From the NCBI GenBank assembly GCA_965205975.1, contig OZ242195.1, positions 4,960,001-5,024,000 on the forward strand: DNA of 64,000 nucleotides. Reading direction: 5' to 3'. Position 1 is the first letter of the stretch. Each line of letters opens with the position of its first letter. Positions 1-64,000 of this stretch are shown here, in pieces. Below the pieces are notes generated by a model, which had not been told where the DNA came from, ran no database searches, and saw nothing but the letters and a program-made list of their open reading frames with translations. The translations under genes were made by a program, and so were the position numbers. The stretch comes from Candidatus Latescibacterota bacterium. GTDB taxonomy: Bacteria > Latescibacterota > UBA2968.

Positions 1-465
1 TTTGCGGTTTCGCACCAGGCGGTGGTTGTTGGCAATCCCGAGAAGTTAGAAGATGAAGTTTTGACAATAGACCCTTATCCGGGCGATGAGGGGGCTGAAC
101 GATTTTTGATTGATCAAATTAATGCGGCGCGAAGGCGGATTGGATGTCAGGCAGTCCTTCCACATCCCAATTTGATGCAGGTGGCGCGCATCCGCCTCGA
201 GGAAATGTTGGCTTTGGGTGAGGTATCCCACTTTTCTTTATCGGGATTGGATGTGATGTGGCATGTAACCACCCGACGCTTGCCATTTTCCCAGGTGAGC
301 GAAAATGTGGCAAACGGATATTTTGTCGAAACGATGCAGGCATGTTGGATGTTAAGTGCGGGCCATCGTTCAAATATATTGGCGAGACACTGGACACATG
401 TGGGAGTAGCTGTGGCAAAATCCAGGGGTATGGTATGGGGCGTTCAGGTGTTTGCACGGCAATAA
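1..465 (+). CDS. CAP/SCP-domain protein, probably 5'-truncated by the window edge
   Basis: SHF...ENVA...WMLSAGHRSNIL...HVGVAV motifs of the CAP family; frame is open from base 1. Confidence 0.8.
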   Translation, partial: FAVSHQAVVVGNPEKLEDEVLTIDPYPGDEGAERFLIDQINAARRRIGCQAVLPHPNLMQVARIRLEEMLALGEVSHFSLSGLDVMWHVTTRRLPFSQVSENVANGYFVETMQACWMLSAGHRSNILARHWTHVGVAVAKSRGMVWGVQVFARQ

Positions 466-479
466 AAAAGAGGTTTGGT

Positions 480-2069
480 GTGAATAAAAAACAGGCCGAT
501 GTGCCCGATTTGCTCCAGATTGGCGGCGGATTAAATTCAGGCGTGTCGCGGGAGGTGTCGCAACAGACCGGTGTTCCCGAAGCGCAGGTCTATGGCGTGG
601 GTAGTTTTTTTGATTTGTTGACGGATACGGACAAAAAAGTGCGGGTATGCACGGGTTTGTCGTGTCGCATGGCGGGTGCAGATCAGGTGCTGCAGGCGAT
701 GGAAGATGCGGGCCTGCCCGCGATGGGGTGTTCGTGTCTGGCAGCTTGTGATCGTCCGCCTGCGGTGTTGCGAGACCGCGATGTGTTGCCCGCTGTATCG
801 GTCAAAGATGTGGCACAGGCAGAAGGCGATTGGACAAAGCTGAAGTCAGAAATAGAAGCCAATGGCAACTTGGGACATGTGGGGCCAGAGGTAGATGATC
901 CAGATACTATGGCGATCAATTTGTTAGGGCAGGCCGATTGGTCGGGCAAAGCGTTTAAAAAGGCCGCGAAGATGCGTCCCGAAGAAATTATCGAAGAAAT
1001 AGAGACATCGGGGCTGCAGGGGCGCGGTGGCGCGGGTTTTTCCGCGTCTTTTAAGTGGAATGCCGTGTGTTCAGAAAAAGAGACCACGCGTTATGTGGTC
1101 TTAAATGGCGACGAGAGTGAGCCAGGTACATTTAAGGATCGCGAGATTTTGATGCGTCGTCCCGATCTGGTCATCGAGGGATTGGCGATTGCGGCTTATA
1201 CAATTGGGGCGAGAGATGTTTATTTGTACTTGCGGGGCGAGTTCGCTTTTCCAAAGGCTGTGATGGCAAAAGCAGTTGCAGAGTTTGAATCGCATAATAT
1301 ATTTCCCGATATCCGTTTTCACATGCACTCGGGGCAGGGTGCGTATATTTGTGGCGAGGAGACCGCGCTTTTAGAGGCATTGGAGGGCAAGCGCGGGATG
1401 CCGCGTTTGCGCCCACCCTATCCCACAGAATACGGTCTGTGGGGAAAACCCACTCTTATTCACAATGTGGAAACGATTGCGTGCGTGCCTTCGATTATTT
1501 CTAACGGCGGCGATTGGTTTCGCAATTTGGGGCGCACAGAGGCGGGGTCAAAAGTGTATTGTATTAGCGGGCATGTCAAACGCCCCGGTGTCTATGAGTT
1601 GCCGCTCGGTGTGACTTTAGATGAGTTGGTCGAAGAGGCCGGCGGATATATTGGTACTCCGAAAGCGTTTAGTCCCGGGGGTGCGAGTTCGGGCTTTTTG
1701 CCGGCTAAATACAGGGATCAGCCATTGGATTTTAAGACAATGGATGGGTTGGGTTCGCTGCTCGGCTCGGCCGGTGTTGTTGTGTTGAACGACACGGTGG
1801 ATATAAAATGGTCAGTAAGTCAACAGTTGAGATTTTTTCACGATGAAAGCTGCGGCCAATGCGCCCCTTGTCGCATTGGTACGCGGTATTTACACGAGGC
1901 ACTTGAAAATCGCATTTGCAATCGGGAACAGGACGACAACCCTCACTTGCAACACACAGAAGATGTGGCGTGGCAAATGGGTGAGGGTTCGATATGTGGT
2001 CTTGGGCAAATTGCTGCTCTCCCCCTGACGAGTGCCCAAAAATTTTTCCCCGAGGAATTTGATGAATGA
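480..2069 (+). CDS. NuoE-NuoF fusion: FMN/NAD-binding diaphorase subunit of an NAD-linked formate dehydrogenase
   Basis: N-terminal CTGLSC...CLAAC (2Fe-2S, NuoE-like); GLQGRGGAGF, NGDESEPGTFKDR, GAYICGEETAL, ESCGQCAPCRIG, ICGLG; GTG at 480 after GAGG. Confidence 0.9.
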   Translation: MNKKQADVPDLLQIGGGLNSGVSREVSQQTGVPEAQVYGVGSFFDLLTDTDKKVRVCTGLSCRMAGADQVLQAMEDAGLPAMGCSCLAACDRPPAVLRDRDVLPAVSVKDVAQAEGDWTKLKSEIEANGNLGHVGPEVDDPDTMAINLLGQADWSGKAFKKAAKMRPEEIIEEIETSGLQGRGGAGFSASFKWNAVCSEKETTRYVVLNGDESEPGTFKDREILMRRPDLVIEGLAIAAYTIGARDVYLYLRGEFAFPKAVMAKAVAEFESHNIFPDIRFHMHSGQGAYICGEETALLEALEGKRGMPRLRPPYPTEYGLWGKPTLIHNVETIACVPSIISNGGDWFRNLGRTEAGSKVYCISGHVKRPGVYELPLGVTLDELVEEAGGYIGTPKAFSPGGASSGFLPAKYRDQPLDFKTMDGLGSLLGSAGVVVLNDTVDIKWSVSQQLRFFHDESCGQCAPCRIGTRYLHEALENRICNREQDDNPHLQHTEDVAWQMGEGSICGLGQIAALPLTSAQKFFPEEFDE

Positions 2070-4863
2070 ACTGACATTGAACGGACAGACGGTATGCTTT
2101 GCCGAGGGCGAAACCCTGCTGGATATTGCATCCCGTCAGGGGTTGGAAATTCCGACCCTGTGTCACGATCCGCGTTTAGAGCCCGCGGGTGCGTGTCGCT
2201 CTTGTCTCGTGGAGGTTGCAGGAGAACGATTGATGACACCGGCCTGTGCGCGTGTGGCGCAAGCTGGTATGGTGGTGATGACCGAGAATGAGCGCATTGA
2301 TCGGCACCGCCAAACCCTGATGGCTTTGTATATGACCGATCATCCGCACGAGCGAGAAGTATCGGAAGTGGGGGCGCCGGATTTATTGCTGGATATGGCT
2401 GCTGAGTTCGACGCGCCAATGGATTGGGGATGGATGGAGCCGATGCGGGGAGATCGAGAGGATCGCAATCCATACATCGATTTTAATCCCGATACCTGTA
2501 TTGCGTGTGCTCGGTGCGTGCGCTATTGCGAGGAAATAGAAGGTGTTTCGGCGATTACCCTTGCGGGTAGAGGGTCGCATACGACTATTTCTACGGTGGA
2601 TGAAAAATCACTGCTTGATACGACGTGCGAGTTGTGCGGTGGATGTATTGATGTGTGTCCAACCGGCGCTATGAATGAAAAATTGCCCCTTACGCGCGGG
2701 CAAAAACCCGAGCGCGAACTGGTAAAGGTGCGGTCAACTTGCAACTTTTGTGGGGTGGGCTGTCAGCTCGATCTCAATGTGGATTTAGAAGGACGAGATG
2801 GTCAGGGGCAGATTGTAAAGGTGACGAGTCCACCGCCGGGCACGACGACCAATGACGGCAATTTGTGTGTCAAAGGACGCTTTGCCTATGACTTTGTTCA
2901 CCATAACGACCGGTTGACGCAGCCACTTGTGCGGGGTGAGGATGGTGTATTGTATCCAACCACCTGGGACGATGCGCTCGAAAGAGCAGCGGAAGGATTG
3001 TTGGGCGTTGCAGAGCGACACGGCGTAGATGCCCTGGGTTTTGTGAGTTCGTCGCGGTGTACGATGGAGGAAAATTTTCTCGTTCAGAAAATGGCGCGCG
3101 TACTGTTTCGGGCAAATCACGTCCATCAGTGCGCGGCCACGTGACACGCGCCAACTGTGGCCGGTCTGGTCGAAACATTTGGTGCGGGTGCTATGACAAA
3201 TTCAATTGGCGAGATACGCGATGCTGATTTTTTGTTTGTGATTGGCAGCAATACGAGTGAAGCGCATCCGATTATTGCTATGGAAATGAAGCGCGCGGTT
3301 CGCAAAGGCGCAACCCTCGTTGTCGCCGATCCCAGGGCGATATGGATGACGTCTATTGCGGAAAAGCATTTGCCACTCAATCCGGGTACAGATGTATGGT
3401 TGCTCAATGCCATGGCGCATGTTATCGTGGTAGAGGATTTGATCGATCGCGAGTTTATCGAAAATCAGACGGAAGATTTTGAGCAGGTCAAAGAGGCAGT
3501 TGCGTCTTATACACCCGAGAAGGCGGAGGAGATAACGGGTATTTCAGCAGATGATATTCGCTGGACAGCGCGTCAGTATGCTACGACAGAAAAAGCGGGT
3601 ATATATTATACGCTGGGCATTACGGAACACGCACACGGTACGGATAATGTGTATGCGCTTGCAAATCTGGTTTTGATGACGGGGCATTTGGGCAAACCAG
3701 CGACCGGGATGAATCCACTGCGCGGACAGAATAATGTGCAGGGTGCGAATGATGCGGGTGCCACGCCGATGTTTTATCCGGGTTATCAGCGCGTGGATGA
3801 TCCAGAAGTGCGGGCAAAATATGAAAAGTCCTGGGGTGTTCCACTATCTCCTGTGCCTGGGTTGAATCTCAATGAGATGATGAAGACGGTGGGGGAACAG
3901 ATGCGCGGCTTTTTTGTAATGGGTGAAGATATTGTGTTGTCCGAACCCAATGTTCTCGAGTTGGAAAAGGGGTTGAATAATGTCGATTTTATCGTGATGC
4001 AGGATGCGTTTATGAATGAGACAGCGCGTTTTGCCGATGTGATTTTGCCCGCAGCCGTGTTTGCCGAGAAGGAGGGGACGTTCACCAATTCAGAGCGTCG
4101 CGTGCAGAGGGTTCGCAAAGCGGTTGAACCTCCTGGGGAAGCGCTTCCAGATTGGGAGATTCTGGTTATGCTGGCGAATAAGATGGGCGCGAATTGGTCT
4201 TATAAAGATCCAGCGGAAGTTTATGCCGAGATGGTTAAAGATGTTCCTCAATTTGCCGGTATCAGTCACGAGAAATTGGAAAAGATAGATCGCGTAGCAG
4301 GTGAAGAGAGCATAGCGGGCTTACAGTGGCCGTGCCCCGATGCAGAACATCCGGGTACAAAATTTTTACACGAAGATGGGATTTTGCGCGGCAAGGGATT
4401 GTTTATGCCCGTGCATTATATCCCACCGGCGGAATTGCCAGATGAAGATTACGGTCTTTTTCTTTCTACGGGACGCACGCTGTATCACTACAATGCCGCA
4501 ACACAGACGCGCCGAGAGTCCGGTCTCGATGCAAAACAGTCCGAGGCTTTTGTGGAGTTGCATCCGAGCGATGCGCGGAAGCGGGGTGTTCATCACGGGG
4601 ATATGGTGGAGGTGACGACGCGGCGCGGGAGTGTGCAGTTGCGGGCTATTTTGTCGCGGCAAGTGCGTCCGGGGTGTATCTGGATGCCGTTGCATTTTGC
4701 CGAGGCGCGCGCCAATGTGTTGACGAATGATGTGGGCGATGCGGTGACGGGGACAGCCGAGTACAAGGTGTGTGCGGCAGAGGTGCGGTTGGTTGAGTCG
4801 ATGTCCGATAATGAAAAGTTCTTTCCGGGGAGCTATTACTACGAAGAGGGACCGGGGTTGTAG
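2062..4863 (+). CDS. fdhF: Formate dehydrogenase alpha subunit (Mo/W-bisPGD), selenoprotein; TGA at 3142-3144 read as Sec; 933 aa
   Basis: ORFs 2032-3144 and 3157-4863 are in the same frame; the junction reads QCAAT-U-HAPTVAGL, the FdhF Sec motif; CNFCGVGC, LCVKGRF, PLRGQNNVQG, EKEGTFTNSERRVQ; N-terminal 2Fe-2S and two 4Fe-4S motifs. Confidence 0.92.
3142..3190 (+). promoter_or_regulatory. Bacterial SECIS element
   Basis: CGCGCCAA (3147-3154) pairs with TTGGTGCG (3179-3186); apical GGCC/GGTC stem closes a GGTCT loop, resembling the E. coli fdhF SECIS apical sequence. Confidence 0.85.
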
Positions 4864-4889
4864 CGCGTGGGTGATTGAGTCAGGGGATT

Positions 4890-4905
4890 TATAATTCGCG
4901 GCTTT
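4890..4905. repeat. 16-bp direct repeat, copy 1 (TATAATTCGCGGCTTT)
   Basis: Identical to 6519-6534. Confidence 0.85.
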
Positions 4906-6415
4906 AGGATAAAGCTTCCTGCCCGAATCGCTCGACAGCCTGCAAGGTCTCGCGCACATCGTCCCAGGTCGTGGTGTGGTTGGCGATGCAGAGTCTGAGT
5001 GAAAATTTTCCATGCAGAAGCGTCGAGGATATGAAGGCTTTGTCTTCCCAAAAGATGCGGGCGAGTATTGTCTTGTTGATCTCTTCGAGTTCTTCTTCGT
5101 CAACAGCGGTATCGGCGGGTTTGACGCGGAAGCATACGATCCCCAGTGACGCGGGGTTTAACATCTCCAGTATCTGGCTTTCGCGGACGTACTCTTCCGC
5201 ACGGGCGGCCAATTCCATTCCCTTTGCTACAGCCCCCCGAAATGCGGCCATCCCAAAGGTCTGGACTGACATCCAGACTTTCAAGGCACGTACTGATCGG
5301 CTCAGTTGCAGGCCGCGATCCGAGAAGTTCGGGTGGTTTGTGCCCCATATTGTGTCCTGGAGAATGTCGTGGTGAACGCCGAAGGCGTTTTCAAGTGTAC
5401 TCAGGTCTTTGACCAGCAGACAGCCAGCCTCATAAGGCTGGAAGAACCATTTGTGCGCGTCCAGGCCGATGGAATCAGCCCGCTCGATCCCGCGCAAGAG
5501 TTCTTTGCCCTGTTCGGTCACGACAGCGAAGCCGCCGTACGCAGCGTCAATGTGTAGCCATATACCTTCTGCCTCGCAGTAGTCTGACATGGTTACGAGT
5601 GGATCAATAGTTCCGGTGCTGCTCGTTCCGGCATTGGCGCATACTGCAATGGGGTTGAATCCCGCTGTGCGGTCATCTGCTACAGTCTGTGCGAGTGCAT
5701 CCATGTCCAGGCGGAAGAGGTCGTCGCTTGGGATCAGGCGTATGCATTCTGGTCTGACGCCGATGATCCTGGCTGCTCGTATGTGCGCGCTATGGCTCTG
5801 GTCGCTCATATAGACGGTCGCGCGCTCTGGGTGACCCGCGGCTTCTCGCGCTGCGACGAGGGCATTGAGGCTGGCTGCGGAGCCTCCGCTCGTCAAAAGC
5901 CCGCCTGCGCTTTCTGGATAGCCGAGCCATTGCCGCAACCAATCAATGACGACCAGTTCGAGTTGGCTCGGACCGCTTCCGACCAGCCAGGTGCATACGT
6001 TGACGTTGTATCCAGCGGCCATGAAATCGGCCAGCACGCTGGGCCATGTGGGCGACGATGGGATAAACGCGAAGCAACGGGGGTGGTCCAGTCGCATCGC
6101 AATTGGGAGGATCTCGCGTGCGGCCTGCTCAATGACTTCTACTGGGGGCCGCCCAGCTTCGGGCGGATCTTTCAGGAGTTGTTTCTCCAGTCCCTGCCTG
6201 AATTCTCCATCCCAGGCATTTTCCCCGGGCAAGGTCTCAGTTCGCGCCACCAAAAGTTCCGCGGCTTTGTGCGCGAGTTCAAGCATGAGTTCGGGGGCCA
6301 TCTGGAGGCCGTTGCCCGCCTCGTCTGAAAGTTCTTGTTTTGTCACAGAGTGTCTCTCCACACACTTCTCCTTCTTGAGTTTTTCCATGTCATAACCAAA
6401 TATATTCTGTGACAC
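4904..6415 (-). CDS. Group II PLP-dependent (aromatic-amino-acid/DAB-type) decarboxylase; true start may be GTG at 6361
   Basis: DHPRCFAFI, LTSGGS, WLHIDAAYGG, DSIGLDAHKW (PLP lysine), LQLSR; AAGGAG upstream of 6361. Confidence 0.9.
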   Translation of the reverse strand: MSQNIFGYDMEKLKKEKCVERHSVTKQELSDEAGNGLQMAPELMLELAHKAAELLVARTETLPGENAWDGEFRQGLEKQLLKDPPEAGRPPVEVIEQAAREILPIAMRLDHPRCFAFIPSSPTWPSVLADFMAAGYNVNVCTWLVGSGPSQLELVVIDWLRQWLGYPESAGGLLTSGGSAASLNALVAAREAAGHPERATVYMSDQSHSAHIRAARIIGVRPECIRLIPSDDLFRLDMDALAQTVADDRTAGFNPIAVCANAGTSSTGTIDPLVTMSDYCEAEGIWLHIDAAYGGFAVVTEQGKELLRGIERADSIGLDAHKWFFQPYEAGCLLVKDLSTLENAFGVHHDILQDTIWGTNHPNFSDRGLQLSRSVRALKVWMSVQTFGMAAFRGAVAKGMELAARAEEYVRESQILEMLNPASLGIVCFRVKPADTAVDEEELEEINKTILARIFWEDKAFISSTLLHGKFSLRLCIANHTTTWDDVRETLQAVERFGQEALS

Positions 6416-6504
6416 AGTTTATGCTTGTAAGTCCTATCTGTCAAACATTTTAAATAGCTTTGAGAACCCTTAAAGCCAGTTGTCGTCCCGATTTCAGGAT
6501 ATAT

Positions 6505-6538
6505 AAAAAAGCCGCGAGTATAATTCGCGGCTTTTTTT
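6505..6538. terminator. Bidirectional intrinsic terminator; contains copy 2 of the 16-bp repeat (6519-6534)
   Basis: AAAAAAGCCGCGA-GTATAAT-TCGCGGCTTTTTTT. Confidence 0.8.
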
Positions 6539-6555
6539 GTGCTATATCGACCGGA

Positions 6556-7491
6556 TCATCCATCTGTTGGTGTCTGCGGATAAAAGCCAGAGAGCAGGGT
6601 TAATTCCATGCCGGTCTCGGGGTCAGTGATTGGGGTGGCATAACTTATTTTGCGTGAGCCAATGGGATCTCCGAGCAGTTCGCCATCTCCGTTCTCATCT
6701 ACCGCTGGATTATCGAAATAATACGCTACAAAACCGCCACCTGTAGCGGCTGCAGCGATGAGTTCCTGGACGTATTTGACGCCATTGGGATCTTCAAAAT
6801 CAATCAGGTTTTGTCCCTCGAGAGCTGCATTGGCTGCGTGATACACTATGACGCCCTCGCTGTTTAAAACTGCGAGGTAAATGGATTCGTGTTTCCACCT
6901 GCCTCCCTCTTGTCTGAATTCTTCTGCGATGTCCTCGGAAAAGGGGAAGCTTTTCGCGTATTCTTTTGCGGCTTCTACAAATGCTTTGAGGGTTTCTTTA
7001 TCTACTACATCCCTGGCCGTAATTTGTTTTGTTGGCTCTTCCAGAGAGTATGAATCTTTCACCTGTGCTTTTCCACCGATGGGCAAATAGAGTATGACCT
7101 TATAGCCTGCGTTAATTGGTATGCTGGACCAGGAGCCGATCTCGCCCCCGTCCTGCGAGGCTCGCGCCTGGTAATAACCATTGCCCGATGCGATTTCCAC
7201 CAGTGTCTGACCTTTTTCATCTGTTGTGCCTGACCACTCATAGGCTGGTACCTGTCCGGCAATAGAGCGCGAAAATTCTACGGCTACACCGCTTACTGGC
7301 GCGCCGTCACGATACAGATTGACCATGACTACAGCCTGTGCTTTGTGGTGGGCTATTGCCAATTTGCTCAGGGGACGTCCGACCTGTTCCTCTGTTCCGA
7401 CTTCTGACTGCGTCAAGCGCTCTCCGCCGCAGTTCCACATCAGTCCTGCAGCAAGAGCTATGATAGCTATACTGCGAATGTGGTTCAACAT
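6556..7491 (-). CDS. Lipoprotein: shared N-terminal beta-rich module plus C-terminal single Cache-type ligand-binding domain
   Basis: Lipobox LMWN-C; Cache-like IYLAVLNSEGVIVYH...LEGQNLIDFEDPNG...GGGFVAYYF...KISYA; ATG at 7491 after GGAGG. Confidence 0.75.
   Translation of the reverse strand: MLNHIRSIAIIALAAGLMWNCGGERLTQSEVGTEEQVGRPLSKLAIAHHKAQAVVMVNLYRDGAPVSGVAVEFSRSIAGQVPAYEWSGTTDEKGQTLVEIASGNGYYQARASQDGGEIGSWSSIPINAGYKVILYLPIGGKAQVKDSYSLEEPTKQITARDVVDKETLKAFVEAAKEYAKSFPFSEDIAEEFRQEGGRWKHESIYLAVLNSEGVIVYHAANAALEGQNLIDFEDPNGVKYVQELIAAAATGGGFVAYYFDNPAVDENGDGELLGDPIGSRKISYATPITDPETGMELTLLSGFYPQTPTDG
7060..7491 (-). repeat. ~432-bp duplicated N-terminal module, copy A (copy B at 8686-9117)
   Basis: Near-identical DNA, e.g. 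GTCCTGCGAGGCTCGCGCCTGGTAATAACCATTGCCCGATG in both copies. Confidence 0.9.
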
Positions 7492-7509
7492 GGAATCCTC
7501 CAAAAAAAT

Positions 7510-9117
7510 TTACGGCGAGAACCGATAGACCACGGGCAATTGCGCGGGGTCTGTGATGTTCAAATCTGTGTGGTGGTAGATGTTGATGCGCCCGGTGCCG
7601 CAGTCTCCGAATTCGTCGCAGTTGAGTGTCCCGACAAGGCCCTGAAAGCCTGACGTCGCGTGGAGTTGCCTGCGCAGTGCGGCGCGATCTACATACAATT
7701 TCCCACCCGCTTCGCCTGCAACAATCTCGATGGCGTTGAGCAGTAGCGTTGTGGCGTCGTAAGAGTGCGCCCAGTAAGGCGTGATTGGAAATCCGCCATA
7801 CGCGGCTTCGTACGCGGCGAGCGCTTCATCTACGCTCTTGCCGGTTGCAGCATTGACATTTGAGCCGAGATCCGCCTCCGGTCCTGCAGCGTAAACACCC
7901 TCTGATTGCGGTGTGGCAAGGAATTTCGAATCGAGGAGGGCTGCACCCGTGATGAGTGTCGCGTCTTTCAGGCTGTCGTGTTCCCGCACCTGCTTGGCGA
8001 AAGGTATGCCTTCTATATCGAAGAGCGGGAAAAAGATGCCGTCTGGTGTGGCTGCTGCAAATTCCGTGAGGACGGCTGTCATGACTGTCTGCCCTTTCTC
8101 GATCGTGGCGGTGGCTACGACTTCGCCTCCGATGGCGCTAAACGCATTGCCAAATGCGATGGTGAGGCCCAGGGTGTACGGGTCGCCATCATTGAGGGCG
8201 GTCATGCGTCGCAGGCCCAATTCATTGTATGCGAAGTCGGCGACTGCCCGCGCCTGATAGAGGTCGTTGACCGAAACGCGGAAATAGCCGGGGTGGTAGT
8301 CGGAACTCGCGTTGCCGGCGAGGTCGGACGTAAGTGCTGGCGAGGTGTTGGATGGCGAGATCATTACCAGACCCGCCTCGCTGATCACCGGTGAGGCCGC
8401 CACAGCTGCGCCGGAGCAGTTCGTGCCGATGACGCCGACTACCTGCGGGTCGGCAATGATCTGCTCTGCGCCCATGCGGCCGCCATCTGGCCCACACCCG
8501 GTGTCCAGTGATTCGCCGAGTTCAACCGCGTGACCGTGGATCAGGCCGAAGTCTTGTACGGCCAATTCAATGGCGTTCCGCGACGGCCCACCAAGCGATG
8601 TCGCGATGGTATGCGCGAGCAACGAACGGATTTGCACGGCTTCACCTTCGTCAATCGTGACTAAAGAGCGCATGGACGAACCGGTCACCTGTGCTTGTCC
8701 ACCGATGGGCAAATTGAGCATGACTTCGTAGCCTTCGTTAATTGGTATGCTGGACCAGGAACCGATCTCGACCCCGTCCTGCGAGGCTCGCGCCTGGTAA
8801 TAACCATTGCCCGATGTGATTTCCACCCATGCCTGACCATTATCATCGGTCATACCCGACCATTGATAGTCGGGAGTCTGTCCCGCAATGGAGCGCGAAA
8901 ATTCTACAGTTGCACCGCTTACTGGTGCGGCATCCTGGTGTACAGTGACCCCTACCACAGCCTGTGCTGCATCCTCGTGCGCCACCATTTTGCTCAGGGG
9001 ACGGCCAATCTGTTCCTCTGTTCCGGTTTCTGATTGCGTTACATGATCGCCGCCGCAGTTCCACATCAGTCCTGCGGCAAGAGCTATGACAAAAATACTG
9101 CGAATGTGCTTCAACAT
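7510..9117 (-). CDS. Lipoprotein: the same N-terminal module plus a LivJ-type branched-chain amino-acid periplasmic binding domain
   Basis: Lipobox LMWN-C; VIGTNCSG, MISPSNTSPALT, YFRVSVND, DGDPY, SYDATTLL. Confidence 0.85.
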   Translation of the reverse strand: MLKHIRSIFVIALAAGLMWNCGGDHVTQSETGTEEQIGRPLSKMVAHEDAAQAVVGVTVHQDAAPVSGATVEFSRSIAGQTPDYQWSGMTDDNGQAWVEITSGNGYYQARASQDGVEIGSWSSIPINEGYEVMLNLPIGGQAQVTGSSMRSLVTIDEGEAVQIRSLLAHTIATSLGGPSRNAIELAVQDFGLIHGHAVELGESLDTGCGPDGGRMGAEQIIADPQVVGVIGTNCSGAAVAASPVISEAGLVMISPSNTSPALTSDLAGNASSDYHPGYFRVSVNDLYQARAVADFAYNELGLRRMTALNDGDPYTLGLTIAFGNAFSAIGGEVVATATIEKGQTVMTAVLTEFAAATPDGIFFPLFDIEGIPFAKQVREHDSLKDATLITGAALLDSKFLATPQSEGVYAAGPEADLGSNVNAATGKSVDEALAAYEAAYGGFPITPYWAHSYDATTLLLNAIEIVAGEAGGKLYVDRAALRRQLHATSGFQGLVGTLNCDEFGDCGTGRINIYHHTDLNITDPAQLPVVYRFSP

Positions 9118-9156
9118 AGAATCCTCCTGAAGAGTGTTGTAAGAAAATGCTGTCGA

Positions 9157-10179
9157 TCAAGCAGGTGTCAGGGCTTCTCTGGCAGCTTGAGCTTGAGGTG
9201 AGTTGGGATCGCGTCGTATGGCGCGATTCATAGCAAGATGTGCGCGTTCATCTCCGGTTTTAGCCAGTTCGAGGGCTTCTGCAAAACCTTTCTCCGAATA
9301 GCTGAGGTCGCGGGGTATGATGCGATTATCCTGGTTTTCCCAATAGTATTTGAGGTCGTCGTTTTCCCAGTCTTTGTACACGTCTTCCCAGGTAAGATTG
9401 TTGAAGATGTTTAGATGGGGTTCTAACATGTGCTCAGATAGGGTGTCGCCGAGTTTTTGATAGCGGTTGTCGAGGGAGACGCGAAGGCGGTCTTCGGTGA
9501 GGTTTGGTAGAGCCTGGTGTACCGTGAGTGCGGGGAAGATGAGGGTATCGCCGATTTCGTAGTTGGTGCTGTGCCATTGGCCTTCCAATTCGTCGGTGTG
9601 GATGCACAGGCCGCCCGCGCCCAGGGAGAAGTGGTGGTTCATCACGGCGTTGATTTTGTGAGAGCCGGGCAGTACGGCGAGGCCACCCAGTTCAATGGGG
9701 CAGTCGCCAACAGGTGCCCAGCAGGTGTAGGTGTCGAAGTTGCCCTGAAAGTGTACAAAGTCCTGGTGTATCGGTGTGGTGTGCGCCGTGTATTTCGGAA
9801 ACCACAGGCGAGCGACTTTGTGCGGATGCGGGAAGACAGGGCCATCCATTACTTTTTTGAGCAGGTCGAGAACTTCTGGTTCATGGGCGATGCGGTGAAA
9901 GGCTTCGAGTTTGTACACTTCGTGATATACGTCGGTGTATTCGGTGTCGCCTTCGGTACACTGTTTGGATATATCGGCGATGCCATCTATGGGATCGGTT
10001 CCCTCGACGAGCCAGGGGGTCATTTTGTTGAGCATTTGTCGCCGCAAATCCCAGAGTTTGTCCGGGTTCTGTAATTTGCGAAAGAAGAGGTACCCTTCTT
10101 CATTGATGCGCCGCCGCAACTCTTCCGAATCGTTGATCGCGTCGTTGGATACGCGCAATTCTGCAATCTGGTCAGTCAT
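9157..10179 (-). CDS. Phytanoyl-CoA dioxygenase (PhyH) family Fe(II)/2OG oxygenase
   Basis: TPIHQD (HxD), GGLAVLPGSH, TVH, RVSLDNRY. Confidence 0.88.
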   Translation of the reverse strand: MTDQIAELRVSNDAINDSEELRRRINEEGYLFFRKLQNPDKLWDLRRQMLNKMTPWLVEGTDPIDGIADISKQCTEGDTEYTDVYHEVYKLEAFHRIAHEPEVLDLLKKVMDGPVFPHPHKVARLWFPKYTAHTTPIHQDFVHFQGNFDTYTCWAPVGDCPIELGGLAVLPGSHKINAVMNHHFSLGAGGLCIHTDELEGQWHSTNYEIGDTLIFPALTVHQALPNLTEDRLRVSLDNRYQKLGDTLSEHMLEPHLNIFNNLTWEDVYKDWENDDLKYYWENQDNRIIPRDLSYSEKGFAEALELAKTGDERAHLAMNRAIRRDPNSPQAQAAREALTPA

Positions 10180-10417
10180 GGCCTGCTCCTGGGTTAATGA
10201 GGAGATTTGGGCGATTTCTCTTCGGGAGAGTTGGTCTGCAATTTATAATTATAGGCTTTATATTTTAGAATGCAACCCAAATTAACAAAAGACGTTTTAA
10301 TTTGCATAACTCGCCAACCTCTGACAGGGCATCGCAAACTTTGTTTGCCAAATTTGTGTAAATCTTCGATAATTAAGAGCGATACTCTGGTGGTGCTAAC
10401 TAACTACTGAATTTGCC

Positions 10418-13400
10418 ATGAATCCCAAATCTTCACTTTTGCCGCGTATTTCGGTGTTGCGACCCGTGTCCGTTACCATGTGCCTTGTCGCGCTGTTGGT
10501 GCTGGGGGCGGTGGCGTATGTGCGTATGCCCGTCGAGATGATGCCCGATGGTTTGACGCCGCCCTTTTTGGCTGTGTCTGTTGGGTTTCGCAATGCCTCT
10601 CCGCAGGAGACCGATCAACAGATTACCCTGCCGCTGGAAGAGACGCTGCGTACTGTAAAGGGTATTAAGTCCATGCGTAGCTACAGCTCTCGGGGCGCAC
10701 GCGTGCATATGGAATTTCGCCAATATACAGATATGGTGGCTGCGTACAATCAGGTTTCGGATCGGCTCGAGCGCCTCAAGCCCTTGCTGCCGGAAGAGGC
10801 GCGAGACGAGGTGCGTATTCACAAATACGATCAGGATTCGTGGCCTGTTATGTATGTGGCTGTGGCAGTAGATCCGGCTATTGCGGAACCCTTTCAGTTT
10901 ATCGAGACCTTTGTGCAGTATCCTCTGGAGCGCGTGGATGGGGTTGGGCGCGTGGATATTTTTGGCGCAGATCGCAAGGAAGTGATGGTGGAGGTGGATC
11001 AAGAGCGCATGAGGGCGCGCGGTGTGCGCATTGGCGAGATTGTTTCGACCTTGAGGAGCGACAATTTCGCACTTGCCGGGGGCTATGTGCGCGAAGGCAC
11101 AAAGAAATTTTACGTGCGGTCGCTGGCGCAGTATGTCACGTTGCGGGAAATTGAAAATATCCAGATTCAATCGCGAGCAGGCAAAGTGCGCCTGGGCGAT
11201 GTGGCTTCGGTGGTTTTCGAGGTGCCCGAAAAGTCGTGGACGCAGCGCATTGATGGCAAAAGAGGTATGAGTTTTGGCATCAGACAGGAATCGGGTGCAA
11301 ATGTCGCGGATGTGACCGATCGGGTTGTGGCAAAATTGAATGCTATCGAAGAAGATCCGCGCATGGCCGGGCAGGTGTCGTTTCAGGTGATGTTCAATCA
11401 GGGATTTTTTGTTAAGGAATCGATTCGCAACCTTCGGGAAACCGGGCTTTGGGGCGGGTTATTTGCCGCACTGGTGTTGTTGTTCTTTTTGCGTACCGTG
11501 CGGATGACGGCCATTATTACTTTGGCTATTCCGCTGTGTGTGATGATTGCGATGACCGCGTTGTATTTTGTCGGCTGGTCGCTCAATGTGGTGACTATGA
11601 TGGGGCTTATGGTTGGGATTGGGCTGGTTGTGGATAATGCTATTGTGATTTTGGAGAATATTTATCGCCGGCGGGGCAATGGCGAGGCACCCGAAGATGC
11701 CGCTATCTTTGGCGCGAGTGAGGTGGGGCAGGCCATTACTATGGCGACGTTTACGACGGTAGTGGTGTTTTTGCCCATGATGTTGTTTAGCGGCAATATG
11801 TTTATGACTTTTTACATGACGCGCATGGGTGTTCCGGTTGGGGTGGCTCTGGTGGGGTCGCTATTTGTGGCGCTGTTGTTTATTCCCCTGGCGTCGGTGC
11901 GATTGGGCAAAGGTCGGGTGCGTCCCAATCCCCAAATTATTGTGAAGGCGCGAGGAATTTATGAACGCATGTTGAGTTGGACATTGCGACACCGTCGGGA
12001 CGCGGTGTTGATCGCGCTGGCACTTGCGGCAACGACGATGTATCCCATGGATAATCTGAAGCGCGCAGACCGCCACCGCGGGGACAAGTTTAACGATTTG
12101 GACGTGCGGTTGAGGTTGCCGCGTCACTTTTCGCCAGAAGAAACCGAGGATATTGTGGGAGAGGTCGAGGAATTTCTGGAGGCACGGCGCGAAAAATACG
12201 GCTATGAAACCCTGCGCGTTTACTACCGACCTGGCTACGGTAATCTGAGCATGTATATGCCGGCCAAGAGCGATGATCCGTGGTGGTACGTGGCGTACAA
12301 AAATACGCGCAATGCTCTGGGGATACCCGTTGCTGGGCCTATGGAACGAGCTGAGGTCGTGGAAGATATTAGCAAAAATATGCCCAGATATGTGGGTGTG
12401 CGGAATTCCGTGGAAGGGCGTGGCGATGGGGGCGGTGGTGGCGAGCCGGGCGTGTCAATTTATCTGGTAGGCGATGATACCGAGGTCCTGGTCAGTCTCG
12501 TCGATGAGGTGGAGCGGCGTTTGAGGCAAATCCCGTCTCTCGTTGGCGTTGATACGGATTTGGAACTGGCCGATGACGAGGTGCGGGTCGTGATTGATCG
12601 GGAGCGGGCGAAACGACTTGGGATTTCTGTACGGGATGTTGCGCGCTATATTTCTTATGGCCTGCAAGGCGTGTCGTTGCCTCGTTTTAAGTCCGATGAC
12701 GGCGAGGTGCGGGTGCGGCTTTTTCTGGAGAGGGCAGACCGACAAAATTTGAATCAGTTGCGCAATTTTCCGTTTGAGACCGACGATGGTACAGAAGTGG
12801 CTTTGAGCGAAGTCGCCTTCTTCCAGGTCTCGCGAGGGATGGGGCGCATTGCGCGGTACGATGGCAAGGTCAAGTTGCGTATCAGAGCTTATACGACGCG
12901 GGCAGATATTAAGGGTCTGGCCGAGGAGATTGACAAAGTGATGGATGGTCTCGAGTTGCCCCGCGGGTATTCGTGGGACAAGGGTGAGAGTTTTAAACGC
13001 CTTGAAGAGGACGCAGCCTCTGAGCGACTGGGGATTGTGATGGCGGTGACGTGTGTGTTTTTGTTGATGGGCGTTTTGTTCGAGTCGTTTATTTTGCCGT
13101 TTTCAGTGCTTTTTTCAATTCCATTTTCTTTTTTGGGTGTTTACTGGACGCTGTATTTGACAGATACGCCCATGGATAGAATGGCGTCTGTGGGGGTGAT
13201 TGTGTTGATTGGGGTGGTGGTGAATAACGCGATTGTGCTGGTGGATATGGTCAATCGCTTGCGTGCCGATGGTATGAATCGCTTTGATGCAATTATGGAA
13301 GCGGGGCGCAATCGCTTTCGTCCCATTTTGATGACGACGTTTACAACGGTATTTGGCTTGCTGCCTATGGCAGTGGGCGATAGCAATGCTATGGGTACGT

Positions 13401-13585
13401 CTTATGCGCCTTTGGGGCGCACGATGATGGGCGGGCTGTTGGCTTCGACATTCCTGACTTTGCTGGTTGTGCCTTTGTTTTATACTTTGCTCGACGATTT
13501 GCGTCTGGCGATTCGGCGTTTGAGCGCTGGTGTGTTTGCCTCTCGCGCTGGCGATGAGGTTTATGATACGGCTGACGATGATTGA
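10418..13585 (+). CDS. RND efflux permease (AcrB/SwrC-like)
   Basis: 1055 aa; RPVSVTM, GLVVDNAIVILENI, GVVVNNAIVLVD, RFRPILMTT. Confidence 0.93.
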   Translation: MNPKSSLLPRISVLRPVSVTMCLVALLVLGAVAYVRMPVEMMPDGLTPPFLAVSVGFRNASPQETDQQITLPLEETLRTVKGIKSMRSYSSRGARVHMEFRQYTDMVAAYNQVSDRLERLKPLLPEEARDEVRIHKYDQDSWPVMYVAVAVDPAIAEPFQFIETFVQYPLERVDGVGRVDIFGADRKEVMVEVDQERMRARGVRIGEIVSTLRSDNFALAGGYVREGTKKFYVRSLAQYVTLREIENIQIQSRAGKVRLGDVASVVFEVPEKSWTQRIDGKRGMSFGIRQESGANVADVTDRVVAKLNAIEEDPRMAGQVSFQVMFNQGFFVKESIRNLRETGLWGGLFAALVLLFFLRTVRMTAIITLAIPLCVMIAMTALYFVGWSLNVVTMMGLMVGIGLVVDNAIVILENIYRRRGNGEAPEDAAIFGASEVGQAITMATFTTVVVFLPMMLFSGNMFMTFYMTRMGVPVGVALVGSLFVALLFIPLASVRLGKGRVRPNPQIIVKARGIYERMLSWTLRHRRDAVLIALALAATTMYPMDNLKRADRHRGDKFNDLDVRLRLPRHFSPEETEDIVGEVEEFLEARREKYGYETLRVYYRPGYGNLSMYMPAKSDDPWWYVAYKNTRNALGIPVAGPMERAEVVEDISKNMPRYVGVRNSVEGRGDGGGGGEPGVSIYLVGDDTEVLVSLVDEVERRLRQIPSLVGVDTDLELADDEVRVVIDRERAKRLGISVRDVARYISYGLQGVSLPRFKSDDGEVRVRLFLERADRQNLNQLRNFPFETDDGTEVALSEVAFFQVSRGMGRIARYDGKVKLRIRAYTTRADIKGLAEEIDKVMDGLELPRGYSWDKGESFKRLEEDAASERLGIVMAVTCVFLLMGVLFESFILPFSVLFSIPFSFLGVYWTLYLTDTPMDRMASVGVIVLIGVVVNNAIVLVDMVNRLRADGMNRFDAIMEAGRNRFRPILMTTFTTVFGLLPMAVGDSNAMGTSYAPLGRTMMGGLLASTFLTLLVVPLFYTLLDDLRLAIRRLSAGVFASRAGDEVYDTADDD

Positions 13586-13596
13586 GAGGATGTGTG

Positions 13597-13686
13597 ATGG
13601 AAACGGTCATTGGCATGGTTGCGGCAACCGTGTTATGTCTAATTGCGGCCTTGATAGTGAGGTGGCAAGCAAAAAAGAAGAAGTAA
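13597..13686 (+). CDS. 29-aa single-TM small protein METVIGMVAATVLCLIAALIVRWQAKKKK (not in the ORF track)
   Basis: GAGAGGA RBS 6 nt before ATG; hydrophobic helix followed by a basic tail. Confidence 0.55.
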   Translation: METVIGMVAATVLCLIAALIVRWQAKKKK

Positions 13687-13731
13687 CGATTGTGGCGGTT
13701 TTGAGACCGCCACTTTTTTGTTGGATTTATT

Positions 13732-14760
13732 ATGATTGAGAACGACAGTTTAGACAAACGCCCGCTGATGGGCATTACAATGGGCGATCCGTGTGGGATA
13801 GGACCCGAAGTGATTTTGAAGGCTCTGGCGCGTGAGGAAAGCTATCGCGTGTGCAAGCCGCTGGTTATTGGGCATCCGGAAATATTGAAGCGCGATATGG
13901 GTATGGCCAGTGTGCGACTGAATGTGCGGGTTGTGGAGCGACCCGAAGATGGCGCGTTTGAGTTTGGATGCGTTGATGTCTGGTGTCCAGTGGATGTGGA
14001 TGTGGATCAGATCGCTATGGGCGAGGTGTGTTGCGAGGCGGGTAGAGTAGCGGCTGAGTGGGTGATTCGCGCGGTTGATCTGGCGATGGCGGATCGCATT
14101 GACGGGATTGTGACGGCGCCTTTGAATAAGGAGGCGATGAATCTGGCGGGTTATCCCTACGCGGGGCATACGGAATTGTTGGCTGAGAAATCGGGCGCAG
14201 AGCGCGCACATCTCATGCTGGTATCTGATCGCATGAATGTGTCGCATGTGACGGGGCATATTGCGTTACACGAGGTTCCCGATAGGCTTACGGTTGATCT
14301 GATTTACGATACGGTTCGGCTTACCCGTGATGTACTCGTTGGTATGGGCAAGATAGATCCCAGGGTTGCGGTATGCGGGTTAAATCCACACGCGGGTGAA
14401 AATGGCTTATTCGGTAGCGAGGATGCAGAGGTCGTCCGTCCCGCAGTTGAAAAGGCTTTGAGCAAAGGCTGGCGCGTTGATGGGCCTCTGCCTGCGGATA
14501 CGACTTTTTTGAAGGCCTACAACGGAATTTACGACGGCGTGGTGGCGATGTATCACGATCAAGGCCATGTGCCCGCAAAGCTGGTGGCGTTTGACGAGGC
14601 CGTCAATGTGACTCTGGGATTGCCGATTGTGCGGGCGTCTGTGGATCACGGTACGGCTTATGATATCGCGGGCAAAGGTGTTGCCAAAGCCGTAAATATG
14701 TTGCAGGCGATCCGCGTGGGGAGTAAGTTGGCGGTTCAGATTACTCCATCCCCGCAATGA
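13732..14760 (+). CDS. pdxA: 4-hydroxythreonine-4-phosphate / D-threonate-4-phosphate dehydrogenase (PdxA family)
   Basis: ITMGDPCGIGPE, GHTE, GLNPHAGENG, AMYHDQGH, SVDHGTAYDIAG. Confidence 0.92.
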   Translation: MIENDSLDKRPLMGITMGDPCGIGPEVILKALAREESYRVCKPLVIGHPEILKRDMGMASVRLNVRVVERPEDGAFEFGCVDVWCPVDVDVDQIAMGEVCCEAGRVAAEWVIRAVDLAMADRIDGIVTAPLNKEAMNLAGYPYAGHTELLAEKSGAERAHLMLVSDRMNVSHVTGHIALHEVPDRLTVDLIYDTVRLTRDVLVGMGKIDPRVAVCGLNPHAGENGLFGSEDAEVVRPAVEKALSKGWRVDGPLPADTTFLKAYNGIYDGVVAMYHDQGHVPAKLVAFDEAVNVTLGLPIVRASVDHGTAYDIAGKGVAKAVNMLQAIRVGSKLAVQITPSPQ

Positions 14761-15118
14761 TGTCGAGGAGTATGAGGTGTGCGCCGGTGTCGCCGAAGAT
14801 GGGTGTGCGCGTGGGTGCGTTTTCTGGGAAAAATTCGGCGTAGGCGTCGTTGAAGTCCGAAAAAAGAGAGCGATCTTTGAGGATGGCGGTTACTTTTAGA
14901 ACGTTGTCGAGCGATGTTCCCGCGTCTTCGAGTATGCCCGATATGTTGGTGAGAATGCATCGGGTTTGCGTTTTGATATCGTCGCCGACAATTTCATCGG
15001 TTTCCGGATCGACCGGGGGTTGGGCAGAGATGAAGATGAGGTCGCCGTAGATTATAGCCTGGGAGTAGGGGAATTTGGGGATGTTGCCGCGTTTGCTGGT
15101 GAAGGGTTGTTTTTTCAT
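14741..15118 (-). CDS. RidA/YjgF family enamine deaminase
   Basis: PYSQAI, LFISAQ-like, SLDNVLKVT, FFPENAPTR. Confidence 0.85.
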   Translation of the reverse strand: MKKQPFTSKRGNIPKFPYSQAIIYGDLIFISAQPPVDPETDEIVGDDIKTQTRCILTNISGILEDAGTSLDNVLKVTAILKDRSLFSDFNDAYAEFFPENAPTRTPIFGDTGAHLILLDIIAGME

Positions 15119-15213
15119 TGGGTTCTCCTTTTGAGAATGAATGGTGAAGTTTAAATATAATTCTCAATGCGAAAAATAAAAAGATTTAGATATGGTATGG
15201 GAGATGATAGGTG

Positions 15214-15242
15214 GGAACGTTCTGGCGTATTGGGTGGTCTAA
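15214..15242 (+). promoter_or_regulatory. ECF sigma (sigmaE-like) promoter candidate
   Basis: GGAACGT-N16-GTCTAA, about 30 nt upstream of the 15272 ORF. Confidence 0.45.
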
Positions 15243-15271
15243 GGATTAGTGCTAAAAAATAGGAATGCGTT

Positions 15272-15751
15272 TTGGATATCTCAACTCAACGATCTTGGCG
15301 GGGAGACGCCGATACGCTTCGGCGTTTTGTTCTCGCTATTTTGATAATGGGAATTGTCGGCACGGGAGCCGAGCTTGTCCTCCTTGAACATATGGAGGAT
15401 TTCTGGCAGTGGGTGCCTCTCGTGCTCTTTGTGGTGGCACTTCCGTGCGCTGGCTGGCTCTTTATCGCGCCTGGCGTGGCGAGTGTCCGCGTTTTTCAGA
15501 TTGTGATGGTGCTGTTCGTTGTTTCGGGTTTTGTCGGGCAGTGGCTTCACTACAAGGGAAACGTCGAGTTCGAGTTGGAGATGTATCCATCCCGCGGTGG
15601 GCTTGAACTCGTTTGGGAAGCTCTGGGGGGCGCTACCCCGTCGCTTGCACCAGGTACGATGACACTTCTCGGGTTGCTCGGTTTAGCGGTTTGTTTTCGC
15701 CACCCCGGTTTGCGGGCTGGTGAAGTGAGAAATTCTCAGGAGGGAACATGA
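15272..15751 (+). CDS. Uncharacterised 4-TM membrane protein
   Basis: Four hydrophobic segments; ELVLLEH and WLHY...NVEFELE motifs; ATGA overlap with the next gene. Confidence 0.75.
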   Translation: MDISTQRSWRGDADTLRRFVLAILIMGIVGTGAELVLLEHMEDFWQWVPLVLFVVALPCAGWLFIAPGVASVRVFQIVMVLFVVSGFVGQWLHYKGNVEFELEMYPSRGGLELVWEALGGATPSLAPGTMTLLGLLGLAVCFRHPGLRAGEVRNSQEGT

Positions 15752-16446
15752 ATATTTGCGGAAGAGGCGTAAAGTTTACCAATATGGCGGTACTGTTCGT
15801 GTGTTTTGCGATGCTCTGGGGTTGTGGTGGGTCGAACGTGGATGAGACACCTGTCTCCGACGCTCCCGCGGAAGAAGCTGCGAGTAGTGCAATGGTCGTC
15901 AATCCAAATCTCGCAGGAGCCGATGAACTCGGCGCCCTTCCCGGGATGAGCAAGGAACTCGTTGACGCGATTGTGGCGCAGCGCCCGTTCTTGGGAATGG
16001 AAGCATTGCACCCGGTCGTGTCACAGCATCTGGGCCAGGAGGAGATCGAGAAGCTCTACGTTCAGATGTATATTCCGATTAATCTGAATACCGCCAGCGA
16101 GGAGGAGATTCTTCTGGTACCTGGCGTGGGAAAACGGATGGCGCACGAGTTCGAGGAGTACCGTCCGTATTCGGCTATCGCCCAATGGCGCCGTGAGATG
16201 GGCAAATACGTAGATGATACCGAGGTTGCGCGGATGAAGCAGTATGTTTTTGTGCCTATTGACTTGAATACGGCTACTGAGGAGGAGATCCTCGCCATTC
16301 CCGGTGTGGGAAAGCGGATGGCACACGAGTTTGAGGAGTACCGTCCGTATTCGAGTATGGAACAGTTCCGGCGCGAGATTGGCAAGTATGTCGATGATGG
16401 CGAAGTGGCGCGTCTGGAGCGGTACGTAGAAATAAGGAGGCCGTAA
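15748..16446 (+). CDS. Lipoprotein with tandem helix-hairpin-helix (ComEA-like) repeats
   Basis: LWG-C lipobox; INLNTASEEEILLVPGVG repeated with a 180-nt period (16075 and 16255). Confidence 0.8.
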   Translation: MNICGRGVKFTNMAVLFVCFAMLWGCGGSNVDETPVSDAPAEEAASSAMVVNPNLAGADELGALPGMSKELVDAIVAQRPFLGMEALHPVVSQHLGQEEIEKLYVQMYIPINLNTASEEEILLVPGVGKRMAHEFEEYRPYSAIAQWRREMGKYVDDTEVARMKQYVFVPIDLNTATEEEILAIPGVGKRMAHEFEEYRPYSSMEQFRREIGKYVDDGEVARLERYVEIRRP

Positions 16447-17141
16447 TGTCTGTTAATCGCCGACGTTTTCTGTGTCAATCCGCTGCATTGGGTGCGGCGG
16501 TTTTTGTGACGCCAGGGGTTTTTGCCGAGCAACTGACGCTTACGCCCCGGCAAACCGAGGGCCCGTTTTATCCGGATAAAATGCCGCTGGATGTCGATAA
16601 TGATCTCGTGATAATCAACGATGCGATTACGCCCGCAGTGGGAGAGATTACGCATCTGACCGGGCGCGTTTTGGATGTGAATGCCAATCCCGTAAAGGAT
16701 GCCATCGTGGAGATCTGGCAGGTCGATCGCAATGGCGTTTATATTCATACCGATGCTCCGCGGCGCAATAGGCGAGATACAAATTTTCAGGGTTTTGGGC
16801 GTTTTGAGACGGGATCTACAGGTGAATATCGCTTTCGGACGATTAAGCCCGTGCGGTACGGGGGGGCGCGAACCGCTCATATTCATTTTGCGATTAATAA
16901 AAATGGGCACCGGCTTTTGACGTCGCAGATGTACGTGAAAGATAATCCAGACAATGAGTGGGATTCTATTTTCAGGAATACGGGTCGCGCGTCTCACGAT
17001 TTGCTGTCCGTGCCGTTTAAGCCTTTGCCCGGGTCTGAGGTTGGCGAATTGACGGCAAATTTTGATATTGTGATTGGCGAGACGCCCGAAGATCGGGAAA
17101 ATGATCGCGGACGACGAGGCCGGCGACGCGGGTGGTGGTAA
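16446..17141 (+). CDS. Tat-exported intradiol ring-cleavage dioxygenase family protein
   Basis: NRRRFL Tat signal; TEGPFY, VEIWQVDRNGVY, TIKPVRY, RTAHIHF. Confidence 0.85.
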   Translation: MSVNRRRFLCQSAALGAAVFVTPGVFAEQLTLTPRQTEGPFYPDKMPLDVDNDLVIINDAITPAVGEITHLTGRVLDVNANPVKDAIVEIWQVDRNGVYIHTDAPRRNRRDTNFQGFGRFETGSTGEYRFRTIKPVRYGGARTAHIHFAINKNGHRLLTSQMYVKDNPDNEWDSIFRNTGRASHDLLSVPFKPLPGSEVGELTANFDIVIGETPEDRENDRGRRGRRRGWW

Positions 17142-17156
17142 AAAGATAGGATATGC

Positions 17157-17185
17157 TTGACGAAATAATAATTTCTGGCTATTCT
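17157..17185 (+). promoter_or_regulatory. sigma70 promoter candidate
   Basis: TTGACG-N17-TATTCT. Confidence 0.45.
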
Positions 17186-17246
17186 TTTTTGCACTGATGG
17201 TCCATTTCGACGACTGTGGTAAAAGCTCTGGCTAAGGATTTGCTGA

Positions 17247-17648
17247 ATGCATAGAACACCCGAGATTGTTTTCCGGGCAATGAAAGAGGATTCTGATGGT
17301 AAACCGCGAACGGGAAATTCTGCAATAACATTAGGAGTTCGCATCGAGGGAAGCCACGCTGATATTCAGATTGATAGTCAAGGACAAGTACATCCAAAGA
17401 CAGGCGGGATGTCCGTAACACCTGATGATTATAGACAACTACCGAAACATAGATTGCCCGAATCCTTGAGCGGCAGAGGACGCCACCCTATTTTTTCTTT
17501 TCAAATTGCTAACTTACCTTCTACTTTGGCTTTGCGTAAAGATAAACCAGGTCACGCCCTTGTTGAACCATCGAAGTCCTGTTTGTTCGAGGAATATGAG
17601 CAAAATTTACATGGCACCAGAGAAGATTGGGTGAAATGTCATGAGTGA
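17247..17648 (+). CDS. Putative ADP-ribosyltransferase-fold toxin (Tse2-like ART family)
   Basis: FRAM...LGVR...GGMSV...HRLP...HALVEP...TREDW pattern recalled from Tse2-like ART domains; R-S-H/E spacing. Confidence 0.55.
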   Translation: MHRTPEIVFRAMKEDSDGKPRTGNSAITLGVRIEGSHADIQIDSQGQVHPKTGGMSVTPDDYRQLPKHRLPESLSGRGRHPIFSFQIANLPSTLALRKDKPGHALVEPSKSCLFEEYEQNLHGTREDWVKCHE

Positions 17649-17928
17649 AGCTTTCGAGCGATATCGTTTTTTAGAACTTGATCTCATTTATGTCCGCTGG
17701 CAACATGCAGGATTTGAATCTGAGGAAGAAGAGTCAATCTTGGAGGATATGGATGTGGTGTGGTATGAACTGAGCGAAGAAGAGCAACAGTTACTATACA
17801 GCGAAGGGACGAAGTCTTTAATTCGCGACGCCAGCGCAACATTATCGCATAGCTTTGGAACCGATAAAGACATTCTCGGAGATTCCAATTCTGGTACGCC
17901 GGTCCGTAAACTTAAAGAGGTAGCCTGA
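17641..17928 (+). CDS. Small acidic protein, candidate antitoxin/immunity partner
   Basis: 8-nt overlap with the upstream gene; ESEEEESILEDMDVVWYELSEEEQ. Confidence 0.55.
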   Translation: MSEAFERYRFLELDLIYVRWQHAGFESEEEESILEDMDVVWYELSEEEQQLLYSEGTKSLIRDASATLSHSFGTDKDILGDSNSGTPVRKLKEVA

Positions 17929-18359
17929 TGTATCTCACCGCTCACCGAGTTTATGTAAAAAAAGATAATATATGCGGTATTAACGCTTTTCTCCACCGGC
18001 ATGAAGATCATGATTTTCCCGAAGATATACAAAAAGATATAAGTATCGTTGACCGAATCCCCAATCAAAATCCAGGCACACTCATCGCAAAATCCGTAGA
18101 TTTATTGCCGGGAGGCAATGCCGTCCTCAGCTTTGTCGATATAGTTGGTAAAGAAAAAATAAAAAAAAAGCGCATACAATACTTCCTTGACCAAATGGAA
18201 CGCGATATTGAACACCATTTTCAAGAGAGTTATGTACCCATTACCAAATTTGAGTCAGATATCGCCGTTAAATTTGGAGTCACTTATGGCTTACATGGAA
18301 ATGAGATAAGAGAGTATAAGGCCCTCACAGAACCGGCAATGCGTTTATTCGAGGTGTAG
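17928..18359 (+). CDS. Hypothetical protein (143 aa)
   Basis: TGATG coupling; GAGG RBS; AT-rich like its two neighbours. Confidence 0.6.
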   Translation: MYLTAHRVYVKKDNICGINAFLHRHEDHDFPEDIQKDISIVDRIPNQNPGTLIAKSVDLLPGGNAVLSFVDIVGKEKIKKKRIQYFLDQMERDIEHHFQESYVPITKFESDIAVKFGVTYGLHGNEIREYKALTEPAMRLFEV

Positions 18360-18388
18360 AAGCCACCCCAGATGGTGCGAAAAGATCC

Positions 18389-18769
18389 ATGAATAGAAAT
18401 TATATATACGATTTCCGATTTACTGACGTTTTGCTGCGCGTGGTCGTTGCACTGACGCTCATGGGAATGGTTGCGCCCTGTCTGTGCTGGGCGCATCAGG
18501 CTTCGATGCCAGAGTGTCATGCTGCAGCAGAGTTGAAAGATTGCTGTTGCAGCAAAGAGGCGGCGGTCGATCAGCAGATGCCGGCGCGCGATCTGGCTGT
18601 TTTGCCGGGTGAATGGCAAAATCCAAAGTTGGATCTGACTTGTGTGACGTTGTATCCCTCTGTTGTTCTTTCCCAGAGTGATTTCCTTCCTTTTATGGTG
18701 GATGATCGCCAGAGAGCTTTGCGATCACCGCCCGATCTGTATCTCTACCACGCTGCATTTCTCATCTGA
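18389..18769 (+). CDS. Cys/His-rich exported leader protein of the metal-efflux operon (DUF2946-like)
   Basis: Signal-like hydrophobic N-terminus, CLC, ECH, DCCC, C-terminal RSPP. Confidence 0.55.
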   Translation: MNRNYIYDFRFTDVLLRVVVALTLMGMVAPCLCWAHQASMPECHAAAELKDCCCSKEAAVDQQMPARDLAVLPGEWQNPKLDLTCVTLYPSVVLSQSDFLPFMVDDRQRALRSPPDLYLYHAAFLI

Positions 18770-18904
18770 TTTTTCCTGCCTGTGCTTGAACGGTATTTGG
18801 GGATAGGTGTGTACAAATCTTTCCCAAACGGTCGTTTTTTTCGCCGCATGTTTTGCGGACTTTTTCCTTTTAAATACTAAATACAGATTCTCTGGAGGTG
18901 GCTT

Positions 18905-20164
18905 GTGTATGCTATCCGAGCCATGATCGGGCTATGCCTCATGGGTATATCTTTTTTGCCTGTGCGGGCAGATGAACTGGATCTGGATGCGCTGATTCAG
19001 GAGGCTGTGAAAAATAATCCCAATTTGTCGGTTTTGCGGGCGCGGTTGGCTGCTTTTGAAGCGAGAATTCCGCAGGCGGGGGCGCTGGAAGATCCGTCTT
19101 TTCGCTTTGAGGTGAGCAATGTACCGTTGAGCGACTTCAATTTGAGTAGTACACCGATGAGTGGAAATCAATTTGTGGTCAGTCAGAAGTTTTCTTTCCC
19201 AGGAAAACAGCGGGCGAGCGAGCGATCAGCCCAGTTTGCCTCGGATTCTGTTGCGTGGCTGTTGCGCGACCGAGAACTGGCAATTGCCAATGCGATTAAG
19301 CAGCCTTTTTTTGATCTGGCTTATGTGATCCGTGCCATTGCGATTATGGAAAAGAATCGGGTGTTGTTGCAAGATCTGGTTCGCATTGCCCGCACGAAAT
19401 ACGCCGTTGGAAAAGGGTTGCAACAGGATGTGTTAAAAGCTCAGGTTTCGCTTTCTGCACTGGATACGGAGTTGATTGCTCTTCGGGCGAAAAAACAATT
19501 GGCAGAGGCGCGTTTGAATCTGGTGTTGAATCGGTCTCCTCAAAGTTCTTTGGGCGCGCCGCCAGATACTATTGGTCTTTCAGGCGTGCCGCTGACGATT
19601 GATGTCTTGCTGGCTCAAGCCGATGAGGGGCACCCATCTCTGAAGGCTATGGACCAATCGATTTTGATGTGGCGAGCAGAGGTTGAGGTTGCGAGAAGAA
19701 ATCTCTGGCCGGATATGACGGTGAGTTTGGGATATCGCCAGCGCGTGTTTGCGGCCAATGATCCGGTCAAAGGAAGCGATTTTATATCTGTTGGTATAGG
19801 TATTCCACTTCCCGTGTTTGGCGGGCGCAAGCAACGCCAGCAGATTGTAGAAGTGCAGGCTAATCTGCGAGAGGTTGAGGCGCAAAAGGCCGCTGAACGC
19901 CAGCAGATTCACTACGAGATTCAGCGTCTGGTTATTGAGGTCGGGCAACACCGGGAAAGTGCCGAGTTGTTTCGCACTGCGATGTTGCCCCAGGCAGAGC
20001 AGTCGCTGGCGTCGGCTTTGTCGGGATATCGGGTGGATAAGGTGGATTTTTTGACGTTGTTGAATAATCAGATGACGCTGTTGAATTTTGAGATGGCATA
20101 TTATCGACATGTGATTGAGCATGAAAAACGGGTGGCGGATCTGGCGGCGGCGGTGGGGCGTTAG
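18905..20164 (+). CDS. cusC: TolC-family outer-membrane factor (CusC/CzcC-like)
   Basis: Signal peptide, AVKNNPNL, SQKFSFPGK, QQDVLKAQV, DFLTLL; first gene of the cus cluster. Confidence 0.8.
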   Translation: MYAIRAMIGLCLMGISFLPVRADELDLDALIQEAVKNNPNLSVLRARLAAFEARIPQAGALEDPSFRFEVSNVPLSDFNLSSTPMSGNQFVVSQKFSFPGKQRASERSAQFASDSVAWLLRDRELAIANAIKQPFFDLAYVIRAIAIMEKNRVLLQDLVRIARTKYAVGKGLQQDVLKAQVSLSALDTELIALRAKKQLAEARLNLVLNRSPQSSLGAPPDTIGLSGVPLTIDVLLAQADEGHPSLKAMDQSILMWRAEVEVARRNLWPDMTVSLGYRQRVFAANDPVKGSDFISVGIGIPLPVFGGRKQRQQIVEVQANLREVEAQKAAERQQIHYEIQRLVIEVGQHRESAELFRTAMLPQAEQSLASALSGYRVDKVDFLTLLNNQMTLLNFEMAYYRHVIEHEKRVADLAAAVGR

Positions 20165-20171
20165 GTGCGAG

Positions 20172-20195
20172 GTAGGGGCAGGCCTGTGCCTGTCC
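20172..20195 (+). repeat. GTAG-family REP-like palindrome
   Basis: GTAG-GGGCAGG-CCTGTG-CCTGTCC. Confidence 0.6.
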
Positions 20196-20215
20196 GTTTA
20201 AAAAGGAGTTGAGAG

Positions 20216-21475
20216 ATGAAATATCTCCTTCCAATTCTATCATTGATTGTGGGATTTGTTGGCGGGGTCTGGATTTCGGGAGATACGCATACAGAGCAGG
20301 TGCAGGCGTTGGAAACATATATCTGTCCGATGCATCCGACGGTGGTGTCGGATAAGCTCGGATCTTGTCCTATTTGCGGTATGGATCTGGTGGTGAAGGA
20401 GGCTGATGGGTCGTCAGTTCAGGATGGAAGCGTGCAGATTGATCCTGTGACGATTCAGAATATTGGTGTGAAGACGATGGTGGTGGAAAAGCAGCCTTTG
20501 AAACGCACAGTGCGCGCAGTGGGCAGGGTGGATTATGACGAGACGCGGATTATGGATGTGAATAGCAAGATCGCCGGGTGGGTTGAGCAGTTGTATGTGG
20601 ATTATACCGGTCAGTGGGTGGAAAAGGGGCAGCCTTTGCTCGCGCTTTACAGTCCGGAACTGGTCGCGGCGCAGGAGGAGTATTTGACGGCTCTGGATTA
20701 TGCGGAGAGAATGCGCAGTGGTATGGATCGAGATGTGGCGCAAAGTGCCGATGACCTGCTCGCTGCTGCGCGGCAGAGGTTGTTGTATTGGGATATCTCG
20801 GCGGGTCAGATTGCAGAGTTGGAAAAGACGCGACAGGTTGGACGAACAATGCCCATTCTGGCTCCTCGTTCGGGGATTGTGACGCACAAAGATGTGCTGG
20901 AGGGGGCGTATATCGGGTCGGGTCAACATCTGTATCGCATTGCGGATCTGTCGGTGGTGTGGATTTATGCAGATGTGTACGAATACGAGATGCCGTGGGT
21001 TTCCAAAGGTCAGCGTGCAGAGGTGTCGCTGTCTTATTTGCCGGGCGAGCAATTTGAGGGAAAAGTGGATTATATTTTTCCGTTTATGAATGAAAAGACG
21101 CGCACGGTACAGGTGCGGATGGTTTTTGACAATGCAGATGGCGCGCTTAAACCGGATATGTATGCCGATGTGGTGATTCGCCCCGAGGTGGCGCGTGAGG
21201 GCATTGTGATACCCGCTCAGGCGGTGATTCATTCGGGGACGCGCAGGGTTGTTGTGATGGCTCACGGAGACGGCAGGTTTGAGCCGCGCGAGGTTCACAT
21301 CGGGGTCGAGACCGAGGATGGATATGAGGTGCTGAAGGGGCTAAATTCAGGGGAAGAGATTGTGACTTCGGCGCAGTTTTTGATTGATTCAGAGAGCAAT
21401 TTAAAGGCTGCACTGGCAGGGATGCGTGGAGATCCTGTGAAACATGGTGGACATAGTGGACACGGTGGGCATTGA
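20216..21475 (+). CDS. cusB: Heavy-metal RND membrane-fusion protein
   Basis: YICPMHP...CPICGMDL metal-binding domain, YSPELVAAQEEYL, SAQFLIDSES, His-rich tail. Confidence 0.9.
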   Translation: MKYLLPILSLIVGFVGGVWISGDTHTEQVQALETYICPMHPTVVSDKLGSCPICGMDLVVKEADGSSVQDGSVQIDPVTIQNIGVKTMVVEKQPLKRTVRAVGRVDYDETRIMDVNSKIAGWVEQLYVDYTGQWVEKGQPLLALYSPELVAAQEEYLTALDYAERMRSGMDRDVAQSADDLLAAARQRLLYWDISAGQIAELEKTRQVGRTMPILAPRSGIVTHKDVLEGAYIGSGQHLYRIADLSVVWIYADVYEYEMPWVSKGQRAEVSLSYLPGEQFEGKVDYIFPFMNEKTRTVQVRMVFDNADGALKPDMYADVVIRPEVAREGIVIPAQAVIHSGTRRVVVMAHGDGRFEPREVHIGVETEDGYEVLKGLNSGEEIVTSAQFLIDSESNLKAALAGMRGDPVKHGGHSGHGGH

Positions 21476-21504
21476 AGCGCGTATTTTGAGAGGATTGGAA
21501 CGCG

Positions 21505-24500
21505 ATGCTAAATCGAATTATTGAAGCGAGTGTGAAGAATCGGTTTCTGGTGGTGATCGCCACTTTGATGGTGATTGGATGGGGGGTGTATGCGATGCTG
21601 AATACGCCACTGGATGCGATTCCCGATTTGTCGGATGTGCAGGTGATCGTGTTTAGCGAATATCCGGGGCAGGCGCCGCAGGTGGTGGAAGATCAGGTGA
21701 CGTATCCGCTGACGACGGCGATGTTGTCCGTGCCTTATGCAAAGACGGTGCGGGGTTATTCGTTTTTTGGCATGTCTTATGTGTATGTGATTTTTGAGGA
21801 TGGTACGGATATGTACTGGGCGCGCAGTCGGGTGTTGGAGTATCTCAATTCCGCGTCTGATAGATTGCCGCAGGGGGTAACGCCAAAGCTGGGTCCAGAT
21901 GCGACGGGCGTGGGCTGGGTCTATCAATATACGGTGCTGGATACGACCGGGAGATATGATCTTTCGGAATTGAGGTCGATTCAGGATTGGTATTTGCGGT
22001 ATGAGTTGAGTAGTGTGCAAGGTGTGTCGGAGGTGGCGTCTGTGGGTGGATTTGTGAAGCAGTATCAGGTGATTGTGGATCCCAATCGCTTGCTGGCATA
22101 CAATATTCCTTTGCAGAAGGTTCGGATGGCGATTCAGCGAAGTAATAGCGATGTGGGAGGGCGATTGGTCGAGCTGGCAGAGACGGAATTTATGGTGCGC
22201 GGGTTGGGGTATATCCAATCTGTGGCGGATATCGAGCAGATTGCCCTGGGCGTGGATGAACACGGTACGCCGATTCGCGTAAAAGATGTTGCGACTGTGC
22301 AGGTGGGTCCAGAACTTAGAAGGGGATTGGCCGAGTGGAATGGCGAGGGGGAGGTGGTGGGGGGTATTGTGGTGATGCGGTCTGGGGAAAACGCGCTCAA
22401 AGTTATTGATCGGGTGAAAGAGAAGTTGGCGTCGCTCAAACCCGGTCTTCCCGAAGGCGTGGTGGTGGTCGCCAATTACGACCGCTCGGCACTTATTCTG
22501 CGCGCGGTTGATCATTTGCAGAAGAAGTTGATTGAAGAGATCGCGATCGTGGCTGTGGTGTGTATTGTTTTTTTACTGCATTTTCGCAGTGCTTTTGTAG
22601 CTGTTTTTACATTGCCGATGGGGATTTTAATCGCTTTTGCAGCGATGTATCACCAGGGTGTCAATTCGAATATTATGTCTCTGGGCGGTATTGCGATTGC
22701 CATTGGGGCGATGGTGGATGCCGCTATTGTGATGATCGAAAATGCACATAAACATATCGAACGCGATGGCGGTATAAAGTCGCATAGTGAGATGATAATT
22801 GCCGCTTCGAAAGAGGTGGGACCTGCGCTGTTCTTTTCTCTGTTGATTATTACGCTGTCGTTTTTGCCGGTTTTTACACTGGAGGCGCAGGAGGGAAGGT
22901 TGTTCAAGCCGCTCGCATATACCAAGACTTATGCTATGGCGGCGGCGGCATTTTTGGCGATTACGGTTGTGCCGGTGCTGATGACTTTTTTTGTGCGGGG
23001 CAAAATTCGGTCTGAGTCGGAGAATCCCATCAGTCGTGTGTTGATCTATCTGTATCGACCTGTGATTGATTGGGTGTTGCGACATCGGGTGCTGACTATG
23101 GTGTTGGGGGGGCTGGTGTTGTTTGTGACGGTGTTTCCATTTCGGGATATTGTGGTGTCGCGTTTTTCAGATCGGCCACAGAGTTTGACTTATAAGGCAC
23201 TGGTGAAGTTGGACGCGCTGTTTCCTATGGAAAAAATTGGATCTGAATTTATGCCGCCACTGTACGAGGGCGATCTGTTATATATGCCTACGACATTGCC
23301 GGGGATATCGATTACGAAAGCGCGTGCGTTGTTGCAACAGACGGATAAGATTATTCGTACTTTCCCAGAAGTTGAACACGTATTTGGCAAAATTGGTCGG
23401 GCAGAGACTGCGACAGACCCGGCGCCGCTGTCGATGATTGAGACGACGATTATGCTCAAGCCCGAGTCCGAGTGGCGAGAAGGGATGACGCCTCAAAAAT
23501 TAATTCGAGAATTGAATCAGGCGGTGAAATTTCCGGGATTGACCAATGCGTGGACTATGCCGATTAAGACGCGCATCGATATGCTTTCAACGGGTATTAA
23601 GACGCCTGTAGGTATCAAGGTCGTGGGGGATGATCTGGAGACATTGCAGATGTTGGGCGAGAAAATCGAGACGGTGGTGCGCGATTTGCCAGGTACACTG
23701 AGTGTGTTTGCCGAGCGCGCAGTAGGCGGCAATTATTTGGATTTTGAGATCAATAGGCAGGCTGCTGCGCGTTACGGGCTGACGGTTGGGGATGTGCAGG
23801 ATGTTATTATGTCGGCATTGGGCGGGATGAATATCACGCATACTGTGGAGGGTTTGGAGCGCTATCCGGTGAATTTGCGTTATGGACGGGAGTTGCGCGA
23901 CAATTTGCCCGCGCTTCGGCGCGTGCTGGTGCCCACGCCGATGGGGGCGCAGATTCCCATTGGACAGTTGGCAGATCTTCGCATTCGGAAGGGGCCGCCG
24001 AGCATTAAGAGCGAGAATGCGCGGTTAAATGCGTGGGTCTATGTCGATATTGAAGGGGTGGATGTGGGGACTTATGTGGCGCGGGCGCAACAGGCGGTGT
24101 TGGAGCAGGTGCAGATGCCACCCGGGTACACCGCGATCTGGAGTGGCCAGTATGAATATATGTTGCGGGCAGAGAAAAAGCTGAAGGTCGTGGTGCCTGT
24201 GACGCTAGCGATCATTTTTGTACTGTTGTATCTGAATTTTAGAAATGTAGCTGAGACCGCGATTGTGATGCTTTCTCTGCCCTTTGCTCTGGTCGGTGGG
24301 ATATGGTTGATGTATATTTTGGATTACGATATGAGCATTGCCGTGGGTGTTGGGTTTATCGCGCTGGCGGGATTGGCTGCCGAGACGGGGGTGGTGATGC
24401 TGATTTATCTGGATCAGGCTTATGAGAGTATTAGACGCGAAAAAGGCGATGTTTTGACGCTGGCAGATTTAAATCAGGCGGTGATGTCCGGTGCTGTGGA

Positions 24501-24729
24501 GCGGGTGCGGCCCAAGTTGATGACGGTGTTTTCAACGATGATGGGGCTGTTGCCGATTATGTGGTCAACGGGCACGGGGTCCGAGGCGATGAAGCGCATT
24601 GCTGCGCCTATGGTGGGAGGGATGGTGTCATCGACGATTTTGACGCTGCTGGTGATTCCGGCGATTTATGCGTTGTGGAAAGAGAGAAGGGTATCCGCAG
24701 ATGACGCAGAAAAAACGCGAGTAATTTGA
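21505..24729 (+). CDS. cusA: Cu(I)/Ag(I) RND efflux pump
   Basis: LDAIPDLSDVQVI, DMYWARSRVLEYL, EFMPPLYEGDLLYMP, MIETTI, RIDMLSTG. Confidence 0.95.
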   Translation: MLNRIIEASVKNRFLVVIATLMVIGWGVYAMLNTPLDAIPDLSDVQVIVFSEYPGQAPQVVEDQVTYPLTTAMLSVPYAKTVRGYSFFGMSYVYVIFEDGTDMYWARSRVLEYLNSASDRLPQGVTPKLGPDATGVGWVYQYTVLDTTGRYDLSELRSIQDWYLRYELSSVQGVSEVASVGGFVKQYQVIVDPNRLLAYNIPLQKVRMAIQRSNSDVGGRLVELAETEFMVRGLGYIQSVADIEQIALGVDEHGTPIRVKDVATVQVGPELRRGLAEWNGEGEVVGGIVVMRSGENALKVIDRVKEKLASLKPGLPEGVVVVANYDRSALILRAVDHLQKKLIEEIAIVAVVCIVFLLHFRSAFVAVFTLPMGILIAFAAMYHQGVNSNIMSLGGIAIAIGAMVDAAIVMIENAHKHIERDGGIKSHSEMIIAASKEVGPALFFSLLIITLSFLPVFTLEAQEGRLFKPLAYTKTYAMAAAAFLAITVVPVLMTFFVRGKIRSESENPISRVLIYLYRPVIDWVLRHRVLTMVLGGLVLFVTVFPFRDIVVSRFSDRPQSLTYKALVKLDALFPMEKIGSEFMPPLYEGDLLYMPTTLPGISITKARALLQQTDKIIRTFPEVEHVFGKIGRAETATDPAPLSMIETTIMLKPESEWREGMTPQKLIRELNQAVKFPGLTNAWTMPIKTRIDMLSTGIKTPVGIKVVGDDLETLQMLGEKIETVVRDLPGTLSVFAERAVGGNYLDFEINRQAAARYGLTVGDVQDVIMSALGGMNITHTVEGLERYPVNLRYGRELRDNLPALRRVLVPTPMGAQIPIGQLADLRIRKGPPSIKSENARLNAWVYVDIEGVDVGTYVARAQQAVLEQVQMPPGYTAIWSGQYEYMLRAEKKLKVVVPVTLAIIFVLLYLNFRNVAETAIVMLSLPFALVGGIWLMYILDYDMSIAVGVGFIALAGLAAETGVVMLIYLDQAYESIRREKGDVLTLADLNQAVMSGAVERVRPKLMTVFSTMMGLLPIMWSTGTGSEAMKRIAAPMVGGMVSSTILTLLVIPAIYALWKERRVSADDAEKTRVI

Positions 24730-24781
24730 GCGTTTTACGCAGATGAAAGGCGAAATGTAGGGGTGGGTTTTTAACCCACCC
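24695..24781 (+). repeat. Degenerate CGCAGATG repeats plus GTAG REP-like palindrome
   Basis: CCGCAGATGACGCAGA...CGCAGATGAAA...GTAG-GGGTGGGTT-TTT-AACCCACCC; same layout as 39827-39904. Confidence 0.65.
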
Positions 24782-24822
24782 GATGTAAACCCCAGAATCA
24801 TTCACTTTTCAGGAGGTGTGTT

Positions 24823-25176
24823 ATGAAGTCTCGTATTTTTGCATTATTGGTCATTGGCGCGACAGCTATAGGCATGGCTGGATGGATCGGCTGTTCGTCA
24901 AAGTCGGAGGCGACGACTGTCGAGGTGAAGTTGTCAACGATGCAGTGCGCTATGTGCTCGAATACCATAGAGAAAGCACTGAAAGAGGTCGATGGCGTTG
25001 AGAGCGTGGAAGTCAATCTGGACGCGAAAACAGCGAAGGTGACTTTTGATGCGAAGGTGACCGATGTTTCCGCTCTGGAGCAGGCTGTTGTCAAGGTGGG
25101 GTATGCGGCGAATGACAAAAAGGCCGATGCCGATACGTATGCAAATCTGCCCAGTTGCTGCCAAGTTCCTGAGTAA
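24823..25176 (+). CDS. HMA-domain (CopZ/MerP-like) metal-binding lipoprotein
   Basis: WIG-C lipobox, MQCAMC, C-terminal YANLPSCC. Confidence 0.88.
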   Translation: MKSRIFALLVIGATAIGMAGWIGCSSKSEATTVEVKLSTMQCAMCSNTIEKALKEVDGVESVEVNLDAKTAKVTFDAKVTDVSALEQAVVKVGYAANDKKADADTYANLPSCCQVPE

Positions 25177-25190
25177 TAATTGTTGAATCC

Positions 25191-25228
25191 AAGCCCCGGA
25201 TGTTTTGATGCATTCGGGGCTTATTTTA
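25191..25228 (+). terminator. Intrinsic terminator of the cus cluster
   Basis: AAGCCCCGGATG / CATTCGGGGCTT followed by ATTTT. Confidence 0.7.
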
Positions 25229-25263
25229 TTGCGGTTTGAAGGGTTTTTTGAATCAGTTGTGTC

Positions 25264-25292
25264 TTGAATTATTCACAGGTGATGAGTATATT
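25264..25292 (+). promoter_or_regulatory. sigma70 promoter candidate for the methyltransferase
   Basis: TTGAAT-N17-TATATT. Confidence 0.4.
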
Positions 25293-25345
25293 CGGTTCGG
25301 AATATTCTGCGGTATTACTCTCAATTTCATGTCAGAGCAATAGAA

Positions 25346-26617
25346 ATGAATGCCAAACCTTTAGCTATTAGTCTTTTTGCAGGAGCCGGTGGTTGCTCTT
25401 TGGGGTTCAAACGCGCTGGTTATAATATTCTCTACGCAATAGATATAAACGAAAATGCTGTGGAAACTTACAGACATAATTTTACTGATACCCAATGTGA
25501 AATGGCGGATATTATGTCTTATGATTTTGAAAAACTTCTTAAAAATTTGAGGTTAAAAAAGGGTGAGTTGGATATTCTGATTGGTGGCCCTCCATGCCAG
25601 GGCTTTAGTACAGCAGGTATGCGATTTTGGGACGATCCAAGAAATGGATTATTGAAGCATTACGTCAACGCCTTAGCCATTTTACGTCCCAAATGGTTTA
25701 TTATGGAAAATGTTGAGGGTCTTCTTACAGCTAAAGGTGGTATATACGTCTATGAAGCTGCAAGAGCCTTTATCAAATTGGGATATTCGATAAGAATCGA
25801 TAAAATTTATGCACAGGAATACGGGATACCACAAAGACGAAAGAGAACTTTAGTTATTGGCAATAGATTGGGAATGGAATTTAATTTGCCAGAACCACTT
25901 GTGCATGGTCGCATTTTTAAGAATGCCGATATTACACTTAGACATACGATTGGAGAACTTCCCAATCCGACACTGGATAAGAGCAGTCCTATCTGTTACA
26001 GCGGCAAGCCCAAACATGAGTGGGAAGAACAACTGCGTGATGGAAATAAAAAATTATATGATCACTTTACACCCAAAATTGAGGGAGTCCAGCTTGAGAG
26101 AATTAAACATTTAAAACCGGGGCAATCGATGAAGGATCTGCCAGAATCACTTCATCATGAATCATTTAAACGAAGAGCATATCGGCGTGTTATGGATGGA
26201 ATGCCCACGGAGAGAAGAGGAGGTGCTCCCTCGGGGATTAAGCGATTGATTTTTGATGAACCGAGTTTAACTATCACAGGTGCCGCTGTAAGAGAGTTCA
26301 TACATCCCAAATACAATCGCCCATTAACTTTGCGTGAATGTGCTCGAATACAAACATTTCCCGATTGGTTCAGATTTCAAGGAAACACTTCAGAGAAGAT
26401 CACGCAGATAGGGAATGCGATTCCCCCTTTATTAGCAGAGATTTTTGCAATGCATTTACTGATTAATTATGGTTTTAGAGAAGCGACACGCTCCTCACCG
26501 AGTAGATTATTTGCACATACTTTAACAAAAGCAACTGCTATGAGTCCAGCTCTCACAAAAACAGATAATATGCTTCAGGGGTTGTACAAAAGAAAGAATC
26601 CTCAACTCAGTCTTTAA
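25346..26617 (+). CDS. dcm: DNA (cytosine-5) methyltransferase with no adjacent endonuclease
   Basis: FAGAGG, GGPPCQGFS, ENV, QRRKR, RECARIQTFPD, QIGNAIPP; AT-rich. Confidence 0.93.
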   Translation: MNAKPLAISLFAGAGGCSLGFKRAGYNILYAIDINENAVETYRHNFTDTQCEMADIMSYDFEKLLKNLRLKKGELDILIGGPPCQGFSTAGMRFWDDPRNGLLKHYVNALAILRPKWFIMENVEGLLTAKGGIYVYEAARAFIKLGYSIRIDKIYAQEYGIPQRRKRTLVIGNRLGMEFNLPEPLVHGRIFKNADITLRHTIGELPNPTLDKSSPICYSGKPKHEWEEQLRDGNKKLYDHFTPKIEGVQLERIKHLKPGQSMKDLPESLHHESFKRRAYRRVMDGMPTERRGGAPSGIKRLIFDEPSLTITGAAVREFIHPKYNRPLTLRECARIQTFPDWFRFQGNTSEKITQIGNAIPPLLAEIFAMHLLINYGFREATRSSPSRLFAHTLTKATAMSPALTKTDNMLQGLYKRKNPQLSL

Positions 26618-26688
26618 CGAAATGCACACCCAGATCAAGAACTTCAATAACTGATATAGATAATACCTACGGGTTAAAGGAGGTATTT

Positions 26689-27654
26689 ATGGCTCTTGCG
26701 ATGACAGAGCAGCAAGAGAGAGATTTTGATGAGAAGGGATTTGTTATTCTCGAGGATTTCTTTACTCAGGATGAGGTCAATCGGCTTTTGCTGGCTATTG
26801 ATGAGGTGGCAGAGCGGATTCGAGAGGCCGAGGGCCTGGGGCCTGATGATCCTTTTGCCGTGCGCAATGCCCTGTCGCAGCACGAGGCGTTTCTCGATTT
26901 GATCGATCATCCGCGCATGTTGCCTCTGGTGGTGGATGCGATTGGCTGGAATATTCAGATTCGTACCACGCATCTGGATTATCGACCGCCGTATCCCGAG
27001 GGTTTGAAAGCAGGCGATGTTGGCGTTGGCAAGGGCGAAGATCAGGAGGTTGGGTACCGCAATGTGGCCTGGCATCCCGATTTGGCGAGCGATATGCTGT
27101 TTCTGGGGCCTTCGCTCGATGGACGTCTCCCGTTTATGGAGATTAAGGTTTTTTACGTGCTTTACGATATGACTGAATCCAATTGTGGCAATCTGTGGTT
27201 GGTGCCGGGTAGTCACAAGCGCAAGCCCGAAGAGTTGCGAGAAATGGGGCGCGAGGTCAATCCGGAAGAGGCGGTCGAGCTCAAGTTGCGGGCTGGTTCC
27301 GCGGTGTTGTGGCGAACCGCGGTGTGGCACTGTGTGGGTCCCAATTTGTCGAGAAAAACGCGAAAGATTATGCATGTGGGGTATAATTACCGATGGCTTC
27401 GTCCGACCGATTATATCGAGCAGGATGCCGATCTTATTGAACGAAGTTCGCCAATTCGGCGTCAGTTGTTGGGCGCGCTGGCTTCGGGAAAAGATCCGCT
27501 GGGACCAGAGCCCGATTTTCACCCTTCGTCACAATACTGGCTGACTAAGAATTGGGATGATGTTCCGTTGCGGGCCTGGGCACAGGAACAAGAGACGAGC
27601 CAAAAGCAACCACAGGTGAACGGCTATCGTAGTCGCACACCGGTTGTAAAGTAA
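26689..27654 (+). CDS. PhyH-family Fe(II)/2OG dioxygenase
   Basis: WHPD, GNLWLVPGSH, VWH, RKIMHVGY. Confidence 0.88.
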   Translation: MALAMTEQQERDFDEKGFVILEDFFTQDEVNRLLLAIDEVAERIREAEGLGPDDPFAVRNALSQHEAFLDLIDHPRMLPLVVDAIGWNIQIRTTHLDYRPPYPEGLKAGDVGVGKGEDQEVGYRNVAWHPDLASDMLFLGPSLDGRLPFMEIKVFYVLYDMTESNCGNLWLVPGSHKRKPEELREMGREVNPEEAVELKLRAGSAVLWRTAVWHCVGPNLSRKTRKIMHVGYNYRWLRPTDYIEQDADLIERSSPIRRQLLGALASGKDPLGPEPDFHPSSQYWLTKNWDDVPLRAWAQEQETSQKQPQVNGYRSRTPVVK

Positions 27655-27672
27655 GAGGCAAGAGGTGTGACT

Positions 27673-27698
27673 GTAGGGATGTACTCCTGTGCATGCCT
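27673..27698 (+). repeat. Degenerate GTAG REP-like relic
   Basis: GTAGGGATGTACTCCTGTGCATGCCT, similar to 20172 and 39879. Confidence 0.35.
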
Positions 27699-27715
27699 CA
27701 AGAGATAGGATTAGA

Positions 27716-29812
27716 ATGCAAAAATATCAAGCCGAAGTCTTATTGAGACGTGCTGTCGGTGATCCCAACGCCCGTTTTCGAATGGGTCAATGGGAAGCGA
27801 TTGACGCGCTGGTCAATCACCGCCGCAAGTTGATGGTGGTACAGCGCACTGGTTGGGGCAAAAGCTCGGTTTACTTCATTGGCACGCGCATATTGCGTGA
27901 TCAAGGGAGCGGAGTAACAGTGATTGTGTCCCCTCTTCTTGCGCTGATGCGCAATCAGATTGAAGCGGCCAATCGACTTGGTATTCGTGCAGAGACAATC
28001 AATTCCACAAACCAGGATAACTGGCCAGAGATCAGCCATGCCATGTTAGCCGATCAGGTTGATGCCATTCTGATTTCGCCTGAACGTCTCGCGAACGAGA
28101 CATTTGTCGAAGAAGTTTTGATACCGGTAGCTGATCGCGTTGGTTTGTTCGTAGTTGATGAAGTACATTGCATTTCTGACTGGGGCCACGACTTTCGCCC
28201 GGATTATCAACGGCTGATCAATGTGTTACAACAAATGCCGCCGAATATGCCGGTACTGGGCACAACTGCCACCGCCAATGACCGGGTGATTGAGGACGTA
28301 AAGACACAACTCAGCGATATCGAGATTCAGCGCGGTACACTGGTTCGGGATAGTCTGGCACTGCAAACACTTCGATTACCCGATCAGGCGTCTCGGCTGG
28401 CTTGGCTGGCACAACATATTCCAGAATTACCGGGTACCGGGATCGTCTATGTGCTGACGATTCGGGACGCTGAACAGGTGGCAGACTGGCTAAAGCAGCA
28501 GGGGATAGAGGCGTACGCCTACTATAGCTATGTCCAGCATGAAGACTTCGAGGACAGCAACGAGTACCGACAACATCTCGAAGACCTGCTGTTGAGAAAT
28601 GAGATAAAGGTGCTGGTAGCGACTACTGCGTTAGGCATGGGTTACGACAAGCCTGACCTTAGCTTTGTCATTCATTACCAGGCTCCCGGTTCAGTGGTGG
28701 CCTATTACCAACAGGTCGGTCGAGCTGGAAGAGCAATCGACAGTGCTTATGGTGTGTTGCTGGCGGGCCGGGAGGACGAAGATATCCACGAGTACTTCCG
28801 CAGTAGCGCGTTCCCTGATGAGCAAGACGTGAACAGAATCCTGGATGTGCTGGTCGACCACGATGAATTATCTATATTTCAACTTCAACAGTATCTCAAT
28901 TTGAGGCATGGACAAATTGAAAAAGTCTTAAAAATTCTCAGTGTTGAGAACCCATCTCCTGTAATCAATCAGGGTAGCAGGTGGCGTCGGACACCTGTTC
29001 TATACCGTATGGACCACGCGCGAATTGAGCGTTTGACACAGCAAAGAGAAATCGAGTGGCAAGAGGTTCAAGATTATATCGATACGGATGCTTGTCTCAT
29101 GGCCTATTTGAGAAATGCCCTTGATGATCCAGAAAACGATGCGTGTGGTCGGTGTGCTATTTGTCTGGGTGAATCAGTTGTGGATATAGATACGGAACAC
29201 GCCCTTGTTATTGATGCAACCCGGTTTTTGAGGCGGGCGGAGATGCCCTTCAAACCGAATAGACAGGTAGCTACTGGTGCATTTCCTATATATGACTTTC
29301 GAGGCAATCTGCGGCCTGAACTTCAGGCATCGGAAGGGCGGATATTATCGCGCTGGGGTGATGCTGGCTGGGGCCAACTGGTGGCTGTTGACAAGCATGC
29401 AGGCCGCTTTCGTAGTGAGTTGGTGGAAGCTATGGCTGAGATGATTAATCAACGATGGCAACCGAATCCCGCCCCGGAATGGGTGACCTGTGTTCCGTCA
29501 ATCAACCATCCAACGTTGGTGCCGGACTTTGCGCGGCGACTCGCCATCCAATTGCAGTTGCCCTTTGTGGACGCCATTCATAAAATAAAAAATAACGAAC
29601 CTCAGAAGAATCAGCAGAACCGTTTCCATCAATGCCAAAATCTGGATGGCGTGTTCGAAATTTCGGAAAATATTCCTGAAACACCTGTGCTACTGGTGGA
29701 TGATATAATAGATTCTGGATGGACGGTCACCGTACTTGCCGCCTTGTTGCGGCAGGCGGGAAGTGGGCCGGTCTTTCCGGTGGCGTTGGCCTCGACAAGT
29801 GCGGGGGATTAA
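27716..29812 (+). CDS. RecQ-family helicase with C-terminal phosphoribosyltransferase domain (RqlH-like)
   Basis: RTGWGKS, VDEVHCISDWGHDFRPDY, QQVGRAGR, CGRCAIC; PRPP motif LLVDDIIDSGWT. Confidence 0.88.
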   Translation: MQKYQAEVLLRRAVGDPNARFRMGQWEAIDALVNHRRKLMVVQRTGWGKSSVYFIGTRILRDQGSGVTVIVSPLLALMRNQIEAANRLGIRAETINSTNQDNWPEISHAMLADQVDAILISPERLANETFVEEVLIPVADRVGLFVVDEVHCISDWGHDFRPDYQRLINVLQQMPPNMPVLGTTATANDRVIEDVKTQLSDIEIQRGTLVRDSLALQTLRLPDQASRLAWLAQHIPELPGTGIVYVLTIRDAEQVADWLKQQGIEAYAYYSYVQHEDFEDSNEYRQHLEDLLLRNEIKVLVATTALGMGYDKPDLSFVIHYQAPGSVVAYYQQVGRAGRAIDSAYGVLLAGREDEDIHEYFRSSAFPDEQDVNRILDVLVDHDELSIFQLQQYLNLRHGQIEKVLKILSVENPSPVINQGSRWRRTPVLYRMDHARIERLTQQREIEWQEVQDYIDTDACLMAYLRNALDDPENDACGRCAICLGESVVDIDTEHALVIDATRFLRRAEMPFKPNRQVATGAFPIYDFRGNLRPELQASEGRILSRWGDAGWGQLVAVDKHAGRFRSELVEAMAEMINQRWQPNPAPEWVTCVPSINHPTLVPDFARRLAIQLQLPFVDAIHKIKNNEPQKNQQNRFHQCQNLDGVFEISENIPETPVLLVDDIIDSGWTVTVLAALLRQAGSGPVFPVALASTSAGD

Positions 29813-31051
29813 ATGTCAGTGTCACACGATACACAGGCGATCTTGTTGCTGACGGCGCATTTTTCAAAAGCGAAAAATGAGGCGGTTAAGCCGTTGACGA
29901 CGAAAGAATGGGGGCGTTTTACGTGGTGGCTTAGGAACCGATCACTGACTCCAGGGCACCTGATGACCGGGCGACTTGATGAACTCTTAAATGGGTGGTC
30001 AGACAAGACGATTACCATGGAGCGTATTGAGGGCCTGATGCATCGCGGTTCAGCACTTGCGCTGGCCTTGGAGAAATGGTTCCGTGCGGGTCTATGGGTT
30101 ATGACAAGATCGGATCCAGATTACCCGACGCGATTCAAGCAACGTCTGAGAACTGACTCACCTGCCGTCGTGTTTGGTTGCGGCAACAGAGCCTTACTCA
30201 ATGGCGGTGGCTTGGCAGTCATAGGCTCTCGCAATGCAACGGAAGAGGATTTGGCATATAGTCGTGATCTGGGTGCTCTGGCTGCGAGCACTGGTTATTC
30301 GATTGTTTCGGGGGGTGCGAGAGGGGTTGATGAGGCATCTATGCTCGGAGCCCTCGAAGTAGAAGGCACTGCGATTGGTGTGCTTGCCGATAGCCTTATG
30401 CGAGTCTGCTCAGGTGTCAAGTATCGCAAATACTTGATGGCGAATAATCTCGTACTCATTTCGACGTTTTATCCCGAAGCTGGGTTCAACGTGGGCCATG
30501 CCATGCAGCGTAACAAGTACATTTATTGCCTTTCTGATGCAGCTCTGGTGGTTCACTCCGGTACAAAGGGCGGTACTTGGAGCGGCGCGATGGAAAATCT
30601 CAAGAAGCAATGGGTACCGCTTTGGGTAAAAAGGACCAACGAAAAAAGAGCCGGAAATGCAGCTATTGTCAGGGCTGGTGCAGCATGGGTACCGGAGAAT
30701 ATCGGGGACGTTGATCTCAAGGCACTGTTTACGACAGATCGTAAAGAAAACTCTCCGCAACAAATGACGCTAACAAAATCGGATCAGTTCGTCCAAGTTG
30801 TTAAGGAGGATGCTAAGACATACTCTTCAGTCGAGGATATTGAGTTCTATGACCTGTTTCTCTTAAAAGTCCAAGTATTGTGCAAAGATGTCCCAAAGAC
30901 TCGTGATGATTTGGCTAAAGCATTGCAAGTTCGCAAGGCCCAGATCGATATCTGGCTCAAGCAGGCCACCGCTGATCAGAAATTGGAGAAACTGTCCAGA
31001 CCGGTTCGTTATCAGTGGGTCACCTCGCAGCAAGGCGCGTTATCCGTATAA
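29813..31051 (+). CDS. DprA/SMF-like protein (RqlI-like)
   Basis: AVIGSR, VSGGARGVD, AMQRNKYIY, KGGTW; starts immediately after the helicase stop. Confidence 0.85.
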   Translation: MSVSHDTQAILLLTAHFSKAKNEAVKPLTTKEWGRFTWWLRNRSLTPGHLMTGRLDELLNGWSDKTITMERIEGLMHRGSALALALEKWFRAGLWVMTRSDPDYPTRFKQRLRTDSPAVVFGCGNRALLNGGGLAVIGSRNATEEDLAYSRDLGALAASTGYSIVSGGARGVDEASMLGALEVEGTAIGVLADSLMRVCSGVKYRKYLMANNLVLISTFYPEAGFNVGHAMQRNKYIYCLSDAALVVHSGTKGGTWSGAMENLKKQWVPLWVKRTNEKRAGNAAIVRAGAAWVPENIGDVDLKALFTTDRKENSPQQMTLTKSDQFVQVVKEDAKTYSSVEDIEFYDLFLLKVQVLCKDVPKTRDDLAKALQVRKAQIDIWLKQATADQKLEKLSRPVRYQWVTSQQGALSV

Positions 31052-31108
31052 AAAATGAGATATACCACAGCAGAACTTTTTCCATTGTGTAGCTTTGATA
31101 TAAACAGA

Positions 31109-31136
31109 AAACCCCAGGAGCGAGCTTCTGGGGTTT
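31109..31136. terminator. Hairpin between convergent genes
   Basis: AAACCCCAGGAG / CTTCTGGGGTTT. Confidence 0.65.
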
Positions 31137-31163
31137 GTGGTGTATCGGGAGCCGTTTTTAAGA

Positions 31164-31835
31164 TCAGAGGGGATCAAATTTGTAGCCGACACCGCGCACT
31201 GTGGTAATGGCTTTGCCGGATTCGCCGAGTTTGGAGCGCAGGCGGCGAATGTGGACGTCAACGGTGCGCATGCCGCCGTAATAGTCATAGCCCCAGATGC
31301 TGTCGAGCAGGTCCGATCGGGTAAATACGCGGGCTTCGTGGGTGACCAGATGTTTGAGTAGTTCGTATTCTTTGAGTGTGAGTTCGACAACGCTGCCCTT
31401 GACGCGCACTTCGTAGCGCGCCATATTGATGACGAGGTCGTCTATTTTGAGGGTGTGGTCGTCGGGGGTATGGTCGTCGTTCCAAAGGGCCAGGCGCAAG
31501 CGGGCTTCAAACTCGCGCAGGCTATAGGGCTTGATGACAAAATCTGAGATGCCGAGTGAAAAGTCGAGGTTGAGTGCAGTCATTTCATCGGTGATGACGA
31601 GCAGGGAACGGTCGTTGGTAGAATGTTGTTGTTGCAGGTCTGCAATGGCCTGTGCGAGGCGGTCGAGGGAGGATTCGGGGTCAATAATGGTCAAATCAAT
31701 GCCGTCAGCGGGAATGGGAGGCAAATTGCTCCGCCCGCGCAGGATCACATGTTCAACCTGATGCCCGATGTATTCGAGGTCTGATTTAAGACGCGCGCCG
31801 TAGGCTTCGTCCGCGAGAAGAAGAATAGTTGCCAT
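31164..31835 (-). CDS. OmpR-family response regulator, GlnR-like with atypical receiver
   Basis: LTLKEYELL, WGYDYYGGMRTVDVHIRRLRSKLG; ATG at 31835. Confidence 0.85.
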   Translation of the reverse strand: MATILLLADEAYGARLKSDLEYIGHQVEHVILRGRSNLPPIPADGIDLTIIDPESSLDRLAQAIADLQQQHSTNDRSLLVITDEMTALNLDFSLGISDFVIKPYSLREFEARLRLALWNDDHTPDDHTLKIDDLVINMARYEVRVKGSVVELTLKEYELLKHLVTHEARVFTRSDLLDSIWGYDYYGGMRTVDVHIRRLRSKLGESGKAITTVRGVGYKFDPL

Positions 31836-31863
31836 TGGAGACGAAATTGGGAATAAGGGAGGA

Positions 31864-31905
31864 ACTGATATTACGCATTTTAATGCGCCCGTGTGTAATA
31901 TCAGT
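31864..31905. promoter_or_regulatory. 11-bp perfect inverted repeat (operator or leader hairpin) upstream of the regulator
   Basis: ACTGATATTAC-N20-GTAATATCAGT; minus-strand TTGACA-N17-TAATTT at 31953-31925. Confidence 0.5.
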
Positions 31906-32031
31906 GCTGAAAACAGAAAGCCGAAAATTAGTGGCCTCATGGTATTTTGTCAAGGTGTATCTAACGAATACGGGCGCGGGCGTTAGAGAGAAATTAGTAA
32001 AATACTTTAATCAAAACTGTCTCAGGAGCAC

Positions 32032-33672
32032 ATGATGTCTTCACCCCATGCAATCGTCCATCCCGCTTTCCGACCATCCATCATGGGCAGAAATGGCGTG
32101 GTCACATCGGGACACCATCTCGCTTCTCAAGCAGGTATTCAGGTTATGATGGCGGGTGGCAATGCCATTGATGCGGCTATTGCCACGGCCGCTGCGCTCG
32201 GCGTGGTTGAACCGCAATCTTCAGGCGCAGGCGGCGATGGTTTTATTTTAATTTACTCGGCTAAGACGGGCACAGTATCTGCCATTAATGCCACTGGTGC
32301 AGCCCCAACGGGTGCGACCCGAGAATTTTATCTCCAACGCGGTGGTATCCCGATGAAGGGTATTCTGAGCGTTTCCATTCCCGGTCTTGTTGACGGCTGG
32401 CTCGTCGCTCACGAGCACTTTGGCACGCGCTCGCTCGAAGATATTTTTGCGCCGGCAATCGCCTTTTGCGAAGACGGCTTTCCGCTCAGTCACAAATTGG
32501 CTAATAGCTTGCGGGGGGAGACAAAACGCTTTGCATCCGATCCATATACGCGGGCGGTTTTCACAAATGATGGTCAGCCTCTCAGTCCCGGAGATATAGT
32601 TTATCAGAAGGACCTGGGTAAGACCTTGCGGAAGATCGCCGCAGAGGGCCGCGACGCCTATCGCACGGGTGAAATAGCCCGGGATCTCGTTGCATTTAGC
32701 CAGTCGCGAGGTGGTGTGTTTACCGAAGCCGATTTGAAGAACCATCGCGCCCGTATTGGGGATCCCATTGCTGTGACTTACAAAGATTATACGGTGTATG
32801 AAACGCCGCCCAATTCGAGCGGGCATATTTTACTTCAAGAACTCAATATTGTCGAAAATTTTGATCTTCAGGCGCTGGGTTGCAATAATGCCGAGAGTAT
32901 CCACCTTATGGTCGAAGCCAAGAAACTCGCTTTTGCAGATCGGGAAAAATACGTGGCCGATCCCGATTGGGTCGATGTGCCAATTGAAGGGCTTCTCGCG
33001 AAAGATTATGCAAAAGAACGCGCTGCGTGCATCGACCTTGAACGCGCTGCTATTCATGTTCCGCCCGGTATCCCGGAATCGGTCGAGGATACTACATGTT
33101 TCTGTGTGGCTGATAGCGAGGGCAACGCGGTTTGTCAATTGCAGAGTATTCAATCTGGCTGGGGATCGAGTCTTATTGCGGGTGATACGGGTATTCTTCT
33201 CAATAACCGTATGACTTACTGGCATCTCGAAAAAGATCATCCCAATTGTCTGATGCCTGGAAAGAGAGTTCGGCATACCATGAACCCCGTTATTGTCGCG
33301 AAAGACGGCAAACCCGTTCTGATATGCGGCACCCCGGGCGCAGATACACAGGTGCAGACGAATTTGCAATTGGTGACACATATTCTGGAATTTGGTATGA
33401 CGCCTCAAGAGGCGGTTGAAGCTCCGCGCTGGCGTTCTCTGCAAAATCCCATGGAATCTACGGTTCCCCATACCTGCGAAGATGTGCTTCAACTCGAAAG
33501 CCGTTTTCCTACAATCGAGTGCGAAGCTCTGGCTCGGAAAGGTCACGACCTTCGCTACCTCTCAAATTGGGGTGGACCGGGAAATGCACAGGCCATTCTG
33601 ATCAATCCCGAGACCGGTGCCCTGATGGGCGGTTCAGATCCCAGGCGAGACGGATACGCCATTGCTTTTTAA
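32032..33672 (+). CDS. ggt: Gamma-glutamyltransferase family protein
   Basis: GGNAIDAAIA, PPNSSG, DTT nucleophile, LNNR, PGKRVRHT, SDPRRDG. Confidence 0.9.
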   Translation: MMSSPHAIVHPAFRPSIMGRNGVVTSGHHLASQAGIQVMMAGGNAIDAAIATAAALGVVEPQSSGAGGDGFILIYSAKTGTVSAINATGAAPTGATREFYLQRGGIPMKGILSVSIPGLVDGWLVAHEHFGTRSLEDIFAPAIAFCEDGFPLSHKLANSLRGETKRFASDPYTRAVFTNDGQPLSPGDIVYQKDLGKTLRKIAAEGRDAYRTGEIARDLVAFSQSRGGVFTEADLKNHRARIGDPIAVTYKDYTVYETPPNSSGHILLQELNIVENFDLQALGCNNAESIHLMVEAKKLAFADREKYVADPDWVDVPIEGLLAKDYAKERAACIDLERAAIHVPPGIPESVEDTTCFCVADSEGNAVCQLQSIQSGWGSSLIAGDTGILLNNRMTYWHLEKDHPNCLMPGKRVRHTMNPVIVAKDGKPVLICGTPGADTQVQTNLQLVTHILEFGMTPQEAVEAPRWRSLQNPMESTVPHTCEDVLQLESRFPTIECEALARKGHDLRYLSNWGGPGNAQAILINPETGALMGGSDPRRDGYAIAF

Positions 33673-33684
33673 GAAGGAAAAACT

Positions 33685-34884
33685 ATGAAAATCAAAGATA
33701 TTCGCGCAGTTGCCGTCAATATTTCTCCTGCTCAAAAAACAGAACCTCGCGTCCCGAAGTTACCTACAGATGGTTTTATCAGCCCTATGGCGCGATATCC
33801 CGAATTTAAAAGATCGGGATGGAATCCAAATTGGACTCGCACGGCCTGTGTCGTGACAGGGCAAGACGGCACATGGGGGGTGGGTTTTACCAATCACAGT
33901 GGGCCAGTGCTCAGTATTATCAACGATCACTTTGCCCCTTTGCTCGAAGGGCAAAATTGCATGGCGATTGAAAAGTTGTGGGACATGATGCGCCGCGCTT
34001 CTTCGCCTTATCATACGGCGGGTTTGTCCAGCTATGCCATCAGTGCTGTGGATAATGCCCTGTGGGACTTAAAGGGAAAAATTTTGCAGCGTCCTGTTTA
34101 CGAGCTTTTGGGCGGCCCGCAAAAAGACAAAATTTTCTGTTATGCCAGCAATACAGATATATCTTATGGTACGGAGAATAGCATTGAATGGTTTCTCGAA
34201 CTGGGTTTCAAGGCGGTCAAGCTCTTTGCGCGATATGGGCCGGAGTCCGGTATTGAGGGCATAAATAAGACTGAAGAACTGGTTGCCAAAACGCGCGAGC
34301 AGATCGGCGATGATGTCGAACTCATGCTCGATGCTTGGATGTCGCTCAATGTGGAGTACACGGTTCGTCTCGTCGAAGCATTAAAACCATATCGCCTCAA
34401 GTGGCTTGAAGATTACGTGTTGCCCGAAGATATGGAAAGCTATACAAAGGTGCGTCAACGCGTCCCCGGGCAAATTCTCGCAACGGGCGAACACTGGTAC
34501 ACCATCCATCCCTTTGCCACAGCCGCGAGCCAAGGGCTCGTCGATATTTTGCAGCCCGATATTCAGTGGGCAGGTGGTGTGACAGCCTTGATGCGAATAT
34601 GCCATATTGCCGAGGCGCATGGGCTAACGGTTATCAGCCACGCGGGTATGAATTATCCCTACGGTCAGCACCTTTCTTATGCTATGCCAGCGATACAGTG
34701 GGGCGAACGATCCGAAGGGGTATCGCCTCCGGGCGTTCCGCTCGAAGAACGCGTTGCGCTGCCGGGAACTCCTGTGATTAAAGACGGTTATCTCATTCCG
34801 GGCAATGCTCCTGGCTTTGGTCTTGAAATTACTAAGGACTGGTTGGAGCAAAAGGCCAGGGCGAATAGACGAATAGACGAATAG
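33685..34884 (+). CDS. Mandelate racemase/enolase-superfamily sugar-acid dehydratase (rhamnonate dehydratase-like)
   Basis: AISAVDNALWDLKGK, LMLDAWM, WLED, TGEH, QPD. Confidence 0.85.
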   Translation: MKIKDIRAVAVNISPAQKTEPRVPKLPTDGFISPMARYPEFKRSGWNPNWTRTACVVTGQDGTWGVGFTNHSGPVLSIINDHFAPLLEGQNCMAIEKLWDMMRRASSPYHTAGLSSYAISAVDNALWDLKGKILQRPVYELLGGPQKDKIFCYASNTDISYGTENSIEWFLELGFKAVKLFARYGPESGIEGINKTEELVAKTREQIGDDVELMLDAWMSLNVEYTVRLVEALKPYRLKWLEDYVLPEDMESYTKVRQRVPGQILATGEHWYTIHPFATAASQGLVDILQPDIQWAGGVTALMRICHIAEAHGLTVISHAGMNYPYGQHLSYAMPAIQWGERSEGVSPPGVPLEERVALPGTPVIKDGYLIPGNAPGFGLEITKDWLEQKARANRRIDE

Positions 34885-34957
34885 ACGAACCCCGCCCTAC
34901 CACCCAAAGTCTGTGCGAACTCCATTCGCTGATTCGCTGATTCGTAGATTCGTAGAT
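34862..34957 (-). repeat. Octamer-armed intergenic element, copy 1
   Basis: (CGAATAGA)x3, core, (ATTCGCTG/ATTCGTAG)n; reverse complement of 49465-49558. Confidence 0.8.
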
Positions 34958-35014
34958 GAACTGGCCTGAGAAGCGGCCAGTTGTACCCCGTTCCGCTGAT
35001 TCGTAGGAGACGAT

Positions 35015-35560
35015 ATGGCGCAAGAGTGGAAACACTTGCTCAAGTTTCGCTGCACTCGCTGTGGAAATTGCTGTCGAGACCCCATTGTTCTGGTTACTGA
35101 CGAAGATGTGCGCCGCATTGTTGAGGGCACAAATCAAGCGGCTTGTGATGTTGTCGATTTTTATAAGCCGAGTGAGATTGAATGGGGCGAAGACCAGCCG
35201 GGCTGGATACGTTTGAAGTCTGGCCAGCGCATTATGGGATTGCGTAGAACTGAGAGCGGATGCCAATATTTGGGCGAAGACGATTTGTGTACTATCTACG
35301 ATTATCGCCCGGTGACTTGTCGAAGGTATCCATTTGATCTCGAGTTTGACGAAGAGGGCGATATCGAGTTGCTCAGCATTAGCCAATCTACCGATTGCCC
35401 GTATGAACTTGATGGGTACACGCCATTGGGTGAAATTAAGGCTATTGCAAAGTGGGAGACGTGGGAAGAAGAACCCTATTATGCCAGACTTAAAGCGTGG
35501 AACGCGCGCAAAGAGATGGGCGGGAGAAAGACATTTCTCAAATTTATTGGGTTGGGGTGA
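35015..35560 (+). CDS. YkgJ-family CxxCxxCC cysteine-cluster protein
   Basis: FRCTRCGNCC, CQYL, CTIYDYRPVTCRRYPF. Confidence 0.88.
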   Translation: MAQEWKHLLKFRCTRCGNCCRDPIVLVTDEDVRRIVEGTNQAACDVVDFYKPSEIEWGEDQPGWIRLKSGQRIMGLRRTESGCQYLGEDDLCTIYDYRPVTCRRYPFDLEFDEEGDIELLSISQSTDCPYELDGYTPLGEIKAIAKWETWEEEPYYARLKAWNARKEMGGRKTFLKFIGLG

Positions 35561-35572
35561 AATGGTCTGGAT

Positions 35573-35612
35573 CAGGATGAACAGGATGATGGTTTGGTAG
35601 GATTAGCAGGAT
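35573..35612 (+). repeat. Degenerate CAGGAT-based short tandem repeats
   Basis: CAGGATGAA-CAGGATGAT...TAGGATTAG-CAGGAT. Confidence 0.45.
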
Positions 35613-35633
35613 GGGTAAGGGAGAAGATAGTCT

Positions 35634-36494
35634 ATGAATCACAACATTTTTGATCGTGCTGAAGAATTTATCTATAACAATGCGCGGTTGCTCGAGCGGC
35701 AGTTGTTTGCCTATCATTTCAAAGGGGGTTCGCGGGAGCAGGTGCTCCCAGCACTTCGCGCCTATCAGAATGAAGATGGCGGATTTGGGCATGCCCTTGA
35801 ACCGGATATTCGCTGTCCAGAAAGCCAACCCGTGCCGGTGCAGCACGCGCTTGAATTTCTCGATGCGGTGGGTTTTGATGCCGAGATGGTGCAGCGCGCC
35901 TGCGATTATTTGATGGAGATTACTACGCCCGAAGGCGGCGTTCCGTGGTTGTTGCCTTCTGCACATCGCTATCCGCGAGCATCGTGGTGGAATACAGTTG
36001 AAGATCCACCGGCGTCTTTGAATCCAACGGCCGCTATTGCTGGTTTGTTACACAAGAATCGCGTTCAACATGTGTGGGCAGATCGCGCGACCGCGTACTG
36101 CTGGTCAAAGATAGCCGATTTGCAACCTGCGGAAATGCATGAAATGGGTGTGGTGCTGACTTTTCTCTATTATGTGCCGGACCGGGCGCGCGCAGAGCGC
36201 GAACTCGACCGTCTGGTCGGTGGGATGTTTTCTGCGGGTCTCGTTGCCGATGCAAATGCTACAGGCTATGTCCGCAAGCCGCTCGACTGGGCGAGTACGC
36301 CCGATCATCCGCTTCGCAAGTACTTTCGGGAAGAGGATGTTGCGGCAAACCTCGATGCAATTGTTGCGGGACAACAAGCGGATGGAGGGTGGAATATTAC
36401 CTGGCAAGCCGTGAGTCCGGGTTGCGAACTCGAATGGCGTGGCTGGATGACTTTGGGAACATTGCTCACGTTGCGGGCGAATGGGCGACTGTAA
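35634..36494 (+). CDS. Prenyltransferase/squalene-cyclase repeat-like hypothetical protein
   Basis: YQNEDGGFGHALEPD, QQADGGW. Confidence 0.7.
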   Translation: MNHNIFDRAEEFIYNNARLLERQLFAYHFKGGSREQVLPALRAYQNEDGGFGHALEPDIRCPESQPVPVQHALEFLDAVGFDAEMVQRACDYLMEITTPEGGVPWLLPSAHRYPRASWWNTVEDPPASLNPTAAIAGLLHKNRVQHVWADRATAYCWSKIADLQPAEMHEMGVVLTFLYYVPDRARAERELDRLVGGMFSAGLVADANATGYVRKPLDWASTPDHPLRKYFREEDVAANLDAIVAGQQADGGWNITWQAVSPGCELEWRGWMTLGTLLTLRANGRL

Positions 36495-36511
36495 TTGTAC
36501 AGAGAGTTATC

Positions 36512-37261
36512 ATGTTGATAGCTAAGATAGAAGGGCATTACCACTTTCTCAAGGGTATTGATCCCTATTCCTGCGGTGTTATTGCCGATCCCGGCTGGGA
36601 GATTGTTCATGTGACACTGGAACAGGCGCTACCCTGGCGGCAGGGATTTGATCGGGTTGAGGCGCATTTGAGGGAGGTCGGGCGAGATAGACAGGCGTTG
36701 TGCGGCATGGAGTTGCGTTCGCCTGCGCCTTTTACTATGGCGGGGTTTATCGCTTTTAATCGGGATTATTGTCGGGTGCTCAAGGCCTGGGATCTGTATG
36801 TGGGGGATTTGAATCCAGTAGCGCGTACCAATGTGGCACCGCTGTTCGATCCGCCGGGGGAACCGGTGCTGCACGCATTTTCCTATACGGTGCCGGCATT
36901 GGCTGATACTCCCCGGACTCTTGTGATCGCCGGGGCGGGAGAATTGCGCGAGGGGGTACTTGTGGAGCAGGGTATTGTCCGCAGTGGGGATACCAGCGAA
37001 GAAGCTATGAGGGAGAAGGTTGGTTATGTGGTGGATGTAATGGTCGAGCGTTTGTTTGGTCTGGGTGGGGCCTGGGAGATGATCAATGCGGTGGATGTGT
37101 ACACGGTGCATTCTCTGGACGGGCTGGTAGAGGATATTTTGTTCAATCGCATTGGGCCAGTCCGGCGGCACGGATTCCGCTGGCACTTTACCCGTCCACC
37201 AGTGGTCGATATTGAATTTGAGATGGATATGCGGGGGGTGCGGCGGGACTTTGTGATATAA
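36512..37261 (+). CDS. CnbZ-like (2-amino-5-chloromuconate deaminase / Rid-fold) protein
   Basis: PYSCGV, ELRSPAPFT..GF..FN, NPVARTNVAP, RPPVVDIEFEMD. Confidence 0.7.
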   Translation: MLIAKIEGHYHFLKGIDPYSCGVIADPGWEIVHVTLEQALPWRQGFDRVEAHLREVGRDRQALCGMELRSPAPFTMAGFIAFNRDYCRVLKAWDLYVGDLNPVARTNVAPLFDPPGEPVLHAFSYTVPALADTPRTLVIAGAGELREGVLVEQGIVRSGDTSEEAMREKVGYVVDVMVERLFGLGGAWEMINAVDVYTVHSLDGLVEDILFNRIGPVRRHGFRWHFTRPPVVDIEFEMDMRGVRRDFVI

Positions 37262-37309
37262 GCCCAGGGCAGGGATGGGGATGTGCTGGCTGCGAAATGA
37301 TATTTTTTC

Positions 37310-37339
37310 TTGACATATTCCACTGAGATTGCGTAAGTT
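37310..37339 (+). promoter_or_regulatory. sigma70 promoter candidate of the ilv/leu operon
   Basis: TTGACA-N18-TAAGTT. Confidence 0.5.
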
Positions 37340-37418
37340 ATTCAATCTAAAATACATTATTACTTCTTTTCCCAAGTCTTCTATTATGCGCTCAATTTCC
37401 ACATTGGCGATTTCCACA

Positions 37419-37592
37419 ATGCGAGGCGGTGTACAACTGTTCATCCGTTCTTCGCGCCTTTCTATTGCAGGGCGAGTTCTGATCGTTCTGCACCTTCTCC
37501 TGCTCGTGAGCCTTTTTCTATCTATTATCATTCATTAGTTTCAGGCTCTTTCCCCAACTCTTGCGACAGCACCTATAAAAGGACAGAGCCTG
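37419..37592 (+). promoter_or_regulatory. Ile/Leu/Val-rich leader ORF (37419-37538; alternative ATG at 37386) with alternative RNA pairings
   Basis: Ends VLIVLHLLLLVSLFLSIIIH*; CAGGCTCT pairs with AGAGCCTG or with GAGCCT inside the ORF. Confidence 0.55.
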
Positions 37593-37640
37593 TGATTTAC
37601 TCATAGGTCGTTGTCACTTCATGTATTCGGGAAATGTTTA

Positions 37641-38132
37641 ATGACTCAAAAACACACGATAAGTGCCCTGGTCGAAAATCATTTTGGCGTTCTGTGCCGC
37701 GTTGCGGGCCTTTTTTCCAGCCGCGGATTCAATATCGATAGTCTGTCCGTTGGCGAGACAGAAGACCCGAGTATTTCGCGCATGACTATTGTCGTCGGTG
37801 GTGACGATAGCGTGCTCGAGCAAGTGGTCAAGCAATTGGATCGCCTTATTGATGTCATTCGCGTGATCGATATTACACAGGGCGCATTTGTCGAACGCGA
37901 ACTCATGTTGATTAAGGTCAAAGCCGATACAACAACGCGTGCAGAAATTATCCAAATTGCCGAAGTGTTTCGCTCAAATATCGTCGATGTATGTCCCAGA
38001 TCGATGACCATAGAGGTTACGGGCAAAAATGATAAGATTCAGGCTATCATTGGCATGCTCAGTTCTTTTGGCATCGAAGAAATCGCGCGCACAGGCACGG
38101 TTGCCCTGTTGCGAGATTCTGCTGCGCAATAA
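37641..38132 (+). CDS. ilvN: Acetolactate synthase small (regulatory) subunit
   Basis: [45 protein letters not shown]. Confidence 0.95.
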
Positions 38133-38139
38133 GGAGGTG

Positions 38140-38265
38140 ATGCAGATGGATCCCGATCTCGGTGATCTTACCGAAGAACTCGCTCTCGTTTGGCAGATGG
38201 GGATAGACCGCCAGAGCGTTCCATCTGCCCATTTCCACTTTGATTCTGGCATGTTTAAGGGATAA
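38140..38265 (+). CDS. 41-aa small ORF between ilvN and leuA
   Basis: TAAGGAGGTG RBS; MQMDPDLGDLTEELALVWQ...; internal 9-bp hairpin GGCAGATGG/CCATCTGCC. Confidence 0.35.
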   Translation: MQMDPDLGDLTEELALVWQMGIDRQSVPSAHFHFDSGMFKG

Positions 38266-38267
38266 CA

Positions 38268-39824
38268 ATGTCAAACGCAAAAAATAAAGACCGCGTCATT
38301 ATTTTTGATACTACTTTGAGAGACGCGGAACAGACGCCGGGGGCTTCGCTCGCGTTGCGCGAAAAAGTTGAAATTGCCCATCAACTCGCACGGCTCAATG
38401 TCGATGTTATCGAGGCCGGATTTCCCATATCGTCCGATCAGGACTACAATGCCGTGCGGCGTATCGCACACGAGGTCGAAGGTCCTGTTATTTGCGGTCT
38501 GTCTCGCGCAATCTTCCAGGATATTGACCGCGCAGGTGAAGCTCTGAAAGACGCGCCAAATCCGCGCATACACACGTTTATTGGGACATCGCCGCTCCAT
38601 ATTTCTATGGTGGGCAAAACGCCCGATCAAGTTCTGCAAATGGCTGTTGATGCGGTTGCACGAGCCAGATCGCATTGCGAGGATGTGGAATTTTCACCAA
38701 TGGATGCTGCGCGTACAGAGCCGCAATATCTGCTCGATGTGATCGAAGCTACTATTGAGGCGGGTGCGACAACGATCAATATTCCCGATACTGTGGGCTA
38801 TGCCGTTCCCGGTCAGTTTGGCCGTATTATTCGCAATATTTGCGAGAAAGTGCCCAATGTCGATCGGGCTATTATCAGTGTCCACTGCCACGACGATTTG
38901 GGCATGGCGACGATCAATGCTCTCGAAGCACTCAGAAATGGCGCACGTCAGGTCGAATGCACCATCAATGGATTGGGTGAACGCGCGGGCAATACTTCGC
39001 TTGAAGAAGTGGTCATGGCCGTCAAAACGCGCGGGGATTATTTCGATCTCTATACGGACATCAAAACGCGCGAAATTGTAAACACAAGCCGTCTGGTCAG
39101 CCGCCTTATGGGTATTGTCGTTCCGCCCAACAAGCCCATTGTAGGAGCCAACGCATTTGCACATAGTTCTGGTATCCATCAGGACGGGGTGCTCAAAGAC
39201 CGCGAAAATTTCGAAATTATCGATCCCAGGTCTGTGGGTTGGGAAGAATCGAGTATTGTGCTCACGGCGCGTTCTGGACGCCACGCATTGCGCCATCGCC
39301 TGGAAGAACTCGGTTATAATCTCAATCAGGATGAATTAAATATTGCTTATGAGCGCTTTGTCAAAGTTGCCGACAAGAAGAAGGAAGTTTATGACGAAGA
39401 TCTCATGGCTATTGTGGAAGATGAAATTCGAGATTTTCCCATGCGGTTCGTGTTGGACTATTTGCATACTGTGAGCGGTACTGGCACGGTTCCCTCTGCG
39501 ACGGTTCGCATTGGTATTGACGGTAAAAACCACGTTCAGGAGTCAGCCTGGGGTGATGGGCCGGTAGATGCGACGTATCGGGCGATTAAGAAAGCCACGG
39601 ACAATACGAATACAAAAGTGGAAGACTATACTATCCGCGGTGTTACCGGGGGTGCCGAAGCGATGGGGGAAGTCACGGTCAATGTGTCGTGCAATGGTCG
39701 CATAGTCAGGGGACGCGGTGTTTCAACCGATATTATTGAAGCCAGTGCCAAGGCTTTTCTCGATGCTCTCAATCGCCTGGCCATTCAGCAAGACAATCAC
39801 AAGGAGCGAGAACCAACCGTTTAA
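38268..39824 (+). CDS. leuA: 2-isopropylmalate synthase
   Basis: DTTLRDAEQ, SVHCHDDLG, GERAGN, AHSSGIHQDG, C-terminal regulatory domain. Confidence 0.95.
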   Translation: MSNAKNKDRVIIFDTTLRDAEQTPGASLALREKVEIAHQLARLNVDVIEAGFPISSDQDYNAVRRIAHEVEGPVICGLSRAIFQDIDRAGEALKDAPNPRIHTFIGTSPLHISMVGKTPDQVLQMAVDAVARARSHCEDVEFSPMDAARTEPQYLLDVIEATIEAGATTINIPDTVGYAVPGQFGRIIRNICEKVPNVDRAIISVHCHDDLGMATINALEALRNGARQVECTINGLGERAGNTSLEEVVMAVKTRGDYFDLYTDIKTREIVNTSRLVSRLMGIVVPPNKPIVGANAFAHSSGIHQDGVLKDRENFEIIDPRSVGWEESSIVLTARSGRHALRHRLEELGYNLNQDELNIAYERFVKVADKKKEVYDEDLMAIVEDEIRDFPMRFVLDYLHTVSGTGTVPSATVRIGIDGKNHVQESAWGDGPVDATYRAIKKATDNTNTKVEDYTIRGVTGGAEAMGEVTVNVSCNGRIVRGRGVSTDIIEASAKAFLDALNRLAIQQDNHKEREPTV

Positions 39825-39826
39825 TC

Positions 39827-39904
39827 CGCAGATGGGCGCAGATGGGCGCAGATGGGCGCAGATGGGCGCAGATGAAATGTAGGGGCAGTGCCTTGTGCCT
39901 GCCC
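39827..39904 (+). repeat. Decamer tandem repeat (CGCAGATGGG)x4 + CGCAGATGAA, followed by a GTAG REP-like palindrome
   Basis: Read directly; GTAG-GGGCAG-TGCCTTGTGC-CTGCCC. Confidence 0.8.
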
Positions 39905-39931
39905 ATAGGGTTTTAAGAATAGAGGTTATAG

Positions 39932-41329
39932 ATGGGTCAAAGTTTGTTTCACAAAGTTTGGGACGCGCATGCGGTGCGAACGCTGCCATCGGGGCAGACA
40001 CAGTTGTTTATCGGCCTGCATCTCGTTCACGAGGTTACCAGTCCGCAGGCTTTTGATATGCTCAGAGAGCTAGGCCTCACCATTGCGTATCCAGATCGCA
40101 CATTTGCCACGGTTGATCACATTGTACCCACAAGCGATGTTGCCCGCCCATTTGCCGATGAGATGGCCGAGGACATGATGGTCGCCATCGAAGAAAATGC
40201 CCAACAGTTTGGCCTTTCTTTTTTTGGTTTGGACGACGAGCGTCAGGGTATTGTCCATGTTATTGGTCCTGAACTGGGTCTGACACAGCCGGGGATGACC
40301 ATTGCCTGTGGTGACAGCCACACTTCAACGCACGGAGCTTATGGCGCCATTGCATTTGGCATTGGCACATCGCAGGTGCGCGATGTGCTCGCCACACAGT
40401 GTCTGGCGATGGATCCTCTCAAAGTGCGCCGTATTGAAGTATCCGGCACGCTGGGCAATGGGGTTTACGCCAAAGATGTTATTCTCAATATCATCCGCAA
40501 TCTCGGTGTAAAAGGCGGCACGGGCTATGCTTATGAATATGCTGGATCTGCTATTGAAGCTATGGATATGGAAGCGCGCATGTCGGTGTGCAATATGTCG
40601 ATTGAAGGCGGCGCGCGCGCGGGGTACGTGAATCCCGATCAGACGACTTATGACTATCTGTGGGGACGCACTTATGCACCTTCGGGAGAAGCCTTTGATC
40701 GCGCGGTTTCCTGGTGGTGTTCTATGGCTTCCGATGCCGATGCCGATTACGACGATGTTTATCATCTCGATGGCTCTGCCCTCGAGCCTACCGTGACCTG
40801 GGGTATTACGCCAGGGCAGGCACTTTTCGTATCAGAAAAAGTGCCGGCTTTGACGGATTTGCCCGATGATGAGCGCGATGTTGCAGCCGAAGCGTATGAT
40901 TATATGGACTTAAAACCTGGTACGGCTATATCTGGTATGCCTATTGATGTGGCTTTTGTGGGGTCGTGTACCAACAGCCGTATCTCTGACCTCAGAGAAG
41001 CTGCCAGAGTCGCCGAGGGACACAAGGTGGCCAGTGGCGTCAAAGCGCTGGTTGTGCCGGGGTCCAAATCCGTTCTCAAGACAGCCGAATCTGAGGGATT
41101 ACACCACATTTTTGAAGATGCGGGCTTTGAATGGCGTGGGGCCGGGTGTTCGATGTGTTTGGCTATGAATCCCGATAAATTGCAGGGACGCGAAGTGTGC
41201 GCGTCTTCGAGTAATCGCAATTTCAAAGGGCGTCAGGGAAGCCCCACGGGACGCACCCTCTTGATGAGTCCCGCAATGGTTGCAGCCGCGGCTATCGCCG
41301 GTGAGGTTATTGACGTACGCGCGATGTAA
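39932..41329 (+). CDS. leuC: 3-isopropylmalate dehydratase large subunit
   Basis: [46 protein letters not shown]. Confidence 0.96.
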
Positions 41330-41334
41330 AAGCG

Positions 41335-41427
41335 CGAATAGACGAATAGACGAATAGACGAATAGACGAATGGCAATACACACTGATTTTGGGAGGATGG
41401 GTGGGGTTCGTTGATTCGTTGATTCGT
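41335..41427 (+). repeat. Octamer-armed intergenic element, copy 2
   Basis: (CGAATAGA)x4, core GATTTTGGGAGGATGGGTGGGGTTCG, (TTGATTCG)x2. Confidence 0.8.
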
Positions 41428-41444
41428 GTATTGAAAGGTTATTT

Positions 41445-42038
41445 ATGAATTCATCTGTGATTCAGTATGTAGAAGGACGCGCGCTTCCCGTTCGGGGAAA
41501 TGACATCGATACCGATCGCATTATTCCCGCGCGGTATCTTCGCGCTATTACGTTTGACGGCCTGGGTGAGCACGCATTTGAAGACGATCGCAAATCAAAT
41601 CCCGATCACCCATTTGATGATCCGCGCTATCAGGGCGCGTCCATACTCATCGCCAATGATAATTTTGGGTGTGGGTCTTCGAGAGAACACGCGCCCCAGG
41701 CTTTGATGCGCTGGGGGATTAGTGCTATTGTGGGTGAATCTTTTGCCGAAATTTTTCTGGGCAATTGTACGGCTATGGGCGTGCCTTGCCTGACGGCTTC
41801 AACCGCGGATATTGTCAAAATTCAAGACGCGATAGAAGCAGATCCGCAACGAGAAATGGCGGTTGATCTCAAAGAGAAAAAATTGACATTTGGCGATATA
41901 GAAGTCAATCTCCAGATTGCAGAAGGCAATCGGCTCCAACTCATTGAGGGGGCGTGGGATGCAACGGGTATGCTTCTCGAAGGCCGCGGTGCGGTGCGGG
42001 AGGTTGCCAATAAACTTCCCTATGTTACGGGCTTTTAA
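41445..42038 (+). CDS. leuD: 3-isopropylmalate dehydratase small subunit
   Basis: DIDTDRIIPARYL, NFGCGSSREHAP, SFAEIF. Confidence 0.96.
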   Translation: MNSSVIQYVEGRALPVRGNDIDTDRIIPARYLRAITFDGLGEHAFEDDRKSNPDHPFDDPRYQGASILIANDNFGCGSSREHAPQALMRWGISAIVGESFAEIFLGNCTAMGVPCLTASTADIVKIQDAIEADPQREMAVDLKEKKLTFGDIEVNLQIAEGNRLQLIEGAWDATGMLLEGRGAVREVANKLPYVTGF

Positions 42039-42048
42039 CCTTTTTTAC

Positions 42049-42071
42049 GCCCGCATCTCGCGGGCTTTTTT
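42049..42071 (+). terminator. Intrinsic terminator after leuD
   Basis: GCCCGC-ATCTC-GCGGGC-TTTTTT. Confidence 0.7.
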
Positions 42072-42207
42072 GCGAGCTATTATGCATTTCTACATGCGAA
42101 CAGGCAGGAGATATTATCCGGGCACTCGTTGCCCGGAGGCCATTGGTTTGGGCATTGGATCGTTTTGCATGGCCCAACTTTTTTAATCCCAAACCAGAGG
42201 AAATCAC

Positions 42208-43788
42208 ATGTCTAAACTTGTACAAATTTACGATTCGACCCTTCGAGATGGCGCGCAGGCTGAGGGTATTTCATTTTCCGCTGAAGACAAAACCATGATT
42301 GCACAACATCTCGATGCGATGGGCATTCACTATGTTGAAGGCGGTTGGCCCAATCCGACGAATCCCAAGGATCTCGAATTTTTTGATCGCGTGCGCGATC
42401 TCGAATTTCACAACACCAAAATTGTCGCTTTTGGCAGTACATGCAGGGTTGACAATCCGCCCGAAGACGATCCCACTCTCACCACTTTGCTCAGGGCAGG
42501 TACAGAGGTTATCACGCTCTTTGGGAAAAGCTGGACGCTTCACGTAACCGATGTGTTGCGGGCAACACTGGACGAGAATCTGCGAATTATCAGGGATTCT
42601 TGCGCTTGGCTCAAGGAAAACGGGCGAGAAGTTATTTACGATGCCGAACACTTTTTTGACGGTTACAAAGCCGATCCCGAATACGCGCTGGAAACTTTGT
42701 TGGCCGCTCAAGAAGGCGGGGCAGAGGTGCTCGTTTTGTGCGACACCAATGGCGGTACGATGCCATATCAGATACAGGAGATTATCAGCGGTATTCAACC
42801 CAGGCTCGATGTTCCTCTGGGTATTCACACGCACAATGATGCGGGAATGGCTGTGGCCAATAGCATTGTAGCACTCGAAATGGGTGCTACACATGTGCAG
42901 GGTACTATCAATGGTTATGGGGAACGCTGTGGCAATGCCAACCTGTGTTCGGTGATTCCAAATATTGAATTTAAGTTGGGGAAGACGGCTATTGGTGGGG
43001 CAAATCTCACAAAGCTCATGGAATTATCGCGCTTTGTGAGCGAAATAGCCAATGTATATCACGACCACCGCCAACCTTATGTGGGCGAGAGTGCTTTTGC
43101 ACACAAAGCAGGTGTTCACGTAGATGCCATGCTCAAACAACCCGTCGCGTATGAACACTGCGATGCGGAATCTGTAGGCAATCAGCGCCGTTTTCTTCTT
43201 TCAGAACAATCGGGCGGCGGGGCTGTTGCAGCAAAATTGCACCATCTGATTCCGGGCCTGGACAAGCGTCATCCAACGGTCCAAAAATTGCTGCAAAAAA
43301 TTAAGCAATTCGAACACGAGGGCTATGTTTTTGAAGCCGCTGAAGCGTCGTTTGAAATTATCGCTCGCCAGATATTGGGTAGTATTCGCAAACCGTTTAA
43401 GCTCATCAATTTCAGGACGATCAATCGCAAAAGTGATGCAGGCTCTGAAGTAGAAGCCATTGTAAAAATAGAAATTGAAGGACAGATTTACCATACGGTT
43501 GGCGAAGGCAATGGCCCGGTCAATGCCCTTGACTCGGCTTTGCGCCAAGCACTTGAAGGCGTGTATCCCACCCTCAAAGATGTGCGCCTTGAAGACTACA
43601 AAGTGCGCGTGTTATCCAGTGCCGAAGGCACAGCAGCTAAAATAAGGGTGCTGATCGAGTCCTCTGACCGCCGGCGCGTGTGGAGTACTGTGGGTGTATC
43701 CGAAAATATCATCGAAGCCAGTTGGATCGCACTGCGAGATAGTTTGATCTATAAGTTGCTACTCGACGGCATCATCGTCGTTGACTGA
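42208..43788 (+). CDS. cimA: Citramalate synthase
   Basis: DSTLRDGAQAEG, EGGWP, YDAEHFFDG, GERCGNANL, WSTVGVSENIIEASW. Confidence 0.92.
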   Translation: MSKLVQIYDSTLRDGAQAEGISFSAEDKTMIAQHLDAMGIHYVEGGWPNPTNPKDLEFFDRVRDLEFHNTKIVAFGSTCRVDNPPEDDPTLTTLLRAGTEVITLFGKSWTLHVTDVLRATLDENLRIIRDSCAWLKENGREVIYDAEHFFDGYKADPEYALETLLAAQEGGAEVLVLCDTNGGTMPYQIQEIISGIQPRLDVPLGIHTHNDAGMAVANSIVALEMGATHVQGTINGYGERCGNANLCSVIPNIEFKLGKTAIGGANLTKLMELSRFVSEIANVYHDHRQPYVGESAFAHKAGVHVDAMLKQPVAYEHCDAESVGNQRRFLLSEQSGGGAVAAKLHHLIPGLDKRHPTVQKLLQKIKQFEHEGYVFEAAEASFEIIARQILGSIRKPFKLINFRTINRKSDAGSEVEAIVKIEIEGQIYHTVGEGNGPVNALDSALRQALEGVYPTLKDVRLEDYKVRVLSSAEGTAAKIRVLIESSDRRRVWSTVGVSENIIEASWIALRDSLIYKLLLDGIIVVD

Positions 43789-43808
43789 CCCTTTTCAAAG
43801 AGTATCGT

Positions 43809-44981
43809 ATGCAAATCAATTCTCGCCGCATTGAACGCTTGCCGCCTTATGTTTTTCACGAGGTCAATGCCCGCAAGATGTACCTGCGGCGCAAGGGTGT
43901 TGATATTATTGATCTGGGCATGGGCAATCCCGACCAGCCGACGCCGCCACATATTATTGACAAACTCACTGAGGTTGTCCGCGATCCCAAAACGCATGGA
44001 TATTCGCCATCGGCGGGCCTTCCGGCTTTGAGGCGGGCGATTTGTCGCCATTATAAACGCCGTTTTGGTGTTGATCTCGATCCGGAGACTGAAGCTATTG
44101 TCACGATTGGTTCGAAAGAGGGGTTGGCGCATATTTGTCTCGCGCTTCTCGATCCGGGCGATCTCGCCATTGTGCCAAATCCGGCGTATCCCTTGCATCT
44201 TTATGGCGTTGCGATTGCCAATGGCAATGTCTTCAGCATGCCTTTGCGACCGGAAAAAGAGTTTGTGCCAGATCTGCAAATGATCCCGCGGGAACTGTGG
44301 CCCAAACCCAAAGTGATGATTTTTAATTTTCCTCATAATCCTACGACAGCTACTGTCGATATTTCTTTTTTTGAGGAGATTGTGGCTTTTGCCCGCCGTC
44401 AAAATATCATTGTTATTCACGATATGGCCTATTCGGATATTGCGTTTGACGATACCTGTGTACCCAGTCTTTTGCAGGTTAAGGGTGCGAAAGAAGTCGG
44501 GGTTGAATTTTACACGATGTCCAAGTCTTACAATATGGCCGGTTGGCGCGTCGGGTTTTGTCTCGGAAATCCGGAGGTGATTAAAGCACTTTCCGTGATT
44601 AAAAATTACTACGATTACGGCGTTTTTACCCCCATACAGGTCGCAGCAATTTCCGCGCTTGATGGTCCGCAAGATTGCGTACAGCAATCGGCCGCTATGT
44701 ACCAGAGCCGCAGGGATACGCTGGTAGAAGGTCTCAATCGCATCGGTTGGCCCGTCAATAAGCCCAAGGCGTCGATGTTTGTTTGGGCGCCTATTCCAGA
44801 AAAGTATCGGTATCTCGGTTCTATGAATTTTGCGCTCAAGCTCATGGAGGAGGCCGAACTCGCGGTTTCTCCCGGTATTGGTTTTGGCGATATGGGCGAG
44901 GGATATGTACGCATTTCACTGGTCGAAAATGAACACCGAATCAGACAGGCTGTTCGCAATGTCAAACGCGCGCTTTTTTGA
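43809..44981 (+). CDS. alaC: Class I/II aminotransferase (AlaC / LL-DAP aminotransferase-like)
   Basis: LPPYVF, DLGMGNPD, GSKEG, NFPHNPT, SKSYNMAGWRVG. Confidence 0.8.
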   Translation: MQINSRRIERLPPYVFHEVNARKMYLRRKGVDIIDLGMGNPDQPTPPHIIDKLTEVVRDPKTHGYSPSAGLPALRRAICRHYKRRFGVDLDPETEAIVTIGSKEGLAHICLALLDPGDLAIVPNPAYPLHLYGVAIANGNVFSMPLRPEKEFVPDLQMIPRELWPKPKVMIFNFPHNPTTATVDISFFEEIVAFARRQNIIVIHDMAYSDIAFDDTCVPSLLQVKGAKEVGVEFYTMSKSYNMAGWRVGFCLGNPEVIKALSVIKNYYDYGVFTPIQVAAISALDGPQDCVQQSAAMYQSRRDTLVEGLNRIGWPVNKPKASMFVWAPIPEKYRYLGSMNFALKLMEEAELAVSPGIGFGDMGEGYVRISLVENEHRIRQAVRNVKRALF

Positions 44982-45055
44982 ACGTGGATTATGCGACGTT
45001 TGAGGCGAAAGTCAAAAAGCAACCACAGACTTGTCCCAGTACAAGGTAATAGATC

Positions 45056-46354
45056 ATGATTACACAAATCGAGATCGGTGGTTATCGGCTTCTCGACGAG
45101 TTTGAGGCCGATCTCACACAGCTAACAGTAGTTATAGGGGCGAATGCCGTTGGCAAGAGCACGCTAATTAGTTGCTTAGAACTGATTGCTCGGTGTAATA
45201 CGGTGCCAGTAAATGCCGCAATGGGTTGGCAAGGGGGGACAGCCTCTCTTCTTACAGTAGGGAACGAAAATCGACGGTTGACATGGAAGATCACTTTTCA
45301 TAAGTCCGCGGCGATTCCGTGGAATACTGTTCCATTGGAAAAGGGACAGTCCCTGGTGTACGAGGTCGTTCTCCAGGCCGATGCACAGAGCCAGATGTAC
45401 CCGCAATACGAGGTTCTCAGATATCGAGAACCAATGCAAGGATATGGCGACTCCTCCACATTACTGGAAGCAACTCCGGATCAACGACGCATATTTGACA
45501 GAAAACAACGTCAATTGGTACCGTTTGATGAAGCACAATCTTCCCCTGATGTTGTCCGCGAGTCCGATTCGGCGGAAACCACCTTAAAAAGCGGTCTGCA
45601 ACAACCCGCGCAACAGGATCCCGCGTTGTTGCTGTCACAAATTCGCTTCTTCAACGAGTTTCCCATCCCCTCCTGGGTACGCGTTCTATTGGCAAATATG
45701 GCGTTCTATCCTGGTTTCGATGTGACGCGGTCTTCCGCGCTCCGCACCAGGGCCGCCGATATCAGACCGGTTACAGCATTATCGACTAACGGCGACAATT
45801 TGGGTACCGTGCTGCACGAAATCCTGACCCGATATGATTACCGTTCAGCAGCAGAAGAGTTACGCGACTTTCTGCGCGTAGCCTATCCCGCATTTGAGGA
45901 AATTCATTGCGATACCACGTATGGAACGCCGCCACAAGTGCTCGTCAGGGTGCGAGAGAAGGGCATGTCCCGCTCTATGGAGTTGTGGGAGTTGTCGGAT
46001 GGTATGCTGCGATTCCTTTGCCTTGCGACTGCTCTGTTGGATCCGCACCCTCCACTCTTGGTGGCGATTGACGAACCGGAATTGGGTTTGCATCCCGGCC
46101 TGTTGCCGATTGTAGCAGAGATGATCAAGTTAGCGGCAGAGCGCACCCAGGTGCTGGTGACGACGCATAGTCCGGACTTGCTCAACTGTTTTGAGATAGG
46201 CGATATAGCCGTGATGGCGCGGGATATATATGACGCAAAGGTTGTGTGGCATCGTCCCGCGAGTCGCAATACGCTTTTGCCAATGCTCGACAACATTACC
46301 GGCGAAACCTTGGGCGACCTCCACCGCTCAGGCGAACTGGAGGCTGGCGCATGA
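45056..46354 (+). CDS. ABC-type AAA ATPase (AAA_21-like)
   Basis: GANAVGKS, LSDG, IDEPELGLHP, TTHSP. Confidence 0.88.
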   Translation: MITQIEIGGYRLLDEFEADLTQLTVVIGANAVGKSTLISCLELIARCNTVPVNAAMGWQGGTASLLTVGNENRRLTWKITFHKSAAIPWNTVPLEKGQSLVYEVVLQADAQSQMYPQYEVLRYREPMQGYGDSSTLLEATPDQRRIFDRKQRQLVPFDEAQSSPDVVRESDSAETTLKSGLQQPAQQDPALLLSQIRFFNEFPIPSWVRVLLANMAFYPGFDVTRSSALRTRAADIRPVTALSTNGDNLGTVLHEILTRYDYRSAAEELRDFLRVAYPAFEEIHCDTTYGTPPQVLVRVREKGMSRSMELWELSDGMLRFLCLATALLDPHPPLLVAIDEPELGLHPGLLPIVAEMIKLAAERTQVLVTTHSPDLLNCFEIGDIAVMARDIYDAKVVWHRPASRNTLLPMLDNITGETLGDLHRSGELEAGA

Positions 46355-47016
46355 AGGTGTGGGTTTTTGTGGAAGGAAATTCGGATGTTCAGGCATTATC
46401 GGCATTATGGAGCGGCTGGAAGCAGCAACTTAGGGAGAAAGGCTGGGGTATTCAGCTAATATCCCTTGGAAACAAGTCCAACTATTTCAGAAATATTGGC
46501 CCCCGAGTGATCAGGAAGTTGTTGCATGATACAAGCGATCTGACCGTGGGATTACCGGATCTCTACCCGAATCAAAACTATGCGAATACGGAGTACAAGC
46601 ACGATAATTTGAAAGAACTTCAAGATGTGCAAACGCGTTTGGTGAACCAGAGCTTGCAACAAAAGGTCAGAGAGGCTGATGTGGACAGCCACATGGTGCG
46701 TTTTTATGCCAGTGCGTTGAAACACGACTTGGAAGTGTTGCTCCTTGCCGCAACGGGTCAACTTCAATCCCGACTCAAGATGCGGAATAAGCCCAGCGGT
46801 TGGCGACGTCCTCCGGAAGATCAGAACCAAAACAGGCCCCCAAAGAAAGTTGTTGAGGAACTCTTTCGGAGACATCTTAAGCGGGCCTATCTTGAAAATT
46901 CGGATAGCAATGCCATTCTCAGAAACGCAGACTTGCGAGAGGTGGCGGAACAGTGCCCGGCATTCCGCGATATGATTGATTGGATTGGCGATAAGACTAA
47001 AGTACCTGGGTACTGA
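46351..47016 (+). CDS. DUF4276-like TOPRIM-fold partner protein
   Basis: VFVEG..D, DLYP, HDLEVLLLA, CPAF; ATGA overlap with the ATPase. Confidence 0.7.
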   Translation: MKVWVFVEGNSDVQALSALWSGWKQQLREKGWGIQLISLGNKSNYFRNIGPRVIRKLLHDTSDLTVGLPDLYPNQNYANTEYKHDNLKELQDVQTRLVNQSLQQKVREADVDSHMVRFYASALKHDLEVLLLAATGQLQSRLKMRNKPSGWRRPPEDQNQNRPPKKVVEELFRRHLKRAYLENSDSNAILRNADLREVAEQCPAFRDMIDWIGDKTKVPGY

Positions 47017-47054
47017 GAGATAGACATTCCGAATTACTAAAATTGAGGTGTTTT

Positions 47055-48251
47055 GTGGACATTAGAGAAAATACCATCTATCCTCCAAAAGGTTATAAGG
47101 CCGCGGGACTTCATTGCGGTCTCAAAGAGGGGGATGACAAAGATCTCGCGCTCATTGTTTCTGATCGAGCGGCTTCGGCAGCAGGGATGTTTACGACAAA
47201 TCGCGTGTGTGCAGCACCTGTGCATCTCAATAGGGAACATTTGCAAAATGGACGGGCGCGAGCCGTTGTGGTCAATAGCAAAAATGCCAATGCGTGTACC
47301 GGAGATCAGGGCATGGCCGATGCGCGCCAGATGGCGCAATGGGCGGGTAGTGGATTGGGTATTATACCAGAAGATATGCTGGTCAATTCGACGGGGGTCA
47401 TTGGTGTGCCTTTGCCGATGGAGTGCCTTGAAACGGGTATCCGAAATATCGTTCCGCAACTCGATGTTGGGGGATGGGACGATGCTGCAGAGGCGATTAT
47501 GACTACGGATACCGTGCCGAAGAAAGCATCTGTGCGATGTGAAATAGATGGTAGCGAGATTACCATTGCAGGGATCGCTAAGGGCGCGGGTATGATTGCG
47601 CCAAATATGGCGACTATGCTCGCTTTTGTGCTCACAGATGCAGATATTTCCCCTGAGGTGCTCCAAAACGCGCTTTGTGAAGCTGTTACACGATCTTTTA
47701 ATTGCATTACTGTCGATGGCGATATGAGTACCAATGATACGGTTCTGGCTCTGGCAAATGGCGCGGCGAGGAAGAGCGAACTTACCGGCGAAAACCTCCA
47801 GGTCTTCCAGGCTGCGCTCAATGCAGTTTGTATTAGTCTGGCCAAACAAATTGCACGCGATGGCGAGGGCGCGACCAAACTTATCACGGTTCGCGTTGAT
47901 GGCGCAGCTACCGAGGCTGATGCACGCACTGTGGGGCTGTCTGTTGCCAACTCAAATCTCGTTAAGACCGCTGTTTTTGGACGCGATCCCAACTGGGGGC
48001 GAATTTTGTGCGCAGCGGGTTATGCTGGCGTGGCGGTGGATCCCGACCACACAGCCGTTTCAATGGCCGGTATCCCTATTTACGCTAATGGCGGCGGTCT
48101 GCCTTTTGACCAAGATTGCGCCATTGCAGCTCTGGGAGCTTCCGATATAGATATTGATATCAATCTGAACATCGGCGAGGCATCGGCTACTATTTATACG
48201 TGTGATTTGACTTATGACTACGTTCGCATAAATGCCGAATACACAACATAA
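47055..48251 (+). CDS. argJ: Glutamate N-acetyltransferase / ornithine acetyltransferase
   Basis: NANACTG, STGVIG, IMTTDT, KGAGMIAPNMATML, ARDGEGATK, YVRINAEY. Confidence 0.96.
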   Translation: MDIRENTIYPPKGYKAAGLHCGLKEGDDKDLALIVSDRAASAAGMFTTNRVCAAPVHLNREHLQNGRARAVVVNSKNANACTGDQGMADARQMAQWAGSGLGIIPEDMLVNSTGVIGVPLPMECLETGIRNIVPQLDVGGWDDAAEAIMTTDTVPKKASVRCEIDGSEITIAGIAKGAGMIAPNMATMLAFVLTDADISPEVLQNALCEAVTRSFNCITVDGDMSTNDTVLALANGAARKSELTGENLQVFQAALNAVCISLAKQIARDGEGATKLITVRVDGAATEADARTVGLSVANSNLVKTAVFGRDPNWGRILCAAGYAGVAVDPDHTAVSMAGIPIYANGGGLPFDQDCAIAALGASDIDIDINLNIGEASATIYTCDLTYDYVRINAEYTT

Positions 48252-48258
48252 TATTCAC

Positions 48259-49464
48259 ATGCCCAAATCTCCTTTTACACAGCGCGTTCTCAATATCCAG
48301 GCTTCTGCGACGGTATCGGCTTTTGCCAGGGCAGGAGAACTGAAACGACAGGGCGTTGATCTCATTTCTCTCGTTGCAGGGGAACCCGATTTTGAGACGC
48401 CTGAACATATAAGAGATGCTGCGATTCGGGCTATTAATGCGGGCCATACGCGATATACCAATCCCGCGTCGGGCATTCCCGAACTCAAACTCGCGATATG
48501 TGACAAATTTGAGCGCGACAATGATTTGTATTATGACCCCTCACAAATTATTGTGACGTGTGGGGCAAAACAAACCATCTTTGACGCTATTATTGTTTTA
48601 ATAGAGGAGGGGGACGAAGCCATTATTCCCGCTCCTTATTGGACGAGCTATGCCGATCAGGTGCGCTTAATGGGTGGCAATCCGATCATTGTGCCGACTA
48701 CACCAGACTCGGATTTTTGCATGACGACGCGCCAACTCCAGGATGCTATTACCCCACGAACAAAACTTGTGCTCTTAAATAGTCCCTGCAATCCGACGGG
48801 AACTGTTTATACCCGCGAGAACCTGAATGCTCTGGCCGATGTGATTGCGGGTGCTAATGTCTATGTGATTGCCGATGAAATCTACGAAAAACTTCTCTAT
48901 GGAGATGCCGAGCATGTGTCTATCGCGGCTTTGTTGCCCGAGTTAGCAGATAGAACACTGACTGTTAATGGGGTATCAAAATCCTATGCAATGACCGGAT
49001 GGCGCGTGGGGTATGGCGCGGGCCCCCAGAATTTGATCGATTTGATGATCAAAGTTCAGACCCAGGAAACTACTAATACGTGTTCGATTTCCCAATACGC
49101 CGCACTCGAAGCACTTACAGGACCTCAAGGCTGCGTCGAAGTGATGCGGCGTGCTTATGTTAAACGACGCAATCAAATCGTTTCTCGTCTCAATCGGATG
49201 CCGGGCGTGTCTTGCAATATGCCCCGGGGCGCGTTTTATGTTTTTCCCGATATCTCTGAATATATTGGCAAGCCGTCATCTTGCGGGCGTATTGACAGCG
49301 ATGTTGCGCTTTGCAATTTTTTGCTCGAAGAAGCGCGTGTCGCCTGCGTTCCCGGTACGGGTTTTGGAGCACCGGGATATTTGCGATTTTCCTATGCCGC
49401 GTCACCCGAGCAAATCACCCGGGGCATGGATCGCATTGAAGCGGCGTTGACTGCACTTTTATGA
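48259..49464 (+). CDS. aspC: Aspartate aminotransferase family (class I) PLP enzyme
   Basis: GEPDF, GAKQ, NSPCNPTG, DEIY, SKSYAMTGWRVG. Confidence 0.8.
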   Translation: MPKSPFTQRVLNIQASATVSAFARAGELKRQGVDLISLVAGEPDFETPEHIRDAAIRAINAGHTRYTNPASGIPELKLAICDKFERDNDLYYDPSQIIVTCGAKQTIFDAIIVLIEEGDEAIIPAPYWTSYADQVRLMGGNPIIVPTTPDSDFCMTTRQLQDAITPRTKLVLLNSPCNPTGTVYTRENLNALADVIAGANVYVIADEIYEKLLYGDAEHVSIAALLPELADRTLTVNGVSKSYAMTGWRVGYGAGPQNLIDLMIKVQTQETTNTCSISQYAALEALTGPQGCVEVMRRAYVKRRNQIVSRLNRMPGVSCNMPRGAFYVFPDISEYIGKPSSCGRIDSDVALCNFLLEEARVACVPGTGFGAPGYLRFSYAASPEQITRGMDRIEAALTALL

Positions 49465-49558
49465 GAATCAGCGAATCAACGAATCAACGAATCAACGAAT
49501 CGAAGCTCGTAGTGATTTTGGGTGGTGGGGCGGAGTTCGTCTATTCGTCTATTCGTCT
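49465..49558 (+). repeat. Octamer-armed intergenic element, copy 3
   Basis: (CGAATCAA)x3, core GATTTTGGGTGGTGGGGCGGAGTTCG, (TCTATTCG)x2. Confidence 0.8.
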
Positions 49559-49579
49559 TCTTTGAAAGGACGATCATTC

Positions 49580-50548
49580 ATGAGCGACCGATCTTATCTC
49601 GATTTTGAACAGCCACTGGCCGAGTTGGAGGAGAAAATCGCCGCGCTTCGGGAACGGGCCAAAGCGGAAGGTCTGGATGTGACTGACGCAATTGAAGTTC
49701 TCGAGAAACGCCACGAGAAACTCGAACGCGATATTTTTCGCAATCTTACGCGATGGCAAAAATACCAGCTATCACGCCACCCTCAGCGACCTTATTCGCT
49801 GGACTATATCGACCGTATAACTTCTGATTTTATCGAATTGCACGGCGATCGCTGTAGTGGGAATGATCAGGCGATTGTCGGGGGATTGGCGTATTTTGAA
49901 GGCCAACCCATCGTTGTTATCGGACAACAAAAAGGGCGCAATACAAGCGAGAATCTCAAGCGCAATTTTGGTCTTCCACATCCGGAAGGATATCGCAAAG
50001 CCCTGAGGTTGATGCAGTTGGCTGCCAAATTTGGTCGTCCCGTGCTTTGTATGGTCGATACGCCGGGCGCGTTTCCAGGTCTGGCCTCGGAACAGCGAAG
50101 TATATCAGAAGCCATTGCTCGCAACCTGTTAGAGATGGCGCGGCTACCCGTTCCGATTGTCATTGCAATTATCGGTGAAGGCGCGAGCGGAGGGGCACTG
50201 GGCATTGGTGTAGGCGACCAAATTCTCATGCTCGAAAATGCCTGGTATTCAGTGATCAACCCCGAATCCTGTTCGCTCATTCTCTGGCGCAACCGGGACA
50301 AACGCACGGAAGCTGCAGAAGCTATGAAAATCGCGGCAGAAGATCTTCTGGACCTCGGTGTTATTGACTGCATTGTGCCAGAGCCTTATGGGGGGGCACA
50401 TCGCAACGTTGAGTTGGCAGCACAAAATCTGAAAAAAGCCGTTTCAGATGCACTTGCAGAGATTGTTAAAATACCCGTTGAAAATCTTTCAAAATTACGG
50501 GTTGAAAAATTCAATCGAATGGGGATTTGGGAAGAATCTCATAGATAG
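49580..50548 (+). CDS. accA: Acetyl-CoA carboxylase carboxyltransferase alpha subunit
   Basis: YLDFEQP, RHPQRP, ELHGDR, PEGYRKALR, DTPGAFPG, GEGASGGAL. Confidence 0.96.
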   Translation: MSDRSYLDFEQPLAELEEKIAALRERAKAEGLDVTDAIEVLEKRHEKLERDIFRNLTRWQKYQLSRHPQRPYSLDYIDRITSDFIELHGDRCSGNDQAIVGGLAYFEGQPIVVIGQQKGRNTSENLKRNFGLPHPEGYRKALRLMQLAAKFGRPVLCMVDTPGAFPGLASEQRSISEAIARNLLEMARLPVPIVIAIIGEGASGGALGIGVGDQILMLENAWYSVINPESCSLILWRNRDKRTEAAEAMKIAAEDLLDLGVIDCIVPEPYGGAHRNVELAAQNLKKAVSDALAEIVKIPVENLSKLRVEKFNRMGIWEESHR

Positions 50549-50682
50549 CGAGATATTACATCCGGCCTGAAATTCATGTCGGAAAATCTTGCAAAAACTT
50601 TTTTTATATAGCGATGTTCTTAAGTTTCAAGACCTTATTTCAATCGCGTAAAAAAAACCGACAATAAAGGTCAATTTAGTAG

Positions 50683-50711
50683 TTGACGAGCGGACTTTCA
50701 CTGTATATATT
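50683..50711 (+). promoter_or_regulatory. sigma70 promoter candidate upstream of the structured RNA
   Basis: TTGACG-N17-TATATT. Confidence 0.55.
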
Positions 50712-50778
50712 CTATTTGTGATTCAAATGAGTTTTTTGTTGTATCTTCATATTTTTAATATGGTTATGGATATTTCTA

Positions 50779-50981
50779 TTTAGGTGGGTGGAGGTTGCTC
50801 TAATCTTTAAGCCCTGAATTGGTCCAGGAGGAATTTGGGTTGGACTTTAACGGTCAAACTATGGTATTACCGGGGGAGATAATACTATAGTACTGGCCGA
50901 CAATATGAAGAAACCACATCCCTATTTCGGTGCACTCCAATTAGTGGAGGCTGATGGAAAAGATACCTTCATCCACCTGAA
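50779..50981 (+). ncRNA. ~200-nt structured non-coding RNA candidate (6S-like dimensions, family unassigned)
   Basis: 17-bp closing stem 50779-50795/50965-50981; apical hairpin 50851-50899; non-Watson-Crick pairs in both stems are G-U on the + strand; own promoter and terminator. Confidence 0.6.
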
Positions 50982-50982
50982 C

Positions 50983-51020
50983 AAAAAAGCGGTCCTATCT
51001 GGATCGTTTTTTTTATTTTT
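50983..51020. terminator. Bidirectional intrinsic terminator
   Basis: AAAAAA-GCGGTCC-TATCT-GGATCGT-TTTTTTT. Confidence 0.75.
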
Positions 51021-53385
51021 GTTCAGTTTTGAGCCACGGCACGATATCGATGTGTCCGCGATCTATTCTCATTGCGATTGCACCCGAATGATCGGTTCTC
51101 CAAATTTGTATCCCCATATCGCGAAAGCGTTGTACAACTTCTGGCGAAGGATGCCGGAATTTATTGTTTATTCCGCAAGATATGGCTACAACGCTGGGAT
51201 TGACACCCGCGAGAAACTCGGGTGTTGAGGATGTGCGCGAGCCGTGGTGCGCAGCTTTGAGGATGTCTGACCGCAGGCGATGATTCCAGAGCATCAGATC
51301 GCTATCTGTCTCGTGTTCTATATCTCCAGTCAATAATATCGCTGTTTCCCGATAGACGATTCGAATGACGACCGAACCATTATTCACCCCATCGGGCGCC
51401 GATCCCGAGTCGGAGACATAAGCCGATGTCGGATGTAGCACCAGGCCGCCAATACCCACCAGACTATCTCCCGCAGCCACAGCCTGATATCTGATGCCTT
51501 TTGTTTTTACGACCTCTTGAAGCCGTTTGCCCGTAAAAGAATCGACGTGCTGTCCCGCATCGAGATAATAACCTACCGATATCTGTTCCAAAACGGAAAT
51601 CAGGCCACCAATATGATCGGCATGCGGGTGAGATCCCACCACGACATCTATATGATCAATATTCTGACTTTTGAGAAATGGCAGAATCACGCGCTCTCCC
51701 ATGTCGGTGTATTGCGTGCGAATACCACCATCGACCAGAAGTGTTCGTCCATTCGGATATTTAAAAAAAATAGCATCGCCCTGACCGACATCGAGGAAAT
51801 AGATTTCAAGGGCTGACTCTGTTTGCCAGATATTTTTCCAGATTCCGATATTTGCCAGAACAAGGGCGATTATGAGACAATAAGTACCCCAAAGCCGTCT
51901 GACAGTAGGGTGAATCAGAGGAATCAGGACCAGATAAATAGCAAAGATAACCCAGGAGGGACGCGCAACTTCAAAGGCAGCCCACTCTGGCTCGGCCATG
52001 AATTTTGCACATTTGATTGTCCCGCTCAAAATTAGCCAGTTCGCGGCGTTTAATATCGTCGCCAGAGGTTCCCAACAGGCGAAGGCCAATACAGTCAGGA
52101 GTCCCAGTGCGACGCCAACGCCTATGAGTGGTACGACAATTAAATTTGCAATTAGGCCAATAACCGATACCAGCCCAAAATATGCCACAACAAAGGGTAG
52201 AGTCGTTGCCTGAGCAGCGAGAGAAACAGCCAGAGGCCCTGCGATAAAGGTATCGTACCATCCCTTTTTTTCGGGTAAGAAGTCACGCAATGGTCGATAA
52301 AAAATTAAAATGCCGCCCGTGGCTACAAACGACAGTTGAAAACCCACATCGAACAGGTCCTGTGGTCGAGCGATCAATAGTCCCAAACCCGCTATGCCCA
52401 GGATGTTTCCACCGTCTATATCGCGCTGTCCCACCATGCCCAAAAGTGCCACACATCCCATTGTCGAAGCGCGCACGACCGAGGGAGGCAATCCGGTTAT
52501 CAGCGCGTAAAGTACCAGCGCAAAGATTGTCAGCGTGGCAGTGATGCCCCGCGCAATTCCCAGTATCTTTAGCGAGAAAAATATAGCTCCAGCAATCAAA
52601 CCTACGTGAAGTCCAGATACCGCTAAGACGTGATTGACACCCGTTTGTGCGAATGCGGTTTTAACTTCTTCGGGCACCGCGTGCTTTGCGCCTAAAAGCA
52701 CCCCTTTTAAGAGGCCAGCAGGTCCCCCGGAAAGATTCTGATCAATTGCACGGCGAATGAGATTTCTAATGGGCAATACGATCTGTGCCCACCAGTCATC
52801 TTTTTCATGTTGATGTGCAATAATCTGGGTGCGCTTTTGCACCGTGCCCAAAGCATCAATACCCCTTCGTTTCAGAAATTCCCGGTAATCAAATGCGCCC
52901 GGATTTCGCGGGAGACCAGGTTGATAGAGCTGTATCTGCAATTGCATTCGATCCCCGTATGTGGGCAATGCAGTACCCGCCTTAAACCTGATTAGCGCCT
53001 TGCCGCTTACAGCGCGTGCCGTGTCTTTGAAGACGATTTGAAGTACGTTAAAGACGGTGCGATAATCGCCATCGATGCGTTCTGGGTCCGACGATACCAA
53101 TCCTTCGACTTCGGCAAGTGTGCGGTCTGCAGGTAAGAACAGGACAAAGTGATCTACAGCGCGTTCCAGGCTCTGCGCGCTTCTCAATGCACCCAGCAAA
53201 ATGAGAAGGCTCGCAAAAAGGATGCTCATCTTTCCCTTATTCCAGTTTCTCCACAGCCCCACGCCACAAAAACAGATAAGGGTAAAGGCGCAGAGTATGG
53301 TGGGTGCTGGAAATACCCCAATATACCTGTGTAAACCGATTCCCAAAGCGAAGTACAGCGCAGTCCACAATGCGGGTCGTCTCAT
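51013..53385 (-). CDS. comEC: ComEC/Rec2 DNA-uptake protein
   Basis: RNPGAFDY, HVLAVSGLHVG, GFQLSF, LDVGQGDA, SHPHADHIGG, HHGS. Confidence 0.93.
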   Translation of the reverse strand: MRRPALWTALYFALGIGLHRYIGVFPAPTILCAFTLICFCGVGLWRNWNKGKMSILFASLLILLGALRSAQSLERAVDHFVLFLPADRTLAEVEGLVSSDPERIDGDYRTVFNVLQIVFKDTARAVSGKALIRFKAGTALPTYGDRMQLQIQLYQPGLPRNPGAFDYREFLKRRGIDALGTVQKRTQIIAHQHEKDDWWAQIVLPIRNLIRRAIDQNLSGGPAGLLKGVLLGAKHAVPEEVKTAFAQTGVNHVLAVSGLHVGLIAGAIFFSLKILGIARGITATLTIFALVLYALITGLPPSVVRASTMGCVALLGMVGQRDIDGGNILGIAGLGLLIARPQDLFDVGFQLSFVATGGILIFYRPLRDFLPEKKGWYDTFIAGPLAVSLAAQATTLPFVVAYFGLVSVIGLIANLIVVPLIGVGVALGLLTVLAFACWEPLATILNAANWLILSGTIKCAKFMAEPEWAAFEVARPSWVIFAIYLVLIPLIHPTVRRLWGTYCLIIALVLANIGIWKNIWQTESALEIYFLDVGQGDAIFFKYPNGRTLLVDGGIRTQYTDMGERVILPFLKSQNIDHIDVVVGSHPHADHIGGLISVLEQISVGYYLDAGQHVDSFTGKRLQEVVKTKGIRYQAVAAGDSLVGIGGLVLHPTSAYVSDSGSAPDGVNNGSVVIRIVYRETAILLTGDIEHETDSDLMLWNHRLRSDILKAAHHGSRTSSTPEFLAGVNPSVVAISCGINNKFRHPSPEVVQRFRDMGIQIWRTDHSGAIAMRIDRGHIDIVPWLKTEQK

Positions 53386-53508
53386 GTTGTTTCCTTTTTT
53401 GATCCCGTATTGTGGCAATTTTCGTGCCAGCTCTCATGGCGTGCTCATCTCCGCTATTTGAGGAAAAAACTGTTCACATGATTAAAAAAAATGTTCCCCT
53501 TTTCGTCA

Positions 53509-53537
53509 TTGACTTTCCCCATGTGAGATGGTATATT
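53509..53537 (+). promoter_or_regulatory. sigma70 promoter candidate (extended -10) for the truA operon
   Basis: TTGACT-N17-TATATT with TGn. Confidence 0.5.
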
Positions 53538-53605
53538 TCCAAAACTGTATGCTTTAGTGGAAGTTAGGATCGTTACTCTTTTTGCGTTTGGTGCGGGCCG
53601 TTATT

Positions 53606-54346
53606 ATGCAGATTCGCCTGACGCTCGAATACGATGGGACCGACTTTAAGGGCTGGCAAATTCAGCCTGACCAACGCACGGTCCAGGGCGAGCTTCAGGC
53701 ACGCCTTGAGCAACTTTATGGCGCACCGGTCCCTGTTACGGCGTCTGGTCGTACAGATGCAGGCGTTCACGCACTCGGGCAGGTCGTCAATTTTACGCCT
53801 ACACGCGATATTCCGCTCGATCGCTTGCAGCACGCGCTCAATGGCATGTTGCCACCCGATGTTGCGGTCAAAAGTGCCGATTATGTCGGCCCTGACTTTC
53901 ACGCGCGTTTCGATGCCCAACGCCGTCATTATTTTTATTGTATCCGGCATAACAAACAGCCTATTGGTCGGTATTATGCGTGGTATATGCGCGGCGAACT
54001 CGATCTCAATGCAATAAAACGGGCGAGCAAAATTCTCATTGGTCGGCACGACTTTACGTCTTTTTGTGTGGCGGCCAATGAAAAAGAAAATCGAGTCTGT
54101 CAGGTCTATACATGCGATTGGCAACGGCAGGGCGACGAACTCATATTTTATATTTCCGGTAATCGCTTTTTACGCGCAATGGTGCGCAGTATCGTTGGCA
54201 CCCTCGTAGAAATGGGTCGAGGGGCGCGACCTGCCGAATCTATGCATGATATTCTCGGTGCTCGCAACCGCCAAAGTGCCGGAGAATCCGCTCCTGCCCA
54301 GGGTTTGTTTCTCGAAAGGGTGATTTACGACGATGAACTCCCGTGA
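53606..54346 (+). CDS. truA: tRNA pseudouridine(38-40) synthase
   Basis: EYDGTDFKGWQ, SGRTDAGVHA, FHARF, FLRAMVR. Confidence 0.96.
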   Translation: MQIRLTLEYDGTDFKGWQIQPDQRTVQGELQARLEQLYGAPVPVTASGRTDAGVHALGQVVNFTPTRDIPLDRLQHALNGMLPPDVAVKSADYVGPDFHARFDAQRRHYFYCIRHNKQPIGRYYAWYMRGELDLNAIKRASKILIGRHDFTSFCVAANEKENRVCQVYTCDWQRQGDELIFYISGNRFLRAMVRSIVGTLVEMGRGARPAESMHDILGARNRQSAGESAPAQGLFLERVIYDDELP

Positions 54347-55461
54347 GGATGAGTGCCGTGAAGCACCCCCTGCTGATTTTGCTATTGGGCTTGTGCATTG
54401 GCCTGGCACTATTTCCCCTGCTCAATCGGTCTTCGTCCAACACGAGCGCGGTAAGTACAAGTATTGAGACTTCGCGCCGAAATGCCATTGTTCGAGCGGT
54501 TGAAAATGTGGCGCCAGCAGTCGTTAGCATCAATACGGTTTACGATCGGGATTATCCCCGATACCCCGATAGCTTTTTTGAACCCTTTGAACTTTCCAAC
54601 AGGCGGCGCATTCCTGGAATCGGCTCGGGGTTCGTGATACAGACCGATGGTTATATCTTGACCAGCAGCCATGTTGTCGATGGTGCACAGGAAATATTTG
54701 TAATCTTTCCCGACGGTCGTCGCTTTGATGTTCTCGATGTTTTTATCGATCGCCAATGGGATCTGGCCGTTGTGCAGATTGATGCCGATAGTCTCTATGT
54801 TCCCGAGATTGGGACATCTGAAAGCGTTATTATTGGCGAATGGGCAATCGCGCTTGGAAACCCTTTTGGCTTGCACTTTGAAGATCTCAATCCCACCGTT
54901 ACGGTTGGTGTTATTAGCGCAGTAGATCGCATTGTTCGCCCAGAGCAAAACGAACGCGCCTACAAAAGCATGATTCAAACTGACGCTTCAATTAATCCCG
55001 GCAACAGCGGCGGTCCTTTGGTGAACAGCCTCGGTCGGGTTATTGGCGTTAATTCGTTTATCTTTTCACAAGGTGGATCGCTGGGCATCGGTTTTGCAGT
55101 GCCCATTGATCGCGCAATCCAGGTGGCCTGTCAGCTCATTGACCAGGGTAGCCGCGAGTTCTGGACCGGGCTGGATATTCACAACCTCAACTCGCATATT
55201 GCTCGCACCCTTGGGGTTCGGACACTTAAAGGTGCTTTGATCACTGTCGTCGATCCCCTCAGCCCAGGTGAAAGCGCCGGGTTGCTGCTCGGTGATGTGA
55301 TTGTGATGGTCAACGACAAAAATACCAGTAGTGCTGATGACGTCTTAAATGCTTTTCGGTACGCGGCTGTTGGCGATACATTTAATCTCAAAATTTTGCG
55401 TGGTCGAGGTCACGTATTTGATACCCAACTCGTCTTAGAAGCCGACCCGCGCAACGAGTAA
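54343..55461 (+). CDS. HtrA/DegS-family serine protease with one PDZ domain
   Basis: GSGF, TSSHV, DLAV, QTDASINPGNSGGPL. Confidence 0.92.
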   Translation: MRMSAVKHPLLILLLGLCIGLALFPLLNRSSSNTSAVSTSIETSRRNAIVRAVENVAPAVVSINTVYDRDYPRYPDSFFEPFELSNRRRIPGIGSGFVIQTDGYILTSSHVVDGAQEIFVIFPDGRRFDVLDVFIDRQWDLAVVQIDADSLYVPEIGTSESVIIGEWAIALGNPFGLHFEDLNPTVTVGVISAVDRIVRPEQNERAYKSMIQTDASINPGNSGGPLVNSLGRVIGVNSFIFSQGGSLGIGFAVPIDRAIQVACQLIDQGSREFWTGLDIHNLNSHIARTLGVRTLKGALITVVDPLSPGESAGLLLGDVIVMVNDKNTSSADDVLNAFRYAAVGDTFNLKILRGRGHVFDTQLVLEADPRNE

Positions 55462-55483
55462 TTCCCGATTGGAGCCTTGTCTA

Positions 55484-56209
55484 ATGAATGCCAAAGCAGC
55501 TCTGCCCAGCCTGTTTACCATTAGCAGTTTGTTTTGTGGTTTTTTATCTATGTACTACGCTGTGAATGGGCGTTTTATCGGTGCAGCACTTCTCATCGTT
55601 ATTGCGGGGTTTCTCGATGCGTGCGACGGAAAAATTGCGCGATACTTCCATACGTCCAGCAACTTTGGCGTCCAATTTGATTCCATTGTCGATGTCTGTT
55701 CTTTTGGCGTGGCCCCGGCTCTGCTCATGTTGTACTATCTCGATACTTTGCTGGTCATTCGCTGGTTGCCTTTTGTCGTTTGTTTTTTATTTTTGTTGTG
55801 TGGTGCGCTGAGGTTGGCGCGTTTCAACGCACAATTAAAGGGATTCGAGAAAGAAAATTTCTCTGGCCTCCCGATTCCAACGGCAGCGGGTACTTTGGCC
55901 GCATATATTCTTTTTACAGAACATGTGTGGCAGAGCAGTACCCACGCGCCTCATTTTGCCATCGCCCTGTGCGTTGTGCTCTCATTTCTCATGATCAGCA
56001 CAATGGAGTACAACGCGTTTTCGAGGTTATCTATTGAAACCAGACGCGGTCGCATCCGCTTGATTTTTTTACTATGTATTATTGTGCTCATGTTTTTTTA
56101 TACTTATGAAGTATTCTTTCCCGTGGCACTCGCCATTTCCCTGTCTGGCCTGTTCAGGTGGTTGTATTATGCCATCACAGACCGCGAAGTGGCAGATGTA
56201 CGGGACTAA
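55484..56209 (+). CDS. pssA: CDP-diacylglycerol--serine O-phosphatidyltransferase
   Basis: DACDGKIAR...FGVQFDSIVD...FGVAP, LRLARFN, FSGLPIP. Confidence 0.9.
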   Translation: MNAKAALPSLFTISSLFCGFLSMYYAVNGRFIGAALLIVIAGFLDACDGKIARYFHTSSNFGVQFDSIVDVCSFGVAPALLMLYYLDTLLVIRWLPFVVCFLFLLCGALRLARFNAQLKGFEKENFSGLPIPTAAGTLAAYILFTEHVWQSSTHAPHFAIALCVVLSFLMISTMEYNAFSRLSIETRRGRIRLIFLLCIIVLMFFYTYEVFFPVALAISLSGLFRWLYYAITDREVADVRD

Positions 56210-56236
56210 AATTCACCTTTTTTGCAAAGCGTGGTT

Positions 56237-56515
56237 ATGGGGCGAAGAAGTCTGGGAATTCTCATTGTTGCGATTTTTATCGGCATTCTTGCTGGCAACG
56301 TGGTTGGTCAGGTTCTGGCTGTTATTTTTGACAGTCTTGGCCTGGAAAATAATGTAGCGCAAAAAGTACTTGTTGAATCTTATGTCTATAAGCTCAATCC
56401 CATTGAGATTAACTTGATCATTATGACTTTTACATTGGGTTTTTCGATTGATTTCAATGTGTTGAGCTTTCTCGGTATTGGGATAGCCTGGTACTACGTT
56501 AAGTATTCCTATTGA
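56237..56515 (+). CDS. Small membrane protein (DUF4321-like)
   Basis: Two hydrophobic ends; INLIIMTFTLGF..FNVLSFLGI. Confidence 0.65.
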   Translation: MGRRSLGILIVAIFIGILAGNVVGQVLAVIFDSLGLENNVAQKVLVESYVYKLNPIEINLIIMTFTLGFSIDFNVLSFLGIGIAWYYVKYSY

Positions 56516-56535
56516 GTTATTTCAGGAGGTATGAC

Positions 56536-56772
56536 ATGTTCGGCATGGGACCGTGGGAAATCGTATTGATTTTGGTCGTTGTCCTGCTGGTGTTTGGTGC
56601 AAAACGCATTCCCGAAATTGCCCAGTCTCTCGGCAAGGGCATTACCGAATTTAAGCGCGGCGTAAAGGACGTTCAGACGGAAATAGAAAATAACGTCAAC
56701 ACTGCTCCGCCTCCCGAACCACAACCCACACAGACAACACAGACAACATCGGGTACAGAAACAAAATCGTAA
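56536..56772 (+). CDS. tatA: Twin-arginine translocase TatA/E
   Basis: GPWEIVLILVVVLLVFGAKRIPEIAQSLGKGITEFK; AGGAGG RBS. Confidence 0.93.
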   Translation: MFGMGPWEIVLILVVVLLVFGAKRIPEIAQSLGKGITEFKRGVKDVQTEIENNVNTAPPPEPQPTQTTQTTSGTETKS

Positions 56773-56784
56773 TCTGGAGGCAGG

Positions 56785-58242
56785 GTGGCTGACGATTCTG
56801 TTTTTTCCGCCCAAACAGCGCGAGGGCTTGTACACGGTATTCGCAGAGGGATGCACACAGCCCGCGAAATAACGGAAGAGATTCTCGCGCACATCCAAAA
56901 TACAAATCCCGATATCAATGCCTTCATCACTATTGATGAAGAAGGTGCGCTTAAAGCAGCAGATGCTGTCGATCAAAAGGCCGCCGAGGACCAGGTCCTT
57001 GGCCCTCTCGCAGGTGTCCCGATTGCGCTGAAAGATGTGTTGTGTACCAAAGGGCTGCGCACGACCTGTGCTTCAAGAATTCTCGATAATTTTATCCCAC
57101 CTTATGACGCAACCGTTGTTTCCCGTCTGCGTCAAGCCGATGCAATCATCCTGGGCAAACTCAATATGGATGAGTTTGCCATGGGCTCTTCCAGCGAAAA
57201 TTCCCATTTTGGTGCGGTCAAAAATCCACGCGATCAAACCCGCGTGACAGGCGGGTCCAGCGGCGGTTCTGCAGCTGCTGTTGCTGCTGGTCAGGCTCTT
57301 ATGACTCTGGGGTCTGACACTGGGGGGTCTGTTCGTTTGCCCGCATCTTTCTGCGGTGTGGTGGGGCTTAAACCCACTTATGGTCGCGTTTCTCGTTATG
57401 GCTTGATCGCTTATGCCTCTTCTCTCGACCAGATTGGTCCATTTGCGCGTACTGTCGAAGATGCGGCCACTTTGCTCGGTGTCATCGCCGGGCACGATTC
57501 CCGAGATTCTACTTCTGCCCATGTACCGGTGCCCGATTACCTTTTGGCCTGTCAAAGAGGTGTTGATGGTCTCACCATTGGCCTGCCGACAGAGTTTTTC
57601 GGCGAGGGTCTGCAAGCCGATGTTCGCAATGCTGTTATGCAGGGGGTTGAAATTCTGGAAAAAAATGGCGCGTCTATTCGCGAGGTTTCGCTGCCAACTG
57701 CTGGACATCCCGCTTTTGCAATTGCCGCATATTATATTATCGCTACGGCTGAAGCGTCGTCAAATTTGTCGCGTTACGATGGGGTGAAATACGGTTTCCG
57801 CGATGAGGCGGAAAGCCTGATTGATATGTATGTTCAAACGCGCAGCAAGGGTTTTGGCGCAGAGGTCAAGCGTCGCATTATGCTGGGGACTTATGCGCTG
57901 AGTGCGGGGTATTACGATGCGTATTACCGCAAGGCGCAACAGGTGCGCACGCTTATTCGTCGGGATTTTGACCGCGCGTTTGAATCCTGCGATCTCCTCG
58001 CTTCGCCCGTATCGCCTACTCCGGCGTTTAAGCTGGGTGAAAAACTCGACGATCCGCTTCAGATGTATCTTTCCGATATTTATACTGTTTCCGTTAATCT
58101 CGCGGGTATTCCCGGTATTTCGGTGCCTTGTGGTATATCGACCGAAGGTTTGCCCATAGGCTTGCAGTTGCTCGGCAATGCCTTTGCCGAAGAAACCATT
58201 TTGAGCGCGTCTGCGGTTGTTGAAAGAGAATTGGCGTTATGA
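56785..58242 (+). CDS. gatA: Asp/Glu-tRNA amidotransferase subunit A
   Basis: [40 protein letters not shown]. Confidence 0.96.
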
Positions 58243-59690
58243 CTTACGAATCCGTCATCGGCCTGGAAGTACACGCCCAACTTGCGACTACTACCAAAAT
58301 CTTTTGTGGATGTAGTGCCGAATTTGGGGGGGATCCCAATACCCATGTTTGTCCGGTGTGTTTGGGTTTGCCTGGCGCGCTTCCCGTGTTGAATCAGAAT
58401 GTTGTTGAACTGGCGATGCGCGTTGCACTATCTGCAGGCTGCGCGATTCAACCGCGCAGTCGTTTTTTGCGGAAGAATTATTTTTATCCCGATCTGCCCA
58501 AGGGGTATCAGATCTCGCAGTTTCAATCCAATGAAGAAATGCCTCTGGCTACTGGCGGGGGTGTTGACGTGCCTACGGCTGATGATGGTAGAAAGACGAT
58601 TCGCCTTACGCGTATCCACATGGAAGAAGATGCTGGTAAGAGCATCCACCAGGAGGCCTTTGTGGCTGCGGGGGAGTCTCTCGTTGATGTCAATCGCTGT
58701 GGCGTGCCGCTTATCGAGATCGTGAGCGAGCCGGATCTTTCGACGCCGGAGGAAGTTTTTCACTATCTGACGAGTTTGCATCAATTGCTGGTGTACACGG
58801 GGGTGTCCGAAGGCGATATGGAAAAAGGACACATGCGGATTGATGTCAATGTGTCGATTCGGCCCGTTGGGGAAACACGACTTGGCACGAAGGTTGAGAT
58901 CAAAAATGTCAATTCTTTTCGCAATTGTCAGCGTGCTATTGAGTCCGAGATTCGGCGGCAGATTGATTTGGTTGAGACCGGCGGTGAGATTGAGCAGGCG
59001 ACGATGCTCTACGACCCCGATCGCAATATTTTGCGGGCTATGCGTACAAAAGAAGAATCGGACGATTATCGCTATTTTCCCGATCCGGATCTGGTTCCCC
59101 TTATCGTAGATAGTGCCTGGGTCGAGCGTGTTCAGAGCCAGATTCCAGAGTTGCCAGAGGACAAACGCGCGCGTTTCGCAGAGGTTTACGATATTTCTGG
59201 CGATCAGATTGAGGTGCTTACTGCAGGTCGAGATGTTGCGGATTATTTTGAAGCTGCGGTTGCGGCGGGTGTGGAGAGCAGGCTTGCGGCAAATTGGATA
59301 CAGGGCGATGTGATGCGCGTTCTGAATGATCGGAAGATCGCGATTGGCGATTTGTGTGTTTCAGCTGAATCTCTCGCAGAATTGATTGGTTTGGTAGATA
59401 AGGGTGATATTAGTACCAGTATCGCGAGGACGGTTTTCGACGATATGGTGGAGACAGGGGAGAGTGCATCGTCTATTGTTGAGAAAAAGGGGCTTGTGCA
59501 GATTAGCGATGCGGGTGAACTCGATGGCGTGATCGATCAGATTATAGCGGATAATCCCGAGGAGGTTGAGCGGTTCAAAGGCGGCGACCAGAAGCTTATG
59601 GGGTTTTTTATGGGCCAGCTTATGAGAGCCACAAAAGGTCAGGCCAATCCCCAAAAAGCCAGTCAGTTGTTGCGGGAGAAATTGGGATAG
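58239..59690 (+). CDS. gatB: Asp/Glu-tRNA amidotransferase subunit B
   Basis: [44 protein letters not shown]. Confidence 0.96.
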
Positions 59691-59780
59691 AGCACACGAT
59701 AGAGGGATGGTAATTCAAGCATAAATGGGAGATATATTGGCTCACGAAGTACGAGTTTTTAGAGCAATATATTAGACATC

Positions 59781-60353
59781 ATGAACCAGCAAGAATTAAA
59801 GAAAATAGTGAAATATGTACTGGAAAATATTGATTTCGTAAGACATGTTGTTGACCAGGCATATCAGATCAGAAAGTACTTAATTGATTTAACATTAGAA
59901 AACGAAATTACAGAGCGTGATTTTTATAGAATTTCAAGTATCCTCTCGCCACAGTCGAGAAGTCCAATGTGGCAAAATTATTTTATTCGCAAATACAATT
60001 GTACAAAAATTTCTCCACAGGAAAACAAAGGTGACTTTAGAAAAAATGACAAATATTATGAATACAAAGCATCTGGATATAATCGAGATAATGCTATTCA
60101 TATAGTACAAACCAGATTATGGCAGCCCTGTGATTATATCATTCAATATATATCTGATGAAGGTGCAGAGACGTTCTTACTAACGCATGAAAATATGCAA
60201 GAAGAAACAGATAAGTTAAAAGCATCGTCAGCACATGGAACACAAACAGTTTCTCAAGTTAATATCCATAACGAGTTAAGAATGACTATCAAATTGCATT
60301 CAAACAATTGGGATAGATGGATGAAAGAATACTATCGAGAAAATCCATTTTGA
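59781..60353 (+). CDS. AT-rich hypothetical protein with a PD-(D/E)xK-like nuclease motif
   Basis: KGD-x8-EYKAS; QTRLWQ; lies directly upstream of mod. Confidence 0.55.
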   Translation: MNQQELKKIVKYVLENIDFVRHVVDQAYQIRKYLIDLTLENEITERDFYRISSILSPQSRSPMWQNYFIRKYNCTKISPQENKGDFRKNDKYYEYKASGYNRDNAIHIVQTRLWQPCDYIIQYISDEGAETFLLTHENMQEETDKLKASSAHGTQTVSQVNIHNELRMTIKLHSNNWDRWMKEYYRENPF

Positions 60354-60403
60354 CAACAAAGATTGAGTTTCGAAGCTACAAAGCCGATGATCCCAAAAAA
60401 TAA

Positions 60404-62476
60404 ATGTTAAAGGACCACAACATGCCAAAAGACTTTAACGACAAATTGATCGAGTTGCTCAAAACCGATGTCCGTTTTATCGACGAAGAAGGCGAGTTGG
60501 TCAAGGCGGCGGTGATTGATCGAGCCTGGAAGATTGACCATGGCCTTGTAAGGCTGCTGCTTGGTGATGCGAATATCAAGGCAAAATTCTTTGACGAGAT
60601 CGAAGGCCACTGGATTTTCAATCTTAACACCTTCATTGAATACGTTTCCGATAAGAACTTTCTCGCCGATTCATACACTCGATTCCGCAACAGAATCGGC
60701 TTAAATATCGACGATAAATTTCTACAGGAGCGAGGCGAGGTGTCCCTGGTATGGCCGTATAAGGATTGCATGCTGGAAGGCGGGCAGACCAAAGAAGAGG
60801 AAAAGCGCAAAGAGATTTTCTTCAATGAAATTTTGGCACAGGACGAGATTGACCGGCTATTTGATCCGAAGGTATTGACCCAATGGAAACGCTATACGGT
60901 AGATGGCGAAGAGGACGTGATGGGGTTGAGGCGCGATGTGCGCGGTACCATCCGTGAGAACCTGATTATCAAGGGCAATAACTTGGTGGCATTGCACACG
61001 CTCAAACAGCAGTTCTATGGCAAGGTAAAGCTGATTTATATTGACCCGCCGTATAATAGAGGAGATGACTCGTTCGGCTATAACGACCACTTTACCCATT
61101 CGAGTTGGTTGACGTTTATGAAAAGTCGGTTGGAAGTTGCCAAGGAGTTGTTGAGGGATGACGGAGTTATTTTTGTTCAATGCGACGATAATGAGCAAGC
61201 ATATTTAAAGGTATTGATGGATGAAGTATTTGGGAGAGATAACTTTGTGGCAAGTTTAATTTGGCGTAAGCGAACGGGTGGGGGTAGTGACAGTAAAAAT
61301 ATTTCTATAGAACACGAATATTTAATGACTTATCTAAAAAACAGACAAATTGCTTTTCTAAATAGATTAAATTCAAATCCTAAAAATTATCCCAAAAAGG
61401 ATGCCCTTGGTCATTATACAACGAAGCCACTTCACAACGATGGATTACAAGACAGTAAAGGACTTCATTACGATATAAAATGTCCCGATGGTTCCTTTTT
61501 GAAAGGAGAAGATCATCAGTGGGTGTATAGCCAGAAAAATTTTCTTGAAAAGAAAAATCAGAATAGAATTGAGTTTAAAAAAAAGAATGGGGAATGGAAA
61601 GTGTATTACAAATTATATATGCATGAATCAAAGGGCAGTATCCCTTATTCTATATTGTATAATTTAGCATATAATAAAGATGGAACAAAAGAAATGGGAG
61701 ATATCTTTAAAAATAAAAAAGCCTTCACAAATCCTAAACCAGAACGTCTCCTTCAGCACATCATCCGTATCGGTTCCAAAGAAACCGATATCGTCCTCGA
61801 CTTCTTTGCCGGTTCTGCCACCACTGCCGCAGTCGCCCACAAGATGAACCGCCAATGGATCACTGTTGAACAGATGGATTATGTGGAAACCATACCCGTT
61901 GAGCGATTAAAGAAAGTTGTCGGAAAAAGAATAAAGGTGAAGGACAAACTACCTGAAAAGATTGAATATGACACTGGCGGTATATCTGAATCCGTCTCCT
62001 GGAAGGGCGGTGGCGATTTTGTCTATTGTGAATTGATGCAATACAACGAAGTCTATATGGATAAAATTCAAGCCGCGCAATCTTCAAAAGAGCTTGTAGA
62101 ACTATGGCGAAATATTGCTGAAAACTCATTTTTGAATTGGTATGTGAATCCTGAAATGCCGGAAGATGCGGTTGATACTTTTATCGCCATCGGCGAAGGC
62201 GAAAATGGGGTGAGCAAACAGAAGAAGTTGCTGGTGGAACTGCTGGACAAGAATCAGTTGTATGTGAATCTTTCGGAGATTGACGACGAGGAATTTGGCA
62301 TAAGCGCGGAAGACAAGGAATTAAACGAGGAGTTCTACGGACAGGATCCCGACGAGGGGTTGGAATTGCGCGACGAATTTGTCGCAGAACTCCAGCAGAC
62401 CATCGCCGATGTGGAAGCCGGTGGAAAGACTACCCCTGCCGAGAAAGTCGCCGAAAAATCGGGGCTTAATTGGTAA
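60404..62476 (+). CDS. mod: Type III R-M methyltransferase subunit (N6A, beta class); start may be 60422
   Basis: NLIIKGNNL, IYIDPPY, PKPE.LL, VLDFFAGSATT, W.GGG.F. Confidence 0.92.
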   Translation: MLKDHNMPKDFNDKLIELLKTDVRFIDEEGELVKAAVIDRAWKIDHGLVRLLLGDANIKAKFFDEIEGHWIFNLNTFIEYVSDKNFLADSYTRFRNRIGLNIDDKFLQERGEVSLVWPYKDCMLEGGQTKEEEKRKEIFFNEILAQDEIDRLFDPKVLTQWKRYTVDGEEDVMGLRRDVRGTIRENLIIKGNNLVALHTLKQQFYGKVKLIYIDPPYNRGDDSFGYNDHFTHSSWLTFMKSRLEVAKELLRDDGVIFVQCDDNEQAYLKVLMDEVFGRDNFVASLIWRKRTGGGSDSKNISIEHEYLMTYLKNRQIAFLNRLNSNPKNYPKKDALGHYTTKPLHNDGLQDSKGLHYDIKCPDGSFLKGEDHQWVYSQKNFLEKKNQNRIEFKKKNGEWKVYYKLYMHESKGSIPYSILYNLAYNKDGTKEMGDIFKNKKAFTNPKPERLLQHIIRIGSKETDIVLDFFAGSATTAAVAHKMNRQWITVEQMDYVETIPVERLKKVVGKRIKVKDKLPEKIEYDTGGISESVSWKGGGDFVYCELMQYNEVYMDKIQAAQSSKELVELWRNIAENSFLNWYVNPEMPEDAVDTFIAIGEGENGVSKQKKLLVELLDKNQLYVNLSEIDDEEFGISAEDKELNEEFYGQDPDEGLELRDEFVAELQQTIADVEAGGKTTPAEKVAEKSGLNW

Positions 62477-62532
62477 TGCGAGAGATTGAAGTCTACCGGG
62501 TCCGGCATCGGCGAGAAGTGTACAGAGATTAG
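62476..62532 (+). pseudogene. Internally deleted RelE/ParE-type toxin remnant (MREIEVYRVRHRREVYRD*)
   Basis: HRREVYR is the typical RelE C-terminus; TAATG coupling to an antitoxin-like tail on Mod. Confidence 0.6.
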
Positions 62533-62534
62533 AT

Positions 62535-64000
62535 ATGATGGCGAATAATTTTTTATATGAAGAGTTAGATTCCTTTTCCAACTTCGGGGGATTAAACAAA
62601 GAAATCCCTTCCTACCTCAAAGACAATCTGAATCCCAAATTTGAACTTCGCCCTTATCAAGAAGAGGCATTTACCCGGTTCTTTCACTGTTTTGATAACG
62701 AGTTTCCCGGCAAGGAACGGCCACTGCATTTTCTGTTCAACATGGCGACAGGCAGTGGCAAAACCCTCATCATGGCGGGGCTGATTCTCTACTTGTATGA
62801 AAAGGGCTATCGAAACTTTCTCTTTTTCGTCAATTCTACCAATATCATCGAAAAGACGCGGGACAATTTCCTCAACTCTGCCAGTATCAAATACCTGTTT
62901 AACACGGAAATTCACATCGCCAACCGCTCCGTGCGGGTCACGCCAGTAGAGAACTTCGAGTCGGTTAATCCCAACGATGTCAATATCTGTTTCACCACCA
63001 TCCAAAAACTACACTCCGATCTGACCACTGAAAAAGAAAATGCCATTACTTTTGAAGACTTCCGCAAGCACAGGATTGTGTTGATTGCCGATGAAGCCCA
63101 TCACATGAACGTTACGACCAAATCTCAGCGGGAGATGTTCGAGAGTTGGGAAAATACCGTCGAGCGCATCTTCACTCAGAATGAAGATAATCTCCTGCTG
63201 GAGTTCACCGCCACGCACGATTACGAGACGCCTGCGATGGTGGAAAAATACCGCAACAAGGTGTTATATCGCTATGACTTGTTGCAGTTCCGCAACGACC
63301 GTTTTTCAAAAGATGTGGTCATTGTGCAATCCGACTTCGACCTGAACGAGCGTATCCTACAGGCTCTGATTCTCAGTCAGTACAAACAGGAAGTGGCGGC
63401 GAAATATCAGATCAACCTCAAACCCGTGATTTTATTCAAAGCACAGCGTACGATTGCACAATCGGAAGAGAACAAGGCCAACTTTCACACACTCGTTGAT
63501 GGTCTCACTGCAGACCATATCGCCCGGATTCGCAGATCAAATATTCCCCTTGTTCAGCGGGCGTTTCAATTCTTTGATGATCACAATATCAGTGACGCGC
63601 AGTTGGCAGAACGCTTGAAGCGAGTATTTCATGAAGATTACTGCATCTCGGTCAACGCGGAAAAAGAGAAGGAGAACTACCAAATACTGGTCAACACGCT
63701 CGAAGACCGAGACAATCTCATCCGCGCTATTTTTGCCGTACAAAAACTCAATGAGGGGTGGGATGTGCTGAACCTGTTCGACATTGTTCGCTGTTACGAA
63801 GTGCGGGACTCTGGAAAGAATAGAATTGGGAGAACAACCATTTCCGAAGCACAACTCATTGGTCGCGGAGCGCGTTATTTCCCTTTTGTTTTACCCGAGA
63901 ACACGGACCGCTTCTGTCGGAAATTTGACTATGACCTCGAAAATGAACTGCGTGTCTTGGAAGAGTTGCATTATCACAGTATCCATGATTCCCGCTATAT
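62535..64000 (+). CDS. res: Type III restriction endonuclease subunit, 3'-truncated by the window edge (absent from the ORF track)
   Basis: Translated by hand: ELRPYQ, FNMATGSGKT, IADEAHH, EFTAT, KLNEGWDVLNLFDIVR, EAQLIGRGARY. Confidence 0.92.
   Translation, partial: MMANNFLYEELDSFSNFGGLNKEIPSYLKDNLNPKFELRPYQEEAFTRFFHCFDNEFPGKERPLHFLFNMATGSGKTLIMAGLILYLYEKGYRNFLFFVNSTNIIEKTRDNFLNSASIKYLFNTEIHIANRSVRVTPVENFESVNPNDVNICFTTIQKLHSDLTTEKENAITFEDFRKHRIVLIADEAHHMNVTTKSQREMFESWENTVERIFTQNEDNLLLEFTATHDYETPAMVEKYRNKVLYRYDLLQFRNDRFSKDVVIVQSDFDLNERILQALILSQYKQEVAAKYQINLKPVILFKAQRTIAQSEENKANFHTLVDGLTADHIARIRRSNIPLVQRAFQFFDDHNISDAQLAERLKRVFHEDYCISVNAEKEKENYQILVNTLEDRDNLIRAIFAVQKLNEGWDVLNLFDIVRCYEVRDSGKNRIGRTTISEAQLIGRGARYFPFVLPENTDRFCRKFDYDLENELRVLEELHYHSIHDSRY

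Follow-up and report, generated by a model that had tools for sequence, protein, structure and literature searches.

A rod-shaped structured RNA gene conserved across an order of Latescibacterota and its tentative reading as a functional counterpart of 6S RNA

A Candidatus Latescibacterota bacterium carries, between accA and comEC, a rod-shaped structured RNA that is conserved throughout its order and absent from Rfam 15. It was studied in a window of 64,000 nucleotides (contig OZ242195.1, forward strand, positions 4,960,001 to 5,024,000), and coordinates below are those of the window unless stated otherwise. Covariation, a promoter and terminator of its own and order-wide occurrence in single copy show that it is a housekeeping-type non-coding RNA gene. 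A first-pass annotation, made from the letters of the DNA, had proposed a stand-alone structured RNA gene at this place, and covariation, single-copy occurrence, relocation together with the promoter and, more weakly, contigs from RNA libraries bear this out. Our leading reading, held with less than even confidence, is that the RNA works like 6S RNA; it does not qualify as a member of the 6S family. The features of the locus are listed in Table 1.

Table 1. Features of the rod RNA locus and its neighbours
Feature	Position	Strand	Remarks
accA	49562..50548	+	usual upstream neighbour, outside the RNA gene; NCBIfam PRK05724/TIGR00513 above cut-off
IHF-like box TTTCAAGACCTTA	50625..50637	+	starts 57-59 bp upstream of the -35 hexamer
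sigma70-type promoter TTGACG-N17-TATATT	50683..50711	+	-35 at 50683-50688, 17-nt spacer, -10 at 50706-50711
A/U-rich leader of the putative precursor	50718..50778	+	start site predicted from the -10 box
rod-shaped non-coding RNA, conserved core	50779..50981	+	fold, covariation, order-wide conservation
closing stem, 5' strand	50779..50795	+	17 bp with 50965-50981
CUGAAUUGG, 5' strand of the helix adjoining the central loop	50814..50822	+	pairs with CCAAUUAG, 50937-50944
apical hairpin tip, GGGGGA loop at 50872-50877, then GA	50866..50884	+	invariant
central-loop 3' strand, conserved	50929..50936	+	GGUGCACU here; family consensus GAUGCAUC, self-complementary
intrinsic terminator	50983..51020	+	A-tract/U-tract flanks; located at 50983-51013 in the sequence check
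comEC/rec2	51013..53418	-	convergent neighbour, outside the RNA gene; TIGR00361 above cut-off

The segment 50770-50990 folds with a predicted energy of -75.6 kcal/mol (z -4.58), and none of 200 shuffled sequences was as stable. The minus strand of the region folds too (z -4.50), and the assignment to the plus strand therefore rests on the asymmetry of wobble pairs: the alignment of 26 homologues holds 243 G-U or U-G cells against 6 A-C or C-A cells. The 17-bp closing stem, the apical arm at 50851-50899 and the nested pairings ATCTTT/AAAGAT, AGCC/GGCT and AATTGG/CCAATT, all read from the sequence in the first-pass annotation, were located. Its statement that every non-Watson-Crick pair in the main stems is G-U agrees with this asymmetry and with the closing stem, which contains three G-U pairs and no mismatch, and fails at one C-A mismatch beneath the apical loop, seen in this genus. 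The core measures 174-218 nt among homologues, and central loops of about 7+8 nt appear in consensus folds, with 0-2 versus 10-11 nt in one genus.

In 26 family sequences, 96.4% of the cells pair and both sides change in 26 of 56 pairs, a level approached by none of 500 shuffles and by none of the slid controls, the structure itself being derived from the same alignment. Covariation among relatives, proposed as a check in the first-pass annotation, is thus strong. Across the order, 38 distinct sequences show both-side changes in 49 of 56 pairs, in a model-fitted alignment that leans towards the model. The closing helix has such changes in 6 of 15 pairs, and in the helix adjoining the central loop (CUGAAUUGG/CCAAUUAG) a G-C pair is replaced by U-A in three sequences. 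Two elements are conserved in sequence. At the tip, GGGGGAGA is invariant in 27 of 27 rows, sister order included; the tip is 99.7% identical within the genus, and its loop is predicted to be unpaired (mean 0.97). The central-loop strand is of the (G/U)AUGCAUC type with one invariant C (mean predicted unpaired 0.71). The two are 49-55 nt apart in the own order, except in one relocated copy (41 nt), and 42 and 50 nt apart in the sister order; the closing arm varies in length by about 25 nt a side.

Among 61 relatives, BLAST detected the region in 26. Of three successive covariance models, the second (R2) had a poor default structure of 20 pairs and acted mostly as a sequence profile. The last, used for the order-wide count, recovered the RNA from 51 of 53 genomes examined in the order and from 22 of 22 high-quality ones; both genomes without it belong to one genus. 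It is single-copy in 50 of the 51 positive genomes and present twice in one genome with 10% contamination. There, two slightly different accA-RNA-comEC copies lie near opposite ends of a single contig (34476 and 5919676), probably through assembly overlap of strains. Synteny revealed homologues in two of three genomes of the sister order, between accA and comEC and behind the same promoter; both afterwards entered the last covariance model. Within the same class, the second and third models found the RNA in none of the 64 genomes sampled from one family (f3), and it was absent downstream of comEC or accA in the members inspected (3 and 5 genomes). It was not found in the other families and classes of a 151-genome sample of the phylum, nor in a phage collection, nor in seven genomes of another phylum, a search run without positive control. 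A pattern scan of metagenomes gave 42 matches, comprising 15 full-length homologues and 27 pattern-only matches without the full structure, and those homologues with visible flanks all adjoin accA or comEC.

The flanking genes named in the first-pass annotation, accA and comEC, are both supported by family models above cut-off. Relocated copies of the RNA keep the promoter and the upstream IHF-like box, whether moved away from accA (loci L114 and L117) or from both neighbours (L118), and the RNA is therefore a gene in its own right. One genome has the 5' half of the RNA at its accA locus (L022:1886-1975), broken off immediately ahead of the apical loop, and elsewhere a complete second copy, shorter and divergent (L118:2016-2191), that has a promoter and an IHF-like box of its own; this arrangement may stem from a relocation, an insertion or a misassembly. 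As a separate observation, a palindromic repeat of about 100 nt occupies 49460-49565, between an aspartate aminotransferase gene and accA. It has about 80 BLAST matches in the genome, is skipped by RNA contigs of relatives and resembles elements of the REP/MITE type. Further palindromic repeats, strongly folding and bearing terminal inverted repeats, are dispersed elsewhere (for example at 4861664, 2242188, 632895 and 3495848 of the contig), and a CRISPR-like array lies near position 24400 of the same contig.

As a pattern alone, the promoter is not above chance in the DNA searched (2 found against 2.3 expected). Its conservation is another matter: TTGAC-N18-TATATT stands upstream of the rod in 39 of 39 homologous loci examined (one with the variant TATTCT), which were selected to represent the diversity of about 62 distinct homologues, and the promoter reported by the first-pass annotation is thus kept throughout. 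The IHF-like box is 98% identical among 16 relatives of the genus, whereas identity falls to 74% in the DNA immediately upstream. A box TTTCAA-N4-TTA occurs at the same position in 36 of the 39 loci under a lenient pattern with hand-added variants, and near-variants were recognized by eye in the other three. The box resembles the IHF consensus, WATCAANNNNTTR, a string that turns up together with integration host factor in published papers, and the genome has four IHF/HU-family genes; an IHF-family protein may bind here. Directly past the predicted start, the bottom strand of some leaders (L199, L201 and L050) contains a further IHF-like site, with a perfect AATCAA-N4-TTA in both sister-order loci, and an A/T-rich block at 50742-50766, conserved in this genus, lies in the same place.

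With the promoter about 60 nt upstream of the rod, the primary transcript carries a leader. Its length ranges from 27 to 571 nt across homologues, and within the genus it is 83% identical against 93% for the rod. The combination of a fixed core and a variable leader suggests processing, for which B. subtilis 6S-1, described as processed in the abstract of PMC10578484, offers a parallel. At the other end, the intrinsic terminator noted in the first-pass annotation is present and, given its A-tract and U-tract flanks, probably bidirectional.

Transcripts were sought in four RNA runs from four studies, all as unstranded contigs, without DNA control and from relatives; sponge metatranscriptomes are among the RNA libraries that contain this stretch. 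In three of the four runs, contig depth over the rod is far above that of neighbouring contigs, a measure that cannot rank genes. In run X8, a contig starting at 50791 has a depth of 241 against 6.4 for the upstream contig; in run X4, a contig covering 50525-50992 has a depth of 41 against 2-10 for most neighbours; and in run X11, two short contigs within 50803-50874 reach depths of 690 and 1205 against 2.5-27. Run X1 yielded a 4157-nt contig that passes through accA and ends at 50970. Together with these depths, the contig ends at 50970 and 50992, from different studies, hint weakly at an abundant RNA that stops at the terminator.

Several properties point towards 6S RNA (ssrS, RF00013), which a passage of PMC8876501 describes as a rod of about 200 nt with a closing stem, a central bubble and interrupted or apical arms. 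The RNA studied here is likewise an unbranched rod of about 200 nt with a closing stem and interrupted helical arms, and its closing arm is of equal length when counted by eye (40/41 nt; the RF00013 consensus has 42/41 nt). It also shares with 6S a single copy, an own promoter and terminator and, as far as the leader suggests, a precursor with a 5' extension. Finally, it is nearly universal in genomes in which no other 6S was found. The RF00013 covariance model gave no match in the 61 relatives. A profile built from 30 RF00013-positive RNAs of a neighbouring phylum recovered six sub-threshold Latescibacterota 6S RNAs at 62-76 bits; with three of these six added, it found nothing above 7.8 bits in this genome. 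The 6S-Flavo family was not found in the genome, and the zapA and ygfA loci leave no room for an RNA. A scan of the genome for rods gave 248 low-copy candidates, and of the 30 most stable this RNA alone combined a promoter pattern with a U-tract. That scan requires an uninterrupted closing stem of 10 bp and would miss a canonical 6S, and the profile search was added for this reason. SRP RNA, RNase P RNA and tmRNA are each found elsewhere in the genome, and identity of the rod with any of them was rejected, as no family model matched there.

The RF00013 model also overlooks some genuine 6S RNAs. It missed our B. thetaiotaomicron control, an organism with a validated 6S according to a passage of PMC7366714, and an excerpt of PMC8414754 reports that the divergent 6S of Weissella is hardly detected by covariance models. 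Canonical-looking 6S RNAs occur in six genomes of other Latescibacterota classes (L125-L130); they score 23-43 bits, below the RF00013 cut-off, have a promoter directly upstream, and several adjoin a tRNA. These RNAs and those of the neighbouring phylum (L229-L258) share the size range of the rod RNA, and by eye their island GUAUUAC ... GGAAGUAA resembles its tip GUAUUAC-C-GGGGGAGAUAA, a likeness that has no statistical support and differs in spacing. Unlike the rod RNA, they have a 15-nt open A/U-rich strand, a hairpin in the 3' bubble strand and the promoter directly upstream.

Other results speak against membership of the 6S family. No Rfam family matched anywhere in the window at gathering thresholds, no relevant one matched the rod region at E<=10, and none matched 20 diverse homologues at E<=10; the comparison with RF00013 suggested in the first-pass annotation thus came back empty. 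Global alignment of 31 homologues to 12 6S RNAs of neighbouring lineages gave a mean z of -0.65, against 3.2 for the E. coli 6S control and -3.0 to 2.5 for unrelated rods. The neighbour-lineage profile, with positive controls at 62-76 bits, does not detect the rod RNA; a local profile comparison on short sequences missed its control and hence lacks power. Likenesses to 6S spotted by eye (CCCUGA beside the loop, the apex against the -35 island, a CUAAAA bulge) were dropped, as global alignment did not support them.

Structure points the same way. The central loop is small and asymmetric, with a G-rich 5' strand that is largely paired, and a covarying 4-bp helix shuts most of the region where the bubble strand of 6S would be open. 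The best 14-nt window is predicted to be unpaired at 0.45 in 31 homologues, against 0.74 in RF00013-positive RNAs (33 sequences) and 0.84 in the E. coli RNA, and reaches at least 0.75 in 1 of 31 against 13 of 33; the sequences are related, so that the p-value of this comparison overstates its significance. By these predictions, the open A/U-rich 5' template strand of 6S, where the polymerase initiates product RNA, appears to be missing. A release hairpin of the E. coli type was found in only 2 of 31 homologues at p<=0.06 and is not conserved; a section of PMC3988568 describes this hairpin as specific to gamma-proteobacteria. The apical arm is longer than that of 6S (31 against 24 consensus pairs), and its loop is the most conserved part of the rod RNA, yet variable in the alignment of 6S. 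The zapA/ygfA synteny of 6S is replaced by accA and comEC. Moreover, RF00013 is found in none of the 64 genomes of family f3, which also lack the rod RNA, and 6S may thus have been lost in the class. That family may have a third, unrecognised 6S-like RNA or none. With no sequence similarity, no open strand predicted, no conserved release hairpin and a family in which neither RNA was found, the rod RNA cannot be filed in RF00013. Of the divergent 6S proposed by the first-pass annotation, a similar function is still possible, and membership fails on Rfam, homology and the open bubble.

Our estimate that the rod RNA is an RNA-polymerase-binding RNA that replaces 6S, whether remodelled or independently evolved, falls a little short of an even chance. 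Transcription would begin at the sigma70-type promoter, on which an IHF-family protein probably acts from a site about 85 bp upstream, and would yield a precursor with a variable leader, to be trimmed to a stable rod of 175-215 nt. The rod would most likely bind RNA polymerase as a mimic of promoter DNA and so do the job of 6S. Its long irregular duplex would run along the polymerase, the extruded UGCAUC strand would substitute for the 3' bubble strand, and a sequence-specific protein contact would be made by the invariant GGGGGA tip. The strand on the template side is mostly paired, so that release by synthesis of a product RNA may be absent or may need melting, and the mechanism would then perhaps be closer to that of the core-binding Ms1 and CoRP than to that of E. 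coli 6S. These two RNAs of Actinobacteria, treated in a passage of PMC11077062, are a precedent for lineage-restricted polymerase-binding RNAs unrelated in sequence to 6S, and CoRP is processed according to the same passage. They differ from the rod RNA in length (about 300 and 516 nt) and phylum; the rod RNA has no Rfam match, and its polymerase binding is a prediction.

There is also a considerable chance, though we would bet against it, that the RNA forms in these two orders a housekeeping-like class not derived from 6S, with loop and bulge serving a partner or assembly, or is an independent polymerase binder without a bubble. A close rival to the polymerase-binding reading, only a little less likely, is a new RNA class with a function unrelated to 6S, in which a scaffold would present the GGGGGA loop to a specific protein and the bulge may let the RNA dimerise, as homo-oligomeric RNAs of bacteria do. 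This would fit the failure of the three 6S tests (Rfam match, homology and open strand) and the fact that only loop and bulge are invariant in sequence, at a near-constant distance. A core of 6 nt within the bulge stays self-complementary in 58 of 62 distinct homologues, with A-U, G-U and G-C variants (67 candidate sequences were collected, 5 pattern-only ones dropped and one corrected by eye), and natural RNAs are known to dimerise through palindromic pairing according to an excerpt of PMC12990946. The palindrome was noticed after the fact, however, and its covariation is weak, being reached by 12-14 of 500 shuffles and lying within what relatedness gives. Four homologues break it, namely both sister-order copies and two others, and a 2-bp mini-hairpin accounts for the pattern equally well. 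Besides, the partner protein is hypothetical, and size, single copy and absence of 6S would all have to be coincidences.

Base pairing through the G-rich loop, whether to C/U-rich sites in mRNAs or, for ribosome binding or storage, to the anti-Shine-Dalgarno tail of 16S rRNA, is improbable. The loop is invariant and predicted to be single-stranded, a duplex calculation for the tip and the 16S 3' end of this genome (GAUCACCUCCUUUCU) gives -10.0 kcal/mol, and some leaders (L047-L049) contain UCCCCC. Yet any G-rich loop matches the anti-Shine-Dalgarno sequence, which makes the match unspecific, and a loop of 6 nt capping a 12-bp stem would seed pairing poorly. The leader UCCCCC is absent from the RNA of this genome, and start codons at a conserved distance downstream were not found. 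A CsrA sponge was rejected: CsrB and RsmZ likewise expose GGA in a hairpin loop, but the rod RNA has a single conserved GGA loop, and no CsrA gene (PF02599) was found in this 98%-complete genome.

Still less probable is a cis-acting element, be it a 3' UTR of accA or comEC or a DNA hairpin. The usual place between the two genes and the contig of run X1, which spans accA through the rod, would suit such an element, but the rod relocates with its promoter and IHF-like box (L114, L117 and L118), the G-U asymmetry favours an RNA of the plus strand, the terminator parts the rod from comEC, and the rod is single-copy. The folded mRNA for a small type I toxin-like peptide, raised in the first-pass annotation, has next to no likelihood: although a TTG frame of 15 codons follows the AGGAGG at 50826 and stops (TAA, TGA or TAG) just past the loop in 37 of 37 own-order loci, no start codon is conserved in any of three frames across 39 loci, the Shine-Dalgarno sequence is 3 nt from the start, indels and stops break the frames, the stop is missing in the sister order, its variants are pairing partners of the stem, and no antisense partner was seen.

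It is rare to find a conserved, single-copy and seemingly abundant RNA outside the catalogue. Searches of the open literature for 6S with Latescibacter, for small RNAs of Latescibacterota or sponges and for the loop motif returned no description of this one, which the supplements of motif papers could list. Its hosts, sponge symbionts and marine bacteria, form a widespread group. If the RNA binds RNA polymerase, these bacteria would have kept the function of 6S without the open bubble regarded as its hallmark, or would have re-invented it once more after Ms1 and CoRP. If it does not, it would represent a new RNA class, and its two sharply delimited motifs would lend themselves to mutation. Under either reading, its alignment is ready for a new family model.
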